Shown here: piece after piece, positions 1-64,000 of the stretch
How positions within the stretch are numbered: position 1 is the stretch's first letter
Layout: every line of letters begins with the position of its first letter
Origin: Pseudomonadota bacterium
GTDB taxonomy: Bacteria > Pseudomonadota > Gammaproteobacteria > Ga0077536
Direction of reading: 5' to 3'
Assembly: GCA_036130055.1 (NCBI GenBank)
Contig: JAYYOR010000013.1
Location: forward strand, 623-64,622
DNA length: 64,000 bases
The notes under the pieces: model-generated
Seen by the model: the letters and a program-made list of their open reading frames with translations, nothing else
Database searches by the model: none
What the model was told of the DNA's origin: nothing
Position numbers and translations under genes: made by a program

Positions 1-1175
1 TGGTTCCCTCCGGAGCCAGTACAGGTGAACGAGAAGCCTTTGAGCTTAGAGATAAGGATAATAAAAGATATCAAGGTAAAGGCGTCCTTAGAGCGGTAAG
101 CAACGTTAAAGAAAAAATTACGCCTGCTTTAGTAGGTTTAGAGGTGCATAATCAGAGCTTAATTGATGAGACGATGATCCAGCTTGATGGCACTCCTTTT
201 AAAAAGGCTCTTGGAGCAAATGCGATATTATCTGTTTCCCTTGCTGCCGCTCATGCATCCGCAAATTCAAATCGCCTACCTTTGTTTAAGAATTTAAATC
301 AGTCTACAAAAAAAATTCTTTTACCTGTACCTTTGATGAATGTAATCAATGGGGGACAGCATGCGAATAATAATATTGATTTTCAGGAGTTTATGATAGT
401 CCCGCATGGTGCCTCTAGCTTTTCGGAGTCGATACGATATGGTGCGGAGGTTTTTCAAAAGTTAAAGGGTCTAATCGAAAGCATGGGAATGAGTTCGGCA
501 GTAGGCGACGAGGGCGGATTTGCACCAAATTTAGAGAGTAATGAGCACGCTTTAGAATTAATTATCAAATCAATCGAAAGTGCTGGTTACAGTCCTGGAG
601 AAGACATATCAATCGCGCTCGATGTTGCGAGTTCTGAATTCTATAAACATGGAAGCTACCACCTAGAATCTGAAGGGTTGCAATTAAATTCCGAGCAAAT
701 GTCGACATTTTTATCGGGACTTGTGGATAAATATCCGATTGTCTCTATTGAGGATGGTATGGATCAAAACGATTGGATAGGTTGGCAAAAACTGACCTCA
801 CAATTGGGCAGCAGAGTCCAATTGGTGGGGGATGATTTATTTGTGACTAATGTGGAATTTCTCAAGAGAGGAATAAGCGAAAAGTCAGCAAATTCAATAC
901 TTATTAAAGTTAATCAAATAGGCACGCTTTCAGAAACCTTAACAACGATTAAACTAGCCAAAGCCAATGGATTTGAAGTAATACTATCTCATAGATCTGG
1001 TGAAACGGAAGATTGCTCAATCTCTGATTTGGCTTGTTCTGTAGAGGCAACTCAAATAAAAGCAGGTTCTATGTCAAGATCTGATAGACTGGCAAAATAT
1101 AATAGACTTCTTGTGATAGAGCATATGTCTGGAACTCAGTCAATTTTTGCTGGATCAAAGGTTTTTAACAAATGA
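1..1175 (+). CDS. eno: Enolase (5' end lies outside the window)
   Basis: The frame is open from base 3 ([12 protein letters not shown]). Motifs: [62 protein letters not shown]. The ORF-track start at 144 is internal. Confidence 0.98.
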
Positions 1176-1462
1176 ATATTAATTCAATTATTTCGGTTTC
1201 AATATTGGTTTTAATGTTTCTGGGCTTCTCTTACTTTTTTGGTGAGTCTGGACAAGGGAAGTTAAATAATCTTTTGAAAAAAGAAACAGAATTGTTGGGG
1301 AAAATTAATACTATTAAATCAGCTAATCAAATAATGGAAAAGGAAATCACTAGTTTAATCGAAGATTACGCAGCTGTCGAAAAACAGGCGAGGGAAAAAT
1401 TAGGGTTTATAAAGAAAGATGAAGTTTTCTTTAGAACTGATGAAGCAATCAATGAAAATTAA
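1172..1462 (+). CDS. ftsB: Cell division protein FtsB (septum formation initiator)
   Basis: N-terminal TM, coiled coil and [16 protein letters not shown] motif; canonical position between eno and ispD. Confidence 0.88.
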
Positions 1463-2159
1463 TTACTTCGGGATAGTTGCGGCAGGAGGAGCGGGAACTA
1501 GGGTAGGTGCTCAAATATCAAAGCAGTATATTCAAATATCAGGTCGTTCGTTACTGGAAATCTCAATAGAAACCTTAACAAACAGTATTAGTTTTTCAAA
1601 GTTAGCAGTGGTGATACCAGAAAGTGATAAGGAAAGGTGCCAACATTTAGAAAAAAAGTTTGACAAAGTAGAATTAGTGCGTGGAGGCGCAACGAGGTGT
1701 GAATCAGTTCTGCAGGGTTTAAAATTTTTGAAGCCTATTGCCAAAGACAATGATTGGTGTCTTGTGCACGACGCTGCTAGACCATGTTTGCAGAAGAAAG
1801 ATATTTTAAAATTGATACATAATCTTGATGGCTCGAAAACAGGAGGGATTCTTGGTGCCCCTGTTGTTGATACGATAAAAAAAATCGATAAACATAATCG
1901 GATAGATCATACGGTAAACCGAACGAATTTATGGAGAGCTTTTACTCCGCAGATGTTTCGATACGGCGTTTTGCTGGATTCCCTGTTATCCGTAAAAAAA
2001 GCTGGTATTGTCGTATCTGATGAGTCGCAAGCGCTCGAACGGCTTGGTAAGCCTGTACTTGTTGTTCAGGGTTCATCAGAAAATATAAAAGTTACATTTC
2101 CAGAAGATGTACGGAAGGCAGAAATATTTTTCATGGAAAGGGAAAACAAGGAGAGTTAA
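1452..2159 (+). CDS. ispD: 2-C-methyl-D-erythritol 4-phosphate cytidylyltransferase
   Basis: AAGGAGTRVG..SKQY, GGATRCESV, LVHDAARP, TPQMF, NIKVTFPED. ATG at 1452 is preferred over the track start at 1419. Confidence 0.96.
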   Translation: MKINYFGIVAAGGAGTRVGAQISKQYIQISGRSLLEISIETLTNSISFSKLAVVIPESDKERCQHLEKKFDKVELVRGGATRCESVLQGLKFLKPIAKDNDWCLVHDAARPCLQKKDILKLIHNLDGSKTGGILGAPVVDTIKKIDKHNRIDHTVNRTNLWRAFTPQMFRYGVLLDSLLSVKKAGIVVSDESQALERLGKPVLVVQGSSENIKVTFPEDVRKAEIFFMERENKES

Positions 2160-2632
2160 TGAGATTTGGGATTGGGTATGATACCCATAAATTCACGATA
2201 GGTGACCATATAATGATTGGTGGAGTGAAAATTCCGCATTCTCAGGGATTGGAGGCGCATAGTGACGGAGACGTTCTTTTGCATGCTATTATTGATGCGC
2301 TATTGGGGGCTTCAGGTTTGGGTGATATAGGAGCCCATTTCCCTGATAATGATGACACTTTTAGAGACTCTGATAGTCGAGTATTATTGAAACATACAAT
2401 TTATATGATTTATACAAAAAAACTTTGTGTAAATAATATAGATGCGACAATTATTGCGGAGCGGCCAAAAATAGGTCCATTTTGTGCTGATATTAAAGAA
2501 GTAATTTCCTCTGACTTAGAGGTATCTCCTAATGTCATTAATATAAAAGGCACAACAAATGAAAAGATGGGATTTATTGGTCGTGGCGAGGGAATAGCAG
2601 CCATTGCCGTATGCTCACTTAGAGAAATTTAA
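2159..2632 (+). CDS. ispF: 2-C-methyl-D-erythritol 2,4-cyclodiphosphate synthase
   Basis: GIGYDTH, AHSDGDVLLHA, GDIGAHFPD, KGTTNEKMGFIGRGEGIAA. Confidence 0.98.
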   Translation: MRFGIGYDTHKFTIGDHIMIGGVKIPHSQGLEAHSDGDVLLHAIIDALLGASGLGDIGAHFPDNDDTFRDSDSRVLLKHTIYMIYTKKLCVNNIDATIIAERPKIGPFCADIKEVISSDLEVSPNVINIKGTTNEKMGFIGRGEGIAAIAVCSLREI

Positions 2633-2643
2633 ATCGAGCAAAT

Positions 2644-3141
2644 TCAGCTATTTTTGACTTTTTTTATTAAAGCCATTGTCGCACCCTCACCTCCGTCTTT
2701 TTTATTTGCTGGGGTATAAGCTAGAACTCTGGGGTGTTCAGAAAGAAATTTTTTCACTAGAGGTTTTATGACAGGGGTTTTGTTGATCGAACCTAAACCC
2801 TTTCCGTGAATAAATAATATGCAAACCATTTTATTTTCAGTGACTTGATTTATTGTTTCATTAAGGACCTTAATTGCCTCGTCGAATCTTAATCCGTGTA
2901 AATCAACTTCCATAAAAAATGGTATTGCTCCACGTTTGAGTCGTCGGATCACTGAGTTTTGAAGTCCCTCTTTGTAGTTTGACTCAGAATGATTCTTGAA
3001 GTCAGCGCTTTCCATACTTATTTGTAAATTATATTGTTTCTGGATGCGCTTATCTTTCCTTTTATTGGTATCCAGCGTCTTGAGCTCATTCAATTCGAAG
3101 TTTTTTAATTCTTCTTCAAATGAGCCTTGTTTTTCAGCCAT
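2644..3141 (-). CDS. Smr/MutS2 domain protein (SmrA/SmrB-like endonuclease)
   Basis: RRLKRG, VDLHG, IHGKG and GGEGAT Smr-domain motifs. Confidence 0.9.
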   Translation of the reverse strand: MAEKQGSFEEELKNFELNELKTLDTNKRKDKRIQKQYNLQISMESADFKNHSESNYKEGLQNSVIRRLKRGAIPFFMEVDLHGLRFDEAIKVLNETINQVTENKMVCILFIHGKGLGSINKTPVIKPLVKKFLSEHPRVLAYTPANKKDGGEGATMALIKKVKNS

Positions 3142-3160
3142 TAAAATTTCCTCTTGATTT

Positions 3161-6100
3161 TTAACCTACCCATTCTCTAGCATTTCGAAAAATATGCATC
3201 CAAGGGCTAAATTCATGATTGTTGCTGGGATTCCAAGAAAATTGTTTGTTTAAAAAGACTCTCTCCGGATGAGGCATCATTATCGTAGCTCTGCCATCGC
3301 AGGTTGTGAATGCGGTCAGACCAAAGATAGAACCATTCGGGTTGGTCGGATACTTCATTGTTGGTTTCCCGTAGTTATCTACGAACCTCATGCAAGGGTA
3401 ACTATTTTTTGAAATTTCTTTAACCCTACCTTCTCCGTGGGCTACAACAATAGGCAAGCGAACGCCAGTAAGGCCTCTAAAAAAAATTGAAGGACTTTCT
3501 ATTATCTCGACCATCAACAACCGGCTTTCAAATTGTTTTGATTCATTCTTTCTAAATTCCGGCCAACCTTCAGCCCCGGGAATAAGAGTTTTAAGTTGAG
3601 AGAGAGCCTGGCAACCATTACATACACCAAACGTAAATTTGTTTGATTGAGCGAAAAAATTAGCAAAAGTTTCTCGCAAATTTTCATTAAAAAGAATTGT
3701 GTTAGCCCATCCGGTACCCGCACCTAAAACATCGCCGTAAGAAAATCCACCAACTAACGCTATCCCATTCAATTGACCAAGAAGCTTTGTTTTTTTTGTA
3801 AAATCTTGCATGTGGATATCAATACATTCGAAACCGGCCATCGAAAAAGCAGCCGCCATTTCATTTTGGCCATTTACTCCTTGTTCTCTAATTACACCAA
3901 TCTTAGGTTTTTTACCTGGGTTAATTTGTGGAATCGTCACGGGTGAGACTTCATCAAAAAATAGCCCCGGATCATTAATATCTATAATGTGGTTTAATTC
4001 TTGTTCTGCAGAAGAGGGGTTATCCCTTATTTTCTGGATCGAAATCGTCGTTTCTGAATATACTTTTAGTAATTCTTGCAGTTTGAAGGCAAATGACTTT
4101 TCTTTGTTTTTTATTTCGAGGCTCAAATCATCTCGGACTTCCCCAATTACGTAAAAATGATTTTTTAATATTTCTTGTGCTTTTAAAATTTTACTAATTG
4201 TCTCTAGTTTATTTTTTTCAATTTGTAAAACGACCCCCGCTTCCTCATTAAGCAAAAAGTTGGTGATAGGAAAAAAATCGGGAATCTTTAGTGATACCCC
4301 GACTCTACCACCAAATGCCATCTCTGCAATCGTGGTAAACAATCCGCCATCAGATCTATCATGATAAGCTAAAATTAAGCTCTCCTTTCGCAGAGTTTTC
4401 ATAACTTTGAATAACTCAAGTAAACAATCAACCTGATCAATATCGGGTGTCTCGCAGAGGCTGGTTTTGTATATTTGGTCTAATATCGAGCCGCCCAAAC
4501 GGTTTTTTGATAATCCTAAATCAATTAGTAGAAGTAGGGTTCCAGGCTGCTTTTTTAGGCACGGTGAAAGTGTTTTATTTGTGTCGCCTACTTTTGACGC
4601 TCCGGTAGCGATTAATGTAGTTGGCGCGACGGTTTCGTATGTATCCGAGCCATCGCTTTTTCCCCATATTGTTTTCATTGACATGGAGTCCTTACCCACT
4701 GGTATATTTATCCCCAGACTAGGGCATAAATCAAGACCTACGGTTTTGACCATTTCATATAGCTTGCTTAATTCGAATTTTTCTTCTGAAGCGCACATCC
4801 AATTGGCTGAAATAGATATATCTTCTAATCTATTGATATCTGCTGCTAATAGATTTGTGATCGCTTCTGCAATAGTTAATCGAGCTGCGGCGGGTCCGTT
4901 GAGACAGGAAACAGGTCCCTTTTCACCTATTGCTGTAGCGACGCCATGGATTGAAAGAAAACTGTCACTAATAACTGCACAATTTGAAATTGGAACTTGC
5001 CATGGACCTACCATTTGGTCCGTGGCCGTTAACCCCCCCACAGTTCGATCTCCTATTGTAATTAGAAACCTCTTGTCAGCAACAGTTGGGTGTCCAAGTA
5101 CCGATAGAAGTTTTTGCTCGATCTCCCAATCCGAATCGGCGGCTTTAGGAAGTGCTTTTTTTTCATATTTTGTGCTATTTATTTTAATTGATTCTTTTTT
5201 AAACAGAGTGTCTAAAGGTAAATCAATTATCGTCTGACTGCATGATGGATCTATAACTGTCAAATTTCTATCTTTGGTTGTCGTCCCAATTACTGCATAT
5301 GGCGCTCTTTCCCTACTGCAAATATTTGAAAATAACCCTAAGTTCTTTTCTTGTATAATCAAAACATACCTTTCTTGGGATTCGTTACACCATATTTCCA
5401 TAGGAGATAGAGAGGGATCGGCAGAGGGAATTTTTGTTAAATCTATATAACCCCCGAGCTTGGAGTCATTAACGATTTCAGGTACAGCATTTGATAGTCC
5501 GCCGGCACCGACATCATGTATGCTTTCGATAATATTTTTATCGAGATTAGTTAATGCATTCAAAACTTCCTGCGTGCGCCTTTGCATTTCAGCATTTCCG
5601 CGTTGTACTGACGAATAATCTAAAATATCTTTTTGACTTCCAGATGTAATTGAGGATGCAGCACCGCCTCCTAGGCCAATTAACATTGATGGCCCTCCCA
5701 GTACGATAATTGGCATATTAGGTTTAACCCTACATTTTAAAGAATTCTTCATTAAGACACTGCCAACACCGCCGGCTACCATGATTGGTTTGTCGTAACT
5801 ATAAAATTTGCCCTCGTTGCTTACACTTTCCTCAAAGCTTCGAAAAAATCCATTTAATGATGGCCGCCCAAATTCATTGTTATAAGAGGCAGAGCCGATT
5901 GGTGCTTCTAACATTATTTTAAGGGCACTACTGAAACTAGGGTTCGTGGGCCTACTAATTTCCCAGTGACGAGGAAGGGTTGGAATTCTCAAATTAGACA
6001 CAGAGAATCCAGTTATTCCAGCTTTGCTTTGTGCCCCTAAACCTGTTGCGCTTTCATCTCTAATTTCTCCCCCTGAACCAGTAGCGGCTCCTGGAAAAGG

Positions 6101-6943
6101 TGATATTGCAGTGGGGTGATTGTGGGTTTCAACTTTAAGAACAATATTATGGTCCTCGGCTTTAAAATAATAGAGATTATCATTTGGATCTAGTTTTAGC
6201 TGCAGTGATTTATTGTTTTTTATAACAGCGGCGTTATCTTTGTAGGCGGATAGAACAGTATTTGGATTTTTGTGCATAGTATTCTGGATCATTTTAAAAA
6301 GTGAGGTGGCTTCAGTATCTCCGTCTATGATCCAATTAGCGTTGAAAATTTTGTGCCTACAGTGCTCAGAGTTTATTTGAGCAAACATCATAATTTCTGC
6401 GTCAGTGATATTCCTATTATTTTGTTCAAGGTACTTCACTATCGATTCAATTTCCGTTTCTGATAGCGCAAGGCCTTTCAGATCATTAAATTTAAAAATC
6501 TCTTTTGGCGAAATAAATTCTAGTTTCCTTGGTTTGGCCCGACCATCCTGTTTGGGCCCTATAAACTTCTCAAGTTCTTCAAAACTCTTGAAACAGTCAT
6601 TTACCATTCTATCGAAAAAATATTGGTTTTTGATATCTTCCGGCTTTTGTTCTGAGCCTAAAACCCTTTCGAGTTTTTTGCATTCCTTATAGTTACTGTT
6701 TTTACATATTTCGGTGGCTTTTGATGACCAAGGGCTGATCGTTCCTATTCTCGGGCCAATAAAACATTTATATGAGTTGAGTTCGTTCAACTCTAAAACT
6801 CGCTCACATCGAGTTATTTCGAGTATTTTCTGTATTATCTTTTTTTTTGTAGGCTTAGGCCAAAGCAGAAATAATTCCTGAAGCTTTCTACTTTTCGAAT
6901 TAGGTTTTGAAAATTTAACTTTTTTCCCAAGAAGTACAAGCAT
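3161..6943 (-). CDS. purL: Phosphoribosylformylglycinamidine synthase (large PurL)
   Basis: NSEHCRHKIFNA, KVETHNHPT, GGEIRDE, HDVGAGGLSNA, CNESQERY; glutaminase GVCNGCQ and MMPHPER. Confidence 0.98.
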   Translation of the reverse strand: MLVLLGKKVKFSKPNSKSRKLQELFLLWPKPTKKKIIQKILEITRCERVLELNELNSYKCFIGPRIGTISPWSSKATEICKNSNYKECKKLERVLGSEQKPEDIKNQYFFDRMVNDCFKSFEELEKFIGPKQDGRAKPRKLEFISPKEIFKFNDLKGLALSETEIESIVKYLEQNNRNITDAEIMMFAQINSEHCRHKIFNANWIIDGDTEATSLFKMIQNTMHKNPNTVLSAYKDNAAVIKNNKSLQLKLDPNDNLYYFKAEDHNIVLKVETHNHPTAISPFPGAATGSGGEIRDESATGLGAQSKAGITGFSVSNLRIPTLPRHWEISRPTNPSFSSALKIMLEAPIGSASYNNEFGRPSLNGFFRSFEESVSNEGKFYSYDKPIMVAGGVGSVLMKNSLKCRVKPNMPIIVLGGPSMLIGLGGGAASSITSGSQKDILDYSSVQRGNAEMQRRTQEVLNALTNLDKNIIESIHDVGAGGLSNAVPEIVNDSKLGGYIDLTKIPSADPSLSPMEIWCNESQERYVLIIQEKNLGLFSNICSRERAPYAVIGTTTKDRNLTVIDPSCSQTIIDLPLDTLFKKESIKINSTKYEKKALPKAADSDWEIEQKLLSVLGHPTVADKRFLITIGDRTVGGLTATDQMVGPWQVPISNCAVISDSFLSIHGVATAIGEKGPVSCLNGPAAARLTIAEAITNLLAADINRLEDISISANWMCASEEKFELSKLYEMVKTVGLDLCPSLGINIPVGKDSMSMKTIWGKSDGSDTYETVAPTTLIATGASKVGDTNKTLSPCLKKQPGTLLLLIDLGLSKNRLGGSILDQIYKTSLCETPDIDQVDCLLELFKVMKTLRKESLILAYHDRSDGGLFTTIAEMAFGGRVGVSLKIPDFFPITNFLLNEEAGVVLQIEKNKLETISKILKAQEILKNHFYVIGEVRDDLSLEIKNKEKSFAFKLQELLKVYSETTISIQKIRDNPSSAEQELNHIIDINDPGLFFDEVSPVTIPQINPGKKPKIGVIREQGVNGQNEMAAAFSMAGFECIDIHMQDFTKKTKLLGQLNGIALVGGFSYGDVLGAGTGWANTILFNENLRETFANFFAQSNKFTFGVCNGCQALSQLKTLIPGAEGWPEFRKNESKQFESRLLMVEIIESPSIFFRGLTGVRLPIVVAHGEGRVKEISKNSYPCMRFVDNYGKPTMKYPTNPNGSIFGLTAFTTCDGRATIMMPHPERVFLNKQFSWNPSNNHEFSPWMHIFRNAREWVG

Positions 6944-6951
6944 TATATAAA

Positions 6952-8346
6952 CTAAATTTCCCTCGCGAGCTTGCTGGCTAAACCGATATACGAGCTTGGA
7001 GTAAGTGCTTTGAGTTTGTTTATAGTCTCATCTGGCAAATTTAATCCCTCAACAAAAAGAAGTAATTCTTGTTGGGTAATCTTTTTTCCGCGGCTCATGG
7101 CCTTAAGTTTTTCGTATGCATCTTCTATTCCGTTAGCTCTTAAAATCGTCTGAATTGGCTCCGTCAAGAGCTGCCATTCTTCGGTCAAATCTTCCTCGAT
7201 GATCGCGTAGTTGATTTGTAATTTTTCTAATCCAGCTCGAATAGATTTGATGGCTAAATAAGTGTGCGCTACGGCAACCCCTACATTCCGGAGTACGGTT
7301 GAATCGCTCAAATCTCTTTGTAGCCTTGAAATGACAAGCTTTTCAGCAAAATGTTTAAGTAGGCTATTTGAAACTCCGCAGTTTCCTTCTGCATTTTCAA
7401 AGTCAATGGGATTTACTTTGTGCGGCATGGTTGAAGATCCAACCTCACTTTCTTTTATTTTTTGTTTAAAATAATCCAAAGAAATATATGTCCAGATATC
7501 TCGACAGAAATCAATAAGAATCGAATTAATTAGACCCAGTTCATTTGTATAGCGTGCGATGCAATCGTGTGGTTCAATTTGCGTCGAATATTTATTAAAC
7601 TCTAGTCCCAATTGTTCTACAAAAAGTTTATTCTTTTTTTCCCAGTTAATAGATGGAAAGGCACAGACGAAGGCATTAAAGTTTCCAACAGCTCCATTTA
7701 ATTTTCCAGAGATAGCAACATCTTTCCAGTGTGTTTTTTGCTTTTCAAGTCTATGATAAAAGTTCGCGACCTCTTTTCCGAGGGTTGTGGGTGTTGCTGC
7801 TTGGCCGTGAGTCCTTGAAATCATTGCAATATCTGCAGAGTCATGTGCGATTTTTTTCAGCTCATTAAGTAGTTCTTCGATCTCAGGAAGCATAACAGCT
7901 TCTCTTGCCTCACCCATAATCAAGCCGTAGGCTAGATTATTGATATCCTCAGAGGTGCAGCCGAAATGGATATAATTAGTAAGCGGCCGCAATTTTGGCT
8001 TACTATTTAAAACATTTTTAATATAATATTCAATTGCTTTCACATCATGATTAGTTTGTCTTTCAATAATTTTAATTTTTTCGGCTTCCATAACATCAAA
8101 TTTTTTTAAGACGAGATCAAGCTCTTTTTGAATTTCAGTGAGATTGATATTTTTTACGATTTTTTTGTCTTGAGCTAGATAACTAAGCCATTTTATTTCT
8201 ACAATTAAACGATATTTAATTAGTCCGTATTCGCTGAATAAGAGTCGCAACTTACCTGCTTTTAAGAAATATCTGCCGTCAACTGGTGATATTGCGGTGA
8301 GCTTGGAAAGTTCAAGGTTTTCATTCTTTTGGTCATTCAATTGCAA
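6952..8346 (-). CDS. purB: Adenylosuccinate lyase
   Basis: TAISPVDGRY, TNHDVKAIEY, SRTHGQ, GSSTMPHKVNPIDFENAEGN. Confidence 0.98.
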   Translation of the reverse strand: MQLNDQKNENLELSKLTAISPVDGRYFLKAGKLRLLFSEYGLIKYRLIVEIKWLSYLAQDKKIVKNINLTEIQKELDLVLKKFDVMEAEKIKIIERQTNHDVKAIEYYIKNVLNSKPKLRPLTNYIHFGCTSEDINNLAYGLIMGEAREAVMLPEIEELLNELKKIAHDSADIAMISRTHGQAATPTTLGKEVANFYHRLEKQKTHWKDVAISGKLNGAVGNFNAFVCAFPSINWEKKNKLFVEQLGLEFNKYSTQIEPHDCIARYTNELGLINSILIDFCRDIWTYISLDYFKQKIKESEVGSSTMPHKVNPIDFENAEGNCGVSNSLLKHFAEKLVISRLQRDLSDSTVLRNVGVAVAHTYLAIKSIRAGLEKLQINYAIIEEDLTEEWQLLTEPIQTILRANGIEDAYEKLKAMSRGKKITQQELLLFVEGLNLPDETINKLKALTPSSYIGLASKLAREI

Positions 8347-9350
8347 GGTGGCATCCTTTCTTTGTGTAATCTATTAATTTTTTTATAAACCTTTTTATCA
8401 AGTATACTAACATTTATAAAGTTCTGCCTGCATTGGTCAATCGTAGAGCATCCAATTATAGCGCTGCCAACCCAGCTAAAGGAAAGCAAATACTGAAGCG
8501 CAAGAATGTTGATCTTAAGACTACTTTCTTCAGCGATATGGTTTAATTTTGAGAGATGCAGGAGGTTTTGCCCCCCAGTGTATTTGCTTAGCCAAAAAGT
8601 ATTTTTTTTCGATATTTTTTGTGAAACTTTACTCCAATTCTGCCCAAGAAGGCCGCCAGCGAGGGGTGAATACGCAAGTAAGCTAAGATTTTCCATAGCA
8701 ATCATTTCTGCATGACTTATCTCGAACCCACGATTTAATAGATTAAGAGGATTCTGTATACTAGCAAATGAACTACTTCCAAATTTCAGGTATTGAGAAA
8801 TACCCCAGGGGGTTTCGTTGCTTACCCCAAAATGCCTTATTTTCCCTTCTTTAATTAGTTGTAGTAGCGCATCAACGGTTTCTTCAATTGAACAGTTTAT
8901 TTTTTTTTTGGATTTCTCAAAAAATATATCCCCACTGTTTATTGCTCTATCTGGCCAATTCAAATGGAATATATCGATATAATCAGTGCCAAGCCTTTTG
9001 AGGCTCCCATCTATAGCTTGCCGAAGGTTTTGAAGATTATGCTTTGAATTTCCACCTCGAATCCAACTTACAAATTTTCCAGGTCCAGCAGCTTTTGTTG
9101 ATATAATAATTGAATCTCTTTTACGGGTTTTTAACCATTTTCCTATTATTCGTTCGGTATTCCCGTAGTTTGAGGCTGAAAAAGGTGCGGGATAAACTTC
9201 TGAGGTATCGACGAGATTGACGCCTCTCTCAGTTGCATAGTCTAGAATCTTTATTGTTTTACTTGGGCTAACTTTTGTACCAAAGTATATTGAACCCAAA
9301 GCAAGTTCACTTACGAACAGGTTGCTTTTCCCTAGTCTACGTCTTTTCAT
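8337..9350 (-). CDS. Aldo/keto reductase, Tas-like
   Basis: RRLGKSNL.VSELALGS, DTSEVY, SLKRLGTDYID, GKIRHFGVSNETPWG, SIQNP.NLLNR, LAYSPLAGG. Confidence 0.9.
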   Translation of the reverse strand: MKRRRLGKSNLFVSELALGSIYFGTKVSPSKTIKILDYATERGVNLVDTSEVYPAPFSASNYGNTERIIGKWLKTRKRDSIIISTKAAGPGKFVSWIRGGNSKHNLQNLRQAIDGSLKRLGTDYIDIFHLNWPDRAINSGDIFFEKSKKKINCSIEETVDALLQLIKEGKIRHFGVSNETPWGISQYLKFGSSSFASIQNPLNLLNRGFEISHAEMIAMENLSLLAYSPLAGGLLGQNWSKVSQKISKKNTFWLSKYTGGQNLLHLSKLNHIAEESSLKINILALQYLLSFSWVGSAIIGCSTIDQCRQNFINVSILDKKVYKKINRLHKERMPPCN

Positions 9351-9434
9351 ATGATTGCAAAGTATTTACTCAACGATTAAGATTATATACGGAATCTCTT
9401 TTGCATGTGGCAATATTTTAAAAAAGGTTTTTTA

Positions 9435-10040
9435 ATGAAAATCTCCCATAGGTTTCGCGGTTTTTTACCAGTGGTAGTTGATGTAGAAACGGGAGGTTTC
9501 GATCCCTTAAAAGATGCTTTACTCGAGGTAGCATTTGTTTTCATAGAGCATGATGACTTACGGGGTTGGCGCAGAGGAGACACTGAAAATTATCACATCG
9601 AGCCTTTCGAAGGCTCTAATATTGAACCTAGTGCGTTAAATTTCAATAAGATAGATCCTGAGCATCCTTTTAGGTTTGCTATAAGTGAAAAGACCTTTTT
9701 TGAGGACATAAAAAAAAAACTACTGGTTGCAATAGAGCAAACAAAATGTAAAAGAGCTATTTTAGTCGGTCATAATTCATCTTTCGATTTATCTTTTATA
9801 AATGCTGCCTTGAGAAGAAATAATATTTCAAAATTTCCTTTACACAGTTTTAGTTCTTTCGATACCGCCACGCTTTCGGGTGTCTTTTTTGGCCAAACTG
9901 TACTAGCACGCGCTATGGTATCTGCAGAATTGAAATGGAAACCCGCTAACGCCCATTCTGCGGTGTATGATGCTGAGGGAACAGCAGATTTATTTTGTAA
10001 AATTCTCAACCTTTGGGATTCACGTTTTGTCAAAACCTAA
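9435..10040 (+). CDS. rnt: Ribonuclease T
   Basis: RFRGFLPVVVDVETGG, LVGHN, SSFDTATL, AHSAVYDAE (DEDDh). ATG at 9435 is preferred. Confidence 0.96.
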   Translation: MKISHRFRGFLPVVVDVETGGFDPLKDALLEVAFVFIEHDDLRGWRRGDTENYHIEPFEGSNIEPSALNFNKIDPEHPFRFAISEKTFFEDIKKKLLVAIEQTKCKRAILVGHNSSFDLSFINAALRRNNISKFPLHSFSSFDTATLSGVFFGQTVLARAMVSAELKWKPANAHSAVYDAEGTADLFCKILNLWDSRFVKT

Positions 10041-11366
10041 TTCAAAAAGTTTTTTTATTGAATTCTCCCACCTTTTTGTTTTTCTTATAATGTTTTGGAC
10101 ATCAAGAGTTAAAATTTTTTCATTTTCAACTACTCTTTTTCCATTAACCCAAACATCTGTAACTTTGTTCTGACCTCCTCGACTTATCAGTTGATTTTCC
10201 GGTTTAAAAAGAGGTGTCGAACATATTCCATTTGTGCCTATAGCTACGATGTCAGCTAATTTATTTTTTTCTAGGCTACCTATCTGATTATCAAGCCCTA
10301 ACGATTTAGCTGCATTAATTGTTATCATCTCAAGAGCATCAAACGAATTTAAAATCCTACCGTCTTTGGCTGTGCCCTTTGCCAGCAACGATGCCAATTT
10401 AACTTCCGAAAGCATGTTGAGAGAGTTGTTACTTGCTGACCCATCTGTACCTATGCTGATATTCAAATTGTTATTGAGGAATTTCGCAAGTGGTGCGATC
10501 CCGCAACCGAGCTTAAGATTACTCGTAGGACAATGTACGATATTCACCCCTTTCCCATTAATCAACTCGATATCTTGGTCGCTTGTTTCCACCATGTGAA
10601 CTGCTACTAATCTATCGCTTAAGATACCCAATTCCGCAAGCCTCTGAATAGGGGTCTTACCTGTTTCCTTAATTGAATTACTAATTTCTCCCGTAGATTC
10701 ATTTAAATGCATATGAATTTGAACATCTAGCTCTTCGGCAAGGACCGCGACCTTTGAAAGAATTGAGTTAGATACTGAATAAATCGCATGGGGCGCGAAA
10801 GCGGTTGATATAAGCGGATGATTTTTAAATTTATCATGGATCGCTTGACCCTTTCTGAGGTATTCTTCAGCTGAGGACCCCCAATTTGATGGAAAATTTA
10901 TGACAGTCATTCCGATTGTGCTTCTTAATCCTGCCTCGATACAAACTCGCGCTGTCTCTTCCCCGAAAAAATACATATCGTTAAAGCATGTTGTTCCTGA
11001 CAGAAGCATTTCTGCTACTGCCAATTCACTTCCATCTCTGACAAATTCTGCACAGAGAAGTTGTTTTTCTAATGGCCATATATGATCAAAAAGCCAGCTC
11101 TGAAAAGAGGTATCGTCGGCGCAATTCGCAAAAAGGGCCATTGCAGCATGGGTATGACTATTAATCAAACCTGGTATTAGAATTTTGTCCTTCAGAAATA
11201 ACTCTTCCACGTCATTTCTCGGTTTAATTGAATTCCAATCAGATGTAGGCAAAATATTTTTGATAATATTTCCCTGAATTACCAATGTATGATTTTCTAA
11301 GCAGACATTAGCGGGTACGATTGGTACAATCCAATCAGCGTGTAATGCTAGAGTTTGTGATGCCAT
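10020..11366 (-). CDS. mtaD: TRZ/ATZ-family amidohydrolase, probable methylthioadenosine/S-adenosylhomocysteine deaminase
   Basis: PGLINSHTH, GTTCFNDMYF, APHAIYS, HMHLNE, HCPTSNLKLG, GTDGSASNN; divergent from mtnA as in other gammaproteobacteria. Confidence 0.85.
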   Translation of the reverse strand: MASQTLALHADWIVPIVPANVCLENHTLVIQGNIIKNILPTSDWNSIKPRNDVEELFLKDKILIPGLINSHTHAAMALFANCADDTSFQSWLFDHIWPLEKQLLCAEFVRDGSELAVAEMLLSGTTCFNDMYFFGEETARVCIEAGLRSTIGMTVINFPSNWGSSAEEYLRKGQAIHDKFKNHPLISTAFAPHAIYSVSNSILSKVAVLAEELDVQIHMHLNESTGEISNSIKETGKTPIQRLAELGILSDRLVAVHMVETSDQDIELINGKGVNIVHCPTSNLKLGCGIAPLAKFLNNNLNISIGTDGSASNNSLNMLSEVKLASLLAKGTAKDGRILNSFDALEMITINAAKSLGLDNQIGSLEKNKLADIVAIGTNGICSTPLFKPENQLISRGGQNKVTDVWVNGKRVVENEKILTLDVQNIIRKTKRWENSIKKLFELGFDKT

Positions 11367-11453
11367 AACTTTAGGAAAAATTTTATTAAGTAATAATGAA
11401 AAACTTCTTTTTTAAGTTTACAGAAAAACAGCCAAAACGGCTATAGGATTAAT

Positions 11454-12488
11454 ATGAAGCCAATAGATTGGGATGGAGAGAGACTTGTTTTATTAGACCA
11501 GAGGAAATTGCCTAGTGAGGTTTGTTACTTAAAATGTTCGACTGTTCAAGATGTTTTTGATGCGATAACGAAAATGGTCGTTCGTGGAGCTCCTGCTATT
11601 GGCGTTACTGCTGCCTATGGGCTTGCCCTTGCGATGAAGGAATATAAAAAAAACCAACACGAGACTGAGTATCAGTATCTGGAGAAAGTAGCAGACAAAC
11701 TAACTAAAGCTCGTCCGACGGCTGTGAATCTGAAATGGGCGTTAATCAAAATGATGGCTTTACTAGGAAGCTCTGAATTTGGAGATTTTTACGATATTTT
11801 AATTAAAGGGGCACAGGATATTCATCGCTCAGACTTAGAAGGTAATTATAAAATGGGCAATATAGGTGCTGAGCTGATTGCTAGTGGGTCATCTATTATC
11901 ACACATTGTAACGCAGGCGCATTAGCAACTAGTGGATATGGAACAGCACTGGGGGTGATTCGTAAGGCATCTGAAATTGGTCGCGTGGAAAAAATTTACG
12001 CTACGGAGACAAGGCCCTGGTTTCAAGGCTCTCGATTAACAGCGAGTGAGTTGCTATCTGATGGGTTAGGTGTGACAATAATTGTTGATAGCGCAGCGGG
12101 TTACCTCATGCGCAGTGAGCGTATCGATTGGATAATCGTTGGGGCTGATAGAGTTACCTCCAATGGAGACGTTATAAATAAAATTGGCACATATAATTTA
12201 GCCGTTTTGGCTCAGCGACATAACGTCAAGTTTATGGTTGTTGCCCCTACCTCTACACTTGACCTTTGTTCATTATCTGGTTTTGATGTGGATATTGAGC
12301 AGAGGAGTGAAACCGAAGTTAAGTACTATAATAACCAATTAATAGCGCCCTTAAATGCTAAAGTTTTTAATCCAGTGTTCGATGTTACCCCGAACAATTT
12401 AGTAGATGTTTTGGTTACCGAGAAAGGGGCTATTTTTAGCCCAGACCAGGAAAAGGTAGAGCGTCTAATGGATCAATCAAATACTTAA
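11454..12488 (+). CDS. mtnA: Methylthioribose-1-phosphate isomerase
   Basis: LLDQRKLP, MVVRGAPAIG, ARPTAVNL, THCNAGALAT, ETRPWFQG, GADR..NGDVINKIGTY, NPVFDVTP. Confidence 0.97.
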   Translation: MKPIDWDGERLVLLDQRKLPSEVCYLKCSTVQDVFDAITKMVVRGAPAIGVTAAYGLALAMKEYKKNQHETEYQYLEKVADKLTKARPTAVNLKWALIKMMALLGSSEFGDFYDILIKGAQDIHRSDLEGNYKMGNIGAELIASGSSIITHCNAGALATSGYGTALGVIRKASEIGRVEKIYATETRPWFQGSRLTASELLSDGLGVTIIVDSAAGYLMRSERIDWIIVGADRVTSNGDVINKIGTYNLAVLAQRHNVKFMVVAPTSTLDLCSLSGFDVDIEQRSETEVKYYNNQLIAPLNAKVFNPVFDVTPNNLVDVLVTEKGAIFSPDQEKVERLMDQSNT

Positions 12489-12514
12489 TTTCTGATGTTA
12501 TGACGAGTATTTTA

Positions 12515-12523
12515 TGCTAAAAT
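12515..12523 (+). promoter_or_regulatory. Candidate extended -10 promoter for gyrA
   Basis: TGcTAAAAT about 57 bp upstream of the gyrA ATG; motif match only. Confidence 0.4.
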
Positions 12524-12579
12524 AATAAGTATATTTTTCAATTTTAATGCATTAACAGCCATCCATATCTACACTAAAA

Positions 12580-15141
12580 ATGCAAGAAGATTTCTCCCAG
12601 ATAATTAAGATAAATATTGAGGATGAAATGCGTGATTCTTACATGGATTATGCAATGAGCGTTATAGTGGGTAGAGCTCTTCCTGATGCAAGGGATGGTT
12701 TGAAACCAGTTCATCGGCGAGTCCTCTATGCGATGAATGAAAGCAATGTCTTATGGAATCGGCCTTACGTAAAGTGCGCGAGAGTTGTTGGGGATGTAAT
12801 GGGGAAATATCACCCCCACGGGGACAATGCTATTTACGACGCATTGGTTAGGATGGCGCAAAATTTCTCTCTAAGAAATACTCTTATTGATGGTCAAGGT
12901 AATTTTGGCTCGATTGATGGCGATGCGCCAGCGGCTATGCGTTACACTGAATGTAGGCTCTCAAAAATAGCAAATGAAGTGCTTGCGGACATAGAAATGG
13001 ATACAGTCGACTTTACTCCAAACTATGATGGTAAAGAGTCTGAGCCATCTGTTCTGCCTTCTAAGATACCCAATCTGCTTGTGAACGGAGCGAGTGGAAT
13101 TGCAGTAGGTATGGCGACTAACATTCCGCCGCATAATTTAAGTGAAGTTGTGGATACCTGTATTGGCTTAATTGACAACCCTGATATTTCTGATGAGGAA
13201 TTAGCTTCAATATTACCCGGTCCCGATTTTCCCACAGCGGGAGAAATAAATGGAGCAGAGGGAATAAAGGAAGCCTATCGAACAGGGCGTGGTAGAGTTT
13301 ATGTAAGAGGAAAAGCTGCAATAGAAGAAAAAGCAAATGGACAACAGTCTGTAATAGTTACCGAGCTTCCTTATCAAGTCAATAAGGCAAAATTGATCGA
13401 AAAAATTGCGGAGTTAGTAAGAGAAAAAAAACTTGAGGGTATAAGTCAAGACGGCTTAAGGGACGAATCAGATAAAGATGGTATGCGTATCGTTATTGAA
13501 TTGAAAAGAGGTGAAAATCCAGAAGTATTCCTTAATAATCTATATTCTCAAACGCAATTACAAACGGTTTTTGGTATAAATATTGTGGCTCTTGTGGGTG
13601 GCCAACCTCAGGTTCTTAATTTAAAACAAGTCTTGGACTGCTTTATTAAGCATCGTAGAGAGGTAGTTACACGTCGAACACTTTTTGAGTTAAATAAAAC
13701 TATCGACCGAATGGTGACCCTTGAGGGTTTGGCAGTTGCGTTTGCAAATGTTGATGAAATTATAGAGTTAATCAAGGCGTCAAAAAATCCTGAGGAAGCA
13801 AAAAGTAAGCTAATTAAAAAAAGCTGGGCACCAGGAAGCTTTGTAATTGAAATGATAGCTCAATTTGATAGGGAGCAAATCGTTAAACAGAGGCCTGACT
13901 TAAAAGTGTCGGACTTAGAGTCAGGTCTTTATGAACTCTCTGAAAGTCAAGCGAAAGACATTCTAGAAATGAGATTACAGAGATTGACAGGTTTAGAGCA
14001 AGATAAAATAACTAGTGAATATCGCGATGTTAACTTGAGCATTATTGAGCTATTAAAAATTCTTACTGATCCTTCTGAACTAATGCGTGTTATCAGAGAT
14101 GAGCTAGAGGATGTCAAAGAACGTTTCGGCGATGAACGGCGGACGAACATCAGCTCCATTCGAGAGGATTTGATGACAGAAGACCTAATTCCAGAGGAAG
14201 ACCTAGTTGTTACCTTTTCCCACGAGGGTTATGCCAAAGCCCAATCTATGAATACTTATAAATCACAGCGTAGAGGGGGACGTGGAAAGACGGCAGCGAC
14301 AACAAAGCAACAGGATTTCGTAGAAAAAATTTTCGTAGCTAATTCTCATGAAACTCTGCTGTGCTTTTCGAATTTAGGTAAAGTATTTTGGCTGAAGGTT
14401 TATCAACTCCCTCAGGGAAGCCGCACGGCGCGAGGTAAGCCTTTGGTAAACTTGCTACCATTAACGGACGATGAAAAAATAACCGCGGTACTTCCTGTTA
14501 AAGAATTTGACGGAAGTAATTATGTAGTTATGGCTACTGCGAAAGGTTTAATCAAGAAAACAGGACTGGCTAATTTTTCACGTCCCCGACCCTCAGGGAT
14601 AATAGCTGTTGGTCTTTCTGAAGATGATTATCTCATTGGAGCAATACTTACAGAGGGAGAAAATGAAATAATGCTTGTAAGCTCCCGAGGCAAGGCCGTG
14701 AAATTTAATGAAAATAATGTTAGAGCCATGGGAAGGTCAGCTCGAGGTGTGCGGGGGATTCTTTTAGAAGATACGGCCAGGACAATTGCGCTGCTAACCG
14801 TGGGTAGTGAGCAACAGGTATTGCTTGTAACAGAAAATGGATACGGGAAAAGAACCAGTTACGATGATTTTCCGATAAGAAGTAGAGGTGGGAAAGGAGT
14901 TATCGCCATCCAAACTACAAATAGGAATGGAAGTGTTGTGGGTGCAGCCCCTGTGAGTGAAGACGATGAGGTCATGCTGATTACTAATCAGGGTATGCTG
15001 GTAAGACAATCTGTTAAAGGCATAAGTATTATAGGGAGGAATACACAAGGAATAAGGTTACAAAAATTTGATAGTGGTTCAGAAAAATTAGTTGGTCTGG
15101 AAACCATAGTAGAACTAGAGGAACCGGAACATGATGATTAA
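12580..15141 (+). CDS. gyrA: DNA gyrase subunit A
   Basis: [32 protein letters not shown]. The GyrA-box QRRGGRG distinguishes it from ParC. Confidence 0.98.
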
Positions 15142-15175
15142 AAAGTTAAAGTTAAGTTGAATATTGAGCTTATAA

Positions 15176-16258
15176 ATGGAAGACTCGTCTGAAATTGTTA
15201 AGTTACGAAAAATCATTGATGAGGTGGACACGAGTTTATTAAAATTAATGAACGAGCGAGCTGATCTTGCCAAACAAATCGGACTTGTGAAAAATAATCA
15301 AAATAAACCAAGCGCAATTTATCGGCCAGATCGCGAATTTACTATCATTAGCGAGCTTCTAGGTAAAAATCAGGGACCTTTAACAGATTCGTCGATAGAA
15401 GTAATTTTTAAAGACATAATATCTGCATGTAGATCAGTAGAAGCGAAACTAGTTGTGGCCTACTTGGGTCCTCAGGGCTCTTATACAGAGGCTGCAATGT
15501 ACAAACATTTTGGTAAGTTAATAGACAAAAAACCTTGCGGTGATATTTCCTCAGTTTTTAGAGAAATAGATCTTGGTGGAAGCGATTATGGGATTGTTCC
15601 AGTTGAAAATTCGTATGGGGGTTCCGTGACGGAGTCGCTAGATTGCTTGGTAAATAATTCAGCGGGTATTATTGGAGAGGTATATCTGACGATAAACCAT
15701 CAGCTATTATCTTCAGAAGCAAGCTTGCGCGACGTTGAAACAGTTTTTGCCCACCAACAATCGTTGTCGCAATGTCGACTATGGTTAAAGAATAACTTGC
15801 CGAATGCAAATTTGATAAGCGTCAGTAGCAATTCAGCAGCAGTTAAAAAAAGTCTTGAAGAGAAAAAAACGGCAGCGATTGCCGGATCAACTGCGGCGGA
15901 AATCTATAAAGTTCCGATTTTGCAATCAAATATCGCCGATTCAAGTGACAACACAACCAGATTCATCATATTAGGAAAAACCCTTAATGAATCAACAGGA
16001 AAAGATAGGACATCTATAGCCTTTGGAGTAAAAAATGAATTTGGAGCTCTTTATAATGTTTTAACCAGCTTTTACGAAGCGAAAATTAGTCTTTCAAAAA
16101 TTGAATCAAGACCATCTGGCCAAGATCTCTGGGAATATATTTTCTATGTTGATCTCAATGGACATTTTAAAGACGCCAACATGCGCTCTGCGCTTAAAGA
16201 AACACGAAAGAAAGTTTCAATGCTGAAAATACTTGGAAGTTATCCTCAAGCTTTATAG
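15176..16258 (+). CDS. pheA: Chorismate mutase/prephenate dehydratase (P-protein)
   Basis: N-terminal AroQ (LRKIIDEVD..ERA), AYLGPQGSY, VPVENS, NTTRF, ACT domain KIESRPS, LGSYP. Confidence 0.96.
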   Translation: MEDSSEIVKLRKIIDEVDTSLLKLMNERADLAKQIGLVKNNQNKPSAIYRPDREFTIISELLGKNQGPLTDSSIEVIFKDIISACRSVEAKLVVAYLGPQGSYTEAAMYKHFGKLIDKKPCGDISSVFREIDLGGSDYGIVPVENSYGGSVTESLDCLVNNSAGIIGEVYLTINHQLLSSEASLRDVETVFAHQQSLSQCRLWLKNNLPNANLISVSSNSAAVKKSLEEKKTAAIAGSTAAEIYKVPILQSNIADSSDNTTRFIILGKTLNESTGKDRTSIAFGVKNEFGALYNVLTSFYEAKISLSKIESRPSGQDLWEYIFYVDLNGHFKDANMRSALKETRKKVSMLKILGSYPQAL

Positions 16259-16280
16259 TCGCATTTTGGAGAATCAATGT

Positions 16281-17129
16281 ATGCTTAAAGTTGGAATTTT
16301 CGGGTTGGGTCTTATAGGAGGCTCAATCGCTAAAGCATTAAAAGATTCCTCACCTGATACTATTTTAGGCGGATTCGATAGGAGTAAGGAAAACGCAGGT
16401 TTTGTGCTAGAAAATAAAATAATTGATTACCTGATCGAAGATATTACAGAGGAAGATATAAAGTTTGATTTGGTTATTGTTGCTGTTCCTGTATCCGAGT
16501 TGAGTGAAATTTTAGCCAAATTAAACAGAATTAAAAAAAAATTTATTATTACTGATGTATGCAGTGTCAAAGAACCAGTTATAGAAATTGCTGATCAAGT
16601 CTTAACCGATAAATTTTCAGATTTTGTACCTGGCCACCCCATCTCTGGCTTAGAATTATCTGGCCCGCAAAATTCAAGAACAAATTTGTTCAAAGATTCA
16701 CCAGTTTTGCTTACCCCATTGAGCCAAACAAGTAAGAAAGCGATAGAAGGAGTATCAAAAGTTTGGAGACGAATGGGTGGTATTCCTTTTATCATTGATC
16801 CCATTTTACATGACAAGTGTCTTGCTGCGACTTCTCATTTGCCTCATGTATTAGCTTATCTCGCGATTGAAGCCACTAAAACATTAGAATCAAAAGACTT
16901 GAACAGGTTTATAGGTGGTAGCTTTAGAGATCTAACAAGGGTTGCCGAAAGTTCTCCGGCTTTATGGACAGATATTTTTTTCAGCAACAAGACAAATTTA
17001 ATTGAGATGATTCAAATATTTCGAAATAATTTAGATTTATTCCAAACAATATTAGAAAACCGTGATAAAACCGCCATGCTTTCTTACTTAGACGGTGCGC
17101 GAAAAACAAAAATAAAATATAAAGATTAG
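16281..17129 (+). CDS. tyrA: Prephenate/arogenate dehydrogenase
   Basis: GLGLIGGS Rossmann motif, TDVCSVK, GHPISG, HD..LAATSHLPH, FRDLTRVA. ATG at 16281 is preferred. Confidence 0.93.
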   Translation: MLKVGIFGLGLIGGSIAKALKDSSPDTILGGFDRSKENAGFVLENKIIDYLIEDITEEDIKFDLVIVAVPVSELSEILAKLNRIKKKFIITDVCSVKEPVIEIADQVLTDKFSDFVPGHPISGLELSGPQNSRTNLFKDSPVLLTPLSQTSKKAIEGVSKVWRRMGGIPFIIDPILHDKCLAATSHLPHVLAYLAIEATKTLESKDLNRFIGGSFRDLTRVAESSPALWTDIFFSNKTNLIEMIQIFRNNLDLFQTILENRDKTAMLSYLDGARKTKIKYKD

Positions 17130-17138
17130 TTATGCCAG

Positions 17139-18431
17139 ATGAAGAATGAATTAGTTGCTAAAAGTGGAGGGAGAGTTATTGGTGAGGTGGAAGTCCCAGG
17201 AGACAAGTCTATTTCTCATAGAGCAATAATTTTTGGAAGTTTAGCGTCCGGCAAGTCGATAATCGAAAATTGTTTGATGGGAGATGATGTTCTAGCCACG
17301 ATAAGAGCATTTAAAGATATGGGGATTGAGATAAATGTTTCGTCTGAAAATCTAGTTAGTATTAATGGCTGTAATATGTCCATTAGACAGGGTAAATACC
17401 AACTTGATCTCGGTAATTCAGGAACCTCTATACGACTTTTGATGGGGCTTTTAACGGGTATGGGGATTAATGCTCTACTTACTGGTGACGATTCATTGAG
17501 ACGAAGACCTATGAAAAGGGTGTCGGATCCCCTAGCCAAAATGGGTGCGAAAATTAAATTGACAAACCATGAATATGCTCCACTTGAACTATTCGGGTCA
17601 GAATTACTAAAGCCTATAAAATTCGAACCTAAAGTCGCTAGCGCTCAGGTAAAATCCGCTGTCTTGCTTGCTGGTCTGTTCTGTGATGGAGAGACTGTCG
17701 TTAAAGAAATAAGTCAAACAAGAGATCATACGGAAAGGATGTTAGCCCTGTTTGGAGGAGATATTAAGGTACAAGGGGGCCATATCTTTGTAACAGGCAA
17801 GCCCACTTTGAAGGCACAAAAACTAACGGTTCCCGGTGATTTTTCCTCAGCGGCATTTTTACTAGTAGGAGCAATCATTGCTGATCAGGGTGAATTATTG
17901 ATTAAAAACGTTGGCCTAAATCCGACTCGACTTGGCCTAATAGAAATGTTAAAAAAAATGGGTGCGAATATTCATGTTAATTTAATATCCAATGAATTTG
18001 AGCCAGTAGGCGACATTAGAGTTCGTAATGGTGACTTAAATGGTATTACAGTTGATCCTAGTCTGATACCAGCTGCAATTGATGAATTCCCAATTTTTTT
18101 TATCGCAGCGGCTTGTGCAGAAGGCGTAACAGTTTTAAGAGGAGCAAACGAGTTGAGACACAAAGAAAGTGATAGACTTGCGGTAATGGGAGAGGGTCTT
18201 TCTCGTATGGGGATAAAAGTTAAGCGATTTGACGACGGGATTGAGATACAAGGAGGCGCGATTTCCGGGGGCTCAGTAAATGCGAGAGGAGACCATCGTT
18301 GCGCAATGTCGTTTATAATTGCAAGCTTAAAAGCAAAAAGATCGATAAAAATTTTGAATACAAAAGAAATCACCACATCCTTTCCTAACTTTCTTGAAAT
18401 TATAAATTCTCTTGGTTTAAGCGTTAATTAG
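17139..18431 (+). CDS. aroA: 3-phosphoshikimate 1-carboxyvinyltransferase (EPSP synthase, class II type)
   Basis: PGDKSISHRA, LGNSGT, RPMKRV, SAQVKS, RDHTE, ELRHKESDR, DHRCAM. Confidence 0.97.
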   Translation: MKNELVAKSGGRVIGEVEVPGDKSISHRAIIFGSLASGKSIIENCLMGDDVLATIRAFKDMGIEINVSSENLVSINGCNMSIRQGKYQLDLGNSGTSIRLLMGLLTGMGINALLTGDDSLRRRPMKRVSDPLAKMGAKIKLTNHEYAPLELFGSELLKPIKFEPKVASAQVKSAVLLAGLFCDGETVVKEISQTRDHTERMLALFGGDIKVQGGHIFVTGKPTLKAQKLTVPGDFSSAAFLLVGAIIADQGELLIKNVGLNPTRLGLIEMLKKMGANIHVNLISNEFEPVGDIRVRNGDLNGITVDPSLIPAAIDEFPIFFIAAACAEGVTVLRGANELRHKESDRLAVMGEGLSRMGIKVKRFDDGIEIQGGAISGGSVNARGDHRCAMSFIIASLKAKRSIKILNTKEITTSFPNFLEIINSLGLSVN

Positions 18432-18441
18432 GATAAGGAAC

Positions 18442-19164
18442 GTGGCGACAGAAAAAAAGCAAAGCAATGTTCCCGTTATTACATTAGACGGACCTAGCGG
18501 GTCTGGAAAAGGGACGATAGCGCTTGCCTTATCTTCTCAATTAAAATGGAACCTTCTCAATTCCGGCTACATTTACCGCGCAATGGCCTTTTTAGCGATA
18601 AAGAAAAATATTAGTCCCAATGAGGAAGCAAAAATTTTAGAGCTTGTAAGTAATTCCAGTTTTGAGTTAAAAGTGCTTAAAAACCAAACACGAGTTTTTT
18701 GTGAAAAAGAAGATATAACTGAAATCATATCTGATGAATGTTATGGGAATGTCGCGTCAAGGATTGCGGTTAATAAAAGTGTTAGAAATGAATTGATTGC
18801 CAAACAGCGAGATTTTGTAAAGCCTCCCGGTTTAATAGCCGAAGGTAGAGACATGGGAACAGTTTTGTTTCCAAATGCAGAATTAAAGATATTTATAACC
18901 GCGGCGCCTAAAGAAAGAGCTATGAGGCGAGCTAAACAGTTGAAAGAAAAAGGGATCACTGTTAGACTTTCGCCTCTTATCGATGAAATTTTAGCCAGGG
19001 ATAAGCGGGACAGGGACCGACTGGAATCCCCTCTCATACCTCATTCTGATTCGATAATGATAGACACTACTTGTTTATCAGTGAGAGAAGTGGTTAGTTT
19101 GGTGAGAATTTTAGCAATTGGAAAATTTGAACATATAGCAAATAAACTAGAAGCGGGAAATTAA
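18442..19164 (+). CDS. cmk: Cytidylate kinase
   Basis: [36 protein letters not shown]; GTG start. Confidence 0.96.
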
Positions 19165-20846
19165 TGTCAGAAAACTTTGCCGAATTATTCGAGAACAGCG
19201 ACATCGTAAGTAAGATGAAACCAGGCACAATAATGAATGGATTAGTTGTCGACGTTCGCGCCGATTACGTGATTGTGAATGCAGGACTCAAGTCCGAAGG
19301 TATTATTCCTATTGAACAGTTTAAAAACGACAATGGTGAGTTGGACGTAAATGTAGGTGATCAGGTTGAAGTAGCCCTTGATGCCGTAGAAGATGGATAC
19401 GGTGAGACGCGGCTTTCTAGAGAAAAAGCGAAGCGTGCGAAAGCCTGGATTGAGTTAGAAAAAGCGTGTGAATCTCAGGAAACGGTTGTTGGGGTGATTA
19501 CGGATAAAGTAAAAGGCGGATTTACAGTAAATGTAAGCAGTGTGCGGGCTTTTCTTCCGGGCTCCTTAGTGGATGTTAGGCCTGTAAAAGATATGGGATA
19601 CTTAGAAGGAAAGCCGGTAGATTTTAAAGTAATAAAAGTCGATAAAAAACGAAATAATGCAGTGGTTTCGCGTAGAGCAGTTGTGGAAAACGACAACTCG
19701 GCGGAGAGGGAGTCCGTGCTAAATAAAATGGCAGAAGGGGCGGTCATGACAGGTTTAGTCAAAAATTTGACTGATTACGGAGCTTTTGTAGATTTAGGTG
19801 GAGTAGATGGCCTCTTGCATATAACCGACATGGCTTGGAAAAGAGTGAAGCATCCGTCAGAACTTGTTTCTGTGGGCGATGAAATCAACGTCAAAGTCCT
19901 GAAATTTGACTCCGAAACCAACCGGGTATCACTGGGATTAAAACAGATGGGTGAAGATCCTTGGATGGATGTGTCAAATAGATTTCCGGAAGGATCAAGT
20001 TTAAGTGGTAAGGTTTCGAATATCACCGATTACGGATGTTTTGTTGAAATCGAAGAGGGTGTGGAGGGACTTGTTCATGTCTCGGAAATGGATTGGACTA
20101 ATAAAAATGTGCACCCATCAAAAGTTGTACACTTGGGAGATGAGGTCGATGTAAAAGTTCTCGAAATCGATCAAGAGAGAAGGCGGATATCTCTCGGTAT
20201 GAAACAATGTAAGGTCAATCCATGGGAAGAATTCTCTTCCAATCATCAGAAGAATGATAGAGCGTCTGGCGTTATTAAATCGATTACAGATTTTGGGATT
20301 TTTGTTGGTCTTGAGGGTGGTATCGACGGCCTGATTCATTTATCAGATTTATCTTGGGATGAGCCGGGAGAGGAGTCTGTTCGCAATTATAAAAAAGGAG
20401 ATTCAATAGATGCTGTGGTGCTGGCGGTTGATGCGGCTAGAGAAAGGATTTCGCTTGGCATAAAGCAGCTCGATCAAGACCCATTCACGCTATATCAAAA
20501 TAAGAATAACAAAGGTTCACTGGTCTCGGTGAAAGTGCTTGACGTTGATTCAAAACAAGTAACAGTTGAGGTAACTGAAGGGGTAGAAGGACTTATAAAA
20601 ATTACCGAATTATCGGTTGATGCCGCCGACGATCCAAAAAATTCCGTTAAGGTAGATGACGTCTTCGACGCTCTAATTACAGGTTTTGATAGAAAAAAAA
20701 GAGTCGTTTTACTTTCAGTGAAAGCCAAAGAATCAGAAGAGCAAGCAGCGGCGCTTGAAGAGTACGGTCTTGAAACCCAGTCCAATAGAGCAACTCTTGG
20801 CGATCTTATGAAAGAGCAACTCGACACAAAAGAAAATAGTGATTAG
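19164..20846 (+). CDS. rpsA: 30S ribosomal protein S1
   Basis: [11 protein letters not shown]-terminus and six S1 repeats ([16 protein letters not shown] and similar). Confidence 0.99.
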
Positions 20847-20875
20847 AAGAATAATATTAAAATTAACTATTGAAA

Positions 20876-21181
20876 ATGACTAAATCAGAACTTATTGAAG
20901 TCCTGCTTACGGAACAATCGCATCTGAAACACGAAGATGTAGAACTGGCCGTTAAAACCATTTTAGAATTAATGAGCCAATCACTTGCCGATGGTGAGCG
21001 AATTGAAATCAGAGGATTTGGTAGCTTTTGTTTACATTACAGGCCGCCTAGAGTAGGCAGAAACCCGAAATCGGGTGAGTCGGTAACACTCTCGGAAAAG
21101 TACGTCCCGCATTTTAAGCCTGGGAAAGAACTGAGAGAGAGAGTGAATAATCAGCCTAAAAATATAACCGTAATTAAATAA
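20876..21181 (+). CDS. ihfB: Integration host factor beta subunit
   Basis: [39 protein letters not shown]; follows rpsA. Confidence 0.97.
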
Positions 21182-21253
21182 TAGGCATTATCGTACCTTG
21201 CTGTAAATTTTTTTACTTTTTTAGTTGTTGAGTTTTATACCTGAGTTGTTGAT

Positions 21254-21559
21254 ATGCTAAGAGCTCTGTTAAAAATTATTAATTTCTCAGCTTTGGCTTT
21301 TTTGTTGATTTTTATAATTTATTTTCATTTGCTTAACTCCCAGCCAATTAATTTAGACTTTATCTTAATTGACTTTGAAACAAATGTAACCCTTATAATG
21401 TTAGTCAGTTTCCTAATTGGCTACATTGTTGCAAATTTTAGTTTTATTTTTAGGAAATTTTTAAACGTATTCTTAAAAAACAAAAACAATAGAAACCACG
21501 ATTTAAAGAAAGTTGAGAACTTTCAAAGAGCATTTAAAGATATTAAAGAAGATGGTTAA
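21254..21559 (+). CDS. lapA: LapA-family (DUF1049) small membrane protein
   Basis: Two hydrophobic segments with an N..P..LDF linker; conserved slot between ihfB and pyrF. Confidence 0.7.
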   Translation: MLRALLKIINFSALAFLLIFIIYFHLLNSQPINLDFILIDFETNVTLIMLVSFLIGYIVANFSFIFRKFLNVFLKNKNNRNHDLKKVENFQRAFKDIKEDG

Positions 21560-22253
21560 TCCGATAGACCCCAGAATTATACTTGCATTAGATTTCGCTT
21601 CAGAATTTGAAACCTTAAGCTTTCTTGAAGGTTTAGAGCCTAAATTTTGTAGATTGAAAATAGGCAAACAACTTTTTGTTCGAGAAGGTCCGAAAATAGT
21701 CACAAAACTAGTTAATCAAGGTTATGACATTTTTTTGGATTTGAAATTTCACGATATTCCGAACACAGTCGCGAACGCTTGTATGGCTGCTGCTGACTTA
21801 GGATGCTGGATGATAAATGTTCACGCGTTGGGTGGGAAGAAAATGATGGAATCGGCAGCAAATTCATTTGCAAGGCTTAAAAATCCTCCTTTGCTTGTCT
21901 CGGTCACTGTGCTTACTAGTTTGAGTGATGACGATTTAAAAGGCGTTGGTTTAAATATGACTATTGAAGAACAAGCAAAAATGTTGGCAAAGCAATCTTA
22001 CGATGCAGGTCTTGATGGGGTTGTTTGTTCGGCTTTAGAAATAAAAAGCATAAAAAAATATGTGGGAGATAGATTTATTTTTGTTACTCCTGGCATAAGA
22101 TTAGAAGATGATTTGAAGCATGATCAGAGTCGGGTAGTCACACCAAAAGCAGCAATTCTATTGGATTCTAATTATCTTGTAATTGGTCGCTCCATAACCA
22201 AGAATAAAGAGCCTGTCAAAAAGTTGCAGCAACTAGTCACAGATTTACAGTAA
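21552..22253 (+). CDS. pyrF: Orotidine-5'-phosphate decarboxylase
   Basis: LALD, FLDLKFHDIPNT, VTVLTS, GLDGVVCS, VTPGIR, DQSRVVTP. ATG at 21552. Confidence 0.97.
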   Translation: MVNPIDPRIILALDFASEFETLSFLEGLEPKFCRLKIGKQLFVREGPKIVTKLVNQGYDIFLDLKFHDIPNTVANACMAAADLGCWMINVHALGGKKMMESAANSFARLKNPPLLVSVTVLTSLSDDDLKGVGLNMTIEEQAKMLAKQSYDAGLDGVVCSALEIKSIKKYVGDRFIFVTPGIRLEDDLKHDQSRVVTPKAAILLDSNYLVIGRSITKNKEPVKKLQQLVTDLQ

Positions 22254-22289
22254 AAAAATTAAAAATATTCTTTTAAATAATAAACTAAA

Positions 22290-25200
22290 TTGATAAAAAT
22301 TTTTTCCCCTGAAATTTCAGCACCCGAAAGTGATTGGCAGGCAGGTCCTGGTGCTTGGGAGTGCATGATTACTAAAGCTGCCCAAAATTGGAACCACCCT
22401 ATGGCGGTCGTAGTTCCAAAAAAAGATTTCGACATCGTAGCGGGAAATTTAAATTTTTTTGCTTTTAATATAGAGATTTTAGAAATTCCTTCTTTGGGCA
22501 CTCTCCCTTATGATCGTCAGAGTCCTTCAGTTCAGGTGATAGCGCAGAGAGTCCATGCCTTTAACTGCATATCATCTAAAAAACGACAAATAACTGTTAT
22601 GGATGAAGATACGTTTTTTAGCCGGTTGCCACCAAAAGATGAGTTACTTGGCCACGCTTTTGAATTAAAACTTGATCAGACTGTTGATATAAACGAATTG
22701 TCTTTAAGGTTGGTAGGTTTAAGTTATGAAAAAAGAAGACAGGTAACAGAAGTTGGAGAATTTGCTGCAAGAGGTAGTATTCTCGACGTTTTTCCACCTG
22801 GTTCTGCAGCTCCAGTGAGGCTTGATTTTTTCGATAAAAAAATTGAAAGTATACGAAAATTCGATCCTGCAAGCCAAAGGTCCATTGGAATTCTAAATAA
22901 TGTTTTGATTGAATCCGCAAACGAAATCCGACTAAGCTCTGAAAACATAAGAAGATTTAAAAAAAACTTCAGGTTGCTTTTTGGGGATAAATGGAAAGAT
23001 AGTCTAATAACGGAGCAAATACAGCAGGGTATTTATCCTTCCGGTGTGGAATGTTATTTACCTTTATTTTTTGAGAAGACTAACAATATCACTGATTACC
23101 TCCCAGAAAATACGGCCTATGTATTTAGCCGCAATCTGCTCGAAGCTGAAAAAGAATTTTTCGATTTTATTGAAGAACGGTATAAATTTTTAACCTTGCT
23201 CGATGAAAGACCTTTGATTGAGCCAAATAACCTATATATTTCATTTGAACAAATAAAATCTTCTGATAGCACGACTTCGGTTAAGTTTTTAAACTCGTCA
23301 CGTAGTTATGAGTACGGAGCCTCCCTTGGCAGTGACTTTGTTCAAACTTTGCCACTTCCTTCTAATTTAGAATTAGAAAAAATTTTAAGCCAAATAATAA
23401 ATCCTTCGTTAAAAAAATTTAGGAAAATATTAGTTGTTTTGCCAAAAGAAAAATTAAAGTTATTTCAGGAAATGCCGGGATTTTTTGAACTAGATTTCGC
23501 AATTGTGAATGGCTGGTCCGGTTTTCTAAAAGCTCCAAATCCTGTCTGTCTTACAATTGGTTCTATAAGCAAAGGATTTTACTCAATAGAAGATAGTTTA
23601 ATTGTTCATGTTTTGGCGAGCAAAAAGCAGAGTCATGATTATAAAAAGACAAAGAACGGTGTGCCTCGGTTAACAAAATCTTTTGATCAGATTATTGAAA
23701 GCCTGACCTCTTGGGAGCTTGATTCTCCAGTAGTCCATCGACAGTATGGTGTCGGTCGTTTTAAAGGATTGACTATCTTGACCACTGATAATGTTGATAC
23801 TGAATATTTGGAAATTAGCTATGCAGATCAAGATAAGCTATATGTCCCAATAAGAAGCATGAATCTCGTTGAAAAATACACAGGTGCGAGCCCAGAAAAT
23901 GCTCCTTTACATAAACTTGGATCTGGACAATGGGAGAAAGTAAAGAGAAGAGCAAAGCAGAAAGCAAATGATGCAGCGGTAGAGATCTTAGAAATACTTG
24001 CAAGAAGGTCAACAAAAAAAGGAAGAAAATATTCAGTTCAGGAAGATGCTTTCAGTTCGTTTTGCCAAGGTTTTTATTTTGAAGAAACACCGGATCAGCA
24101 ACAAGCAATAAATGAAGTTTTAGCTGATTTAGAATCTAGTAGACCGATGGACAGGCTTTTGTGTGGTGACGTGGGTTTTGGGAAGACGGAGGTTGCAATG
24201 AGAGCTGCCTTTGTAATTTCGAATTTCGGCGATCAAGTTGCAATATTAGCTCCAACTACTATTTTAGTACAACAGCACTTTGATGCGTTTGTTGAAAGGT
24301 TTGCTGATACACCTATAAAAATATCTGCCCTTTCGCGTTCGATCGAAAAAAAAAACGTCGCATCAACTATTGCCGAAATAGAGAAAGGTAGTGTTGATAT
24401 CGTGATAGGCACACATAAGTTATTGAGCAGTTCTATAAAATTTAAAAGACTAGGTTTACTAATAATAGACGAAGAGCATAGATTTGGGGTGCTCCAAAAG
24501 GAGAAAATAAAAAAATATCGGGGAGACGTAAATGTTCTTTCGATGACGGCTACACCTATTCCTCGTACATTAAACATGTCACTGTCAGGGATGAAAGATT
24601 TGTCGATAATGGCAACCCCACCAGAGAATAGGGTACCAATTAATACAATGGTTTTAGAATGGTCTGACGAAATAATAAAAGAATCAATTACAAGAGAGAT
24701 AAGTCGTGGCGGACAAGTTTACTTTATTCATAATGAAGTGAAGACAATTGAAGAAGTAGAATTAAAAATTAAGAGAATTCTACCAAAGATTTCCTTAAAA
24801 ATTGTTCATGGTCAATTAAATAAAATTAGCTTAGGTCAGATCATGAAAGAATTTTATCGCGGCGATATAGATCTCCTTCTTGCTACAACCATAGTAGAGT
24901 CAGGGATAGATAATCCGCGGACAAATACAATTATAATTAATAAAGCCCACAAGTTGGGCTTAGCACAGCTTTACCAGTTGAGAGGCCGAGTCGGCCGGTC
25001 AAATCGTTCAGCTTTTGCTTATATATTTATTCCTAACCGTAAGTTGTTGTCTGCCGATTCGCTAAAAAGAGTTGAGGCAATTGAATCTTTGAACCAATTA
25101 GGAATGGGTTTTCTTCTCGCAAGTCATGATCTAGAGATTAGAGGTGCTGGTGAAGTTCTTGGAGAAGATCAAAGCGGTGAAATCCATCAAATGGGATATT

Positions 25201-25727
25201 CCATGTTTAACGATCTTTTAGCGAAAACTGTAGAAACTCTTAGTTCAGCTGACCAGTTAGATAAGAGTGTTGACACAAAAGAAATTGAGATGAACTTAAA
25301 CATCACAGCTTTATTGCCCGAGAAATATTTACCAGATATCCATGAACGTTTATCGATTTATAAACGACTGGCGGCAGCAAAGGATGTTCATGAATTAGAC
25401 TCGATTGAAGAGGAAATGATTGATAGGTTCGGTGAGCATCCTGAGGTGGCGAAAAATCTGGTTGATTTAACGAGGATAAAGATAAAACTGATCGAATTAG
25501 GAGTAAGTAAAGTTGAATTTAACAAAACAAATAACTGGGTTGAATTCAATGAAAATAGTTGCGCATCATTTGAGAATATGATGGAATTGATAACAAGCAA
25601 TACTGATTATAGTTTTAAAAATTCTCAAAGCTTGCGCATTAAAAAGATTCTTGCGAGCCCAAAACAAAAACTTGACGAGCTCAAATTTTTATATGAAAAA
25701 CTTCGAAAAACCAGTAATGGATCTTAG
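22290..25727 (+). CDS. mfd: Transcription-repair coupling factor Mfd
   Basis: UvrB-like GEFAARGSILD, CarD-like VVHRQYGVGRF, GDVGFGKT, DEEH, TATPIPRT, QLRGRVGR, DLEIRGAG, TRCF C-terminus. The start is uncertain (TTG). Confidence 0.96.
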   Translation: MIKIFSPEISAPESDWQAGPGAWECMITKAAQNWNHPMAVVVPKKDFDIVAGNLNFFAFNIEILEIPSLGTLPYDRQSPSVQVIAQRVHAFNCISSKKRQITVMDEDTFFSRLPPKDELLGHAFELKLDQTVDINELSLRLVGLSYEKRRQVTEVGEFAARGSILDVFPPGSAAPVRLDFFDKKIESIRKFDPASQRSIGILNNVLIESANEIRLSSENIRRFKKNFRLLFGDKWKDSLITEQIQQGIYPSGVECYLPLFFEKTNNITDYLPENTAYVFSRNLLEAEKEFFDFIEERYKFLTLLDERPLIEPNNLYISFEQIKSSDSTTSVKFLNSSRSYEYGASLGSDFVQTLPLPSNLELEKILSQIINPSLKKFRKILVVLPKEKLKLFQEMPGFFELDFAIVNGWSGFLKAPNPVCLTIGSISKGFYSIEDSLIVHVLASKKQSHDYKKTKNGVPRLTKSFDQIIESLTSWELDSPVVHRQYGVGRFKGLTILTTDNVDTEYLEISYADQDKLYVPIRSMNLVEKYTGASPENAPLHKLGSGQWEKVKRRAKQKANDAAVEILEILARRSTKKGRKYSVQEDAFSSFCQGFYFEETPDQQQAINEVLADLESSRPMDRLLCGDVGFGKTEVAMRAAFVISNFGDQVAILAPTTILVQQHFDAFVERFADTPIKISALSRSIEKKNVASTIAEIEKGSVDIVIGTHKLLSSSIKFKRLGLLIIDEEHRFGVLQKEKIKKYRGDVNVLSMTATPIPRTLNMSLSGMKDLSIMATPPENRVPINTMVLEWSDEIIKESITREISRGGQVYFIHNEVKTIEEVELKIKRILPKISLKIVHGQLNKISLGQIMKEFYRGDIDLLLATTIVESGIDNPRTNTIIINKAHKLGLAQLYQLRGRVGRSNRSAFAYIFIPNRKLLSADSLKRVEAIESLNQLGMGFLLASHDLEIRGAGEVLGEDQSGEIHQMGYSMFNDLLAKTVETLSSADQLDKSVDTKEIEMNLNITALLPEKYLPDIHERLSIYKRLAAAKDVHELDSIEEEMIDRFGEHPEVAKNLVDLTRIKIKLIELGVSKVEFNKTNNWVEFNENSCASFENMMELITSNTDYSFKNSQSLRIKKILASPKQKLDELKFLYEKLRKTSNGS

Positions 25728-26346
25728 ATTCCTGTCGATTCTTTCAGTATGCCTTTTTTTTTCCCTTTCCGGACAGGCTAGGACTTATCAGGTTGAGCTA
25801 GAGGTTTTTGGTATCAATGTCTTTTCGTCCTCTTCTGAGAAGTTAAGTCGCCCAACATTTATACCGGAATTCCGTAAAACTAGGGTGCTAGAGGAAATGG
25901 TAGAACCTATTTCTATTAATGGAGATCAAATAGACTTCGGTTATCCTTTGTTTAAAATACTTCCCGTTTCAGCCAGACTATTAGATTTAGGTCGGATATT
26001 TGAAAATGGAAATCAATTCACTCGGATAACCACACTTGCATGGAATCATCCAAGAGACAATTCAGAAAAAATCTACATCGCAAGTGAGGCGCGATACACG
26101 GGAGAAGTCTCAAAAAACGAGAAGTTTTTTGATTCAAATGTTGATATGCTTAACATTAGGAAAATTCAAGGTACAGTCAAATTACAAATTGACCGGTTAA
26201 TGTTTTTAGAGCTTGATTTTATTTATGACCATGACGTGTTTGGATTGATACAACTTAGTGAAAAAAGAAGAATAAAGCTTAATGAGTTAAACTATTTTGA
26301 CCATCCCTTATTTGGGATAGTCACGTTAGTGACGCCTATTGACTAG
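25717..26346 (+). CDS. CsiV-family secreted peptidoglycan-binding protein
   Basis: Signal peptide (MDLRFLSILSVCLFFSLSGQA), YQVELEVF, and the C-terminal SEKRRIKLNELNYFDHPLFGIV typical of CsiV; usual neighbour of mfd. Confidence 0.82.
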   Translation: MDLRFLSILSVCLFFSLSGQARTYQVELEVFGINVFSSSSEKLSRPTFIPEFRKTRVLEEMVEPISINGDQIDFGYPLFKILPVSARLLDLGRIFENGNQFTRITTLAWNHPRDNSEKIYIASEARYTGEVSKNEKFFDSNVDMLNIRKIQGTVKLQIDRLMFLELDFIYDHDVFGLIQLSEKRRIKLNELNYFDHPLFGIVTLVTPID

Positions 26347-27069
26347 TTAGTCATTTAAAATGAATCGTTTGAATATTCGAAATGAGGTTTCAGCTCCCTT
26401 TTTTATTTCCCTTTGCATATCGCTTATAGATATTGGTTCGCTATCAACTCCAGCAGCCGGGTTAACAATATAAGCTATGCATGCATATTTGATGTCAAGT
26501 TCTGCTGCTAAACATGCTTCAGGCATCCCGGTCATTCCAACTATATCGCAACCGTCATTCTGCAATCTTTTAATTTCCGCGGCGGTCTCAAGTCTAGGTC
26601 CTTGAGTAATTGCATGCACCCCTCGCTCTTCTGCTCTTATTTCTAAATCTTCACATGCTTTAATTAGTTTAATTCTCAGTTGTTCATTATATGGTTGTGA
26701 GAACTCTATATGTTTAACTGCATCACTATTTTCAAAAAAGGTTTGGGCTCTGCTATAAGTATAGTCAATAATTTGATCTGGTATTATAACTTTACCAGTT
26801 TGGAAATTTATTCCGCCCACTGCTGCGCTAGCTATAATTTTGTTTACACCTAATTCATGAAGTGCACTAATATTTGCTTGGTAGTTGATTTTATGTGGTA
26901 AGATTTTGCCTCCGCCGTGTCGTTGCATAAACATAAATTCGCATCCATCAAGAGAAATTTTTCTTAAAGCTTGAGAAGGTGTTCCCCACTTGGTCACCGT
27001 ATCAAATAGTTTGACAGTTTTCTCGTCTAGAAAATTTTCAAAGCCGCTTCCTCCAATGAATCCTATCAT
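26347..27069 (-). CDS. S-methyl-5'-thioinosine phosphorylase (MTAP/PNP family)
   Basis: GFIGGSG, RHG..PHKINY.ANI, PDQIIDYT, GPRLETAAE, VGMTGMPEA; VNPAAG (Asn, 6-oxopurine type). Confidence 0.9.
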   Translation of the reverse strand: MIGFIGGSGFENFLDEKTVKLFDTVTKWGTPSQALRKISLDGCEFMFMQRHGGGKILPHKINYQANISALHELGVNKIIASAAVGGINFQTGKVIIPDQIIDYTYSRAQTFFENSDAVKHIEFSQPYNEQLRIKLIKACEDLEIRAEERGVHAITQGPRLETAAEIKRLQNDGCDIVGMTGMPEACLAAELDIKYACIAYIVNPAAGVDSEPISISDMQREIKKGAETSFRIFKRFILND

Positions 27070-27641
27070 TCTTGTCCCAGGCCTCTGTTTTGATTTAGGG
27101 CAAAGATACCATCAAGATTTCTAAAATGACCATGATAATCTAACCCTGACCCGAAAAGATACTTGTTGGGAAGGTTAATTGCATAAAAGTCTGATTCCTG
27201 AATCCCTTTACGAATCGGGATATTTTTTTTGACCATGACCGCTGAGTATACTGATTTCGCCCCTGATTTATGACATTCTCTAATTGCTTCACTAAGAGTT
27301 ATTCCATGGTCAAGTATGTCATCTATTACCAGGACATTTCTGTTTCTAATATTTTTCTGGGGTTTTCGATGCCAAAATGGAAGTCCTCCTGTCGTGTTGT
27401 TTCCATAACGCGAGAGGTGAATATAATCTAATTCGCAATTAGACTGAAAGTATCTCATAAATAATGCAGTCGGGTATAAGCCTCCGTTCATTATTGTTAG
27501 GATGATGAGATTTTTGTCGCCAAGCTCAGTTTCTATTTTTTTAGACATTTTTTCCATAGAACGATCAACTGCTTTTTTTTCAATTAGAAGTTCTGAATTA
27601 TTGACTATTTGACTTAAATCGCTTTGCTTGGCCTTACTCAT
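27066..27641 (-). CDS. hpt: Hypoxanthine(-guanine) phosphoribosyltransferase
   Basis: IMNGG, DYIHLSRY, PRPP motif VLVIDDILDHGITL, YLFGSGLDY. Confidence 0.9.
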   Translation of the reverse strand: MSKAKQSDLSQIVNNSELLIEKKAVDRSMEKMSKKIETELGDKNLIILTIMNGGLYPTALFMRYFQSNCELDYIHLSRYGNNTTGGLPFWHRKPQKNIRNRNVLVIDDILDHGITLSEAIRECHKSGAKSVYSAVMVKKNIPIRKGIQESDFYAINLPNKYLFGSGLDYHGHFRNLDGIFALNQNRGLGQE

Positions 27642-28515
27642 TTTTCCCCAATCTTTTTTTTCCTAACCAATCTAATGCGAATTGATATGCAACCCGACCG
27701 CTTCTAGATCCTCTTTCCAAGGACCACCGAAGGGCGCTTGTCCTTATTTCCTCTAGTTCATCTGCCAAAAGAGCTCTGCAAGCCATTTTTTTTAAATGTG
27801 AGGTGGCAATATTAACATAATCATCTTGGGAAAAAGGATGAAATGACAACCATATTCCAAAGCGTTCGGAAAGTGATATTTTCTCTTCGATAGCCTCGCT
27901 ATGATGTAATTCATTGTTTATTATTTGTCCTTTGAAGTTTTCCGCGGCGTCTTCTGGAACTATGTGTCTCCTATTAGAAGTGGCATAAACAATAAATTGT
28001 TTTTCTACTCTGATAGAGCCATCTAAAACCGTTTTGAGGATTTTGTAGTCTGTCTCATTATTTTCGAACGTGAGGTCGTCGCAAAAAATAACAAATTTAC
28101 CCTTCAAATTGGTAATTTTTTTCATGATAACGGGGATATCAGCCATATCTTTTGGTTGTACTTCTATCATTTTTAGGCCGCTAGCGGAAAATTCATTCAA
28201 TATTGCTCTAATTAATGACGATTTCCCAGTGCCTCGAGGCCCCCACAGTAGAGCATTATTGGCTGGATATCCCGCGAGAAATTGCAGCGTATTTCGTTTA
28301 AGTACGGTCTTTTGCCTATCTATATAGTGAAGATCATCCAGAGCATCTTCATCTGATAGTTCGATCGCCTCTAAAAATCCATTCCTATTAACTTTATTCC
28401 AGATCCAGGCCACTGAATCCTCATTAAGTTCATCATCGTTATGATAGGTATTCAAAAGTTTTTCAACCTTTTGAAGAATCTTTTCTGCTTTATCAAGTAC
28501 TCTTTGTTTTTTCAT
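27634..28515 (-). CDS. DUF815-family AAA+ ATPase
   Basis: PANNALLWGPRGTGKSS, FCDDLTF, YATSNRRH, EEKISLSERFG, RGSRSGRVA. Confidence 0.9.
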   Translation of the reverse strand: MKKQRVLDKAEKILQKVEKLLNTYHNDDELNEDSVAWIWNKVNRNGFLEAIELSDEDALDDLHYIDRQKTVLKRNTLQFLAGYPANNALLWGPRGTGKSSLIRAILNEFSASGLKMIEVQPKDMADIPVIMKKITNLKGKFVIFCDDLTFENNETDYKILKTVLDGSIRVEKQFIVYATSNRRHIVPEDAAENFKGQIINNELHHSEAIEEKISLSERFGIWLSFHPFSQDDYVNIATSHLKKMACRALLADELEEIRTSALRWSLERGSRSGRVAYQFALDWLGKKRLGKNE

Positions 28516-28733
28516 ATTTTATTTATATTTCTTCTGACAGAGATCTAAGCTGTTTCCAAGATAAGAAAATTCAGCGATAATTATACAGAGTTTTACAAGA
28601 CCATGGGTAAATAAAAGCCTATCAAGTGCGACGTCAGGGAAATTAGTTTACAATATCAGTAAAGATCGATAGATCAGACAGAGAAATTTCAAGCAATCTT
28701 ATTTTACAACTAGATTTTTATGTAGGTTATTTT

Positions 28734-30023
28734 ATGGAAAAAAATTTTTACTCATCAATGCGACAACAGGACCCCGAATTCTTTGCACTATTAAGTGAAG
28801 AAGTTGCTAGGCAAGAGGAACATATCGAATTAATAGCTTCTGAAAACTACGCTAGTCCCGCTGTTATGGAAGCCTGCGGAACACTTTTAACTAACAAATA
28901 TGCGGAAGGCTATCCTGGTAAAAGATATTATGGAGGTTGTGAGTATGTTGATAAAATAGAGAATCTAGCCATTGAGAGAGCGAAAAAACTTTTTAAAGTA
29001 GAATATGTCAATGTTCAACCGCACTCAGGCTCGCAAGCAAATGCAGCTGTATTTTTGGCCTTGTTGAAACCTGGTGATACTATATTAGGAATGGGACTTT
29101 CTGATGGCGGACATTTGACCCATGGATCTACAGTAAATTTTTCTGGAAAAATTTACCAATCTGTGACTTATGGCGTTGACCATGAAACTGGACTAATAAA
29201 TTATAACAAACTTAATGATTTAGCTGTTAAGCATAATCCAAAAATTATTATTGGAGGATTTTCAGCCTATTCGAGATTAATTGATTGGAAGAAACTTAAA
29301 GATATTGCAAATGAGGTGGGAGCTTTTTTAATGGCAGATATTGCACATGTAGCTGGTTTGGTGGCTACAGGACTTTATCCAAGCCCTGTAGATTTTGCTG
29401 ATGTTGTTACATCCACCACTCACAAGACTCTTAGAGGGCCTAGGTCCGGTATAATCATGTCCAATAATTCTACACTTTTTAGAAAATTCAATTCAGCTGT
29501 GTTTCCAGGTTCACAAGGAGGGCCTTTGATGCATGTGATTGGAGCCAAAGCTATCGCCTTCCAAGAAGCACTTGAAAATAGTTTTTGTTCCTATCAAGAA
29601 CAAGTATTATCTAATGCAAAAATAATGGCAGACACTTTCTCGACTAGGTCATATGACGTTGTTTCCGGAGGGACTGATAATCACTTAATTTTATTAGATT
29701 TAACCAAACACAAGATAACAGGTAAAGCGGCCGAGGAAGCTCTCGGTCAGGCGAATATAACGGTCAACAAAAATTCAGTTCCTAATGATAAAGAGTCACC
29801 TTTTGTGACTAGCGGTATAAGAATTGGTACCCCAGCAATAACAACGCGCGGATTTAAACAAGCAGAAGCTAAAATCGTTGCTGATTGGATCTGTAATATT
29901 TTAGATAGTGAATGTGACAAGCGGATAATCGACGAGGTAAAACAGAATGTCCTACGTTTGTGCAATGATTACCCTGTATACTCTACTAAAAATAAAAAAA
30001 TACAGGTAGCGATGTCTGGATAA
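28734..30023 (+). CDS. glyA: Serine hydroxymethyltransferase
   Basis: [45 protein letters not shown] (PLP Lys), SGIRIGTPA. Confidence 0.99.
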
Positions 30024-30034
30024 AGAGCTTAAAT

Positions 30035-30529
30035 ATGCGCTGCCCTTTTTGTTTTTTTGAAGATACAAAAGTAGTAGACTCGAGGCTGCAACCAGGTGGC
30101 GATCAAATTCGACGGCGCCGAGAGTGTCTGCAATGCAATACTCGTTTCACAACCTACGAAAGTGCTCTTCTTATACTTCCTAGAGTGGTAAAAAATGATG
30201 GAAGAAGGGAGTCTTTTTCGGAGGATAAATTACGAACGAGTTTCCTCAAAGCATTAGAAAAAAGATCAATTGATACAAGCAGAATAGAAGAGCAAATCGA
30301 TAATATAAAAATTATTTTAAGAAAACGTGGTGATAAAGAAATTCGTTCAAGTGAAATTGGAAAACTGGTAATGTCCTCTTTAAGGGTTTTAGACAGGGTT
30401 GCTTATGTTCGTTTTGCTTCAGTTTACCGGAGTTTCGAAGATGTTAAGGCGTTTCTGGACGAAGTAAAGATGTTGGAGGAAGATTTGTTAGAATTAGATA
30501 GTGCGCAACTAGAATTATTAAAACGCTGA
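30035..30529 (+). CDS. nrdR: Transcriptional repressor NrdR
   Basis: MRCPFC..DSR..IRRRREC..C..RFTTYE zinc ribbon; ATP-cone LDRVAYVRFASVYR. Confidence 0.97.
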   Translation: MRCPFCFFEDTKVVDSRLQPGGDQIRRRRECLQCNTRFTTYESALLILPRVVKNDGRRESFSEDKLRTSFLKALEKRSIDTSRIEEQIDNIKIILRKRGDKEIRSSEIGKLVMSSLRVLDRVAYVRFASVYRSFEDVKAFLDEVKMLEEDLLELDSAQLELLKR

Positions 30530-30535
30530 AGGTTT

Positions 30536-31642
30536 TTGATTTTGATTTATGATGAAACGCATAAAGCTAATATGAATGTAGCTTTTGAAGAGGCTAAAAA
30601 AGGGATTTTTTCTTCGGCGCCAAATCCATCTGTGGGTTGTGTGATTGTTAAAGAAGGGAAAATCATTGCGAGAGGATTTCATGCAAAATGTGGTTCCGAT
30701 CACGCCGAAGTGGTCGCTTTAAAACAGGCCGGAAAGCAGGCAGCTGGTGGTTACTGTTACGTGACATTAGAACCTTGTAACCATATTGGTAGAACAGGGC
30801 GTTGTACGGATGCATTAATTGACGCTAAAGTGAAGGCTGTGATTGCGGCAATTAGAGACCCAAACCCTGCAGTCGAAGGCGATGGAATTGAGCGTTTAAA
30901 AAGAGCTGGAATAGATGTATTAGTTGACGTAGAGAGGGAATTTGCGGAAGAATTCTACAAAAACTATTTATTTAGAGTTAAAAACAACCGGCCGTTGGTC
31001 AAATTAAAAATTGGAATGAGCATTGATGCTTCTTCAGCCATGAAAAGCGGTGAAAGTAAATGGATAACAAGTAAATCTTCAAGAGAAGATGTACAATTTC
31101 TAAGAGCAGCTTCGTGTGTGATTTTAACAGGAGTAGGCACTGTGACAAGCGATAACCCTTCGCTCAATGTGAGGCATCCTAATATTTTTATGAATGGTAG
31201 GCAGCCCACTAGAGTAGTTTTGGATTCTAATCTTAGCATTAATATTGAGTCAAAAATTCTAAATGATAATGAGAAAACAATAATATTTACATGTTCTCAA
31301 AACGCAAAATCAGTTAAAAAATTAAGAATGCAAGGTTCTGAAGTTTACAAATTGCCAGAGCATGATAAACGGGTTGACCTTCAACAAGTATTTCATAGAT
31401 TAAATCAAATGAATATTAATCAAGTTTTGGTAGAAGCGGGCAGTCTTTTGACATCTAAAATTTTATCAACTGACTACTGGGATGAACTAATTATCTATAT
31501 AGCACCCAAGCTCTTAGGTAATGAGTCTCGTTCTGCAATAAAAATTAAGTCTCCTGAGAGGTTGTGCCAAGCCAAAAACCTTGAATTAATAGACGTCAAG
31601 CCATTTGATGATGATGTTAGGTTGACTTACAGAAAAATTTAG
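30536..31642 (+). CDS. ribD: Bifunctional riboflavin deaminase/reductase RibD
   Basis: PNPSVGCVIV, HAE, TLEPCNH.G.T..C, KWITS, GVGT..DNPSL, VEAG. The start is uncertain. Confidence 0.96.
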   Translation: MILIYDETHKANMNVAFEEAKKGIFSSAPNPSVGCVIVKEGKIIARGFHAKCGSDHAEVVALKQAGKQAAGGYCYVTLEPCNHIGRTGRCTDALIDAKVKAVIAAIRDPNPAVEGDGIERLKRAGIDVLVDVEREFAEEFYKNYLFRVKNNRPLVKLKIGMSIDASSAMKSGESKWITSKSSREDVQFLRAASCVILTGVGTVTSDNPSLNVRHPNIFMNGRQPTRVVLDSNLSINIESKILNDNEKTIIFTCSQNAKSVKKLRMQGSEVYKLPEHDKRVDLQQVFHRLNQMNINQVLVEAGSLLTSKILSTDYWDELIIYIAPKLLGNESRSAIKIKSPERLCQAKNLELIDVKPFDDDVRLTYRKI

Positions 31643-31654
31643 AGGAACAATAAA

Positions 31655-32251
31655 TTGTTTACAGGTATTGTTAGTGCGGTGGGCTGCATCTCAAAAAAAT
31701 TAGCAGATGGTAATTCGATGAAATTAGAAATAACCTGTCCGAACTTTGATACAGGTGACATCGAATTAGGTGATTCAATTTCGGTTTCGGGTGCCTGCTT
31801 AACCGTTGTAGATAAAAGTCTAAATAGTTTTTCGGTCGACGTTTCAATAGAAACCTTAAACCAAACTACACTTGGCGAAAAAACCGAGGGTGCATATGTG
31901 AACCTAGAAAAATCAATGAAAGCGAATGACAGGTTTGGAGGTCATATTGTAACTGGACATGTCGACAATAAAGCAAAAGTTATCAAAAGAAGAAATTTAT
32001 CTAATTATGTATCTTTTCAAATTGAGCCTCCGAAAGAGTTTATGAAATATATTGCAAAAAAAGGCTCCGTCTGTATTGATGGTGTCAGCCTAACGGTAAA
32101 CGATACTTCGGACAATTTTTTTGAATTATTGCTTATACCCCACACCCTAAAAATAACTACACTCGGAGGATTAGAGGAGTCAAACTTAGTAAACCTGGAG
32201 ATCGATTTGATTGCAAGATACTTAGAGAAATTAACATATAGCAGGGATTAA
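31655..32251 (+). CDS. ribE: Riboflavin synthase alpha chain
   Basis: MFTGIV start (TTG), GDSISVSGACLT, VNLE, GGHIVTGH, KGSVCIDGVSLT, IPHT. Confidence 0.97.
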   Translation: MFTGIVSAVGCISKKLADGNSMKLEITCPNFDTGDIELGDSISVSGACLTVVDKSLNSFSVDVSIETLNQTTLGEKTEGAYVNLEKSMKANDRFGGHIVTGHVDNKAKVIKRRNLSNYVSFQIEPPKEFMKYIAKKGSVCIDGVSLTVNDTSDNFFELLLIPHTLKITTLGGLEESNLVNLEIDLIARYLEKLTYSRD

Positions 32252-32272
32252 TTGTATTCGGACTAATATATA

Positions 32273-33403
32273 ATGAAATTGAATTCTACCGAAGAACTTA
32301 TTGATGATATCAAAAAGGGCAAAATGATCATCGTTATGGACGATGAGGATAGAGAAAACGAGGGAGATTTTATAGTTGCCGCTGAATTCTGTAATGCGGA
32401 ACATGTGAACTTTATGGCCAAACACGGAAGAGGATTGATATGTTTAACCTTAACCGAAGAGAGATGCCAGCAACTGAATATACCTTTGATGGTAAGAAGT
32501 TCAATGGATGTTCATTCCACTAACTTTACTGTTTCGATAGAGGCATCGAGAGGTGTGACCACGGGCATATCAGCAGCAGATCGAGCGAAAACCATTGAAA
32601 CTGCTATTAAGGCGAATGCTAAACCCTCAGATTTAACACAGCCTGGCCATATTTTTCCTTTGATGGCTCAACCCGGAGGGGTGTTAACTCGAGCTGGCCA
32701 TACGGAGGCTGGTTGCGATTTTGCCAAATGTGCGAATTTAGAACCAGCAGCTGCTATAGTAGAAATACTTAATGATGATGGAACGATGGCACGTCGACCA
32801 GATTTAGAGAAGATTGCCCAAAAATTTAAGCTAAAAATAGGCACTATTGCCGACTTAATTAAATTTAGAGTAAAAAATGAACGTACGATTTCAAGGCTTG
32901 CATCACGTAAATTAGAAATCCGAGGCACTAAATTTGAGTTGATTACTTACACGGATTCTTTAAGTGAGGCGACACATTTTGCACTAACGAAAGGGAATGT
33001 CAATTCGAAAAATCCGGTCTATGTAAGGGTGCAAACGCAAAGCAAATTAGGCGATATTGGTCATTTGGTCGACAATAGTAGTCGAACTTATATTGATAAA
33101 ATAATGCAATTTATTTCAGAAAAAGATGCTGGCGTATTAGTTATGTTGGCAAATTATGGGAGAAATGGAGATATAATAAATTTATTAGAGGATAGTTCAA
33201 TAGAAAATTCCTCAAAATCGAGTGATAATTTGGTAATGAATTGGAGGCGGATTGGGACTGGTAGCCAGATACTGAGGGATTTGGGAGTCCAGAAAATGAA
33301 AGTCATTGGGCAAAAGCACAAATACCATGCAATATCAGGGTTTGGCTTAGAGGTAATAGAACATATACAGTTGAGTAAAATTAATGAAAACGAGTCAAGT
33401 TGA
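32273..33403 (+). CDS. ribB: DHBP synthase fused to a degenerate GTP cyclohydrolase II domain (RibBX type)
   Basis: [34 protein letters not shown]. The C-terminal GCH-II-like part (VRV..., [13 protein letters not shown]) lacks the zinc Cys ligands. Confidence 0.93.
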
Positions 33404-33857
33404 CCACATGTCATTTGATATAAGTCAGGAAATTAAGGTACAAATAGTTTGGTCTAGATATAATTACGATGTGGTTGATATCTTAAGAAGAAGTTGTATC
33501 GACAGTCTTCAAAAAATTGATGATACGGCTATTAAAATTGAGGAAAATGATGTGCCCGGAGCGTATGAAATACCAGTGCTGGCGAAAAACCTGATCCTGA
33601 GAAAGCAGCCTGATGTGATAATTGCATTAGGTGCGATTATAAGAGGTGAAACATTTCACTTTGAAATTGTTGCAAATAGCTGTTCTCATTGTTTGTCTTC
33701 CTTATCTATAAGTTATGGAATTCCGATAGTATTTGGTGTGCTTACTGTTGAAAATATGGACCAAGCGATTTATAGGGCTGATCCAGCTAGAGGAAATAAA
33801 GGTGGTGAGTCGGCGAAGACTGCTATCGAGATGGTTCAAAAAATAAGATCGTTTTGA
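33384..33857 (+). CDS. ribH: 6,7-dimethyl-8-ribityllumazine synthase
   Basis: VPGAYEIP, ALGAIIRGETFHFE, PIVFGVLT, QA..RA..NKG. Confidence 0.95.
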   Translation: MKTSQVDHMSFDISQEIKVQIVWSRYNYDVVDILRRSCIDSLQKIDDTAIKIEENDVPGAYEIPVLAKNLILRKQPDVIIALGAIIRGETFHFEIVANSCSHCLSSLSISYGIPIVFGVLTVENMDQAIYRADPARGNKGGESAKTAIEMVQKIRSF

Positions 33858-33858
33858 A

Positions 33859-34266
33859 GTGACTTCGGCTATTTTCAAGAAAGTTCTTTCTCGTAGATTA
33901 GCAGTTCAAGCCCTTTATCAATGGCAACTGAATGAACAACCAATTGAAACAGTTATTGAGGAGTTTAAAGGTACTAGTCTGTTCCGAAATATAGATCCAG
34001 AATATTTTATATATCTATTAACGAACATAGGTTCAAATTTTGATCAATTAAAAGAAATAGTTGATAAAGTAAGCGATCTTTCTTGGGAACAAATACAGCC
34101 TGTCGAGAAGGGAGTAATACTGATTGGTGCTTTAGAGCTTCGTTCTGGCTTATTAGATCCTAGTATCACAATAAACGAGTGTGTGGAGCTTTCCAAACAT
34201 TTTGGTTCTGAAGAAGGTTATAAGTTTATAAATGGCGTACTTGATTCTATAAAAATGGGGCTATAA
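33859..34266 (+). CDS. nusB: Transcription antitermination factor NusB
   Basis: RRLAVQALYQW, INECVELSKHFG..GYKFINGVLD; follows ribH. Confidence 0.95.
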   Translation: MTSAIFKKVLSRRLAVQALYQWQLNEQPIETVIEEFKGTSLFRNIDPEYFIYLLTNIGSNFDQLKEIVDKVSDLSWEQIQPVEKGVILIGALELRSGLLDPSITINECVELSKHFGSEEGYKFINGVLDSIKMGL

Positions 34267-34282
34267 GCCCGCATGAATATTT

Positions 34283-35245
34283 ATGATGAAAGAAAAAGAA
34301 ATAATAGACAAATTTTTTGTTTCCTTTCATGATTCAAAACTTCCCTCCGATATAAAAAAAGGGGTGGGAGACGATGCTGCCATTTTATCAGTTGGAAATG
34401 AAATGTTAGCTGTAAGTGTGGATACAGTGATAGAGGGTGTTCATTTCTATCCCGGAATTACTGCAGAGAATTTAGGTTTTCGTTCAGTTGCAGTCGCTTT
34501 GAGTGACATGGCCGCAATGTGTGCCGTTCCAAAGTACATTACTTTATCTTTATCGTTAGAAAAAGCCGAATTTTTTTGGATGGATGGTTTTTTGAGCGGG
34601 GTTAAAAGTTGTCTTAATCAATTTGACTGTTATTTAGTCGGGGGGGACACAGTCAAAGGCCCATTGTCGGTTAGTGTTCAAGTAATCGGAGTCTGCGAGT
34701 TAGAGCCTATTTATAGAAGCGGTGCTAAAGAAGGCGAATTGGTTGCAGTAACTGGCTTTTTTGGGTGCGCTAAAACCGCCCTCTCTTTTTTAAAAAAAGA
34801 AAAGCAGAAAACGTCAAATATAGAATATGTTCTAGATAAGTACCATAAGCCATCTCCGAGAATTAATGTAGCTAGTAGGCTCGGAGGTTATATTTCTTCG
34901 GCGATTGATATATCTGACGGGCTAATATCTGATATTGGTCACATAGCCCAGCAGAGTAATAAAAAAATAAATCTTTTTTTGGAAAAAATACCGATTGACC
35001 CTATAATTTTAAGATTGTTATCGAAAGAGGAGGCAGTTCGTAACGCCCTAACGGGGGGGGACGATTATGAGCTCGCTTTTACTTTTAATAGGAAAAATTT
35101 AGAGGATATTGAAAAAATCGGGAAAAAGTTTGGCATTCCGATAACAGTTATAGGCGCTGTTGAAAGCGGCCAAGGAGTGAACGTCTTAGATCAAAATGGA
35201 AACGCGCTTAACCATAGTTTTAAAGAAGGGTTTGATCATTTTTGA
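34283..35245 (+). CDS. thiL: Thiamine-monophosphate kinase
   Basis: GVGDDAA, EGVHF, LSDMAAM, GGDT, AIDISDGL, GGDDYEL. Confidence 0.96.
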   Translation: MMKEKEIIDKFFVSFHDSKLPSDIKKGVGDDAAILSVGNEMLAVSVDTVIEGVHFYPGITAENLGFRSVAVALSDMAAMCAVPKYITLSLSLEKAEFFWMDGFLSGVKSCLNQFDCYLVGGDTVKGPLSVSVQVIGVCELEPIYRSGAKEGELVAVTGFFGCAKTALSFLKKEKQKTSNIEYVLDKYHKPSPRINVASRLGGYISSAIDISDGLISDIGHIAQQSNKKINLFLEKIPIDPIILRLLSKEEAVRNALTGGDDYELAFTFNRKNLEDIEKIGKKFGIPITVIGAVESGQGVNVLDQNGNALNHSFKEGFDHF

Positions 35246-35259
35246 TAAAGGCTTTTAAA

Positions 35260-36033
35260 ATGAAAAAAATTTTTAGTCACGCAGGACAGTTTAAGCAAAA
35301 GATAGCGACTCAAGACCTGCTGTTTGGAACAAGGATTAGTCTAAATAGTCTAGCAACAACTGAGTCTTTGGGACTCTTGCCCTTCGACTGGTTTTTTATA
35401 GACATGGAACATACCGAAGTTCCTGAATCAAAATTGAGTACAATTTTGGTTACTTTACGAGATAAACCTTGCCTGGTTCGAATTGCAAAAAATGATGAAG
35501 TTTATATAAAAAGAGCACTGGACGCTGGAGCTGAAGGATTAATAATTCCGAAGGTGAGTAATTCTGTAGATGCGAAAAATGCGGTACGGTCTTCGAAGGT
35601 TTATCCGTTGGGTGACAGAGGTATTGGTCTTGCTCGAAGTAATGGCTTCGGTGATAATTTGGAGGCTTATTTAAAAAGCGCCAATTCGGACTTTTTGTTG
35701 ATTGCTCAAATAGAAGATAAGGACGGAGTTAAAAATATAGATTCTATACTTGATGTGGAGGGTATAGACGCTGTATTTGTCGGTCCCTATGATCTTTCCA
35801 TTAGTTTAGGTGTAGCTAATCAATTCGAAAGTACTGAATTTTTAGAATCAATTGAAGAGGTTATACGAAGTTGTAAAGAAAAAGAAAAGCCAATAGGAAT
35901 ATTTGAAACAAAAAAAAATAAAATTAATGATTTAATAAATAAAGGATTCACGTTTTTTTGTCTATCTAGCGACATTAGTTTTCTAATTACAGAAGCTAAA
36001 AATAATATTTTAGATATAAAAGGTAAGTTTTGA
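35260..36033 (+). CDS. HpcH/HpaI-family class II aldolase
   Basis: FDWFFIDMEH, LVRI, KRALDAGAEG, YPLGDRG, AQIE, VGPYDLS. Confidence 0.9.
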   Translation: MKKIFSHAGQFKQKIATQDLLFGTRISLNSLATTESLGLLPFDWFFIDMEHTEVPESKLSTILVTLRDKPCLVRIAKNDEVYIKRALDAGAEGLIIPKVSNSVDAKNAVRSSKVYPLGDRGIGLARSNGFGDNLEAYLKSANSDFLLIAQIEDKDGVKNIDSILDVEGIDAVFVGPYDLSISLGVANQFESTEFLESIEEVIRSCKEKEKPIGIFETKKNKINDLINKGFTFFCLSSDISFLITEAKNNILDIKGKF

Positions 36034-36034
36034 A

Positions 36035-36691
36035 ATGAGCCATTTTGAAAAATTAAAAAAAATTAGTAGTTCTTCTCTGGCTGATGCCGATAAAACAATT
36101 AGATGTTTGAATCACCATATTATGCGATATAACGGCGATGAAATTATGGTTGGAAAAGCCCGAGTAGTTAAGGTTCATAACGATTTTTTAGGTGTGTTGA
36201 CGGCTCTTGCCGATGCCAAATCTGGCGAGGTGCTGGTGGTTAATGCTTCGGCAACTTACGATGCTGTTCTCGGAGGCCTATTTTGTACCGAAGCCCAACG
36301 AAAGGGTTTGTCAGGTTTAGTTGTAGATGGTTTGATTCGAGATATAGATTACATTAAGACGCTTCAAATACCAGTCTATGCAAAGGGTTGTCGATCGTCA
36401 GCTGGTTCAACTAACGCTATTCCAGTAGAGCAAACTGAAATTTTTTGTGGAGGGGTACGTGTATCTACTGGAGATATTTTGGTAGGGGATGGCGATGGTG
36501 TTGTAGTTATTGATCCAAATGATTTAAACGAAACGGTTCGGATTGCTGCCGAGATTGAAAGAAAAGAAAGCATTATTTTAAAAAAGCTAAAGGCTGGAGT
36601 AACTTTGTCTAGTATGTTAAACCTCGAACAGCACCTAGAAGAATTAAAACAGGAAAGTGAGAGTTACTTGGGATTTGTCATTGATGAGTAA
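36035..36691 (+). CDS. RraA-family protein (HMG/CHA aldolase-like)
   Basis: GEVLVV, LGGL, GLVVDGLIRD, PVYA, GGVRVSTGDILVGDGDGVVVI. Confidence 0.88.
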   Translation: MSHFEKLKKISSSSLADADKTIRCLNHHIMRYNGDEIMVGKARVVKVHNDFLGVLTALADAKSGEVLVVNASATYDAVLGGLFCTEAQRKGLSGLVVDGLIRDIDYIKTLQIPVYAKGCRSSAGSTNAIPVEQTEIFCGGVRVSTGDILVGDGDGVVVIDPNDLNETVRIAAEIERKESIILKKLKAGVTLSSMLNLEQHLEELKQESESYLGFVIDE

Positions 36692-38276
36692 TAACTTGGA
36701 TTGTAAATTTACAGGCGCAGAGCTTTTACTGAAAAGTCTCGAGAAAGAAGGAATAGATACCTTTTTTGCAAATCCAGGCACCTCAGAAATGCACCTAGTG
36801 ACAGCTATTGGCCGATCTTCGAAGACCCGGCCAATTTTATGTTTATTCGAGGGGGTTGTGACTGCAGCAGCTGATGGTTTTTGGAGAATGAGAGCCAATC
36901 CGGCTGCTACCTTGCTCCATCTTGGCCCCGGTTACGCAAATGGGATGGCTAATTTACATAATGCAAAAAAAGCTTTTTCTGCAATGGTAAATATAATCGG
37001 TGATCATGCAGAATGGCATCTTCAGTTTGATGCCCCTCTTACATCAGACTTAGAGGGTCATGTTAAACTGCATTCAGATTGGTTTAATAAGTCAGTTAGT
37101 GCAACAAATTTAGGTGAATTGGGAACGCTTTCGTGTTCGGAGGCTAAAAGAGGTTGGGGGAAGATTGCGTCGATAATAGTTCCGGCCAATCACTCTTGGG
37201 AAACTGGACAAGAAAGGGAGCGAAAGGTTATCCCAAATACGGATCAAAACTTGGTGAGTAGCTCATCAATAAAGAGTATTGCAGAGACTTTGAGTGTTAG
37301 AAAAAAAAGAGCGTTTTTATTAGGTAATCGGGGTCTTACTCGTGATTCAGTAAAATACGCAAATTCAATAGCAAAGAAATGTGAAGCTGATTTGTTATGC
37401 GAAACTTTTTTTCCGAGAGTTTATCGAGGAGCTGGCCAAATAGAAATTGCCAGAATTCCCTATTTTGCTGAGTTAGCGGTTAAATTTCTTGCCGACTATG
37501 AAGAAATTTTTTTAGTTGGTGCTAAGGAGCCAGTTGGTTTTTTCGCATACCCAGATATTCCGAGCAAACTCTCGCCATCGGGTTGTTCTGTAGTAAAAAT
37601 AGCAGTTAAAGACGAAAATGTTGAGCAGTCTTTAATTGATCTTTGTGATGAGTTAGATATAAGTAATTTTTCTTCGGTTATTAAGGCAGAAAAAGTTGTG
37701 CAGACGACTAGTTTAACTCTTGATGAAATTAGTGTTTCAAATGTTATTTCTAGGCTACTACCTGAAAATTCTATAATTTCTGACGAAGGGATCACCTGTA
37801 GTGCGGAACTCTACAAGCAAACGAACAATGCAGCTCCTCACGATTGGCTTTGTTTGACAGGTGGTTCTATTGGACAGGGGCTCCCTTTAGGGTTTGGCGC
37901 ATCAATCGCCTGTCCGGATAGAAAAGTCGTAACTTTTCAAGCGGATGGTAGTGCTATGTATACAGTTCAGACATTATGGAGTATGGCCCGCGAAAATACA
38001 GATGTCACAGTAATACTACTAAACAATAGTAGTTATGCTATTTTGAATATTGAGCTAGATCGATTAAAAACTGGAGAGCGTAACGACAAAATACTTTCTA
38101 TGCTAAATATTGGTAATCCGACTATAAATTGGGTCGAAATATCAAAGGGTTTAGGAGTTGAGGCCTCTAGGGCAAGCAGCGTCAAACAATTTTCTGAACA
38201 ATTTTATAGCGCTATGAACCAATCCGGGCCCCGTCTTATTGAAGTAATTATGGAGAGTAGACCTAGCATTAGATAG
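36684..38276 (+). CDS. ThDP-dependent enzyme, acetolactate synthase large subunit-like (substrate unknown)
   Basis: FANPGTSEMH, LFEGVVTAAADG, LLHLGPG, HNA, GGSIGQG; ThDP motif ADGSAMY...NN. Confidence 0.9.
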   Translation: MSNNLDCKFTGAELLLKSLEKEGIDTFFANPGTSEMHLVTAIGRSSKTRPILCLFEGVVTAAADGFWRMRANPAATLLHLGPGYANGMANLHNAKKAFSAMVNIIGDHAEWHLQFDAPLTSDLEGHVKLHSDWFNKSVSATNLGELGTLSCSEAKRGWGKIASIIVPANHSWETGQERERKVIPNTDQNLVSSSSIKSIAETLSVRKKRAFLLGNRGLTRDSVKYANSIAKKCEADLLCETFFPRVYRGAGQIEIARIPYFAELAVKFLADYEEIFLVGAKEPVGFFAYPDIPSKLSPSGCSVVKIAVKDENVEQSLIDLCDELDISNFSSVIKAEKVVQTTSLTLDEISVSNVISRLLPENSIISDEGITCSAELYKQTNNAAPHDWLCLTGGSIGQGLPLGFGASIACPDRKVVTFQADGSAMYTVQTLWSMARENTDVTVILLNNSSYAILNIELDRLKTGERNDKILSMLNIGNPTINWVEISKGLGVEASRASSVKQFSEQFYSAMNQSGPRLIEVIMESRPSIR

Positions 38277-38290
38277 TAGAGACAATTAGC

Positions 38291-38950
38291 CTAATTAATG
38301 AGTAAGGTCTTGAGTATTGAAGTGTGAAGTAATTCACAACTTTTCGACTGTGAATCTGATGGGATAGGAATTGGGATGACGAAAGCCAACAGTTGAGATT
38401 TTCCCTTTGTTGTTACTGAGTCGCGATTGAAAACTAATTTTTTAGATACACTCCACACCTCAGCTTCAACACGTGTCTCATCCTCTTGGGCCGTGTACCC
38501 AAAACACCCTCCGCCATATAACCCTAGGGAACAGGACATTGCACCAACCTTATCAGAGTAATCGGTTTTTTCGGATAACCATATTAAGTAGTCGACATCG
38601 GCTTGCTTTATTCGTTTTATAAATCTTTCATCGTTTAAGATAGTGATTGAGGGCTCGATGTTTTTGGTAGCTTCGTCAGCCTCGAAAAAAGGAAACATAT
38701 CATTTCGAAACATCATCTCATCAATCACAACTATATTGTTTCCGCTATTAAATTTTTTTGATAGACAATTTATTACGAAATTTGAATCATTATTAAAGAT
38801 TCCCATCGCCGTTTTTTTTAATAAAACTATCCTAATAGGATTGGAATCTATTTTCGGATTGGCAATAGCTTTTTCGTAATTGGGGTTGCCAGCACAACCT
38901 GTTATAAATATCACAACACTTAGAATAACGTATAATTTATTTTCTGCCAT
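38291..38950 (-). CDS. Uncharacterised lipoprotein
   Basis: Hydrophobic signal ending in lipobox ITG-C; internal SCSLGLYGGGCFG and C-terminal VIPIPIP motifs. Confidence 0.75.
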   Translation of the reverse strand: MAENKLYVILSVVIFITGCAGNPNYEKAIANPKIDSNPIRIVLLKKTAMGIFNNDSNFVINCLSKKFNSGNNIVVIDEMMFRNDMFPFFEADEATKNIEPSITILNDERFIKRIKQADVDYLIWLSEKTDYSDKVGAMSCSLGLYGGGCFGYTAQEDETRVEAEVWSVSKKLVFNRDSVTTKGKSQLLAFVIPIPIPSDSQSKSCELLHTSILKTLLIN

Positions 38951-39485
38951 AATAGCTTAATATACTTATTTCTAATTTTGAGGCAACTTTTCTAGTGCAA
39001 CTTGATATAAGCTTTGAAAGCACTGATCGTTGGTATCCAGAGGGCTTAGCTATTCTAGTGTAGACAGAAAAACTTGAATTTTTGATATCATCTAAATTTT
39101 GCATTAAAACCATATATTGAATTCGGCATTCATAATAGTTTAATCCAGTTTCTTCAGGTCTCGATATTTCGAATTTTATTAGTTTCGGTGTTAATGTTGT
39201 CTTAAACTGATTCGAGGGTTTTTCTAAATATACTTTAGAGAAAATTTTTTTTGTTACTTTTAAAATTATTTCTGTTTGTAATAAACCGATGGGGATCGTC
39301 AGAGGCGGATTATACGGGTGATTATATAATTGGTTTTTGAATTTTGTAGATAAATCTAGAAATATCCGTCGATCGATTTTATCAATTGGTTGGTGAGGTA
39401 ATGCTAGACTTATTGTAAGTGGTTCATTTTTACAGCTTATTGTTTGTATTAAAACCAGAATAACCAAAAATTTTTTTTTCTTCAT
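38937..39485 (-). CDS. Uncharacterised lipoprotein
   Basis: MKKKKFLVILVLIQTIS-C basic/hydrophobic signal with Cys. ATG at 39485 is preferred over the track start at 39533. Confidence 0.68.
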   Translation of the reverse strand: MKKKKFLVILVLIQTISCKNEPLTISLALPHQPIDKIDRRIFLDLSTKFKNQLYNHPYNPPLTIPIGLLQTEIILKVTKKIFSKVYLEKPSNQFKTTLTPKLIKFEISRPEETGLNYYECRIQYMVLMQNLDDIKNSSFSVYTRIAKPSGYQRSVLSKLISSCTRKVASKLEISILSYYGRK

Positions 39486-39495
39486 CAATTGTGAG

Positions 39496-40482
39496 TCAGC
39501 GAAACGAGTTAAGTCCAATGAAAGTACCACCATTTTGCTTACATAGTTTACGCATCAAAGAGGCGAATTTGATACCTGTGTGCTGAAAGTCCGTGGGCTG
39601 AGCTCTCATTACGGGAAAGCCTATCGCATGTATTCTCACAAGTGGTTCATTCACATTATTTTTACGATTAATCTTTGTAACATAGTCAACAACTTCTTTT
39701 ATCGACTTGCCAGTAAATTCGTCCCCGTAAACATATAGGCTTATTTTTCTGTTAGGCTTATAGAATGCCTCGATTGCTGTTGTTATCCCTTCTGCGGGAC
39801 TTGAATTAGAAAATACATTCCAGCCTTTTAATTTTTTTATAATTTGTCTTCTTATCTCTGGTGTATCTGAAATCCATTTATCTTGATACTCTGCGAACAT
39901 ATAAGATCCCATATCATTAAGAATTTGAACCCCTTTAACCTTGGGGTATACCATTAGGGTTTCTTCTAATTGTTTTATCACTTTAGGCCAGGCGTAGCGA
40001 AACATGCTCCCCGATGTGTCAATAATAAAAATGATATATTCGCTATCAATGGGAACCCCAGCTATGACGCTCTGATTACTAGCCTTTTTTCTTCTATATA
40101 GTCTCTGCATTTCGGCCGTAATCGTTTGTAAAGCAAGTTTTAATTTTGTTTCTTCTAATTGGCTAGTTTTTGCCTCTAAATACAATTGTTTATTTTGTAG
40201 TAGTTTTGTTTTTGTTTTCTCTAATTCGTTTTCAATTTGTCCTGCTTTTATAATGAGGTTTGAATTTCGTAACTGTTTATTTTCTAGCATTTCTTGGTAA
40301 ATGAACAACCGCTCTTGAAGATTAGAAATTTCATTTATTCTATTGTCATTTAAGTCTTCCTCAATAGATGACGGTATGCTCTTTGAAATAATTAATAATA
40401 AGATAATTGAACCAAAACCGCATGTAATAACGGACAAAAACGCCATACTGTTTGACCGATTCTCACTCCTTCGAAGCTTCAT
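39496..40482 (-). CDS. Single-pass membrane protein with coiled coil and vWA domain (paralog B)
   Basis: TM FLSVITCGFGSIILLLII, coiled coil, MIDAS FIIDTSGSM, YGDEF, IHAIGFP, ..NGGTFIGL. Confidence 0.88.
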   Translation of the reverse strand: MKLRRSENRSNSMAFLSVITCGFGSIILLLIISKSIPSSIEEDLNDNRINEISNLQERLFIYQEMLENKQLRNSNLIIKAGQIENELEKTKTKLLQNKQLYLEAKTSQLEETKLKLALQTITAEMQRLYRRKKASNQSVIAGVPIDSEYIIFIIDTSGSMFRYAWPKVIKQLEETLMVYPKVKGVQILNDMGSYMFAEYQDKWISDTPEIRRQIIKKLKGWNVFSNSSPAEGITTAIEAFYKPNRKISLYVYGDEFTGKSIKEVVDYVTKINRKNNVNEPLVRIHAIGFPVMRAQPTDFQHTGIKFASLMRKLCKQNGGTFIGLNSFR

Positions 40483-41552
40483 GGCCAGTCTCCTGATGGG
40501 CTAAGAAAGGATCCGTTTGTAACAGATGCAATTCCCCAGTACGCCCATGCTGCCAAGGGGTCGCCCTCCATTGGCAGAAGAATAACGTTTATAGGTATTT
40601 CTTTTGATAGAATCCCGGTGGCTTCTTCAAATAATTTTAAACGTGTTTTGCCATCTACATTAAGCCCACCGGTCTGCGTTCTGCCGAGGGTTGGCAAGCC
40701 ATCTGTGATTAGGAAAACGTTATCTGGTAATGGCTGAAGTGCATTTAAAGCCGTAAAAGCTTTATATAAATTCGTACCCCCCTCTGGCCGTAGTCTTTTA
40801 GTTTGTTGAATTGCTTCCTCTAGTTTTTCAGTGTCACTTGTACGTTGCCATGCTGGTTTTTTTCCTGAAAGTGATCGGCAATTTTCATTAAAAATTAAAA
40901 TTTGATATTTGCTCGCAAAAGGGAATCGAGCACTTATCCATTCAACAGTCGAAATAGCTTGCTGCCATTTTCGTGAGTTAACTCTTTTTCTTCCATCGAT
41001 GTTTCTTCTTCTTAAAATATTTACTATTTTTTTATCAAGCATACTAGCAGATATATCTAAAAGAATAAGTATGTTGTTTCCGCCAGATTTAATACCAGAT
41101 AGATATTCTCGGTTTCCTTGTCCAATAAACTTTAAGTTATCCTTGGCCTTATTTTTTTTCGTATTTTCGAGGGTTTGTTGCGCTTTTTCTGCTTTTTTTA
41201 TCTCGAATCTTAAAGTATCAAGCCCACGAATACGATTGTCGTCCCAATTTTTAATGAGTTGAACTCTTTCTGAAAGTTCAACTTTTTTTGTTGACAGGGA
41301 TTGTTGAGCTAACATTATTCTTTCCTTGAGGGCCTCGTTTTCTTTTTCGCGTGTTTCTATTTGTTTCAGAATATTAAGGTTTTGATTTTCAAGGCTTGCT
41401 ATTTCCTTATCCAAGTAGTCCTCTGGTAGTTCTGCCACAGCATCGAAATTATGCTTAATTATCAGAAAAAGTAAGATAAATGCTCCGAAACCGCATGACA
41501 TTATGTCTAGGAACGCGAGGCTTATTTCAGGAGATTGGGATTTATTTTTCAA
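40479..41552 (-). CDS. Single-pass membrane protein with coiled coil and vWA domain (paralog A)
   Basis: TM FLDIMSCGFGAFILLFLII, coiled coil, MIDAS LILLDISASM, GGTNL, LITDGLP, ..TNGSF; TTG start. Confidence 0.88.
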   Translation of the reverse strand: MKNKSQSPEISLAFLDIMSCGFGAFILLFLIIKHNFDAVAELPEDYLDKEIASLENQNLNILKQIETREKENEALKERIMLAQQSLSTKKVELSERVQLIKNWDDNRIRGLDTLRFEIKKAEKAQQTLENTKKNKAKDNLKFIGQGNREYLSGIKSGGNNILILLDISASMLDKKIVNILRRRNIDGRKRVNSRKWQQAISTVEWISARFPFASKYQILIFNENCRSLSGKKPAWQRTSDTEKLEEAIQQTKRLRPEGGTNLYKAFTALNALQPLPDNVFLITDGLPTLGRTQTGGLNVDGKTRLKLFEEATGILSKEIPINVILLPMEGDPLAAWAYWGIASVTNGSFLSPSGDWP

Positions 41553-41556
41553 GTTT

Positions 41557-42816
41557 TTAGTTCTCTATTTTTATGGCTTCGAAATAGGTTGAACTCGAAG
41601 GAAATTTAATTTTGTCGCCAATAAGAATCTCAACCTCTGAGTTTTTAAGAGTTTCATTTATAAAAACAAAATTACCGTGTGGATTAAGAACGGTTTTTTT
41701 ATCCTTTTTAGATATAGAAATTTTTGATCTTTTCTGAGCGAATTGCAAAGGGATCTCAGATATCCTAAATCCTTTATTATCTTTAAGAATGTGGGTGGGG
41801 GCTAAATCGTTAATTTGTTGCATTTCACTTTTTATCTCCTTATTTTTCTTTGGAAAATTTTCTTTTAAATTGACGATTAACCCTTCACGCGACTTAAAAA
41901 CCGTGGAACTGAAAAATTTTGCTATCCTGGGTTCAGGAAGTAAAGATACGTTACTGAAGCGAATGAAATCTTTTGTTAGGTGATAAGTCGTTGGACACAA
42001 GACAAGGTTGGTTCTAGAAGAACCAGCCCAAAATAGAACTTCCTCAAAAAATTTCTCGATAATTGATTGTACAAGAGAGGATTTTAATTCTGCACTATAA
42101 AGATTGCCATTTATTAGAGTGTTGATCTTACAAACATCTGTATCATTTGTAACTCTTATCCACCTTGGTATTTGAGTTCTTAAATAGTGTTCGCTTTCGC
42201 CATTAATCATCGGATCTGCTCTGCTCTGCCTTATGAATATTTTTCTGAATAATTGGGCGAGTTTATTATATAGCTGGATTAATCCGTGATTCTCTTTATA
42301 TTTTAGGGACTTTATTGAAAGAGCGTTGCTAGAGTCTAACTCAATATGAGTAATGTGATTCATTTGCAATCTTATTAAGTGAGTTTTATCATTAATATTT
42401 AAATCAGACAGGCTACATAAGTCGGTGTTAATTAAACCCTTCACTTTAATATTAAGTGATTCAAATATTCCACAAATTATTCCGAGTTGTTCTTCGGTAT
42501 ATTCACTTGGATACCCAATTAAAACAGGTTTATTATTTCCCAACTTTGACCACATTATCTGAAGCTGCTTGTAGACTAGATCAGAGTTTGCAGGTTGTGG
42601 AGTCGACGTAAATTCGGAATTCTTTTTTTCTATGTTGTGCCAATAATTACTATTGACAATAGTTGGCTTTTTGCTCAGATATGGCATTGCATCAATACCG
42701 GTTATGATTTTATTTTTAGCGATACATGAAATACCAGGAGATGACCCAACGATTTTCTTATAATCTTTTATTTGTAAATTAATGTCATTTAAATGAAAAA
42801 CATAAAAGACTTCCAT
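41557..42816 (-). CDS. Hypothetical cytoplasmic protein; possible degenerate actin/Hsp70 fold with FHA-like C-terminus
   Basis: 419-aa ORF tightly packed in the operon. [15 protein letters not shown]..KGLIN resembles Hsp70 [34 protein letters not shown] resembles the FHA end. Confidence 0.6.
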   Translation of the reverse strand: [419 protein letters not shown]

Positions 42817-42818
42817 CT

Positions 42819-43613
42819 TTAAGACTCAAGTTTTCTTATGAAATTATTTTCGCAATAAGCATGAGTATCGAGCACCAGCCTTTCTTGCATTAGTTGAAGT
42901 TGATGCATTAAGAACATCACTAAAAGGCTGATGATAAGCGCTACGAAGGTTGAATTAAAGGCAACGCCAAGGCTCATGGTGACTCCTAATATATCACCTT
43001 GGACTGCCTCATGTGCTTGACCGAGCGCAAGGCTGATTCCACGTACAGTCCCAATAAAACCTATTGAGGGTATAGCCCAAGTGATATAGCGAATCATCGA
43101 AAGTTCTGAATTTAATCGCTCTGCCTCGTTTTCACAACATTCATTAATCGCTTGAGATGCCTCTTGTATATTGCCAGTGGAAGAGTATCTTTGTAAGCTG
43201 CTTAATAGTGCTCTAGGAAGTAAATAATCTCGGGTTTCTTCAGGCGCAGATTGTATTATCCGTATATATTTGTTTGTGTCTTCTTTAATGATATTTGTCT
43301 CTTCCGGACTATCAATCAACTTGAACCTAAGTATGGATCTTTGGTTGTTCGTTTGTTTTGCTTTGAAACCAATTATGGCAATGGACCAAAACATCAGGAC
43401 AAAGCAGGTTTCTTGCTCAAAATCTTTTACCGTAATATAAAAGGAAGTTTCTTGAGGGATATATATTCCTTGTTCTTGATTTTTACGTTGGTTCATTAAA
43501 ATCTCTTCCGCTTCCGGCCTAACAATAGCCATATAAAATAAATGAACAACGATTATCGAAATTAACAAAGAGATTATTTGATAGTAAAATTCAGAGGTTG
43601 TTTTATCATTCAT
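42819..43613 (-). CDS. MotA/TolQ/ExbB proton channel family protein
   Basis: Four hydrophobic segments; RYITWAIPSIGFIGTVRGI and LGVAFNSTFVAL match TolQ/ExbB TM2 and TM3. Confidence 0.92.
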   Translation of the reverse strand: MNDKTTSEFYYQIISLLISIIVVHLFYMAIVRPEAEEILMNQRKNQEQGIYIPQETSFYITVKDFEQETCFVLMFWSIAIIGFKAKQTNNQRSILRFKLIDSPEETNIIKEDTNKYIRIIQSAPEETRDYLLPRALLSSLQRYSSTGNIQEASQAINECCENEAERLNSELSMIRYITWAIPSIGFIGTVRGISLALGQAHEAVQGDILGVTMSLGVAFNSTFVALIISLLVMFLMHQLQLMQERLVLDTHAYCENNFIRKLES

Positions 43614-43621
43614 GTTTTAGC

Positions 43622-43828
43622 CTATATATCTTTTGGCAGTGATACCGGCACGTCTTCTGATAATTCATCCAAAGATTTAAACGTGTTATCCGGAATTGGT
43701 TTTAATTTCTCCTCTGGCTTAGACACTGAGGATTTTATTTTATCTTCTGATTGTATTTCTAAAGCAGACGTAGGCATAAAAATCGTGTTTACAGTTAATG
43801 CTGAATATAATAAAAATTTACTGCGCAT
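43622..43828 (-). CDS. Small secreted hypothetical protein (68 aa)
   Basis: Signal-like N-terminus and acidic C-terminal FKSLDELSEDVPVSLPKDI; overlaps the upstream gene by 11 bp and ends 8 bp before the motA-like gene. Confidence 0.65.
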   Translation of the reverse strand: MRSKFLLYSALTVNTIFMPTSALEIQSEDKIKSSVSKPEEKLKPIPDNTFKSLDELSEDVPVSLPKDI

Positions 43829-45863
43829 ATCGAGCCACCCTAAAACCTAGATCATTTTTGCCTAAAATACCACTATTTCTATATGGAACTCCTAAAGAAG
43901 CCTTAGAACTGTTCATCCAACTTCCCCCTTTTATAACATGATTCTTTCCAGAAATCGGACCTAGATCGGACGAATAACTGTTTTCATCAAATTTTTCCGA
44001 ATAAAAATCATGGACCCACTCTGATACATTACCATATAAGTCGAATAGTTGGTTGGCATTGGGATTAAAGCTTTTTATTGGAGCTGACACCTCAAAACCA
44101 TCCGCGTATGCTGAATTTTTTCCAATTGCTTCACTATTTATTTCCTTATCTGAGAAATTAGCAAAGGCATTCGGAGGAGGGTAATTTTTTCCCCAGGCAA
44201 ATCGGGTTTGTTCTGTCTTGGCAACGGCTTCCCATTCTGCCTCGGTCGGAAGACGGTATCCGGTGGAGCTAGGTTTTACTCCTACAACATTTCCATATTT
44301 TATAATATAAAAGGGCTCAATTCCGTCTTGTCTGCTCAGCCAGTTACAGAATTTAACAGCATCTGACCAGCGCACATTTACGACTGGTTGATCATTGTCA
44401 TCTAAGGTATATTTATTGAAACTTCCTGATGAATGCATTGCTAAAAAATTTCTATATTCTAGGTTAGTAATTTCGCTTTCTGAAATATAAAAAGGCCGTT
44501 TTATAGATATTTTTCTTATTAATTCATTTTGTTGCCTATTTAAATCGTTTCTATTTGATCCCAATATTACTTCTTGCGGGTTAAATAAACGCATTTTATC
44601 TGTCATTAATTTCTTACTTTTCTTATTAATCATCTCTCCTTTTTCTTCAAGAGCTTCCTCTACTGTTTTTAACCTGATTTGAATTATTTTTTCAAAACCA
44701 GGCCTTGGAGTAATTTTTGTTTCGTATGTCGCATATCCAGCAGCTTGAATCGTAATTAAATGTGGCCTTGTTGGTAATTGAACTGATTGTGTGGCAGCTC
44801 CTACGTATTTTCGGTCAATAAAAAGTTGTGCATTTTTTGGTCTTGTTTCGAAGGTTAGTCGTGCCTTTTCTTCTTTAAGTTTAAATTCAAGCTTTTTCGT
44901 CTCGCCAGAGGGTACGCTAATCTTTTGTGTTACTGTTTTAAAACCCTCTTCTTTTAGCTGTAATGTATGCTGCTTATCTGGTGTTAGCGGAATGTCGATA
45001 GGAGAATTACCGATATATTTACCATTTATTAATATTTTAGCATTTATTGGCTGAGTGACTATTTTTGCCAAACCATCTTTTTTTTTCATTACGACATTTT
45101 TTAAAGTAATCGGTACACCCGCTTTAACTTGAATTTTTTTCGACCAAGTTTTGTAATCAGTTTTGTTTAATTTTATAATTCTGTCTCCTTGCATAATTTC
45201 AAATTTGAAAGGTGTGTTACCAACTGGTTCTGCATCGACACTTATTAGTGCATTTGATGGATTGGAGTCAATTTTAATGTCAGCCCATCCTGGTTCAAGT
45301 TTGACAAATAGTTTTTGAGACTGTCCCTTCCCAAAAACATCGACATCTAAAATTTTAGAGAGATATCTTTTAGCAGAAAATTCAATAGTGCGCCGTCCGG
45401 CTGGGACGTTTAGTATAAAATTCGTCGCCTTGCCATATTTTTCTCCGTCAATTGACACCTCTACTTCATTTACAGGTTCTAGAATTAACTCAATCTTTCC
45501 AGGAAGTTTTGTTAGGTTAAGGGTTTGTACTTGGTATTTATCTTCTGAAACTGTAACGTTATTTTCTAAATTATAGTATCCCTCCTCAGAGATCTTTACT
45601 CGATGCGGGCCAGGCAACAGTAAAAAATACTTACCAAGTTTCATAGAAAGTAACGATTCTACATGTATGTTTGGAGCAATGGTATTTGTTTTTATTTGAA
45701 CAAATCGGACGGACAAGAAAAACACTAGAATAGCGAGAAGGCTCACGCTTAAAAAAAGTAAGCGGTTTATTCTAAAATTTGAATTAGGGTTTGCAATATT
45801 GATATTTTGCTTCGTTGGTTTGAATTTAATCGGTTTGATAAATTCTAGTTCAATTTTTGACAT
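43818..45863 (-). CDS. Membrane-anchored PEGA-repeat protein with C-terminal FGE-sulfatase (SUMF1/GldK-like) domain
   Basis: N-terminal TM; about five PEGA-type repeats (SNPSNALISVD..VGNTP, G.H.V.I..EGY); ESEITN, QPVVNVRWSDA..FCNWLS, YRLPTEAEWE, LFDLYGNVSEWV, KGGSW, LGFRVAR. Confidence 0.92.
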   Translation of the reverse strand: MSKIELEFIKPIKFKPTKQNINIANPNSNFRINRLLFLSVSLLAILVFFLSVRFVQIKTNTIAPNIHVESLLSMKLGKYFLLLPGPHRVKISEEGYYNLENNVTVSEDKYQVQTLNLTKLPGKIELILEPVNEVEVSIDGEKYGKATNFILNVPAGRRTIEFSAKRYLSKILDVDVFGKGQSQKLFVKLEPGWADIKIDSNPSNALISVDAEPVGNTPFKFEIMQGDRIIKLNKTDYKTWSKKIQVKAGVPITLKNVVMKKKDGLAKIVTQPINAKILINGKYIGNSPIDIPLTPDKQHTLQLKEEGFKTVTQKISVPSGETKKLEFKLKEEKARLTFETRPKNAQLFIDRKYVGAATQSVQLPTRPHLITIQAAGYATYETKITPRPGFEKIIQIRLKTVEEALEEKGEMINKKSKKLMTDKMRLFNPQEVILGSNRNDLNRQQNELIRKISIKRPFYISESEITNLEYRNFLAMHSSGSFNKYTLDDNDQPVVNVRWSDAVKFCNWLSRQDGIEPFYIIKYGNVVGVKPSSTGYRLPTEAEWEAVAKTEQTRFAWGKNYPPPNAFANFSDKEINSEAIGKNSAYADGFEVSAPIKSFNPNANQLFDLYGNVSEWVHDFYSEKFDENSYSSDLGPISGKNHVIKGGSWMNSSKASLGVPYRNSGILGKNDLGFRVARYAQ

Positions 45864-45865
45864 TT

Positions 45866-47329
45866 TTAATTCGCGATTCCTTCTTTTTCTTCACAAATAA
45901 TATACACTCGATTATCTTTTGTTTCAGTTGCCACTATTAAACTTGCCACCACATCTTGGTAGCCTTTTCTCTTACCAGAAATACTATATTCCCCAGGGTC
46001 TAACCTGAATGCCCTGCTTTTGAAGGGCCCCAATACTATATTATTATCGAATTTAATGATTGTCTTGTTGTCTGAAATAAATATGAAGGGTATTTTTTTT
46101 TCCATATTATCTATAACTTCGTTCAAATTATTAAGCTTGACGGATATAGTTGGTTCATCTTTAAAGGTTTCAATTTTTTTCTTAAGCAGCTTAGCCATTT
46201 CTAAAGTTTTCTGTCTAATGGGATATTCTTCTTTCCTTAAAAACTCAGCTATTTGTTGATCAAGTTCTTTTCGATACTTTGAGTGTTTTAATCCCTCAAG
46301 TGCCTCTACAACATTTCTATCCAAAGATCTAACTTTTTCATAATTAATTATTGCATTTTGCCAATCATGGCTTTTCATCGCTTTTTTTGCGTTATTCATA
46401 TATTGATAAATTTTAAAGTTCGTTTCAGCTCGTATTGATTCAGATATGGCATTTTGAATTTCTCGTTTATTTGGGAAAATATTTCTTGCAATTTCAAACT
46501 GTTTTTTTGCTTGCCCAAATTGCTTGTTTTCGAGAAATGTCTGTCCCTGTTTAAATAACTTTGTATACTCCATGTTTTTTTCTTTATATTGTATTCTATT
46601 AATTGCATGTTGTGCCTCGGTCGCATTATTGTCTAAATTAATTATTTTTTGGTATGTTCTTAGGGCCGCTTTGTCCTGACCTAGTTCTTCAAACTCTTTT
46701 GCTTGTATTATTAGAGACTGGACTTTGTCAAAACTGTTAGTGCGGGCCATCCCCAGATTTGCCCTTTCATTCTTTGGATCAATCTGTAAAACGAATTTAA
46801 ATAGTGCGCTTGCTAAAATAGGATTGCCTTGGTTCAGAGCAAAAAACCCTTCTTGCAGTTTTCGCTCTAGGGTGCTCGGTATTTCTGAAACTATTTCTTT
46901 TGATTCTTTGGTAATCTTGCTTAATAATTTATTGGCCTCAGCGTAACGTTGGAGCCGATGCATAGATTGCGCTGTTTTAAGGAGGTTATTAAATTCTAAA
47001 TTTTTTTCCGGATCCCACTTTTCTAAATTCAGTTTTTTTATTTGACTAATTGCTTTTTTTGCTTCTTTTAGAAATTTTTGGGATTCCTCTCTTCGAGCCT
47101 TTACGACTTTTTCCTTTGTGCTATCCTTAGATTTATAAAGGGGATCCAAATTTGAAAGCGCACCTTCTTTTTCTTTTGTTATTTTGTCTTCAAAAAAATA
47201 AAAAATAAAAATAGAAAAAACTGTAATTAGAAGGGCCAGTACTGCTAGTGTTGGTGGTCGTCTGTTGTCTTTTTCCGAATTTAAAGTTTTAAAATGTTGA
47301 TGTAGTTTAGATTCTATTTTATTAGTCAC
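45866..47329 (-). CDS. Membrane-anchored TPR protein with C-terminal PEGA-like module
   Basis: TM near residues 27-46; TPR-like helices (FKFVLQIDPKNERANLG, YQKIINLDNNATEA, YEKVRSLDRN..A.EG); LDPGEYSISGKRKGYQDV; GTG start. Confidence 0.8.
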   Translation of the reverse strand: MTNKIESKLHQHFKTLNSEKDNRRPPTLAVLALLITVFSIFIFYFFEDKITKEKEGALSNLDPLYKSKDSTKEKVVKARREESQKFLKEAKKAISQIKKLNLEKWDPEKNLEFNNLLKTAQSMHRLQRYAEANKLLSKITKESKEIVSEIPSTLERKLQEGFFALNQGNPILASALFKFVLQIDPKNERANLGMARTNSFDKVQSLIIQAKEFEELGQDKAALRTYQKIINLDNNATEAQHAINRIQYKEKNMEYTKLFKQGQTFLENKQFGQAKKQFEIARNIFPNKREIQNAISESIRAETNFKIYQYMNNAKKAMKSHDWQNAIINYEKVRSLDRNVVEALEGLKHSKYRKELDQQIAEFLRKEEYPIRQKTLEMAKLLKKKIETFKDEPTISVKLNNLNEVIDNMEKKIPFIFISDNKTIIKFDNNIVLGPFKSRAFRLDPGEYSISGKRKGYQDVVASLIVATETKDNRVYIICEEKEGIAN

Positions 47330-47337
47330 CGGTTATC

Positions 47338-47365
47338 TTGTTTATTGTTTATTGTTTATTGTTTA
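47338..47365. repeat. Simple sequence repeat (TTGTTTA)x4
   Basis: Four perfect heptamer copies read directly from the sequence, in the 69-bp intergenic gap. Confidence 0.95.
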
Positions 47366-47398
47366 TTTTAGTGTCGACATTTAATAAACGAAAATAAT

Positions 47399-48076
47399 TT
47401 ATAAATTTTTCTTGTATCGTTCGTATTCATCCCAAAGTTTTTTTCTAAGCACGGGATCTTTTTCAGTTGTTGCTGCGTTTTTAAGTTGCCTAGCAATTAT
47501 ATCATCTTCTTTTTTTAGTAGAGAGGGGTTTTTTTTGGGCTCAAAGCCTTTTGCGTAGGTGCTTTTTTCGCCATATTCTACTTGGCTATCTTGTGGAATT
47601 TGTTTGGAGTACGTCACGTTGCTATTTAGTGACAGTCCGGAACCCGATGGTTCACGACTTTTGCCATTATCTTTTTGATTGTATGCTTCTGAGGAAGCCT
47701 CAATGTTTGATATTGAGTTAGCCTTTGGAGACTTAACTAGGCGGGAATTAATTAGACTTTTAGGTTGGCCAGGTTGATTCTTCAAGGTTTCCTCCGTATT
47801 TTTGGCCGAACCCATATTTTTCGTTGAATTTCCGTTGGTGTTTTTAGTAACATTCTTCTGATTAAATGTACTCTCTGCTATTGCCTCTTTGAATTTTGGG
47901 TTATTGCCCAATTTATCGATTTTTTTTTCGGTGATTTTTACTTCGCCTAAATCTCTTTGGATTGCTTCGTCGATCTTGGGGGTCGGTTTGACGGAAACCT
48001 TTTTCTTTACTGCCAAGTCTTCCGTAAGGCAGGATTGGATTCCTAGAATAAAAAGTAAAGCGTAAAAATACTGCAT
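47399..48076 (-). CDS. Lipoprotein with low-complexity linker and helical C-terminal motif
   Basis: MQYFYALLFILGIQS-C signal; K/N/S-rich middle; C-terminal DDIIARQLKNAATTEKDPVLRKKLWDEYERYK. Confidence 0.75.
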   Translation of the reverse strand: MQYFYALLFILGIQSCLTEDLAVKKKVSVKPTPKIDEAIQRDLGEVKITEKKIDKLGNNPKFKEAIAESTFNQKNVTKNTNGNSTKNMGSAKNTEETLKNQPGQPKSLINSRLVKSPKANSISNIEASSEAYNQKDNGKSREPSGSGLSLNSNVTYSKQIPQDSQVEYGEKSTYAKGFEPKKNPSLLKKEDDIIARQLKNAATTEKDPVLRKKLWDEYERYKKNL

Positions 48077-48119
48077 AATCTATGATTTGATATCAGTTTT
48101 AATAGTACCTTAATTTATA

Positions 48120-48830
48120 TTAATTTAGCTGATTGCACCAGTTACTCCAAATATTGTTTGTAAACTGATTTTGTGTGTTTAAAAACTTATTGCCTTGAAA
48201 AAGTATTTCTTCAGATGTTTGCCTAAATACGTTCGGCGTATAATCCAATCTCTCACAATCTTTGTGCAACTGCTTTCTGGATAAGCAACAAGTATAATTA
48301 ATAAGAAATAGAGACCTATGCTTTACAAAAACAGGGAATTTTTCGTCCAAAACATTTAAAAAGTAAGTATTTAAATTAATATCTGAAGAAAAACACTTGT
48401 TTCCCAGAAAAAGCAGTCTTTTTGGGTATTCATTGAAAGGCTTTTCGTGAAGGGGGTGATTGATTGTCATAGTTGGTTTCCAACCGAAGATTTTTTTTCC
48501 ATACTTCACATTGATTTTTAAAGCGCTGAATATTAGGTTAGTAACATTTCCTAAACTCATAATCGGTTTATTCAAGTTAAAAAAGTTTACAACTAAAGCT
48601 TTTGCTTGTTCGAAGTTTATCGGATTTTTTGGTTCGTCTGCTACCACTAAGGCTTTTGAATTCTTGAGATACTGAAGATTGGCGTTTGCAGTTTTTTCTG
48701 TAAGCAAAACGCGGCTGACCGTGATATTTTTTGATGTAACAAGATTTAAGAAGGGTTCAACATATGTGTCTTCATGGTGCTGAATTAGAAGAATAGTTGT
48801 TGATTTGAAATTGTTAAAGTGACTTTTCAA
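48120..48830 (-). CDS. Degenerate class I glutamine amidotransferase-like protein
   Basis: LLIQH.E, KALVV, E..LV..F...KPIMSL, K.FGW resemble the type-1 GATase fold; the nucleophile Cys is absent. Confidence 0.55.
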   Translation of the reverse strand: MKSHFNNFKSTTILLIQHHEDTYVEPFLNLVTSKNITVSRVLLTEKTANANLQYLKNSKALVVADEPKNPINFEQAKALVVNFFNLNKPIMSLGNVTNLIFSALKINVKYGKKIFGWKPTMTINHPLHEKPFNEYPKRLLFLGNKCFSSDINLNTYFLNVLDEKFPVFVKHRSLFLINYTCCLSRKQLHKDCERLDYTPNVFRQTSEEILFQGNKFLNTQNQFTNNIWSNWCNQLN

Positions 48831-49224
48831 TTAGAAACTTTCCCTCACTCTCGGCAATGATTTTTTTGCTGTCTTTTTCGGTCATTTCGCTTTTCAATAG
48901 GAGTAATGAGCCCTTTTTTTGAACAAGATGACACGAGATCAGCGCTGTTTCTCCAACTAAAAGGGGGCGCTTATACCTTACCTCTGCTCTAGCGGTATAG
49001 CCTATTGAACCTTGTAGGTAAAACCAATTAGCCATTGCGTCGTCTAATACTGCGAATAAAAGTCCACCGTGGATTATATTGTAGAATCCCACATGATATT
49101 CGGTTGGAGTAAAGCTTCCAACACATTTCTCTTCACTTAATTTGAATTTTATATTCAGCCCAATGGGGTTTTTAGTGCCACAAACAAAGCAATTTTCAGC
49201 TGCGTTTTCCTGATTATTTGTCAT
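48814..49224 (-). CDS. PaaI-family (hotdog fold) thioesterase
   Basis: CFVCG..NPIGL, H.GF..IIHGG....LDDAM, TA...VRY.RP. ATG at 49224. Confidence 0.9.
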   Translation of the reverse strand: MTNNQENAAENCFVCGTKNPIGLNIKFKLSEEKCVGSFTPTEYHVGFYNIIHGGLLFAVLDDAMANWFYLQGSIGYTARAEVRYKRPLLVGETALISCHLVQKKGSLLLLKSEMTEKDSKKIIAESEGKFLIEKSL

Positions 49225-51106
49225 TGAACATATCTTTATAAGTTGATTCAAACTTTAGTTCGATCGGAACATCGTATCCTGGTACATAAAGTTTATCACT
49301 TTTTAACTCAAGCTTTTCTTCGTCTATCATTTGGTCGCCGAATTTGTAAATCGGTGTTAAGCCATTTTCTAAACAATATGTATCATAATTTTCGGCATTT
49401 TGGTCAACTGATTCGTTCATTTTCTTATATTTATTGATACGCTGTTGTCCGTATCGTCTCAAAAGCATCATCATAGTAAGAGAGGGTGAAACAACCGTGC
49501 CCGTAGCGTTATTTCCACCAAACCCTTTCGAATTTAAAAACCCTATTTTTGCCGAGTCCCCTAAATTAGTATCATTGAGGATGAAAGAAAGATTTTTTTG
49601 CTCAACATCAGAAGCAATGGAGCTGATCGTTTTTATGCCCGGTATGACTTTGTGTTGAAGGATACCAAGGGTGTTGATCAATTGATCCGCACTAGCAGGG
49701 GCTAGCGAATGTCCAACGAAAGCTTTGACAGCTGTGATTGGCCAGTCGTTGATACCAAATGAGCTGGCAATCTCGCTTAGTATCTTGGATTCAGTCGTTC
49801 TATTTTGAGGCGTGCTTGAACCGTGAGCTTGAACAAAACTGCTTGACCTTACATTTTCAGCTCCGAAGTTGGCTATTGCATTTGCTACGGCTTTTGCCAA
49901 AGTTATGTAATTTCCCGGGCCTGGGGCTGAAATTGAACGCTTGAAACCATCGGCACTTGTAAAGACTTCCATTACTGAGCCATGGATGTTGGCACCTATT
50001 TCAATCGCCAAACTGTCATCCATTAGAACTAGATATTGACTGCTTTCCCCAAGAACAAAGCCACAATTCTCGCCAAAAGGTCTACTTGCTTTCCTATGGT
50101 TAGGATCAGTCGTCCCATCCATTTTGACTAAATTTAGGTCTGTGGCTAGTGCACTCATTGCTGCATATCCCTCAATAATTTCAGGTTCAAGGGGAGCTTC
50201 AGCATTACCCACAATGACAATTTTTCTTTTTCCTTGTTGGATATCGTCGACCGCCAATCTTAGATTGTATAGGAATGTTGCACATGCCCCAGCGTTAGCT
50301 CCTGTGACACCAATGTTCCCCAACACATAAGCATTAATAAAATCAGCGGGCATTGTGTTGAGTCCAAGCGGAAGCTGCTTTGAACTTACTCTTTTCCCTT
50401 TTAACCTCGCTTGTAACATTCCCGCTATTCCATTCGAGTCGAGTTGTGCCATTGCACTTGCAGAATATACAGCAATCTGATCGGGGGGCACGAGTTGCTT
50501 GATCTCGTCCCAATCAATACCAATAGATTTAATTGAATCTGATGCCCCGATTATGGCTAATTGTAAACCTCGAGGATGAAAGTTTGATTTATATAAAGTA
50601 GATGGTTCAAAGCCATCTGGTAAAGAGCTCGCAGCTTGGACAGATAATGAATAGTTTACGTCAGTTTTTAAATCTAGTTCATTTAGTGCTTCTATGGTTG
50701 TTTCATCGCTGTTTTGATCAATGATCTTCCAGGAATCGGGTATTCTACTAGGTAATGTTTTGCTCTTTAAACTAAATATTTTACCTTTCGATGATAATTT
50801 GAGAGATTTTTTTATTTTTGTTGGATTAAAATGGTTTGCATTCAAGGTTCTAATTAAAGTCCCATTGAGAACTTTTTGCTCTAAGGCTTTTATTTCATTT
50901 TCACTTAAACTTTCGCAAGAGTTATTAAAAAATCTTCCTTTTTTAAATTTGCCTAACCTCATTAAAACGGCAAGGGAGCCTATCGTACGTTCCTTCTCGC
51001 GCCTGCTAAGAGAGTCATAAATAATCCGATTATACGCGTGATGAAAAGAACTTCTACCTGCTGAGTTGATGCCTCCAAATCCTACAATCAATGGCAAAGG
51101 TTTCAT
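49214..51106 (-). CDS. fabY: FabY-type beta-ketoacyl-ACP synthase (long KAS I/II-domain initiation enzyme)
   Basis: LP.IVGFGGINSAGRSSFHHAY N-terminus; Cys-His-His triad in GACATFLYNL, QAHGSSTPQNR and GHSL; NSKGFGGNNA; 630 aa. Confidence 0.88.
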   Translation of the reverse strand: MKPLPLIVGFGGINSAGRSSFHHAYNRIIYDSLSRREKERTIGSLAVLMRLGKFKKGRFFNNSCESLSENEIKALEQKVLNGTLIRTLNANHFNPTKIKKSLKLSSKGKIFSLKSKTLPSRIPDSWKIIDQNSDETTIEALNELDLKTDVNYSLSVQAASSLPDGFEPSTLYKSNFHPRGLQLAIIGASDSIKSIGIDWDEIKQLVPPDQIAVYSASAMAQLDSNGIAGMLQARLKGKRVSSKQLPLGLNTMPADFINAYVLGNIGVTGANAGACATFLYNLRLAVDDIQQGKRKIVIVGNAEAPLEPEIIEGYAAMSALATDLNLVKMDGTTDPNHRKASRPFGENCGFVLGESSQYLVLMDDSLAIEIGANIHGSVMEVFTSADGFKRSISAPGPGNYITLAKAVANAIANFGAENVRSSSFVQAHGSSTPQNRTTESKILSEIASSFGINDWPITAVKAFVGHSLAPASADQLINTLGILQHKVIPGIKTISSIASDVEQKNLSFILNDTNLGDSAKIGFLNSKGFGGNNATGTVVSPSLTMMMLLRRYGQQRINKYKKMNESVDQNAENYDTYCLENGLTPIYKFGDQMIDEEKLELKSDKLYVPGYDVPIELKFESTYKDMFNDK

Positions 51107-51168
51107 CCGTAGCCCCCTTTTCTTAATAGAAAATTGGGATTGTATATTTTTTCTTGTTTTGAAAATAA

Positions 51169-51202
51169 GACAAAATAGACAATTAATATGGTATTATTGA
51201 CA
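51169..51202. promoter_or_regulatory. Candidate AraC/GlxA-type tandem binding site
   Basis: GACAAAATAGACA (51169) and GGTATTATTGACA (51190): imperfect direct repeats at 21-bp pitch between the divergent fabY and AraC genes. Confidence 0.45.
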
Positions 51203-51224
51203 CTGACTTTTTTGGTTTTTTTAA

Positions 51225-52220
51225 ATGGAGCTAGCTGCATTAATGAGAGTCGGATTTATATTAACGCCAGGAATGCTTACAACAGGAACAGCCTATCCTT
51301 ATGAAATGTGGTTAGCTGCAAAAGACATGCTTTTGGCAAACAGAATAAAGCTAGAAGTAGATTTGTATCTAATTGCTTCATCTAAAAGAATTACTAAAGG
51401 CCGATTGCCACTCAAACCCGATACTGTAATAAACGAAGCACCAAATATGGATGTTCTTTATTTGCCCGCCCTTTGGCGAAATCCTAACAAAGTGCTTAAT
51501 CTAATTCCTTTGAGACTGGACTCTTGGATTAAAGAAAACGTTATAAAAGGATCCGAGGTGGCTGCCGTTGGTTCCGGGGTTTCCCTTTTGGCTCGAACAG
51601 GGTTGCTCGATAATAAACCAGCCACTACCCATTGGCATTATTTTGAGCAATTCTCTAATCAGTTCCCAAAGGTGGATTTAAAGCGTGACTTTTTCACAAC
51701 GCAATGCGATAAGCTTCATTGCGCCGCTAGCATTAATTCTTTAGCGGACGTTACTGTCCATCTAATAGAAAAACATATTGGTATTGAAATTGCCCTCAAC
51801 ATTGAGAAAAACTTTTCACATGAAGTAAGAAGAAATTATATTTCTCAACGATTTTCTCAAGATTTAGAGTCTCCTTCAGCTGACGAGGTAATACTAGAAG
51901 CAAAAAATTATATTCAGAGTAATATATCCAATAATATATCAATCAACGCTATAGCAAAATCGGCAGGAATTTCTCGAAGAACTCTTGACCGTAGATTTAA
52001 AAATTCAACCGGAGTTACCGTTGGAGGATACCTTCAAAGACAAAGAATTTCGCTAGCAAAAGATCTGTTAAGTCAGACCGATCTACCAATATGTGAGGTG
52101 GCTTGGAACGTGGGATTAAGTGATCCAAGTTATTTTGCCTGGTTGTTTAAGAAAGAGATGTTAGTGAGGCCTAATGAATATCGAAAAATTGTTCGAGCAA
52201 AGTTGTTCAGCAACACGTGA
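51225..52220 (+). CDS. GlxA-family transcriptional regulator (DJ-1/PfpI + AraC HTH)
   Basis: LPALWRNP, GVSLLARTGLLD..ATTHW; AraC ISRRTLDRRFK..G and VGLSDPSYFA.LFKK....P.EYR. Confidence 0.93.
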   Translation: MELAALMRVGFILTPGMLTTGTAYPYEMWLAAKDMLLANRIKLEVDLYLIASSKRITKGRLPLKPDTVINEAPNMDVLYLPALWRNPNKVLNLIPLRLDSWIKENVIKGSEVAAVGSGVSLLARTGLLDNKPATTHWHYFEQFSNQFPKVDLKRDFFTTQCDKLHCAASINSLADVTVHLIEKHIGIEIALNIEKNFSHEVRRNYISQRFSQDLESPSADEVILEAKNYIQSNISNNISINAIAKSAGISRRTLDRRFKNSTGVTVGGYLQRQRISLAKDLLSQTDLPICEVAWNVGLSDPSYFAWLFKKEMLVRPNEYRKIVRAKLFSNT

Positions 52221-52257
52221 TTATCATCAAATAATACTATGTTTTATTTAGACAACC

Positions 52258-53529
52258 ATGACTTATACCAATTCTAAAATCAAATTAATTTGCTTTGTCA
52301 TAAGTGCAGTTACCCTCATTTTGTTTTGTTCGGAAAATATTTTTCATTATCCTTACGGGTTAATGTCATTGATAGGAAGCATTATGCTGATTATGGATAT
52401 TAAAAACAAAAAAGCATGGCAGTATAAACTTTTGTTCCTCTTCTTTTTCTCAATATGGTTACCTATGTTGATAGCTTCTTTTTTTTCAATAAGTCAAGAG
52501 CGGTCTATGTTAACAACAATCTCATATTTGCACTTTCTACCATCTACTTATTTTCTGATGAAAATTAGTACAAACATTGAATTTAGAAGATTTTTCTCAT
52601 ACCTAATCGTTGCTTTTTTTCTTTTTCTCGTTTTGGATTCATTTTTACAAATTTGCATGGATTACAATTTATTCGGCCAAGCGATGATTGATGGAAAAGT
52701 TACAAGTATTTTCTATCCTAAGCAACGATTGGGAATTATTTTAGTGTTGTTTTGTCCAATAGTGATGCACGTTTTATCCGACCTTAAGCCTTCACGTATA
52801 AAATATATTTTTTGTTATGTTCTTTTTTTTAGCTTTATCATAGTATTGGCGCTTACTCTTAAAAGAAGTGCTTGGTTAATGTTTATTTACCTGCTCGCCT
52901 TATTGGCTATTTTTAATTTTCATTACTTTCGAATAATATTTTCATATAAGAACTCCTTGATACTCGTGTTTTTTTTAGGTGTTTGTTTTTTGATCCTACA
53001 GTCTAATCACAATTTAAGAAATTCTATTACAGATTCCTCTGGTCTGGTGTCCTCTGACGCCACCGCACTAAATGTTGCTTCTAATGGTAGGTATGACTTG
53101 TGGAGAACGGGTCTTAATATATTTCAACACAATTTTATTTTTGGAGTAGGGCCGAGGGGCTATCGATATGTTTATAGGGATTTCGCCTCTCCCTCAGATT
53201 TTTGGATAACGAGGTATGGGGCTGTTCAAACACATCCTCATTTGTTTTTAATTGAAATACTATGTGAAACAGGAATTTTTGGTTTTTTAATGTTTGTATT
53301 CGTAAGTATTAAGTTATTTTCGTTATACCGGAAATATGCAGATCCTTGGATTCTAGCAAGCATGTTGGCATTATTTCCATTGAATCTTCATCTCGCTTTT
53401 TATGGTTCATATTGGTCTTCGATTCTATGGTTTTTTTTAGGGCTTGGGTTGGGAAAAATCTACTCCATTCCATTCATGAATAAAAAAATTGGTGCAGTGC
53501 AAGAAAAATATGGTAAATTAACTGAGTAA
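52258..53529 (+). CDS. O-antigen ligase (WaaL/Wzy_C) family membrane protein
   Basis: Multiple TMs; TLKRSAW, GRYDLW, FGVGPRGY, HPH....LCETGIFG. Confidence 0.85.
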   Translation: MTYTNSKIKLICFVISAVTLILFCSENIFHYPYGLMSLIGSIMLIMDIKNKKAWQYKLLFLFFFSIWLPMLIASFFSISQERSMLTTISYLHFLPSTYFLMKISTNIEFRRFFSYLIVAFFLFLVLDSFLQICMDYNLFGQAMIDGKVTSIFYPKQRLGIILVLFCPIVMHVLSDLKPSRIKYIFCYVLFFSFIIVLALTLKRSAWLMFIYLLALLAIFNFHYFRIIFSYKNSLILVFFLGVCFLILQSNHNLRNSITDSSGLVSSDATALNVASNGRYDLWRTGLNIFQHNFIFGVGPRGYRYVYRDFASPSDFWITRYGAVQTHPHLFLIEILCETGIFGFLMFVFVSIKLFSLYRKYADPWILASMLALFPLNLHLAFYGSYWSSILWFFLGLGLGKIYSIPFMNKKIGAVQEKYGKLTE

Positions 53530-53536
53530 AATCCCG

Positions 53537-54511
53537 ATGAAATTATTGCAACTTAAATACATATTAGAAGTAGCACGTCAGAAATTAAATATTTCATTGG
53601 CGGCCGAGGCTCTCTATACTTCGCAACCTGGAATAAGCAAACAAATACGTCAACTCGAAGAAGAGCTCGGAATTAAAATTTTTGAAAGAAAAGGCAAAAA
53701 TTTAGTTGAAATAACAGCGGCCGGCCAAGAGGTGATTCATATCGCGGAGTCAATATTGGAGCAGGTCGAAAATATAAAAAATATATCGAAAGATTTTAAT
53801 GACGCCAGCACGGGGACACTCTCAATAGCTACCACTCATACGTATGCACGATATGTAATGCCAACAATGGTAAAAAAATTTACTTCTAACTATCCGAATG
53901 TTTCTCTTAGAATCCTTCAAGGCACTCCGAATCAAATTCTCGAATTTGTTGAGAATCGTGTCGCAAACTTTGGAATCGTTACCGAGGATCCAGATTTATT
54001 TGCCGGATTAGTGACCTTGCCCTGTTATAATTGGGTTCCCAAAATTGTTGTGCCGAAAAATCACGAGTTAATCAAAATGTCTAAACTAACATTAGCTGAC
54101 ATCGTCAAATACCCTCTTGTCACTTATTTGCCTGGTTTCAATGGAAGGACGAAGGTTGACAAGGCTTTTAAAAAATCTGGTTTGTGCCCTCAAGTTGTTC
54201 TGGAAGCATCAGATACTGATGTTATTAAAACATATGTAAAGCAAGGATTTGGGGTTGGAATTATTGCATCTCCTGCTTATGATGCTGTTGAGGATAAAGA
54301 ATTAAGTTCAATAGATGTCAGTCATTTGTATGAAAAATGTACTACTCAGGTGGTCTTTCGGATGGGGACGGTCTTGAGAGCATATATGCATGACTTTATC
54401 GAGTCTTTTGCTCCGCATCTTTCTCGAGAGATAGTATCTAAGGTACTCAGCAAGGAAAATACCATGGAGCTTAGGCTCGCATTAGATGATATTGAGCTAC
54501 CGTCCTATTAA
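53537..54511 (+). CDS. cysB: LysR-type regulator CysB
   Basis: MKL.QL.Y, LNISLAAEALYTSQPGISKQIRQLEEELG, IATTHT.ARY, D.DVIKTYV, LRAYMHDFIE.FAPHL. Confidence 0.93.
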   Translation: MKLLQLKYILEVARQKLNISLAAEALYTSQPGISKQIRQLEEELGIKIFERKGKNLVEITAAGQEVIHIAESILEQVENIKNISKDFNDASTGTLSIATTHTYARYVMPTMVKKFTSNYPNVSLRILQGTPNQILEFVENRVANFGIVTEDPDLFAGLVTLPCYNWVPKIVVPKNHELIKMSKLTLADIVKYPLVTYLPGFNGRTKVDKAFKKSGLCPQVVLEASDTDVIKTYVKQGFGVGIIASPAYDAVEDKELSSIDVSHLYEKCTTQVVFRMGTVLRAYMHDFIESFAPHLSREIVSKVLSKENTMELRLALDDIELPSY

Positions 54512-54517
54512 AACACT

Positions 54518-55471
54518 ATGAATCGATTAATTGATGTACTCAAAAAGCTGAATAGCAGACATTCTGTTTCAGGCTCAAAAATTGCGAAGGAGTTGGGGAT
54601 AACTAGAGCGGCGGTTTGGAGGCGAATAAAACATTTACAGCAGTTAGGTCTTTGTATTATTAGCAATCCGGGAAAAGGTTATCGATTGGGATATGATTTT
54701 GAAAAGTTGGATTCCAATGTAATTCAACAAAGTCTAGGAAAAAAGGTTAGAATAGATGTTGTTTGGGAAACCTCGTCGACTAACACTGAGGTCTTTTCGA
54801 ATATAGATAAAGTTGAGTTGCCGAGAGTTTTAATAGCCGAATATCAGCATGAAGGAAGAGGACGGAGAAATGATCGTTGGCTTTCTCCTCTCGGTAGCGG
54901 TCTTTGCATGTCTTTGGGATGGAAATTTCAGAGTCTGCCGCCAACGATACCTTCTTTGGGTCTAGTTGTTGGGTTAGCTATTGTTGATACTTTAGAAAAG
55001 CTAGGCTGTACGTCCATAAAAATCAAATGGCCTAATGATGTATTTTTTGATGGAAAAAAAATTGCTGGTTGTCTAATTGATTTGAAGACTGAGCTTAGCG
55101 GCTCATCATATGCAGTGATTGGAATAGGCATAAATATATCTTTGGACAGTGGGATAAAGGCGAGTATAGACCAGCCAGTTGCTGATTTGTGCGATGTGCT
55201 AGATTCGAAAATTTCGAGAAATAAGCTGGCCGGAAAGCTGGTCGGTTCACTGATTCGTGCTTTAGAAACATTCGAGAAGACCGGATTCAAATGTTTCAGA
55301 GATAAATTTTTAGCAAAAGATTTACTCTATGGAGAAAAAATTACTATTAATATTAAAGATGAAAAACCGTCTGGTTACGCGGCTGGTGTTGATTGGGATG
55401 GGGCACTATTACTTGATGTTGATGGAAGAATAAGACGTTTTTATACTGGTCATGTGACAATAGTTCAGTAA
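54518..55471 (+). CDS. birA: Biotin-protein ligase/repressor BirA
   Basis: wHTH SGSKIAKELGITRAAVW, STN, AEYQ..GRGR, KWPND, KIAG.L, GIGIN. Confidence 0.96.
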   Translation: MNRLIDVLKKLNSRHSVSGSKIAKELGITRAAVWRRIKHLQQLGLCIISNPGKGYRLGYDFEKLDSNVIQQSLGKKVRIDVVWETSSTNTEVFSNIDKVELPRVLIAEYQHEGRGRRNDRWLSPLGSGLCMSLGWKFQSLPPTIPSLGLVVGLAIVDTLEKLGCTSIKIKWPNDVFFDGKKIAGCLIDLKTELSGSSYAVIGIGINISLDSGIKASIDQPVADLCDVLDSKISRNKLAGKLVGSLIRALETFEKTGFKCFRDKFLAKDLLYGEKITINIKDEKPSGYAAGVDWDGALLLDVDGRIRRFYTGHVTIVQ

Positions 55472-55475
55472 ATTC

Positions 55476-56228
55476 ATGAAGATATTTCTAGATATTGGTA
55501 ATACTTTTGTTAAAACAGCATCAAGTCGGGATAATAAACTCGAAGATGGTTTAAAGGTACTTACAGAAAAGTTCGTTGAACAACCAAAAAATTACCTTCA
55601 AGACAGTGAGCCCGAGAATACTAGGATCTTTATTTCGAGTGTCCGTGGAGAAATATTCGATTCTGCTTTGATAAAAAAAATAAATGATTATGGATATTTA
55701 TGTAATCTTATAAAGGTTCGTGAAGAATTTTGTGGATTTAAAACCTTGTACAACCCCGGTTCGCTTGGAGTCGATAGATGGCTCGCTTGTTTAGCAGCTA
55801 ATTATAAATATGGTCATGATATCGTGGTTGTTGATGCTGGCACTGCAATTACAGTGGATATAGTTTCCGGCAATGGCCTTCATCTTGGTGGATATATTAC
55901 AGCTGGGTTAGGTGAGTTGGGAAATAAAATAAACTCATCAACAAATTTAAAATGTGAGGATATTTCGCTTATACCACTTGATAGTTTACCTGCACAGACT
56001 GATGATGCTTTGATTTCGGGTAATCTGATTATGATGAGAGGTTTTTTTAAACAGATTGAAAAAATAATTACTAATGCTCGATTCGGAATGGCACTTAATA
56101 ATGATTTTAAATGGGTTGTTACGGGGGGAGATTGTCATTTGGCTGGTGCATGCCTAAGTGTTCCTTTTTTTACTAATCCTAAACTCGTTCTCGAAGGTGC
56201 TTTAATTTATAGCCTTTATTGGGACTGA
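55476..56228 (+). CDS. coaX: Type III pantothenate kinase
   Basis: LDIGNT..K, LGVDRW, VVDAGTAITVD, HLGGYI, TGGD, LVLEG. Confidence 0.95.
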   Translation: MKIFLDIGNTFVKTASSRDNKLEDGLKVLTEKFVEQPKNYLQDSEPENTRIFISSVRGEIFDSALIKKINDYGYLCNLIKVREEFCGFKTLYNPGSLGVDRWLACLAANYKYGHDIVVVDAGTAITVDIVSGNGLHLGGYITAGLGELGNKINSSTNLKCEDISLIPLDSLPAQTDDALISGNLIMMRGFFKQIEKIITNARFGMALNNDFKWVVTGGDCHLAGACLSVPFFTNPKLVLEGALIYSLYWD

Positions 56229-56286
56229 ACCCCGTTTACTAATTTAAACTCGTCTGTCAACAAAAAACTCTTTTTGTCGATTAAAT

Positions 56287-56305
56287 AATCAATAAGAAAT
56301 TGATT
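56287..56305. promoter_or_regulatory. Inverted repeat AATCAAT-N5-ATTGATT (candidate operator)
   Basis: Perfect 7-bp arms read directly in the gap between coaX and the orphan ORF. Confidence 0.4.
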
Positions 56306-56338
56306 TTGTTGTCAAGATCGGCAAATTTGCGTTAATAT

Positions 56339-56360
56339 AACGGCAATATGTTGCCGTTTT
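56339..56360 (+). promoter_or_regulatory. Palindrome AACGGCAA-TATG-TTGCCGTT followed by TT (operator or weak terminator)
   Basis: Perfect 8-bp arms; lies just downstream of a possible TTGTCA-N18-TAATAT promoter and about 30 bp before ATG 56388. Confidence 0.5.
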
Positions 56361-56387
56361 AGGCAAAAAAGGGTTTATTAATTAAAA

Positions 56388-56825
56388 ATGGCTATGACAT
56401 CTTCAAATATAGCAATATCAGCGAATGCAGAACAAAACAATGATCAGTCTAAGGTTGGTCAAAATAGAAATTCTGAAGATATAAATCGCAATCGTGAGCT
56501 TTTTAAAGCGGCGTTTGACGGAGCAAGTCTTGCTGGTATTCGGGGTTTTGCAGAAGATTCTTCCAGAGTGGACGGCCCTAAGATGGCTGGGATAAGGGGC
56601 TTCCAAGATGAGGATTTTACGGGTGGTGCCCCAAGAATGGCTGGGATAAGGGGGTACTCTGATCAGTCTGTTGCACCCTCTGGTGGTCCAAATTTTGCGG
56701 ACACTGCTGGAATTATGAGGATAAGGGATTCGGGTGCCATAACAGAGCCAACTGTACAATTCAAAAATAGTGGGGTCAGAGCTTATCAAGATATGCTGGG
56801 CATGCCGATGGTTGCCGTGGGCTGA
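56388..56825 (+). CDS. Orphan protein with tandem AGIRG[FY] repeats
   Basis: 145-aa ORF; repeats at an exact 54-nt period, with synonymous codon differences in the first copy supporting this frame as coding. Confidence 0.75.
   Translation: MAMTSSNIAISANAEQNNDQSKVGQNRNSEDINRNRELFKAAFDGASLAGIRGFAEDSSRVDGPKMAGIRGFQDEDFTGGAPRMAGIRGYSDQSVAPSGGPNFADTAGIMRIRDSGAITEPTVQFKNSGVRAYQDMLGMPMVAVG
56529..56690 (+). repeat. Three 54-nt (18-aa) imperfect tandem repeats
   Basis: ATGGCTGGGATAAGGGG is identical at 56583 and 56637; the first copy is CTTGCTGGTATTCGGGGT at 56529. Confidence 0.9.
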
Positions 56826-56849
56826 TAAGTGAGCTATCTAAGTTAAGGA

Positions 56850-56922
56850 GCCGGCTTAGCTCAGTTGGTAGAGCAGTTGCCTTGTAAGCATCAGGTCGTC
56901 CGTTCGAGTCGGACAGCCGGCA
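56850..56922 (+). tRNA. tRNA-Thr (anticodon TGT); CCA not encoded
   Basis: Cloverleaf: acceptor GCCGGCT/AGCCGGC, D arm GCTC-AGTTGGTA-GAGC, anticodon loop CT-TGT-AA, T arm GTCCG-TTCGAGT-CGGAC; followed by A-CCG. Confidence 0.96.
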
Positions 56923-56938
56923 CCGAATGAACAGCAAA

Positions 56939-58831
56939 TCACTCGTTATTACCCTGAATCTCTAAGGCTTCCCATCTTTCCATTAAGTCTTCAATTTGCG
57001 ATTCCAGGTCCAAAACTGATTTTAAAACTGGTCTACTCTCGTGATAGGGTAGTTTGTAGAATTCCGCTTCGTTTACTCTCTCTTGCATTTGCTTAAGTTT
57101 ATTTTCCAATTCGGAAATCTTGGCTGGCATCATCTGTAGTTCTCGTTTTAGCTTGTAGCTTAATTTTTTTTTGGTTTTTCGATTAAAATTAGATGCCTTA
57201 TTTTTGTTCTTTGTTGTTTCAATCTTTTCAATTATTTTTAAAGACTTTTTGCTTTCGAGCCACTGTGCATAACCCCCGGCGTAGGAACTAATTTTATCTC
57301 CTGTTTCAAAAACTAAAATATTAGTGGCCACTCTGTCTAAAAAATACCTATCGTGACTTGATATAATCAGCGTGCCGCCGAAGGACAAAATCTGCTCCTC
57401 TAATGCCTCCATCGTTTCAACATCAAGATCATTAGTAGGTTCATCTAATATTAATATACTTGCTGGTTTTGTAAATAGTTTTGCCAATCTAGCTCTATTT
57501 CTTTCTCCTCCAGATAAATAACGGATAGGAGTTAGTGCGCGTTTTGCGGAAAATAAAAACCCCTTTAGATAACCAACGACGTGCCTCTCTTTTCCGTTTA
57601 TTGAAATATAGTCCATTCCGTCCCCTACATAATTCGCTATATTTTTTTCTAAATCAAAAAGTTCATCTTTTTGATTAAAATATCCGATGGAGGCGCCATC
57701 TGATATTTTTATAGTACCGTTTTGCGGTTGAAGGCGACCGGTGATAAGATCGAGAAGAGTACTTTTACCAACCCCGTTGTTTCCGAGTAGTCCAATTCTT
57801 TGGCCTTTAGTAATTACGAGACTAAGTTTTTTGATTATGTTTGAAGTTTTATCATAACTAAATGAACAGTTATAGAGTTCTATTAATTTTCGAGAAGAGA
57901 GTTCTTCAGTCTGTATAGTAATTTTTATTTTTTGATTGGGTGTTACTCTATTTGAATAGTCTTCTCTTAATTTATTAAGTGCCTTCTTTCGTCCTTCATT
58001 TTTTGTACCTCTTGCTTTTACTCCTTGTTTAACCCAGGCTTCTTCTTTATTTAACTTCTTTGTTAGTTTCTTAATTTGCCTCTGTTCATTTGTCTCACTT
58101 GATTTCTTTTTTATTAAAAAATCTTGGAAACTGCCGTTCCACTCATTCAGTTTTCCTCTGTTAAGCTCAACAATTTTTGTAGAAATACCTTTTAAAAAAT
58201 AACGATCATGAGTTGTGAAAATGAGACTTCCTTTGAAACCAAGTAGTTTTTTCTCAAGCCACTCAATAGTTTCAATATCGAGATGATTAGTAGGCTCGTC
58301 TAGCAGAAGTATGTCAGGCTCGTTAATTATTGATCTCGCAAACGACACTCGCCTCTTCCAACCTCCTGATAATTTATCTATTGTTGCGTTCAAAGGCAAA
58401 TTAAGTTCTGTCGCAATTCTTTCAATACGATTGTCTACATTCCAGCCAGAGCCGGTTTCAATTCGGGTTTGTAGTTGCTCAAGTAATTTAATTACTTCTT
58501 TGGTATGTTTCTTTTTAGATAGGTAGTTATACTTTTTAATTAATTCCACATGATCGCTTAGTCCTGTCTTTAAATAGCTTTTTACATTTAGATTAGGTCT
58601 TCTTGGTAACTCTTGCTGTAACAGCTCCATTTTCAAACCGTCCAACTTAATCACTTGTCCAAAATCGGGTTGGATAATGCTCATCACGATTCTGAAAAAA
58701 GTCGATTTTCCTGTCCCATTTCTTCCTAACAGGCAGATCCTTTCATTTTTTTTTAATTCAAAATTAACTTTGTCGAGAATTACTTGCTCGCCGTATTTTA
58801 ACGAAACTTCTTTTAAGGCTAATAGTGCCAT
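56939..58831 (-). CDS. uup: ABC-F ATPase Uup
   Basis: Two ABC cassettes (GRNGTGKST/LSGGW/LLDEPTNHLD and GNNGVGKST/LSGGE/LDEPTNDLD), EEAWVKQGVKAR linker, KLSYKLKREL C-terminal coiled coil. Confidence 0.93.
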   Translation of the reverse strand: MALLALKEVSLKYGEQVILDKVNFELKKNERICLLGRNGTGKSTFFRIVMSIIQPDFGQVIKLDGLKMELLQQELPRRPNLNVKSYLKTGLSDHVELIKKYNYLSKKKHTKEVIKLLEQLQTRIETGSGWNVDNRIERIATELNLPLNATIDKLSGGWKRRVSFARSIINEPDILLLDEPTNHLDIETIEWLEKKLLGFKGSLIFTTHDRYFLKGISTKIVELNRGKLNEWNGSFQDFLIKKKSSETNEQRQIKKLTKKLNKEEAWVKQGVKARGTKNEGRKKALNKLREDYSNRVTPNQKIKITIQTEELSSRKLIELYNCSFSYDKTSNIIKKLSLVITKGQRIGLLGNNGVGKSTLLDLITGRLQPQNGTIKISDGASIGYFNQKDELFDLEKNIANYVGDGMDYISINGKERHVVGYLKGFLFSAKRALTPIRYLSGGERNRARLAKLFTKPASILILDEPTNDLDVETMEALEEQILSFGGTLIISSHDRYFLDRVATNILVFETGDKISSYAGGYAQWLESKKSLKIIEKIETTKNKNKASNFNRKTKKKLSYKLKRELQMMPAKISELENKLKQMQERVNEAEFYKLPYHESRPVLKSVLDLESQIEDLMERWEALEIQGNNE

Positions 58832-58854
58832 CCGCTCTGGAGAACGTTCTGAAG

Positions 58855-59436
58855 CTACGGGCTTATTGTTACATTTTCAATAATAATAGCTTCCTTGGGC
58901 ACGTCGCGATGACCATTTTTGCTGTGAGTTTCGGATTCTGCAATCTTGTCAACGACCTTCATGCCATCAATTACCTTGCCAAAAACAGCATAACCCCAGC
59001 CTTGAGAAGATTTATCACGATGTTCTAGAAAATCATTATGCACTAGGTTGATGAAAAATTGTGAACTCGCACTATGAGGATCAGAGGTTCTAGCCATTGC
59101 TATTGAACCTCTTTCGTGTATTAGGCCATTAGCGGCTTCATTTTGAATCGGCTCATCAGTCGCTTTATATTCCATATCACTTTCGAAACCTCCTCCTTGA
59201 ATCATAAATCCAGGAATCACTCTATGAAATATTGTCCCTTCATAAAAGTTTTTCGTTGCATATGAAAGAAAGTTATTGCATGTAATGGGTGCTTTCTCTA
59301 AATTCAGTTCAATCGTTATATCACCCTTATTTGTATGTAATATTATTGCTTTGTTGTCTTTCATAAGGGTATTCGCCTCGCTAATTAATGTTAAAAACAA
59401 ACATAATGTAATTATTATAAAGATTTTTAATTTCAT
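58855..59436 (-). CDS. Cyclophilin-type peptidyl-prolyl isomerase with signal peptide (PpiA/PpiB family)
   Basis: [38 protein letters not shown]; hydrophobic N-terminal leader. Confidence 0.95.
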
Positions 59437-59445
59437 GTTCTCTCC

Positions 59446-60207
59446 TCAATTTTTTAAAAACATCAGTGCATCAGACGAAGAATTTTTTGATGAAAAGACA
59501 TATCCATTGTCACTAAAATCTTTTAAATCCTCGATATTTTTTACCTTATTTTTAATGATAAACCTTGCCATCATTCCTCTTGCCTTTTTTGCATTAAACG
59601 ATATCACTTTATATTCTCCATTTTTTTTATCTTTAAAAGTTACATCTACAAATTTTTCCGAAAGCTCAGCGCGATTTATTACTTTTGAGTATTCATTAGA
59701 AGCGAGATTTAAAACTGCCTGAGATTCAGTTTCGGAAATTTCTTGATTAATTTGTCGTGTTATTTCTTGCCACCAGAAACCATAAAGGTCAGCATGTTGT
59801 TGAATTTTAAACTTGGTCCCCATCTCTAGCCGATAGGGGTGAAGACCATCTAGTGGCCGTAGGATTCCATAAAGGCCGGATAAGATACGTAAATATTTTT
59901 GGGCATATTTTATATCTCTCCGAGTCAGTGAATACGCGTCTAAGCCCGAATAGACATCACCGTCAAAAGTAAAGATAGCTTGTCTTGAGGTAATCTCGTC
60001 TTTGGACCAGTCTAAAAACCTTTTATTATTTAACTCCGCTAAATTTTTGCTTATCCCCATAAGCTTGCTTAACTGCTGCGGGGTATTTTTTCTCAGTTTC
60101 TTGACTAGGTGTTCCGCTTCTTTGATAAATACTGGTTTCGTGTTTGTCTCTATATGAATTGAATCTTCTAGATTAAGTCGTTTCGCTGGTGATATTAGAA
60201 CAATCAT
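59446..60207 (-). CDS. yaaA: Peroxide stress protein YaaA (UPF0246)
   Basis: ISPAK, F.GDVY.GL, LRILSGLYGILRPLD, YRLEMGT, NLASNEY, AKKARG. ATG at 60207. Confidence 0.95.
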   Translation of the reverse strand: MIVLISPAKRLNLEDSIHIETNTKPVFIKEAEHLVKKLRKNTPQQLSKLMGISKNLAELNNKRFLDWSKDEITSRQAIFTFDGDVYSGLDAYSLTRRDIKYAQKYLRILSGLYGILRPLDGLHPYRLEMGTKFKIQQHADLYGFWWQEITRQINQEISETESQAVLNLASNEYSKVINRAELSEKFVDVTFKDKKNGEYKVISFNAKKARGMMARFIIKNKVKNIEDLKDFSDNGYVFSSKNSSSDALMFLKN

Positions 60208-60227
60208 AATTTTCAACCTTGATATAT

Positions 60228-61610
60228 TTATAAATTTGTAGGGATAATAAACATTGCTAGGGAACAGACTAAAAAGCATGCGGCTGCGACAATAAAGGTA
60301 TAGCCTACAACATCGCCAAATCGCATTCTGGTTACTGCTAGTATGGGTATTGCGAAGAAAGGCTGAATAAGATTGCTTGTTGAGTCGCCGTAAGCGTAAG
60401 CCAGAAGGGTGGTGATCACAGAAACATCCAATTGTTCACCTGCAGGTATTAAGAAGGGAGCTTCAATCATCCATTTTGCGCCAGCAGACGGTACAAAAAG
60501 ATTCATGAATCCAGAGTAAGCATACACTACCCATGGATATGTGGAAGTAGTAGAAATAGTCGCAAACAAGTTGCCTAACCAATCTCCCAAGTCGGTTTTT
60601 TGCAGTAAGCCAAAGATTCCGGCATAAAACGGGAATTGAATAATAATACCCCAGGCGGAGGTGACTCCCTCTCTAACCGCTGTTAGGAATGAAGGTGCAT
60701 TTCCGTGTAAAATTAGGGCAATCACCAAAAATGTTATGTTATATGCATTAATCGTCCAGCTAGTCCCAAACCCTTGATTTACGATTGAATGCCCAAGGGG
60801 ATATGCTAATAGAACGATTGCAAGTAAAATCCAGCCACGAAAGCGATCAATAAAGTCGGCTGGACGAGAGGCTTGCGGTAGTTCTTTTGGAGGTTTGGGT
60901 ATTATATTTTTTATCTCATCTTCGGTTAGTATTCGTGCATTTTTTTTTGGGTGTAGTATGCAAGTGAGAAGTAAACCCGTAGTCCCTATAACCACCAAAA
61001 AAATTAAGTTAAACTTATTAAATAGGGTTTCAGTTACCGGATATAGTCTGTCGACAATTGAGACACCTTCAATATTTGCCATCAAGAGGGGATTTTCGGG
61101 TGTTGCTAAAATCAGAGGAGCCGAACCAGATAAACCACCATGCCACACTGTTCCTAAGCCTAAGTAAGATGCGCAAATTAAGAGCCTGACGTCAACTCTA
61201 GGATTATTCTTTAACATAAATGGTGTGAATAAAGCACAAGCAACTAAGCATAAAGCCCAATTTAAATACCCAGTCACTAATGAAAAGACTCCTGCAAGAA
61301 TTAGCGCTTGAACTGGCTCTTTTTTGTTTGGTATGGATGATAACCAGCTAAATAGTTTGTAAATTGGTTTCGAGGATACGCATGCGTGTGCTGCAACCAT
61401 TGCGATTGTAAATTGCATTCCGAGACCTAGCAGAGACCACACTCCATCTCCCCAAGCAAGAATAGTGTCCTCAAGTGATGTGCCGACTCCAAAAATGCAC
61501 AAAAAAATAGCTATCAGGGTAAGAATCATGCAAATTACCCATGCATCGGGGACCCATCTTTCAGTAAAAGAGGAAAGTCCGGCACCGAGATCTCGTAGAT
61601 GAGACAACAT
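60228..61610 (-). CDS. Short-chain fatty acid transporter (AtoE/TIGR00366 family)
   Basis: ERWVPD, WGDG.W.LL, WHGGLSGSAPL, IIIQFPFYAGIFG, FVPS, AYGD..NLIQPF. ATG at 61610 is preferred. Confidence 0.9.
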   Translation of the reverse strand: MLSHLRDLGAGLSSFTERWVPDAWVICMILTLIAIFLCIFGVGTSLEDTILAWGDGVWSLLGLGMQFTIAMVAAHACVSSKPIYKLFSWLSSIPNKKEPVQALILAGVFSLVTGYLNWALCLVACALFTPFMLKNNPRVDVRLLICASYLGLGTVWHGGLSGSAPLILATPENPLLMANIEGVSIVDRLYPVTETLFNKFNLIFLVVIGTTGLLLTCILHPKKNARILTEDEIKNIIPKPPKELPQASRPADFIDRFRGWILLAIVLLAYPLGHSIVNQGFGTSWTINAYNITFLVIALILHGNAPSFLTAVREGVTSAWGIIIQFPFYAGIFGLLQKTDLGDWLGNLFATISTTSTYPWVVYAYSGFMNLFVPSAGAKWMIEAPFLIPAGEQLDVSVITTLLAYAYGDSTSNLIQPFFAIPILAVTRMRFGDVVGYTFIVAAACFLVCSLAMFIIPTNL

Positions 61611-61686
61611 ATTAATAGTTTCCAATAATTTTTTTTAATGTGATAATTGTCGTTGTGTTTAGTTTTGGTTTCAACTAGTTTTTTGA

Positions 61687-62154
61687 ATGGATTTACAAAA
61701 AGAATTACTTTTTAAGGTACTTGATAAGTCAAACGTTGCTAGACTAGCGCTTATAGATAGAAAATTCCTTCCTGATGCTATGCCGATAGTTTTCGGTAGA
61801 CGCGAGAATGTGCTTTTTAGTCCTGTGGATGGCAAACCAAAAAAAACTGCCAATCTGGCAAGAATAAAGAATCTTGAAGCAAATTCAAATACGATGCTAC
61901 TGTTTGACCACTATTCTTCTAACTGGGAAGATTTGTGGTGGCTTAGGTTAGTTTGTGATGCGAAGGTAGTTATAAATCCCAGAGAAACCAGAGAATACGA
62001 AAGGATTTTATACGAAAAATACGAACAATATCAAATTACGGAAATGAGTAAAAGTCAAACCAAGAAGACTTTTATAATCTTTGAGGTATTATCTTTAAAA
62101 TACTGGGGCTTTTTAGGGGAAAACAGCTTGTTAAAATGGCTTGAGGAAGTTTAG
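61687..62154 (+). CDS. PPOX-class (split beta-barrel) flavin/F420-binding protein, Rv0121-like
   Basis: VARLA, PIVF, VDGKPK...LARIKNL, FDHYS.NW..LWW.R, L.EKY.QY. Confidence 0.82.
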   Translation: MDLQKELLFKVLDKSNVARLALIDRKFLPDAMPIVFGRRENVLFSPVDGKPKKTANLARIKNLEANSNTMLLFDHYSSNWEDLWWLRLVCDAKVVINPRETREYERILYEKYEQYQITEMSKSQTKKTFIIFEVLSLKYWGFLGENSLLKWLEEV

Positions 62155-63068
62155 TATTTTACGAGTTTATAAAATTCTTTTTTTATTTCGCTTATAGAAT
62201 TAATGAAGTCTTCGCAGTCATAATTATTTTGTCTCTCCGGGAAAAAAACAAAATTTTTATAGCCCTGTTCGTATAACTCACAAAGTTGTTTAGGATTTTT
62301 AGGAGCATCAAAAAGAATAATTAATAAATCTTGAAAATTTCTGCTATGTCTATCACATTCAATTTTAAGATCCTGGAGAGGCTCAGAATTTTTTTCGTAA
62401 CGATTGAAAATAGGCATCCAGCCGTCTCCGTATCTTACTACTTTTTTTACTACTGATTTATGGTTTGAACCGATTAAGATAGGAGGACCTTTCTTTTGAA
62501 ATGGTTTTGGGTATTGTTTTACCGGACCTTTTAGTTTAAAAAATTTTCCTTCATGATTTATTTCTTCGTTTGTCCAAAGTTTTTTGATTAGGTCTACGTG
62601 CTCTTCAACAATCGCCCATCTTTGCTCAAAGCAAGAACCGTGATTCTCCATTGCCTCTTTTATCCAACCGCCAGCTACTCCGAATATTAGACGGCCATTT
62701 GAAAGGTGATCTAGGGTCGAAATTGCTTTTGCGGTGATAATAGGGTCTCTTTCCGTTAATAAACAGACGCCTGTGCCTAACTTTATGCTTTTTGTTTGTG
62801 CGGCGCACGCTGATAGCGAGATTATAGGATCGTACATCATGCCGAATAACTTAAAGGTCTCTTTTTTATAATATTTTTTCGCTGTATTAGTTATGGGAAT
62901 ATGGCTATTTTCAGCTAAAAACAAATAGTCTAAATTTTTCTTTTCGGCAATTATTGCGATTACATTGGGTTGGGGTATATTTTCTGTTGGAAAGATACAA
63001 ATACCAAAATTTACTTGTTCTGACACTAGAGCACTCCAAGTGAGACTTTTATTTTGATATTGTACCAA
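62151..63068 (-). CDS. LLM-class flavin/F420-dependent oxidoreductase, Rv2161c-like
   Basis: ENSHIP, DP.I.L...AA.T..IKLGTGV, RDPIITAKAISTLDHLSNGR..FGV..GW..E, PKP.Q..PPI.IG, YGDGW.P. Confidence 0.88.
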   Translation of the reverse strand: MVQYQNKSLTWSALVSEQVNFGICIFPTENIPQPNVIAIIAEKKNLDYLFLAENSHIPITNTAKKYYKKETFKLFGMMYDPIISLSACAAQTKSIKLGTGVCLLTERDPIITAKAISTLDHLSNGRLIFGVAGGWIKEAMENHGSCFEQRWAIVEEHVDLIKKLWTNEEINHEGKFFKLKGPVKQYPKPFQKKGPPILIGSNHKSVVKKVVRYGDGWMPIFNRYEKNSEPLQDLKIECDRHSRNFQDLLIILFDAPKNPKQLCELYEQGYKNFVFFPERQNNYDCEDFINSISEIKKEFYKLVKY

Positions 63069-63095
63069 TAAATAAATGAGATTTAATTTTATTAT

Positions 63096-63974
63096 ATGAT
63101 TTATTTGAAGTTGGTTTTGGCTACGATTGTTTGGGGTTTGACTCCCACAATAAATAAGTTGCTGTCGGAATATAGTTCTCCATTTGTTATTACCTTCTTT
63201 AGGTTCTTTTTTGCGGGCTTAGCATTTAGTTTTCTTTTTGTGTACTTGCGGAAAAACTTTTATTTCACCAAATCTAGTTTGGTATTATTCTGCTGTTTGG
63301 GTTTTTTTGGCTTCGTCATGCATAATGCATTGATGTGCAAGGGGCTCGAAGGAACCTCTGCTGGGCTTACTTCTATTATAATGTCATTGATTGTGGTCCA
63401 AGTAGTCTTAATTGAATGGTTGTTAACCAAAAAAACACCCTCAAAGCTAGTGTCGTTGGGTATTTTAATGACAATATTCGGAGTGTATTTTGTCTCTGGT
63501 AATGATGGGCTCAAAGGTCCAGAAGATTTCTTTTTTAGTGAATTTTTAGTTTTTCTCTCAGCATTATCGTGGGCTATTTATACAGTCATATGCAGGACTG
63601 CTCTAAAACATCATGATGAGTTAACAGTTCTTACTTTTGCAACTCTATTTGCTATTTTATTTTTGCTACCCCTTCCTGCCCTTCATTATGACGTTGTGAC
63701 AAATATTATCATGGATCACTTTTCTGTAGGGTTACTTGCATTCACAGGCTTGATAAGCTCTGCTTTGACTTTTTTTTGGCATCAACAGGCCATTCAAAAA
63801 ATTGGTGTCCTTACAACTTCAATTTTTTTGAATTTGGTTCCGATATTCGGAGTCATAAGTGCAACCTTAATATTGAAAGAAGAGTTTAATATAAGAATGA
63901 TTATTGGAACGATTATTACGGTTGCTGGTGTTGTAATCGTAAATGTTTTCCAAAAACCAAAAAGTAATAATTAA
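63096..63974 (+). CDS. DMT/EamA-family transporter
   Basis: About ten TMs; ..WG, P.....RF, ALSWAIY, F.NLVPIFG......L.E. Confidence 0.9.
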   Translation: MIYLKLVLATIVWGLTPTINKLLSEYSSPFVITFFRFFFAGLAFSFLFVYLRKNFYFTKSSLVLFCCLGFFGFVMHNALMCKGLEGTSAGLTSIIMSLIVVQVVLIEWLLTKKTPSKLVSLGILMTIFGVYFVSGNDGLKGPEDFFFSEFLVFLSALSWAIYTVICRTALKHHDELTVLTFATLFAILFLLPLPALHYDVVTNIIMDHFSVGLLAFTGLISSALTFFWHQQAIQKIGVLTTSIFLNLVPIFGVISATLILKEEFNIRMIIGTIITVAGVVIVNVFQKPKSNN

Positions 63975-64000
63975 CTTTTTATCTTAAGCAAATTTTTTCT

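Follow-up and report, generated by a model that had tools for sequence, protein, structure and literature searches.

Loss of a trans-membrane aspartate from one of two adjacent vWA paralogs encoded beside a TolQ/ExbB-like channel

In current models of rotation in MotAB, ExbBD and TolQR, two aspartates on the axle bind a proton in turn. These axles are homodimers, which makes it difficult to remove just one Asp. The window analysed here, a stretch of 64,000 nucleotides from a Pseudomonadota bacterium (assembly GCA_036130055.1, contig JAYYOR010000013.1), encodes two adjacent vWA proteins, A and B, that carry Asp (A) and Ser (B) at equivalent positions of their N-terminal helices (Table 1). Since the Asp of MotB, ExbD and TolR is regarded as essential, an Asp-less partner could signal a crippled or repurposed motor. 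Is the Ser real, how widely does it occur, and what would it mean for a motor built on this pair?

Two vWA paralogs in a conserved operon without ExbD

Paralogs A and B share one architecture, in which an N-in trans-membrane (TM) helix is followed by a long coiled coil and a vWA head with a DxSxS motif, and the stop codon of A overlaps the start codon of B (ATGA). Paralog A starts at TTG; its N terminus runs from MKNK through SLAFL-D16-IMSCGFG to IIKH, and that of B from MKLR through SMAFL-S17-VITCGFG to LIIS. As judged by sequence, the two are paralogs: BLASTP aligns their N-terminal 169 aa (E=5e-7), and profile-profile comparison with hhalign (probability 99.2%, E=2.6e-19, 224 columns) places A-D16 opposite B-S17 and superposes the two DxSxS motifs. 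This confirms the paralogy and the Asp/Ser difference that an earlier note had read from the letters of the window.

The same note had assigned a coiled coil and a MIDAS-bearing vWA domain to both proteins, and this assignment stands. The MIDAS residues are invariant in A (D166/S168/S170 in 28 sequences, along with T283 and D284) and in B (D155/S157/S159 in 26 sequences). Paralog A matches Pfam VWA_2 (3.6e-9). A Pfam search with B gave no match, VWA_2 is matched by one of 26 B family members, and a search of PDB sequences with the B profile returned coiled-coil noise alone (best E 0.086). The AlphaFold model of B (pLDDT 75.7) consists of a TM helix (residues 12-34), a single long helix (47-118) and a vWA fold, for which Foldseek found integrin I-domains, vWF-A3, ANTXR2 and BatB (E 2e-5 to 4e-4, TMt up to 0.68). 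By its modelled fold B is a vWA protein, with putative metal binding at the MIDAS.

Table 1. Features of the operon and of the two N-terminal helices (positions in the window)
Feature	Position	Strand	Length (aa)	Details
TPR protein with N-terminal TM segment	45866..47329	-	487	Pfam TPR_2/TPR_14/TPR_19; first gene of the operon
Membrane-anchored PEGA (five repeats) and C-terminal FGE-sulfatase protein	43818..45863	-	681	Pfam
Small ORF between the PEGA/FGE and TolQ-like genes	43622..43828	-	68	ORF list
TolQ/ExbB/MotA-like channel subunit, presumed pentameric stator	42819..43613	-	264	Pfam MotA_ExbB 1.5e-13
Cytoplasmic Hsp70-NBD-like protein with C-terminal beta domain	41557..42816	-	419	AlphaFold and Foldseek
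Paralog A	40479..41552	-	357	TM helix with Asp, coiled coil, vWA domain
Trans-pore-type helix of A, residues 10-33	41454..41525	-		ISLAFLDIMSCGFGAFILLFLIIK; D16 codon GAC at 41505-41507
Paralog B	39496..40482	-	328	TM helix with Ser for Asp, coiled coil, divergent vWA domain
Trans-pore-type helix of B, residues 12-33	40384..40449	-		SMAFLSVITCGFGSIILLLIIS; S17 codon TCC at 40432-40434
Probable lipoprotein	38937..39533	-	198 (as listed)	Likelier start: internal Met, then KKKKFLVILVLIQTISC
Probable lipoprotein	38291..38950	-	219	ORF list; ...VIFITGCAGN

The operon, in the order TPR, PEGA/FGE-sulfatase, TolQ/ExbB-like channel, Hsp70-like, A, B and lipoproteins, recurs in 80 loci fetched from species genomes of Gammaproteobacteria, a few Desulfobacterota and one Vicinamibacteria MAG; a relative was encoded at 544 of 600 pattern matches. 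In every one of these loci that covers the region, A and B are adjacent and co-oriented. The TPR gene lies upstream of the PEGA/FGE gene wherever the contig is long enough, the PEGA/FGE gene keeps its position, and in most loci the Hsp70-like gene separates the TolQ-like gene from A. The channel subunit, whose MotA_ExbB match is above the cut-off, contains the segments GFIGTVRGI and FNSTFVA, which align to the GTVxG and Thr-containing TM motifs of the genome's own TolQ, ExbB and MotA. It is highly conserved in 82 orthologs with both Thr kept, and these residues would line the lumen of the pore. None of the eight operon ORFs has an ExbD/TolR domain (PF02472); this genome has three ExbD genes, each next to a canonical ExbB/TolQ gene and located on contigs C11, C17 and C32 rather than C13, in agreement with the first reading, in which the vWA pair takes the place of ExbD.

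The PEGA/FGE protein matches Pfam PEGA in five stretches (7.7e-48) and FGE-sulfatase (4e-38). The Hsp70-like protein has no match in Pfam or NCBIfam; the top PDB hits of its AlphaFold model (pLDDT 86) in Foldseek are Ssz1, BiP and DnaK, all of the Hsp70 family (E 1e-13 to 4e-16). For the 68-aa ORF, phmmer gave weak matches at the equivalent position of loci in the Asp-less clade described below (L118-L121, L009) and of a few other loci. In the probable lipoprotein gene next to B, a lipobox-like TISC can be read from the sequence, and weak orthologs directly follow B in relatives; roughly half of the 80 loci have an ortholog of the 219-aa lipoprotein downstream of B. A defence system, Zorya or other, was rejected as an explanation of the operon, as PADLOC gave no meaningful match: its Zor models matched none of the eight proteins at E<=0.1, and the sole PADLOC match, LmuB for A (E 0.016), is at chance level.

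Conservation of the trans-membrane aspartate and its loss in one clade

The TM helices of A and B are near-invariant across hundreds of orthologs. Among 28 diverse A orthologs, 13 positions of the helix are invariant (F14, L15, D16, M18, C20, G21, G23, L27, F29, L30, I31, K33 and H34) at an overall identity of ~45%. The CGFG motif, initially taken as a signature of the whole family, holds in A as C-G-[FL]-G and is looser in B, where it reads C-[GCSA]-[FIV]-G. The proposed likeness of both helices to those of ExbD and TolR likewise held in part: pattern and register resemble, and sequence similarity is insignificant. PF02472 matches neither A nor B at E<=0.1, and hhalign aligned the N-terminal profile with 28 ExbD/TolR sequences over six columns (SFLDvm / PlIDVv, E 0.03, probability 1.7%), so that no significant sequence homology of the helices was found. 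The label 'trans-pore helix' therefore rests on the pattern, on gene context and on a published AF3 model for the family (Mol Biol Evol 2025;42(6):msaf138, PMC12204202).

Could these N termini be cleaved signal peptides, or plain anchors unrelated to the channel, with an incidental Asp? They are indeed N-terminal and hydrophobic with a net positive N-side, and the insignificant similarity to ExbD/TolR helices would allow it. However, their median uncharged stretch is 23-24 residues long, no conserved small-x-small site was found after the helices (the motif follows the stretch in 37 of 96 sequences for A and in 6 of 106 for B), and tight linkage to an ExbD-less TolQ-like gene, together with the invariant positions listed above and the conservation of Asp in B detailed below, also argues against cleavage or simple anchoring. 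We regard this explanation, of which the signal-peptide part had been raised at the outset, as extremely improbable.

The Ser codon of B is no assembly error, because the same codon is found in contigs from other studies. Three runs from as many studies (X1, X6 and X7, one of which is possibly the window's own source) yielded Logan contigs identical to the window at this codon, and their sole difference from it across 40300-40600 is C>T at 40542, while a fourth run, X4, contributed no contig to this stretch; orthologs with the same Ser likewise speak against the misassembly that had been a concern. In two RNA runs, 5-9% of the sampled words were present.

In paralog A, Asp is found in 115 of 120 database matches, the remaining five being mis-started downstream of it, and in all 72 readable loci. 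The 120 database matches of B comprise 87 with Asp, 22 with Ser, 10 with Ala and one fragment. Asp is present in B at 75 of the 80 loci (and in two more by eye) and Ser in three, and among 150 representatives at 50% identity it is found in 107 of the 108 with a readable N terminus, the last having Ser (42 were unreadable). The column is 100% Asp in 98 D-type loci versus Ser or Ala in nine clade members. Cultured carriers of the type with Asp in both paralogs include Microbulbifer, Congregibacter, Pseudoalteromonas denitrificans and Bowmanella. In a tree of 221 distinct B sequences, built with the TM columns left out, all 40 sequences with Ser (29) or Ala (11) group together as a single clade (support 99), within which the 11 Ala sequences make up one nested subclade (support 99). 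As tree and alignments have it, B ancestrally had Asp and nearly always still does, with Ser and Ala confined to one clade. The replacement is thus lineage-specific, and the earlier view of Ser as a trait of paralog B as such does not hold; the fear that the Asp might not be conserved among homologs was not borne out.

Within the Asp-less clade, B sequences are 55-77% identical (55-60% between subclades) and keep an intact vWA core. Three clade-specific changes accompany the loss: the channel has G194S and I230L, and A has V25F. The Asp column needs a minimum of two state changes on the tree, and one or two independent losses of Asp both take four nucleotide changes. Because the Asp was lost in one event, or in two closely linked ones, the co-occurring changes remain candidate compensations. 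The codons for Ser are AGC in one subclade, while the other has TCC, TCG and GCC (Ser/Ala), suggesting selection for Ser and not drift. In one clade member (L121/L011), both the Hsp70-like gene and A are broken by frameshifts, which may reflect sequencing error or decay.

A second, paralogous system, with Asp in each of its two vWA partners, is encoded on contig C34 of this genome. Searching with B, we found matches of this second type (36-38% identity) in G002-G005 and G000 (genus g1) and also in G020 and G048, and none in three genomes of the sister genus g4, whose B carries the same Ser. A strict correlation of Asp loss with the second system is rejected, as G020 and G048 gave such matches and the three g4 genomes gave none.

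These observations bear on the possibility that the clade's motor no longer turns and is kept as a structural scaffold, a static or gated trans-envelope tether. The TM Asp is described as essential in MotB, ExbD and TolR in PMC12204202, the system on C34 could assume the motor role, and the genomes of the clade, at 1.3-2.6 Mb versus 3-6 Mb in the rest of the family, fit reductive evolution. A tether, however, predicts relaxed constraint on A-D16, the channel Thr residues and GTVRG, yet all are unchanged in the clade (7 channel and 5 A sequences); genus g4 keeps Ser with no second-system-type match in its three genomes, and the codon usage by subclade suggests selection. We therefore consider a motor at standstill unlikely.

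A predicted heterodimer and the proposed motor

The predicted complex of A and B has ipSAE values of 0.78/0.80/0.78, against 0.00 for the best control; 116 of 157 solved complexes reach the same mark, as do 2 of 215 mismatched pairs, counts that hold just roughly since our own alignments were used. At least 68% of contacts are common to the runs, with a partner pLDDT of 73 or more. The interface consists of a parallel, in-register coiled coil (A 47-104 with B 46-108) and the C-terminal strands of both vWA domains; the TM helices lie outside the confident interface, and coiled coils pair readily in such predictions. In this model A and B are predicted to form a parallel heterodimer, which supports the pairing suggested in the earlier note and agrees with the published in-silico 5:1:1 arrangement. 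The ATGA overlap fits synthesis of the two proteins at 1:1.

Alternatively, A2 and B2 homodimers could occupy separate TolQ-like pentamers, in which case the B2 complexes of the clade would be Asp-free and would not act as motors. Canonical 5:2 motors do use homodimers, and the complex prediction covered the A+B pair alone. This arrangement nevertheless sits poorly with the adjacency and co-orientation of A and B wherever the contig allows, with their overlap here, with the specific vWA-vWA interface and in-register coiled coil of a model whose controls score nothing, and with the published prediction, which has a vWA pair as the dimeric partner (PMC12204202). Moreover, an Asp-free B2 should relax its TM helix, yet FL[SA]VITC[GCS]FG is conserved. 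We find separate homodimers quite improbable.

With a probability of about 0.6, we favour the reading that A and B are the axle pair of a working, asymmetric 5:1:1 motor with a single protonatable Asp. They would serve as the two plungers, or 'axles', of an ion-driven, TolQ/ExbB-like motor of the 5:2 type, with the heterologous vWA pair taking the place of the TolR/ExbD homodimer. We infer that each places an N-in trans-pore helix in the lumen of the TolQ-like pentamer, that ion flow drives the motor, and that the two pair as a heterodimer rather than as homodimers through ~60-70 residues of parallel coiled coil. The paired vWA/MIDAS heads would stand in the periplasm, presumably pulling or turning some envelope partner, for which the PEGA/FGE protein, the TPR protein and the lipoproteins are candidates. 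The ancestral motor and nearly all living members would have a proton-binding Asp in both helices; in the clade of this genome, the Asp of B would have given way to Ser (Ala in the nested subclade) under strong constraint on the Asp of A, the channel Thr ring and the rest, making B a permanently neutral partner of A.

Relation to known systems and implications

The core design, a vWA pair replacing TolR/ExbD, has already been published as a prediction, and it is the Asp-less clade that is new here. PMC12204202 describes in silico, with an Idiomarina example, a TPH-vWA/TolQ-like motor family (the 'second family' of vWA force transducers) in which a vWA pair stands in place of TolR/ExbD within a TolQ-like pentamer, in a proposed 5:1:1 complex; its AF3 model inserts the two helices into the pentamer such that their Asp residues sit at the Thr ring. 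As in our operon, the TolQ-like gene of that family occurs without tolR, exbD or motB and next to TM-tethered vWA genes forming a heterologous pair, and a TolR/ExbD-type Asp in the TM helix is combined with a channel Thr ring. In that family, however, the trans-pore helices of both monomers have a conserved Asp, whereas here A has D16 but B has S17 (Ala in close relatives). The pair in the window is a member of this family by descent and departs from it in the Asp of B alone. The words PEGA, sulfatase, Hsp70 and serine are absent from the main text of PMC12204202, and in the text of its supplement vWA appears nowhere but in the legend of Fig. S1.7; apparently, then, neither the Asp-less clade nor the accessory genes are described in that paper. 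The first vWA family of the same paper is TolA/TonB-like, with an SHLS/His TM helix that binds the pentamer from outside and with tolR-like genes present; in contrast, the helices of A and B lack the SHLS-type pattern, and their operon has no tolR-like gene.

Like ExbB-ExbD, TolQ-TolR and MotA-MotB, the system described here has a MotA_ExbB-family channel with two aligned TM Thr and a partner that spans the membrane once (N-in) and has its Asp close to the cytoplasmic face, in the register …L-D-[IV]-[MV]…. Unlike them, it lacks PF02472, has a periplasmic coiled coil and vWA domain instead of an ExbD or OmpA-like domain, and forms a heterologous pair in place of a homodimer, with one partner devoid of the Asp. 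A TolQ-like pentamer holding a two-subunit heterodimer is also predicted for the gliding machinery of Myxococcus xanthus (AglR5:AglQ:AglS; Commun Biol 2025, PMC11761067), described there as envelope-spanning, with TPR proteins and, elsewhere in the system, the vWA adhesin CglB. AglQ and AglS, however, are TolR-like with no vWA fusion, and the vWA domain is found there in an outer-membrane lipoprotein and not in the axle. The T9SS motor GldLM with GldK/PorK similarly combines an ion-driven, 5:2-type motor with an envelope protein of FGE-sulfatase fold; this is a resemblance only, as the best NCBIfam match of our PEGA/FGE protein, GldK/PorK, scores 106 bits, far under the cut-off of 350, and GldL and GldM homologs are absent.

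A further parallel is found in canonical ExbB-ExbD1-ExbD2-TonB-like clusters of four relatives (G002, G004, G005 and G007), in which two plungers are encoded beside one channel gene, ExbD1 with Asp (…LTPLIDCVF…) and ExbD2 without it (…VIPMINIIF…). In contrast to B, ExbD2 has a true ExbD domain (PF02472) and Asn, not Ser or Ala, in place of Asp; the genome of the window itself yielded no pair of this kind. A literature search found nothing relevant on Asp-less ExbD/TolR-type partners or single-Asp stators. We tentatively raise, as a possibility that we hold to be rather doubtful, that the clade is a natural case of a 5:2-type ion motor running on one axle Asp, with one 'piston' per turn and with G194S, I230L and V25F re-tuning the pore, and that the Asn-bearing ExbD2 follows the same principle, which would make single-Asp stators general and overlooked.

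The axle pair of this marine lineage may be a one-piston version of the usual two-piston engine. The loss in B singles out paralog A as the ion-binding subunit that a predicted envelope machine cannot do without, and the three changes that accompany it in the channel and in A are candidate compensatory positions for mutagenesis. A heterologous pair that lacks one Asp and has been kept under selection through deep divergence would offer a direct route to asking whether one Asp suffices, and the same clade a route to what the second Asp contributes.

An operon with two membrane-tethered vWA proteins

The two paralogous vWA proteins of the window, A and B, lie inside a co-directional operon (see table), where the stop codon of A and the start codon of B overlap in an ATGA. 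The sequence of A starts with MKNKSQSPEISLAFLD16IMSCGFGAFILLFLIIKH and that of B with MKLRRSENRSNSMAFLS17VITCGFGSIILLLIIS, each including an N-terminal transmembrane (TM) helix; S17 is encoded by TCC at 40434-40432, and past the helix both proteins continue into a long helical region and then a domain with a DxSxS motif (D166/S168/S170 in A; D155/S157/S159 in B). By sequence comparison A and B are paralogs: BLASTP aligns them at E=5e-7, and a comparison of their profiles (99.2% probability, E=2.6e-19, 224 columns) pairs D16 of A with S17 of B. A matches the Pfam family VWA_2 (3.6e-9); B matched no Pfam family, and VWA_2 was reached by just 1 of 26 B-family members. The AlphaFold model of B (pLDDT 75.7) has a helix at 12-34, a single helix at 47-118 and a vWA fold similar to those of integrin I-domains, vWF-A3, ANTXR2 and BatB (E 2e-5 to 4e-4, TMt up to 0.68). 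The open reading frames, the paralogy and the fold of B thus bear out in every detail what the earlier note had described: vWA paralogs with a TM helix, D16 against S17, and DxSxS.

Features of the operon, in operon order (window coordinates)
Feature	Coordinates	Strand	Remarks
TPR protein	45866-47329	-	first in operon order
Membrane-anchored protein, five PEGA repeats and FGE-sulfatase domain	43818-45863	-	
68-aa ORF	43622-43828	-	between PEGA/FGE and TolQ-like genes
TolQ/ExbB/MotA-family channel protein	42819-43613	-	PF01618, 1.5e-13
419-aa protein	41557-42816	-	no family matches; Hsp70 NBD-like fold
Paralog A	40479-41552	-	357 aa, TTG start
Paralog B	39496-40482	-	328 aa
Two probable lipoproteins	downstream of B		operon end

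According to Pfam, an ExbD domain is absent from every operon protein, and the three ExbD/TolR genes of this genome are all on other contigs, each adjoining a canonical ExbB/TolQ gene. PADLOC gave no meaningful match to the operon proteins. PMC12204202 (Mol Biol Evol 2025, msaf138) describes TM-tethered vWA proteins of a second family, which mostly come in heterologous pairs and are in tight linkage with tolQ homologs where tolR and exbD are absent, and a vWA pair in place of TolR/ExbD is already in print there as a computational prediction. The words PEGA, sulfatase, Hsp70 and serine are absent from its main text, and in its supplement vWA appears in one figure legend only.

The model of the 419-aa protein (pLDDT 86) combines a fold like the Hsp70 nucleotide-binding domain with a C-terminal beta domain (residues ~340-419), and its best Foldseek matches are Ssz1, BiP and DnaK (E 1e-13 to 4e-16). 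Read by eye, the family consensus has no obvious Hsp70 phosphate-loop motifs, and the protein may be a non-catalytic pseudo-Hsp70. For the FGE-sulfatase region of the PEGA protein, the highest-scoring NCBIfam model is that of GldK/PorK, a T9SS ring lipoprotein, at 106 bits against a cut-off of 350; this is a loose parallel to another motor-plus-ring machine. The 68-aa ORF has weak matches at the equivalent position in the Asp-less clade described below and in a few other loci.

The N-terminal helix and the pairing of A and B

The N-termini do not have the features of cleaved signal peptides. Their uncharged part is 23-24 residues long (median) and is flanked by a net charge of +2 to +3 on its N-side and of -1 to -2 over the next 15 residues; a small-x-small motif follows the helix in few sequences (37/96 A, 6/106 B), and thirteen TM positions are invariant in A among orthologs only about 45% identical overall. 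The pattern …(S/A)FLD(I/V)(M/I)… resembles …P(L/Y)IDV(M/V)… in the ExbD/TolR proteins of this lineage. When the helix profile was compared with that of ExbD/TolR, the alignment was confined to those six columns, Asp on Asp (E 0.03, probability 1.7%). Homology is not demonstrable; what the helices share is their pattern, their topology and their genomic context. In the channel protein, the GTVxG Thr and the Thr of the following TM helix are both retained, and they align with the corresponding residues of the genome's own TolQ, ExbB and MotA homologs.

The complex of full-length A and B, predicted with family alignments, reached an ipSAE of 0.78/0.80/0.78, compared with 0.00 for the best of three controls. 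In the calibration, 116 of 157 solved complexes attained this ipSAE, as did 2 of 215 mismatches, numbers that are only rough because our own alignments were used. At least 68% of contacts agreed among runs and partner pLDDT was at least 73. In the model, A and B meet along a parallel coiled coil that is in register (A 47-104, B 46-108) and again at the C-terminal strands of their vWA domains (A 325-356, B 283-326); the TM helices lie outside the confident interface. The model, which covers the heterodimer alone, supports but does not show binding of A to B.

Loss of the helix aspartate in one clade of paralog B

An assembly error at the Ser codon, which the earlier note had allowed for, can be excluded. 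Positions 40432-40434 are identical in contigs assembled from three public marine runs, each from a different study (3 of the 4 runs examined gave contigs over the site, and one of them may be the source of the window itself), and across 40300-40600 the single difference is C>T at 40542. Independently of these runs, orthologs carry Ser or Ala at the equivalent site, so the codon is real.

Among A-type sequences, 115 of 120 database hits carry the Asp and the remaining five start downstream of the site; in our survey of 80 loci it is present in all 72 readable copies (7 are truncated and 1 is absent at a contig end). The B-type hits comprise 87 with D, 22 with S, 10 with A and one fragment (n = 120), and the 80 loci 75 with D, 2 more by eye, and 3 with S. 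An exhaustive B profile search over 1.84 billion representatives, in which the best 150 were scored for the TM residue, gave 107 with D (104 by pattern, 3 by eye), 42 fragments or sequences with no readable N-terminus, and a sole S, which is the representative of the Ser/Ala clade. The Asp is therefore universal in readable A and near-universal in B, but lost in B of one clade.

This clade was delineated with FastTree on 221 distinct B sequences, the first 40 alignment columns having been removed so that the trait could not shape the tree. It holds all 40 Ser/Ala sequences (support 99), with the 11 Ala sequences in one nested subclade (support 99) and a minimum of two state changes on the tree. 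It comprises the window's genus, g1 (Ser in G000, the window's own genome, and in G002 and G004; Ala in G001), and the sister genus, g4 (three genomes, Ser), with small genomes of 1.3-2.6 Mb, while other genera of the family keep D. The earlier note's interpretation, an asymmetric heterodimer replacing ExbD, was right in outline, but the replacement had already been published as a prediction, and the tree and the best 150 representatives identify the Ser as a derived, clade-restricted state and not a property of paralog B as such.

The Ser codon is AGC at 5 loci of the g4-type subclade and TCC or TCG at 3 loci of the g1-type subclade; that of Ala is GCC. As two substitutions separate AGC from TCN, either Ser took the place of Asp on two occasions or the site went through another residue before returning to Ser; under both scenarios the codons hint that Ser is favoured at this site and Ala tolerated.

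Within the clade, B sequences share 55-77% identity, an intact vWA core and the helix motif FL[SA]VITC[GCS]FG, and D16 of A and the channel Thr residues are unchanged. We defined clade-specific positions as at least 90% conserved in D-type loci, with the consensus residue in no clade member. D17 alone qualifies in B. A has V25F in the helix (F in 5/5) and R5K/S, and the channel has I230L and G194S, the latter five residues after the GTV Thr (G in 100% of 73 others, S in 7/7 clade members). These changes in A and the channel are candidates for compensation; all of them belong to one lineage, which precludes any statistics. At one locus of the clade (L121:3100-5400, from the MAG of L011), A and the Hsp70-like gene are frameshifted, which could reflect long-read assembly or sequencing error or gene decay.

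Distribution and a possible motor

The survey took one genome per species; a relative is encoded in 544 of the 600 pattern matches listed, among which the 80 loci were kept. The order TPR, PEGA-FGE, TolQ-like, Hsp70-like, A, B, in some cases followed by lipoproteins, recurs wherever the contig is long enough, with the TolQ-like gene after B in a few loci. Most carriers are marine Gammaproteobacteria, among them Halieaceae, Porticoccaceae, Cellvibrionaceae, Alteromonadaceae and Microbulbifer; a few Desulfobacterota and one Vicinamibacteria MAG also carry the system. Of 60 relatives, 36 belong to the window's family, and B was found in 32 of these; of the 24 in other families of the class, 2 have it. 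A second, shorter system, paralogous to the first, lies on contig C34 of the window's genome (L122:1546-7788; TPR, PEGA-FGE, TolQ-like, A2, B2). It has neither an Hsp70-like gene nor lipoproteins, and the TM Asp is present in both of its vWA proteins (SLSFLDIMACGLG and SLTFLDVISCGFG).

We propose that five TolQ-like subunits would surround the A and B helices, with ion flow via D16 of A and the Thr ring driving relative rotation or a power stroke. The coiled-coil stalk, about 70 residues or roughly 10 nm by our estimate if continuous (helix 47-118 of the B model), would extend across the periplasm and bring the paired MIDAS heads near the wall or outer membrane. Possible partners there are the lipoproteins and the PEGA/FGE and TPR proteins, and the Hsp70-like protein would act at the cytoplasmic face. 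In the Asp-less clade the residue of B is neutral and non-ionisable, and protons would be cycled by A only.

Canonical ExbB-ExbD1-ExbD2-TonB-like clusters in four related genomes (L136, L154, L155 and L156, in G005, G004, G002 and G007) have Asp in ExbD1 (…LTPLIDCVF…) and Asn at the equivalent position in ExbD2 (…VIPMINIIF…); no such pair was found in the window's own genome. These pairs suggest that asymmetric axles with a single Asp may be more general, and our search of the literature, in the sources it reached, found no paper on them. The new point here is the B partner without its Asp, lost in one clade of a predicted vWA motor family, and this clade offers a natural test of whether a 5:2 motor requires both of its aspartates.
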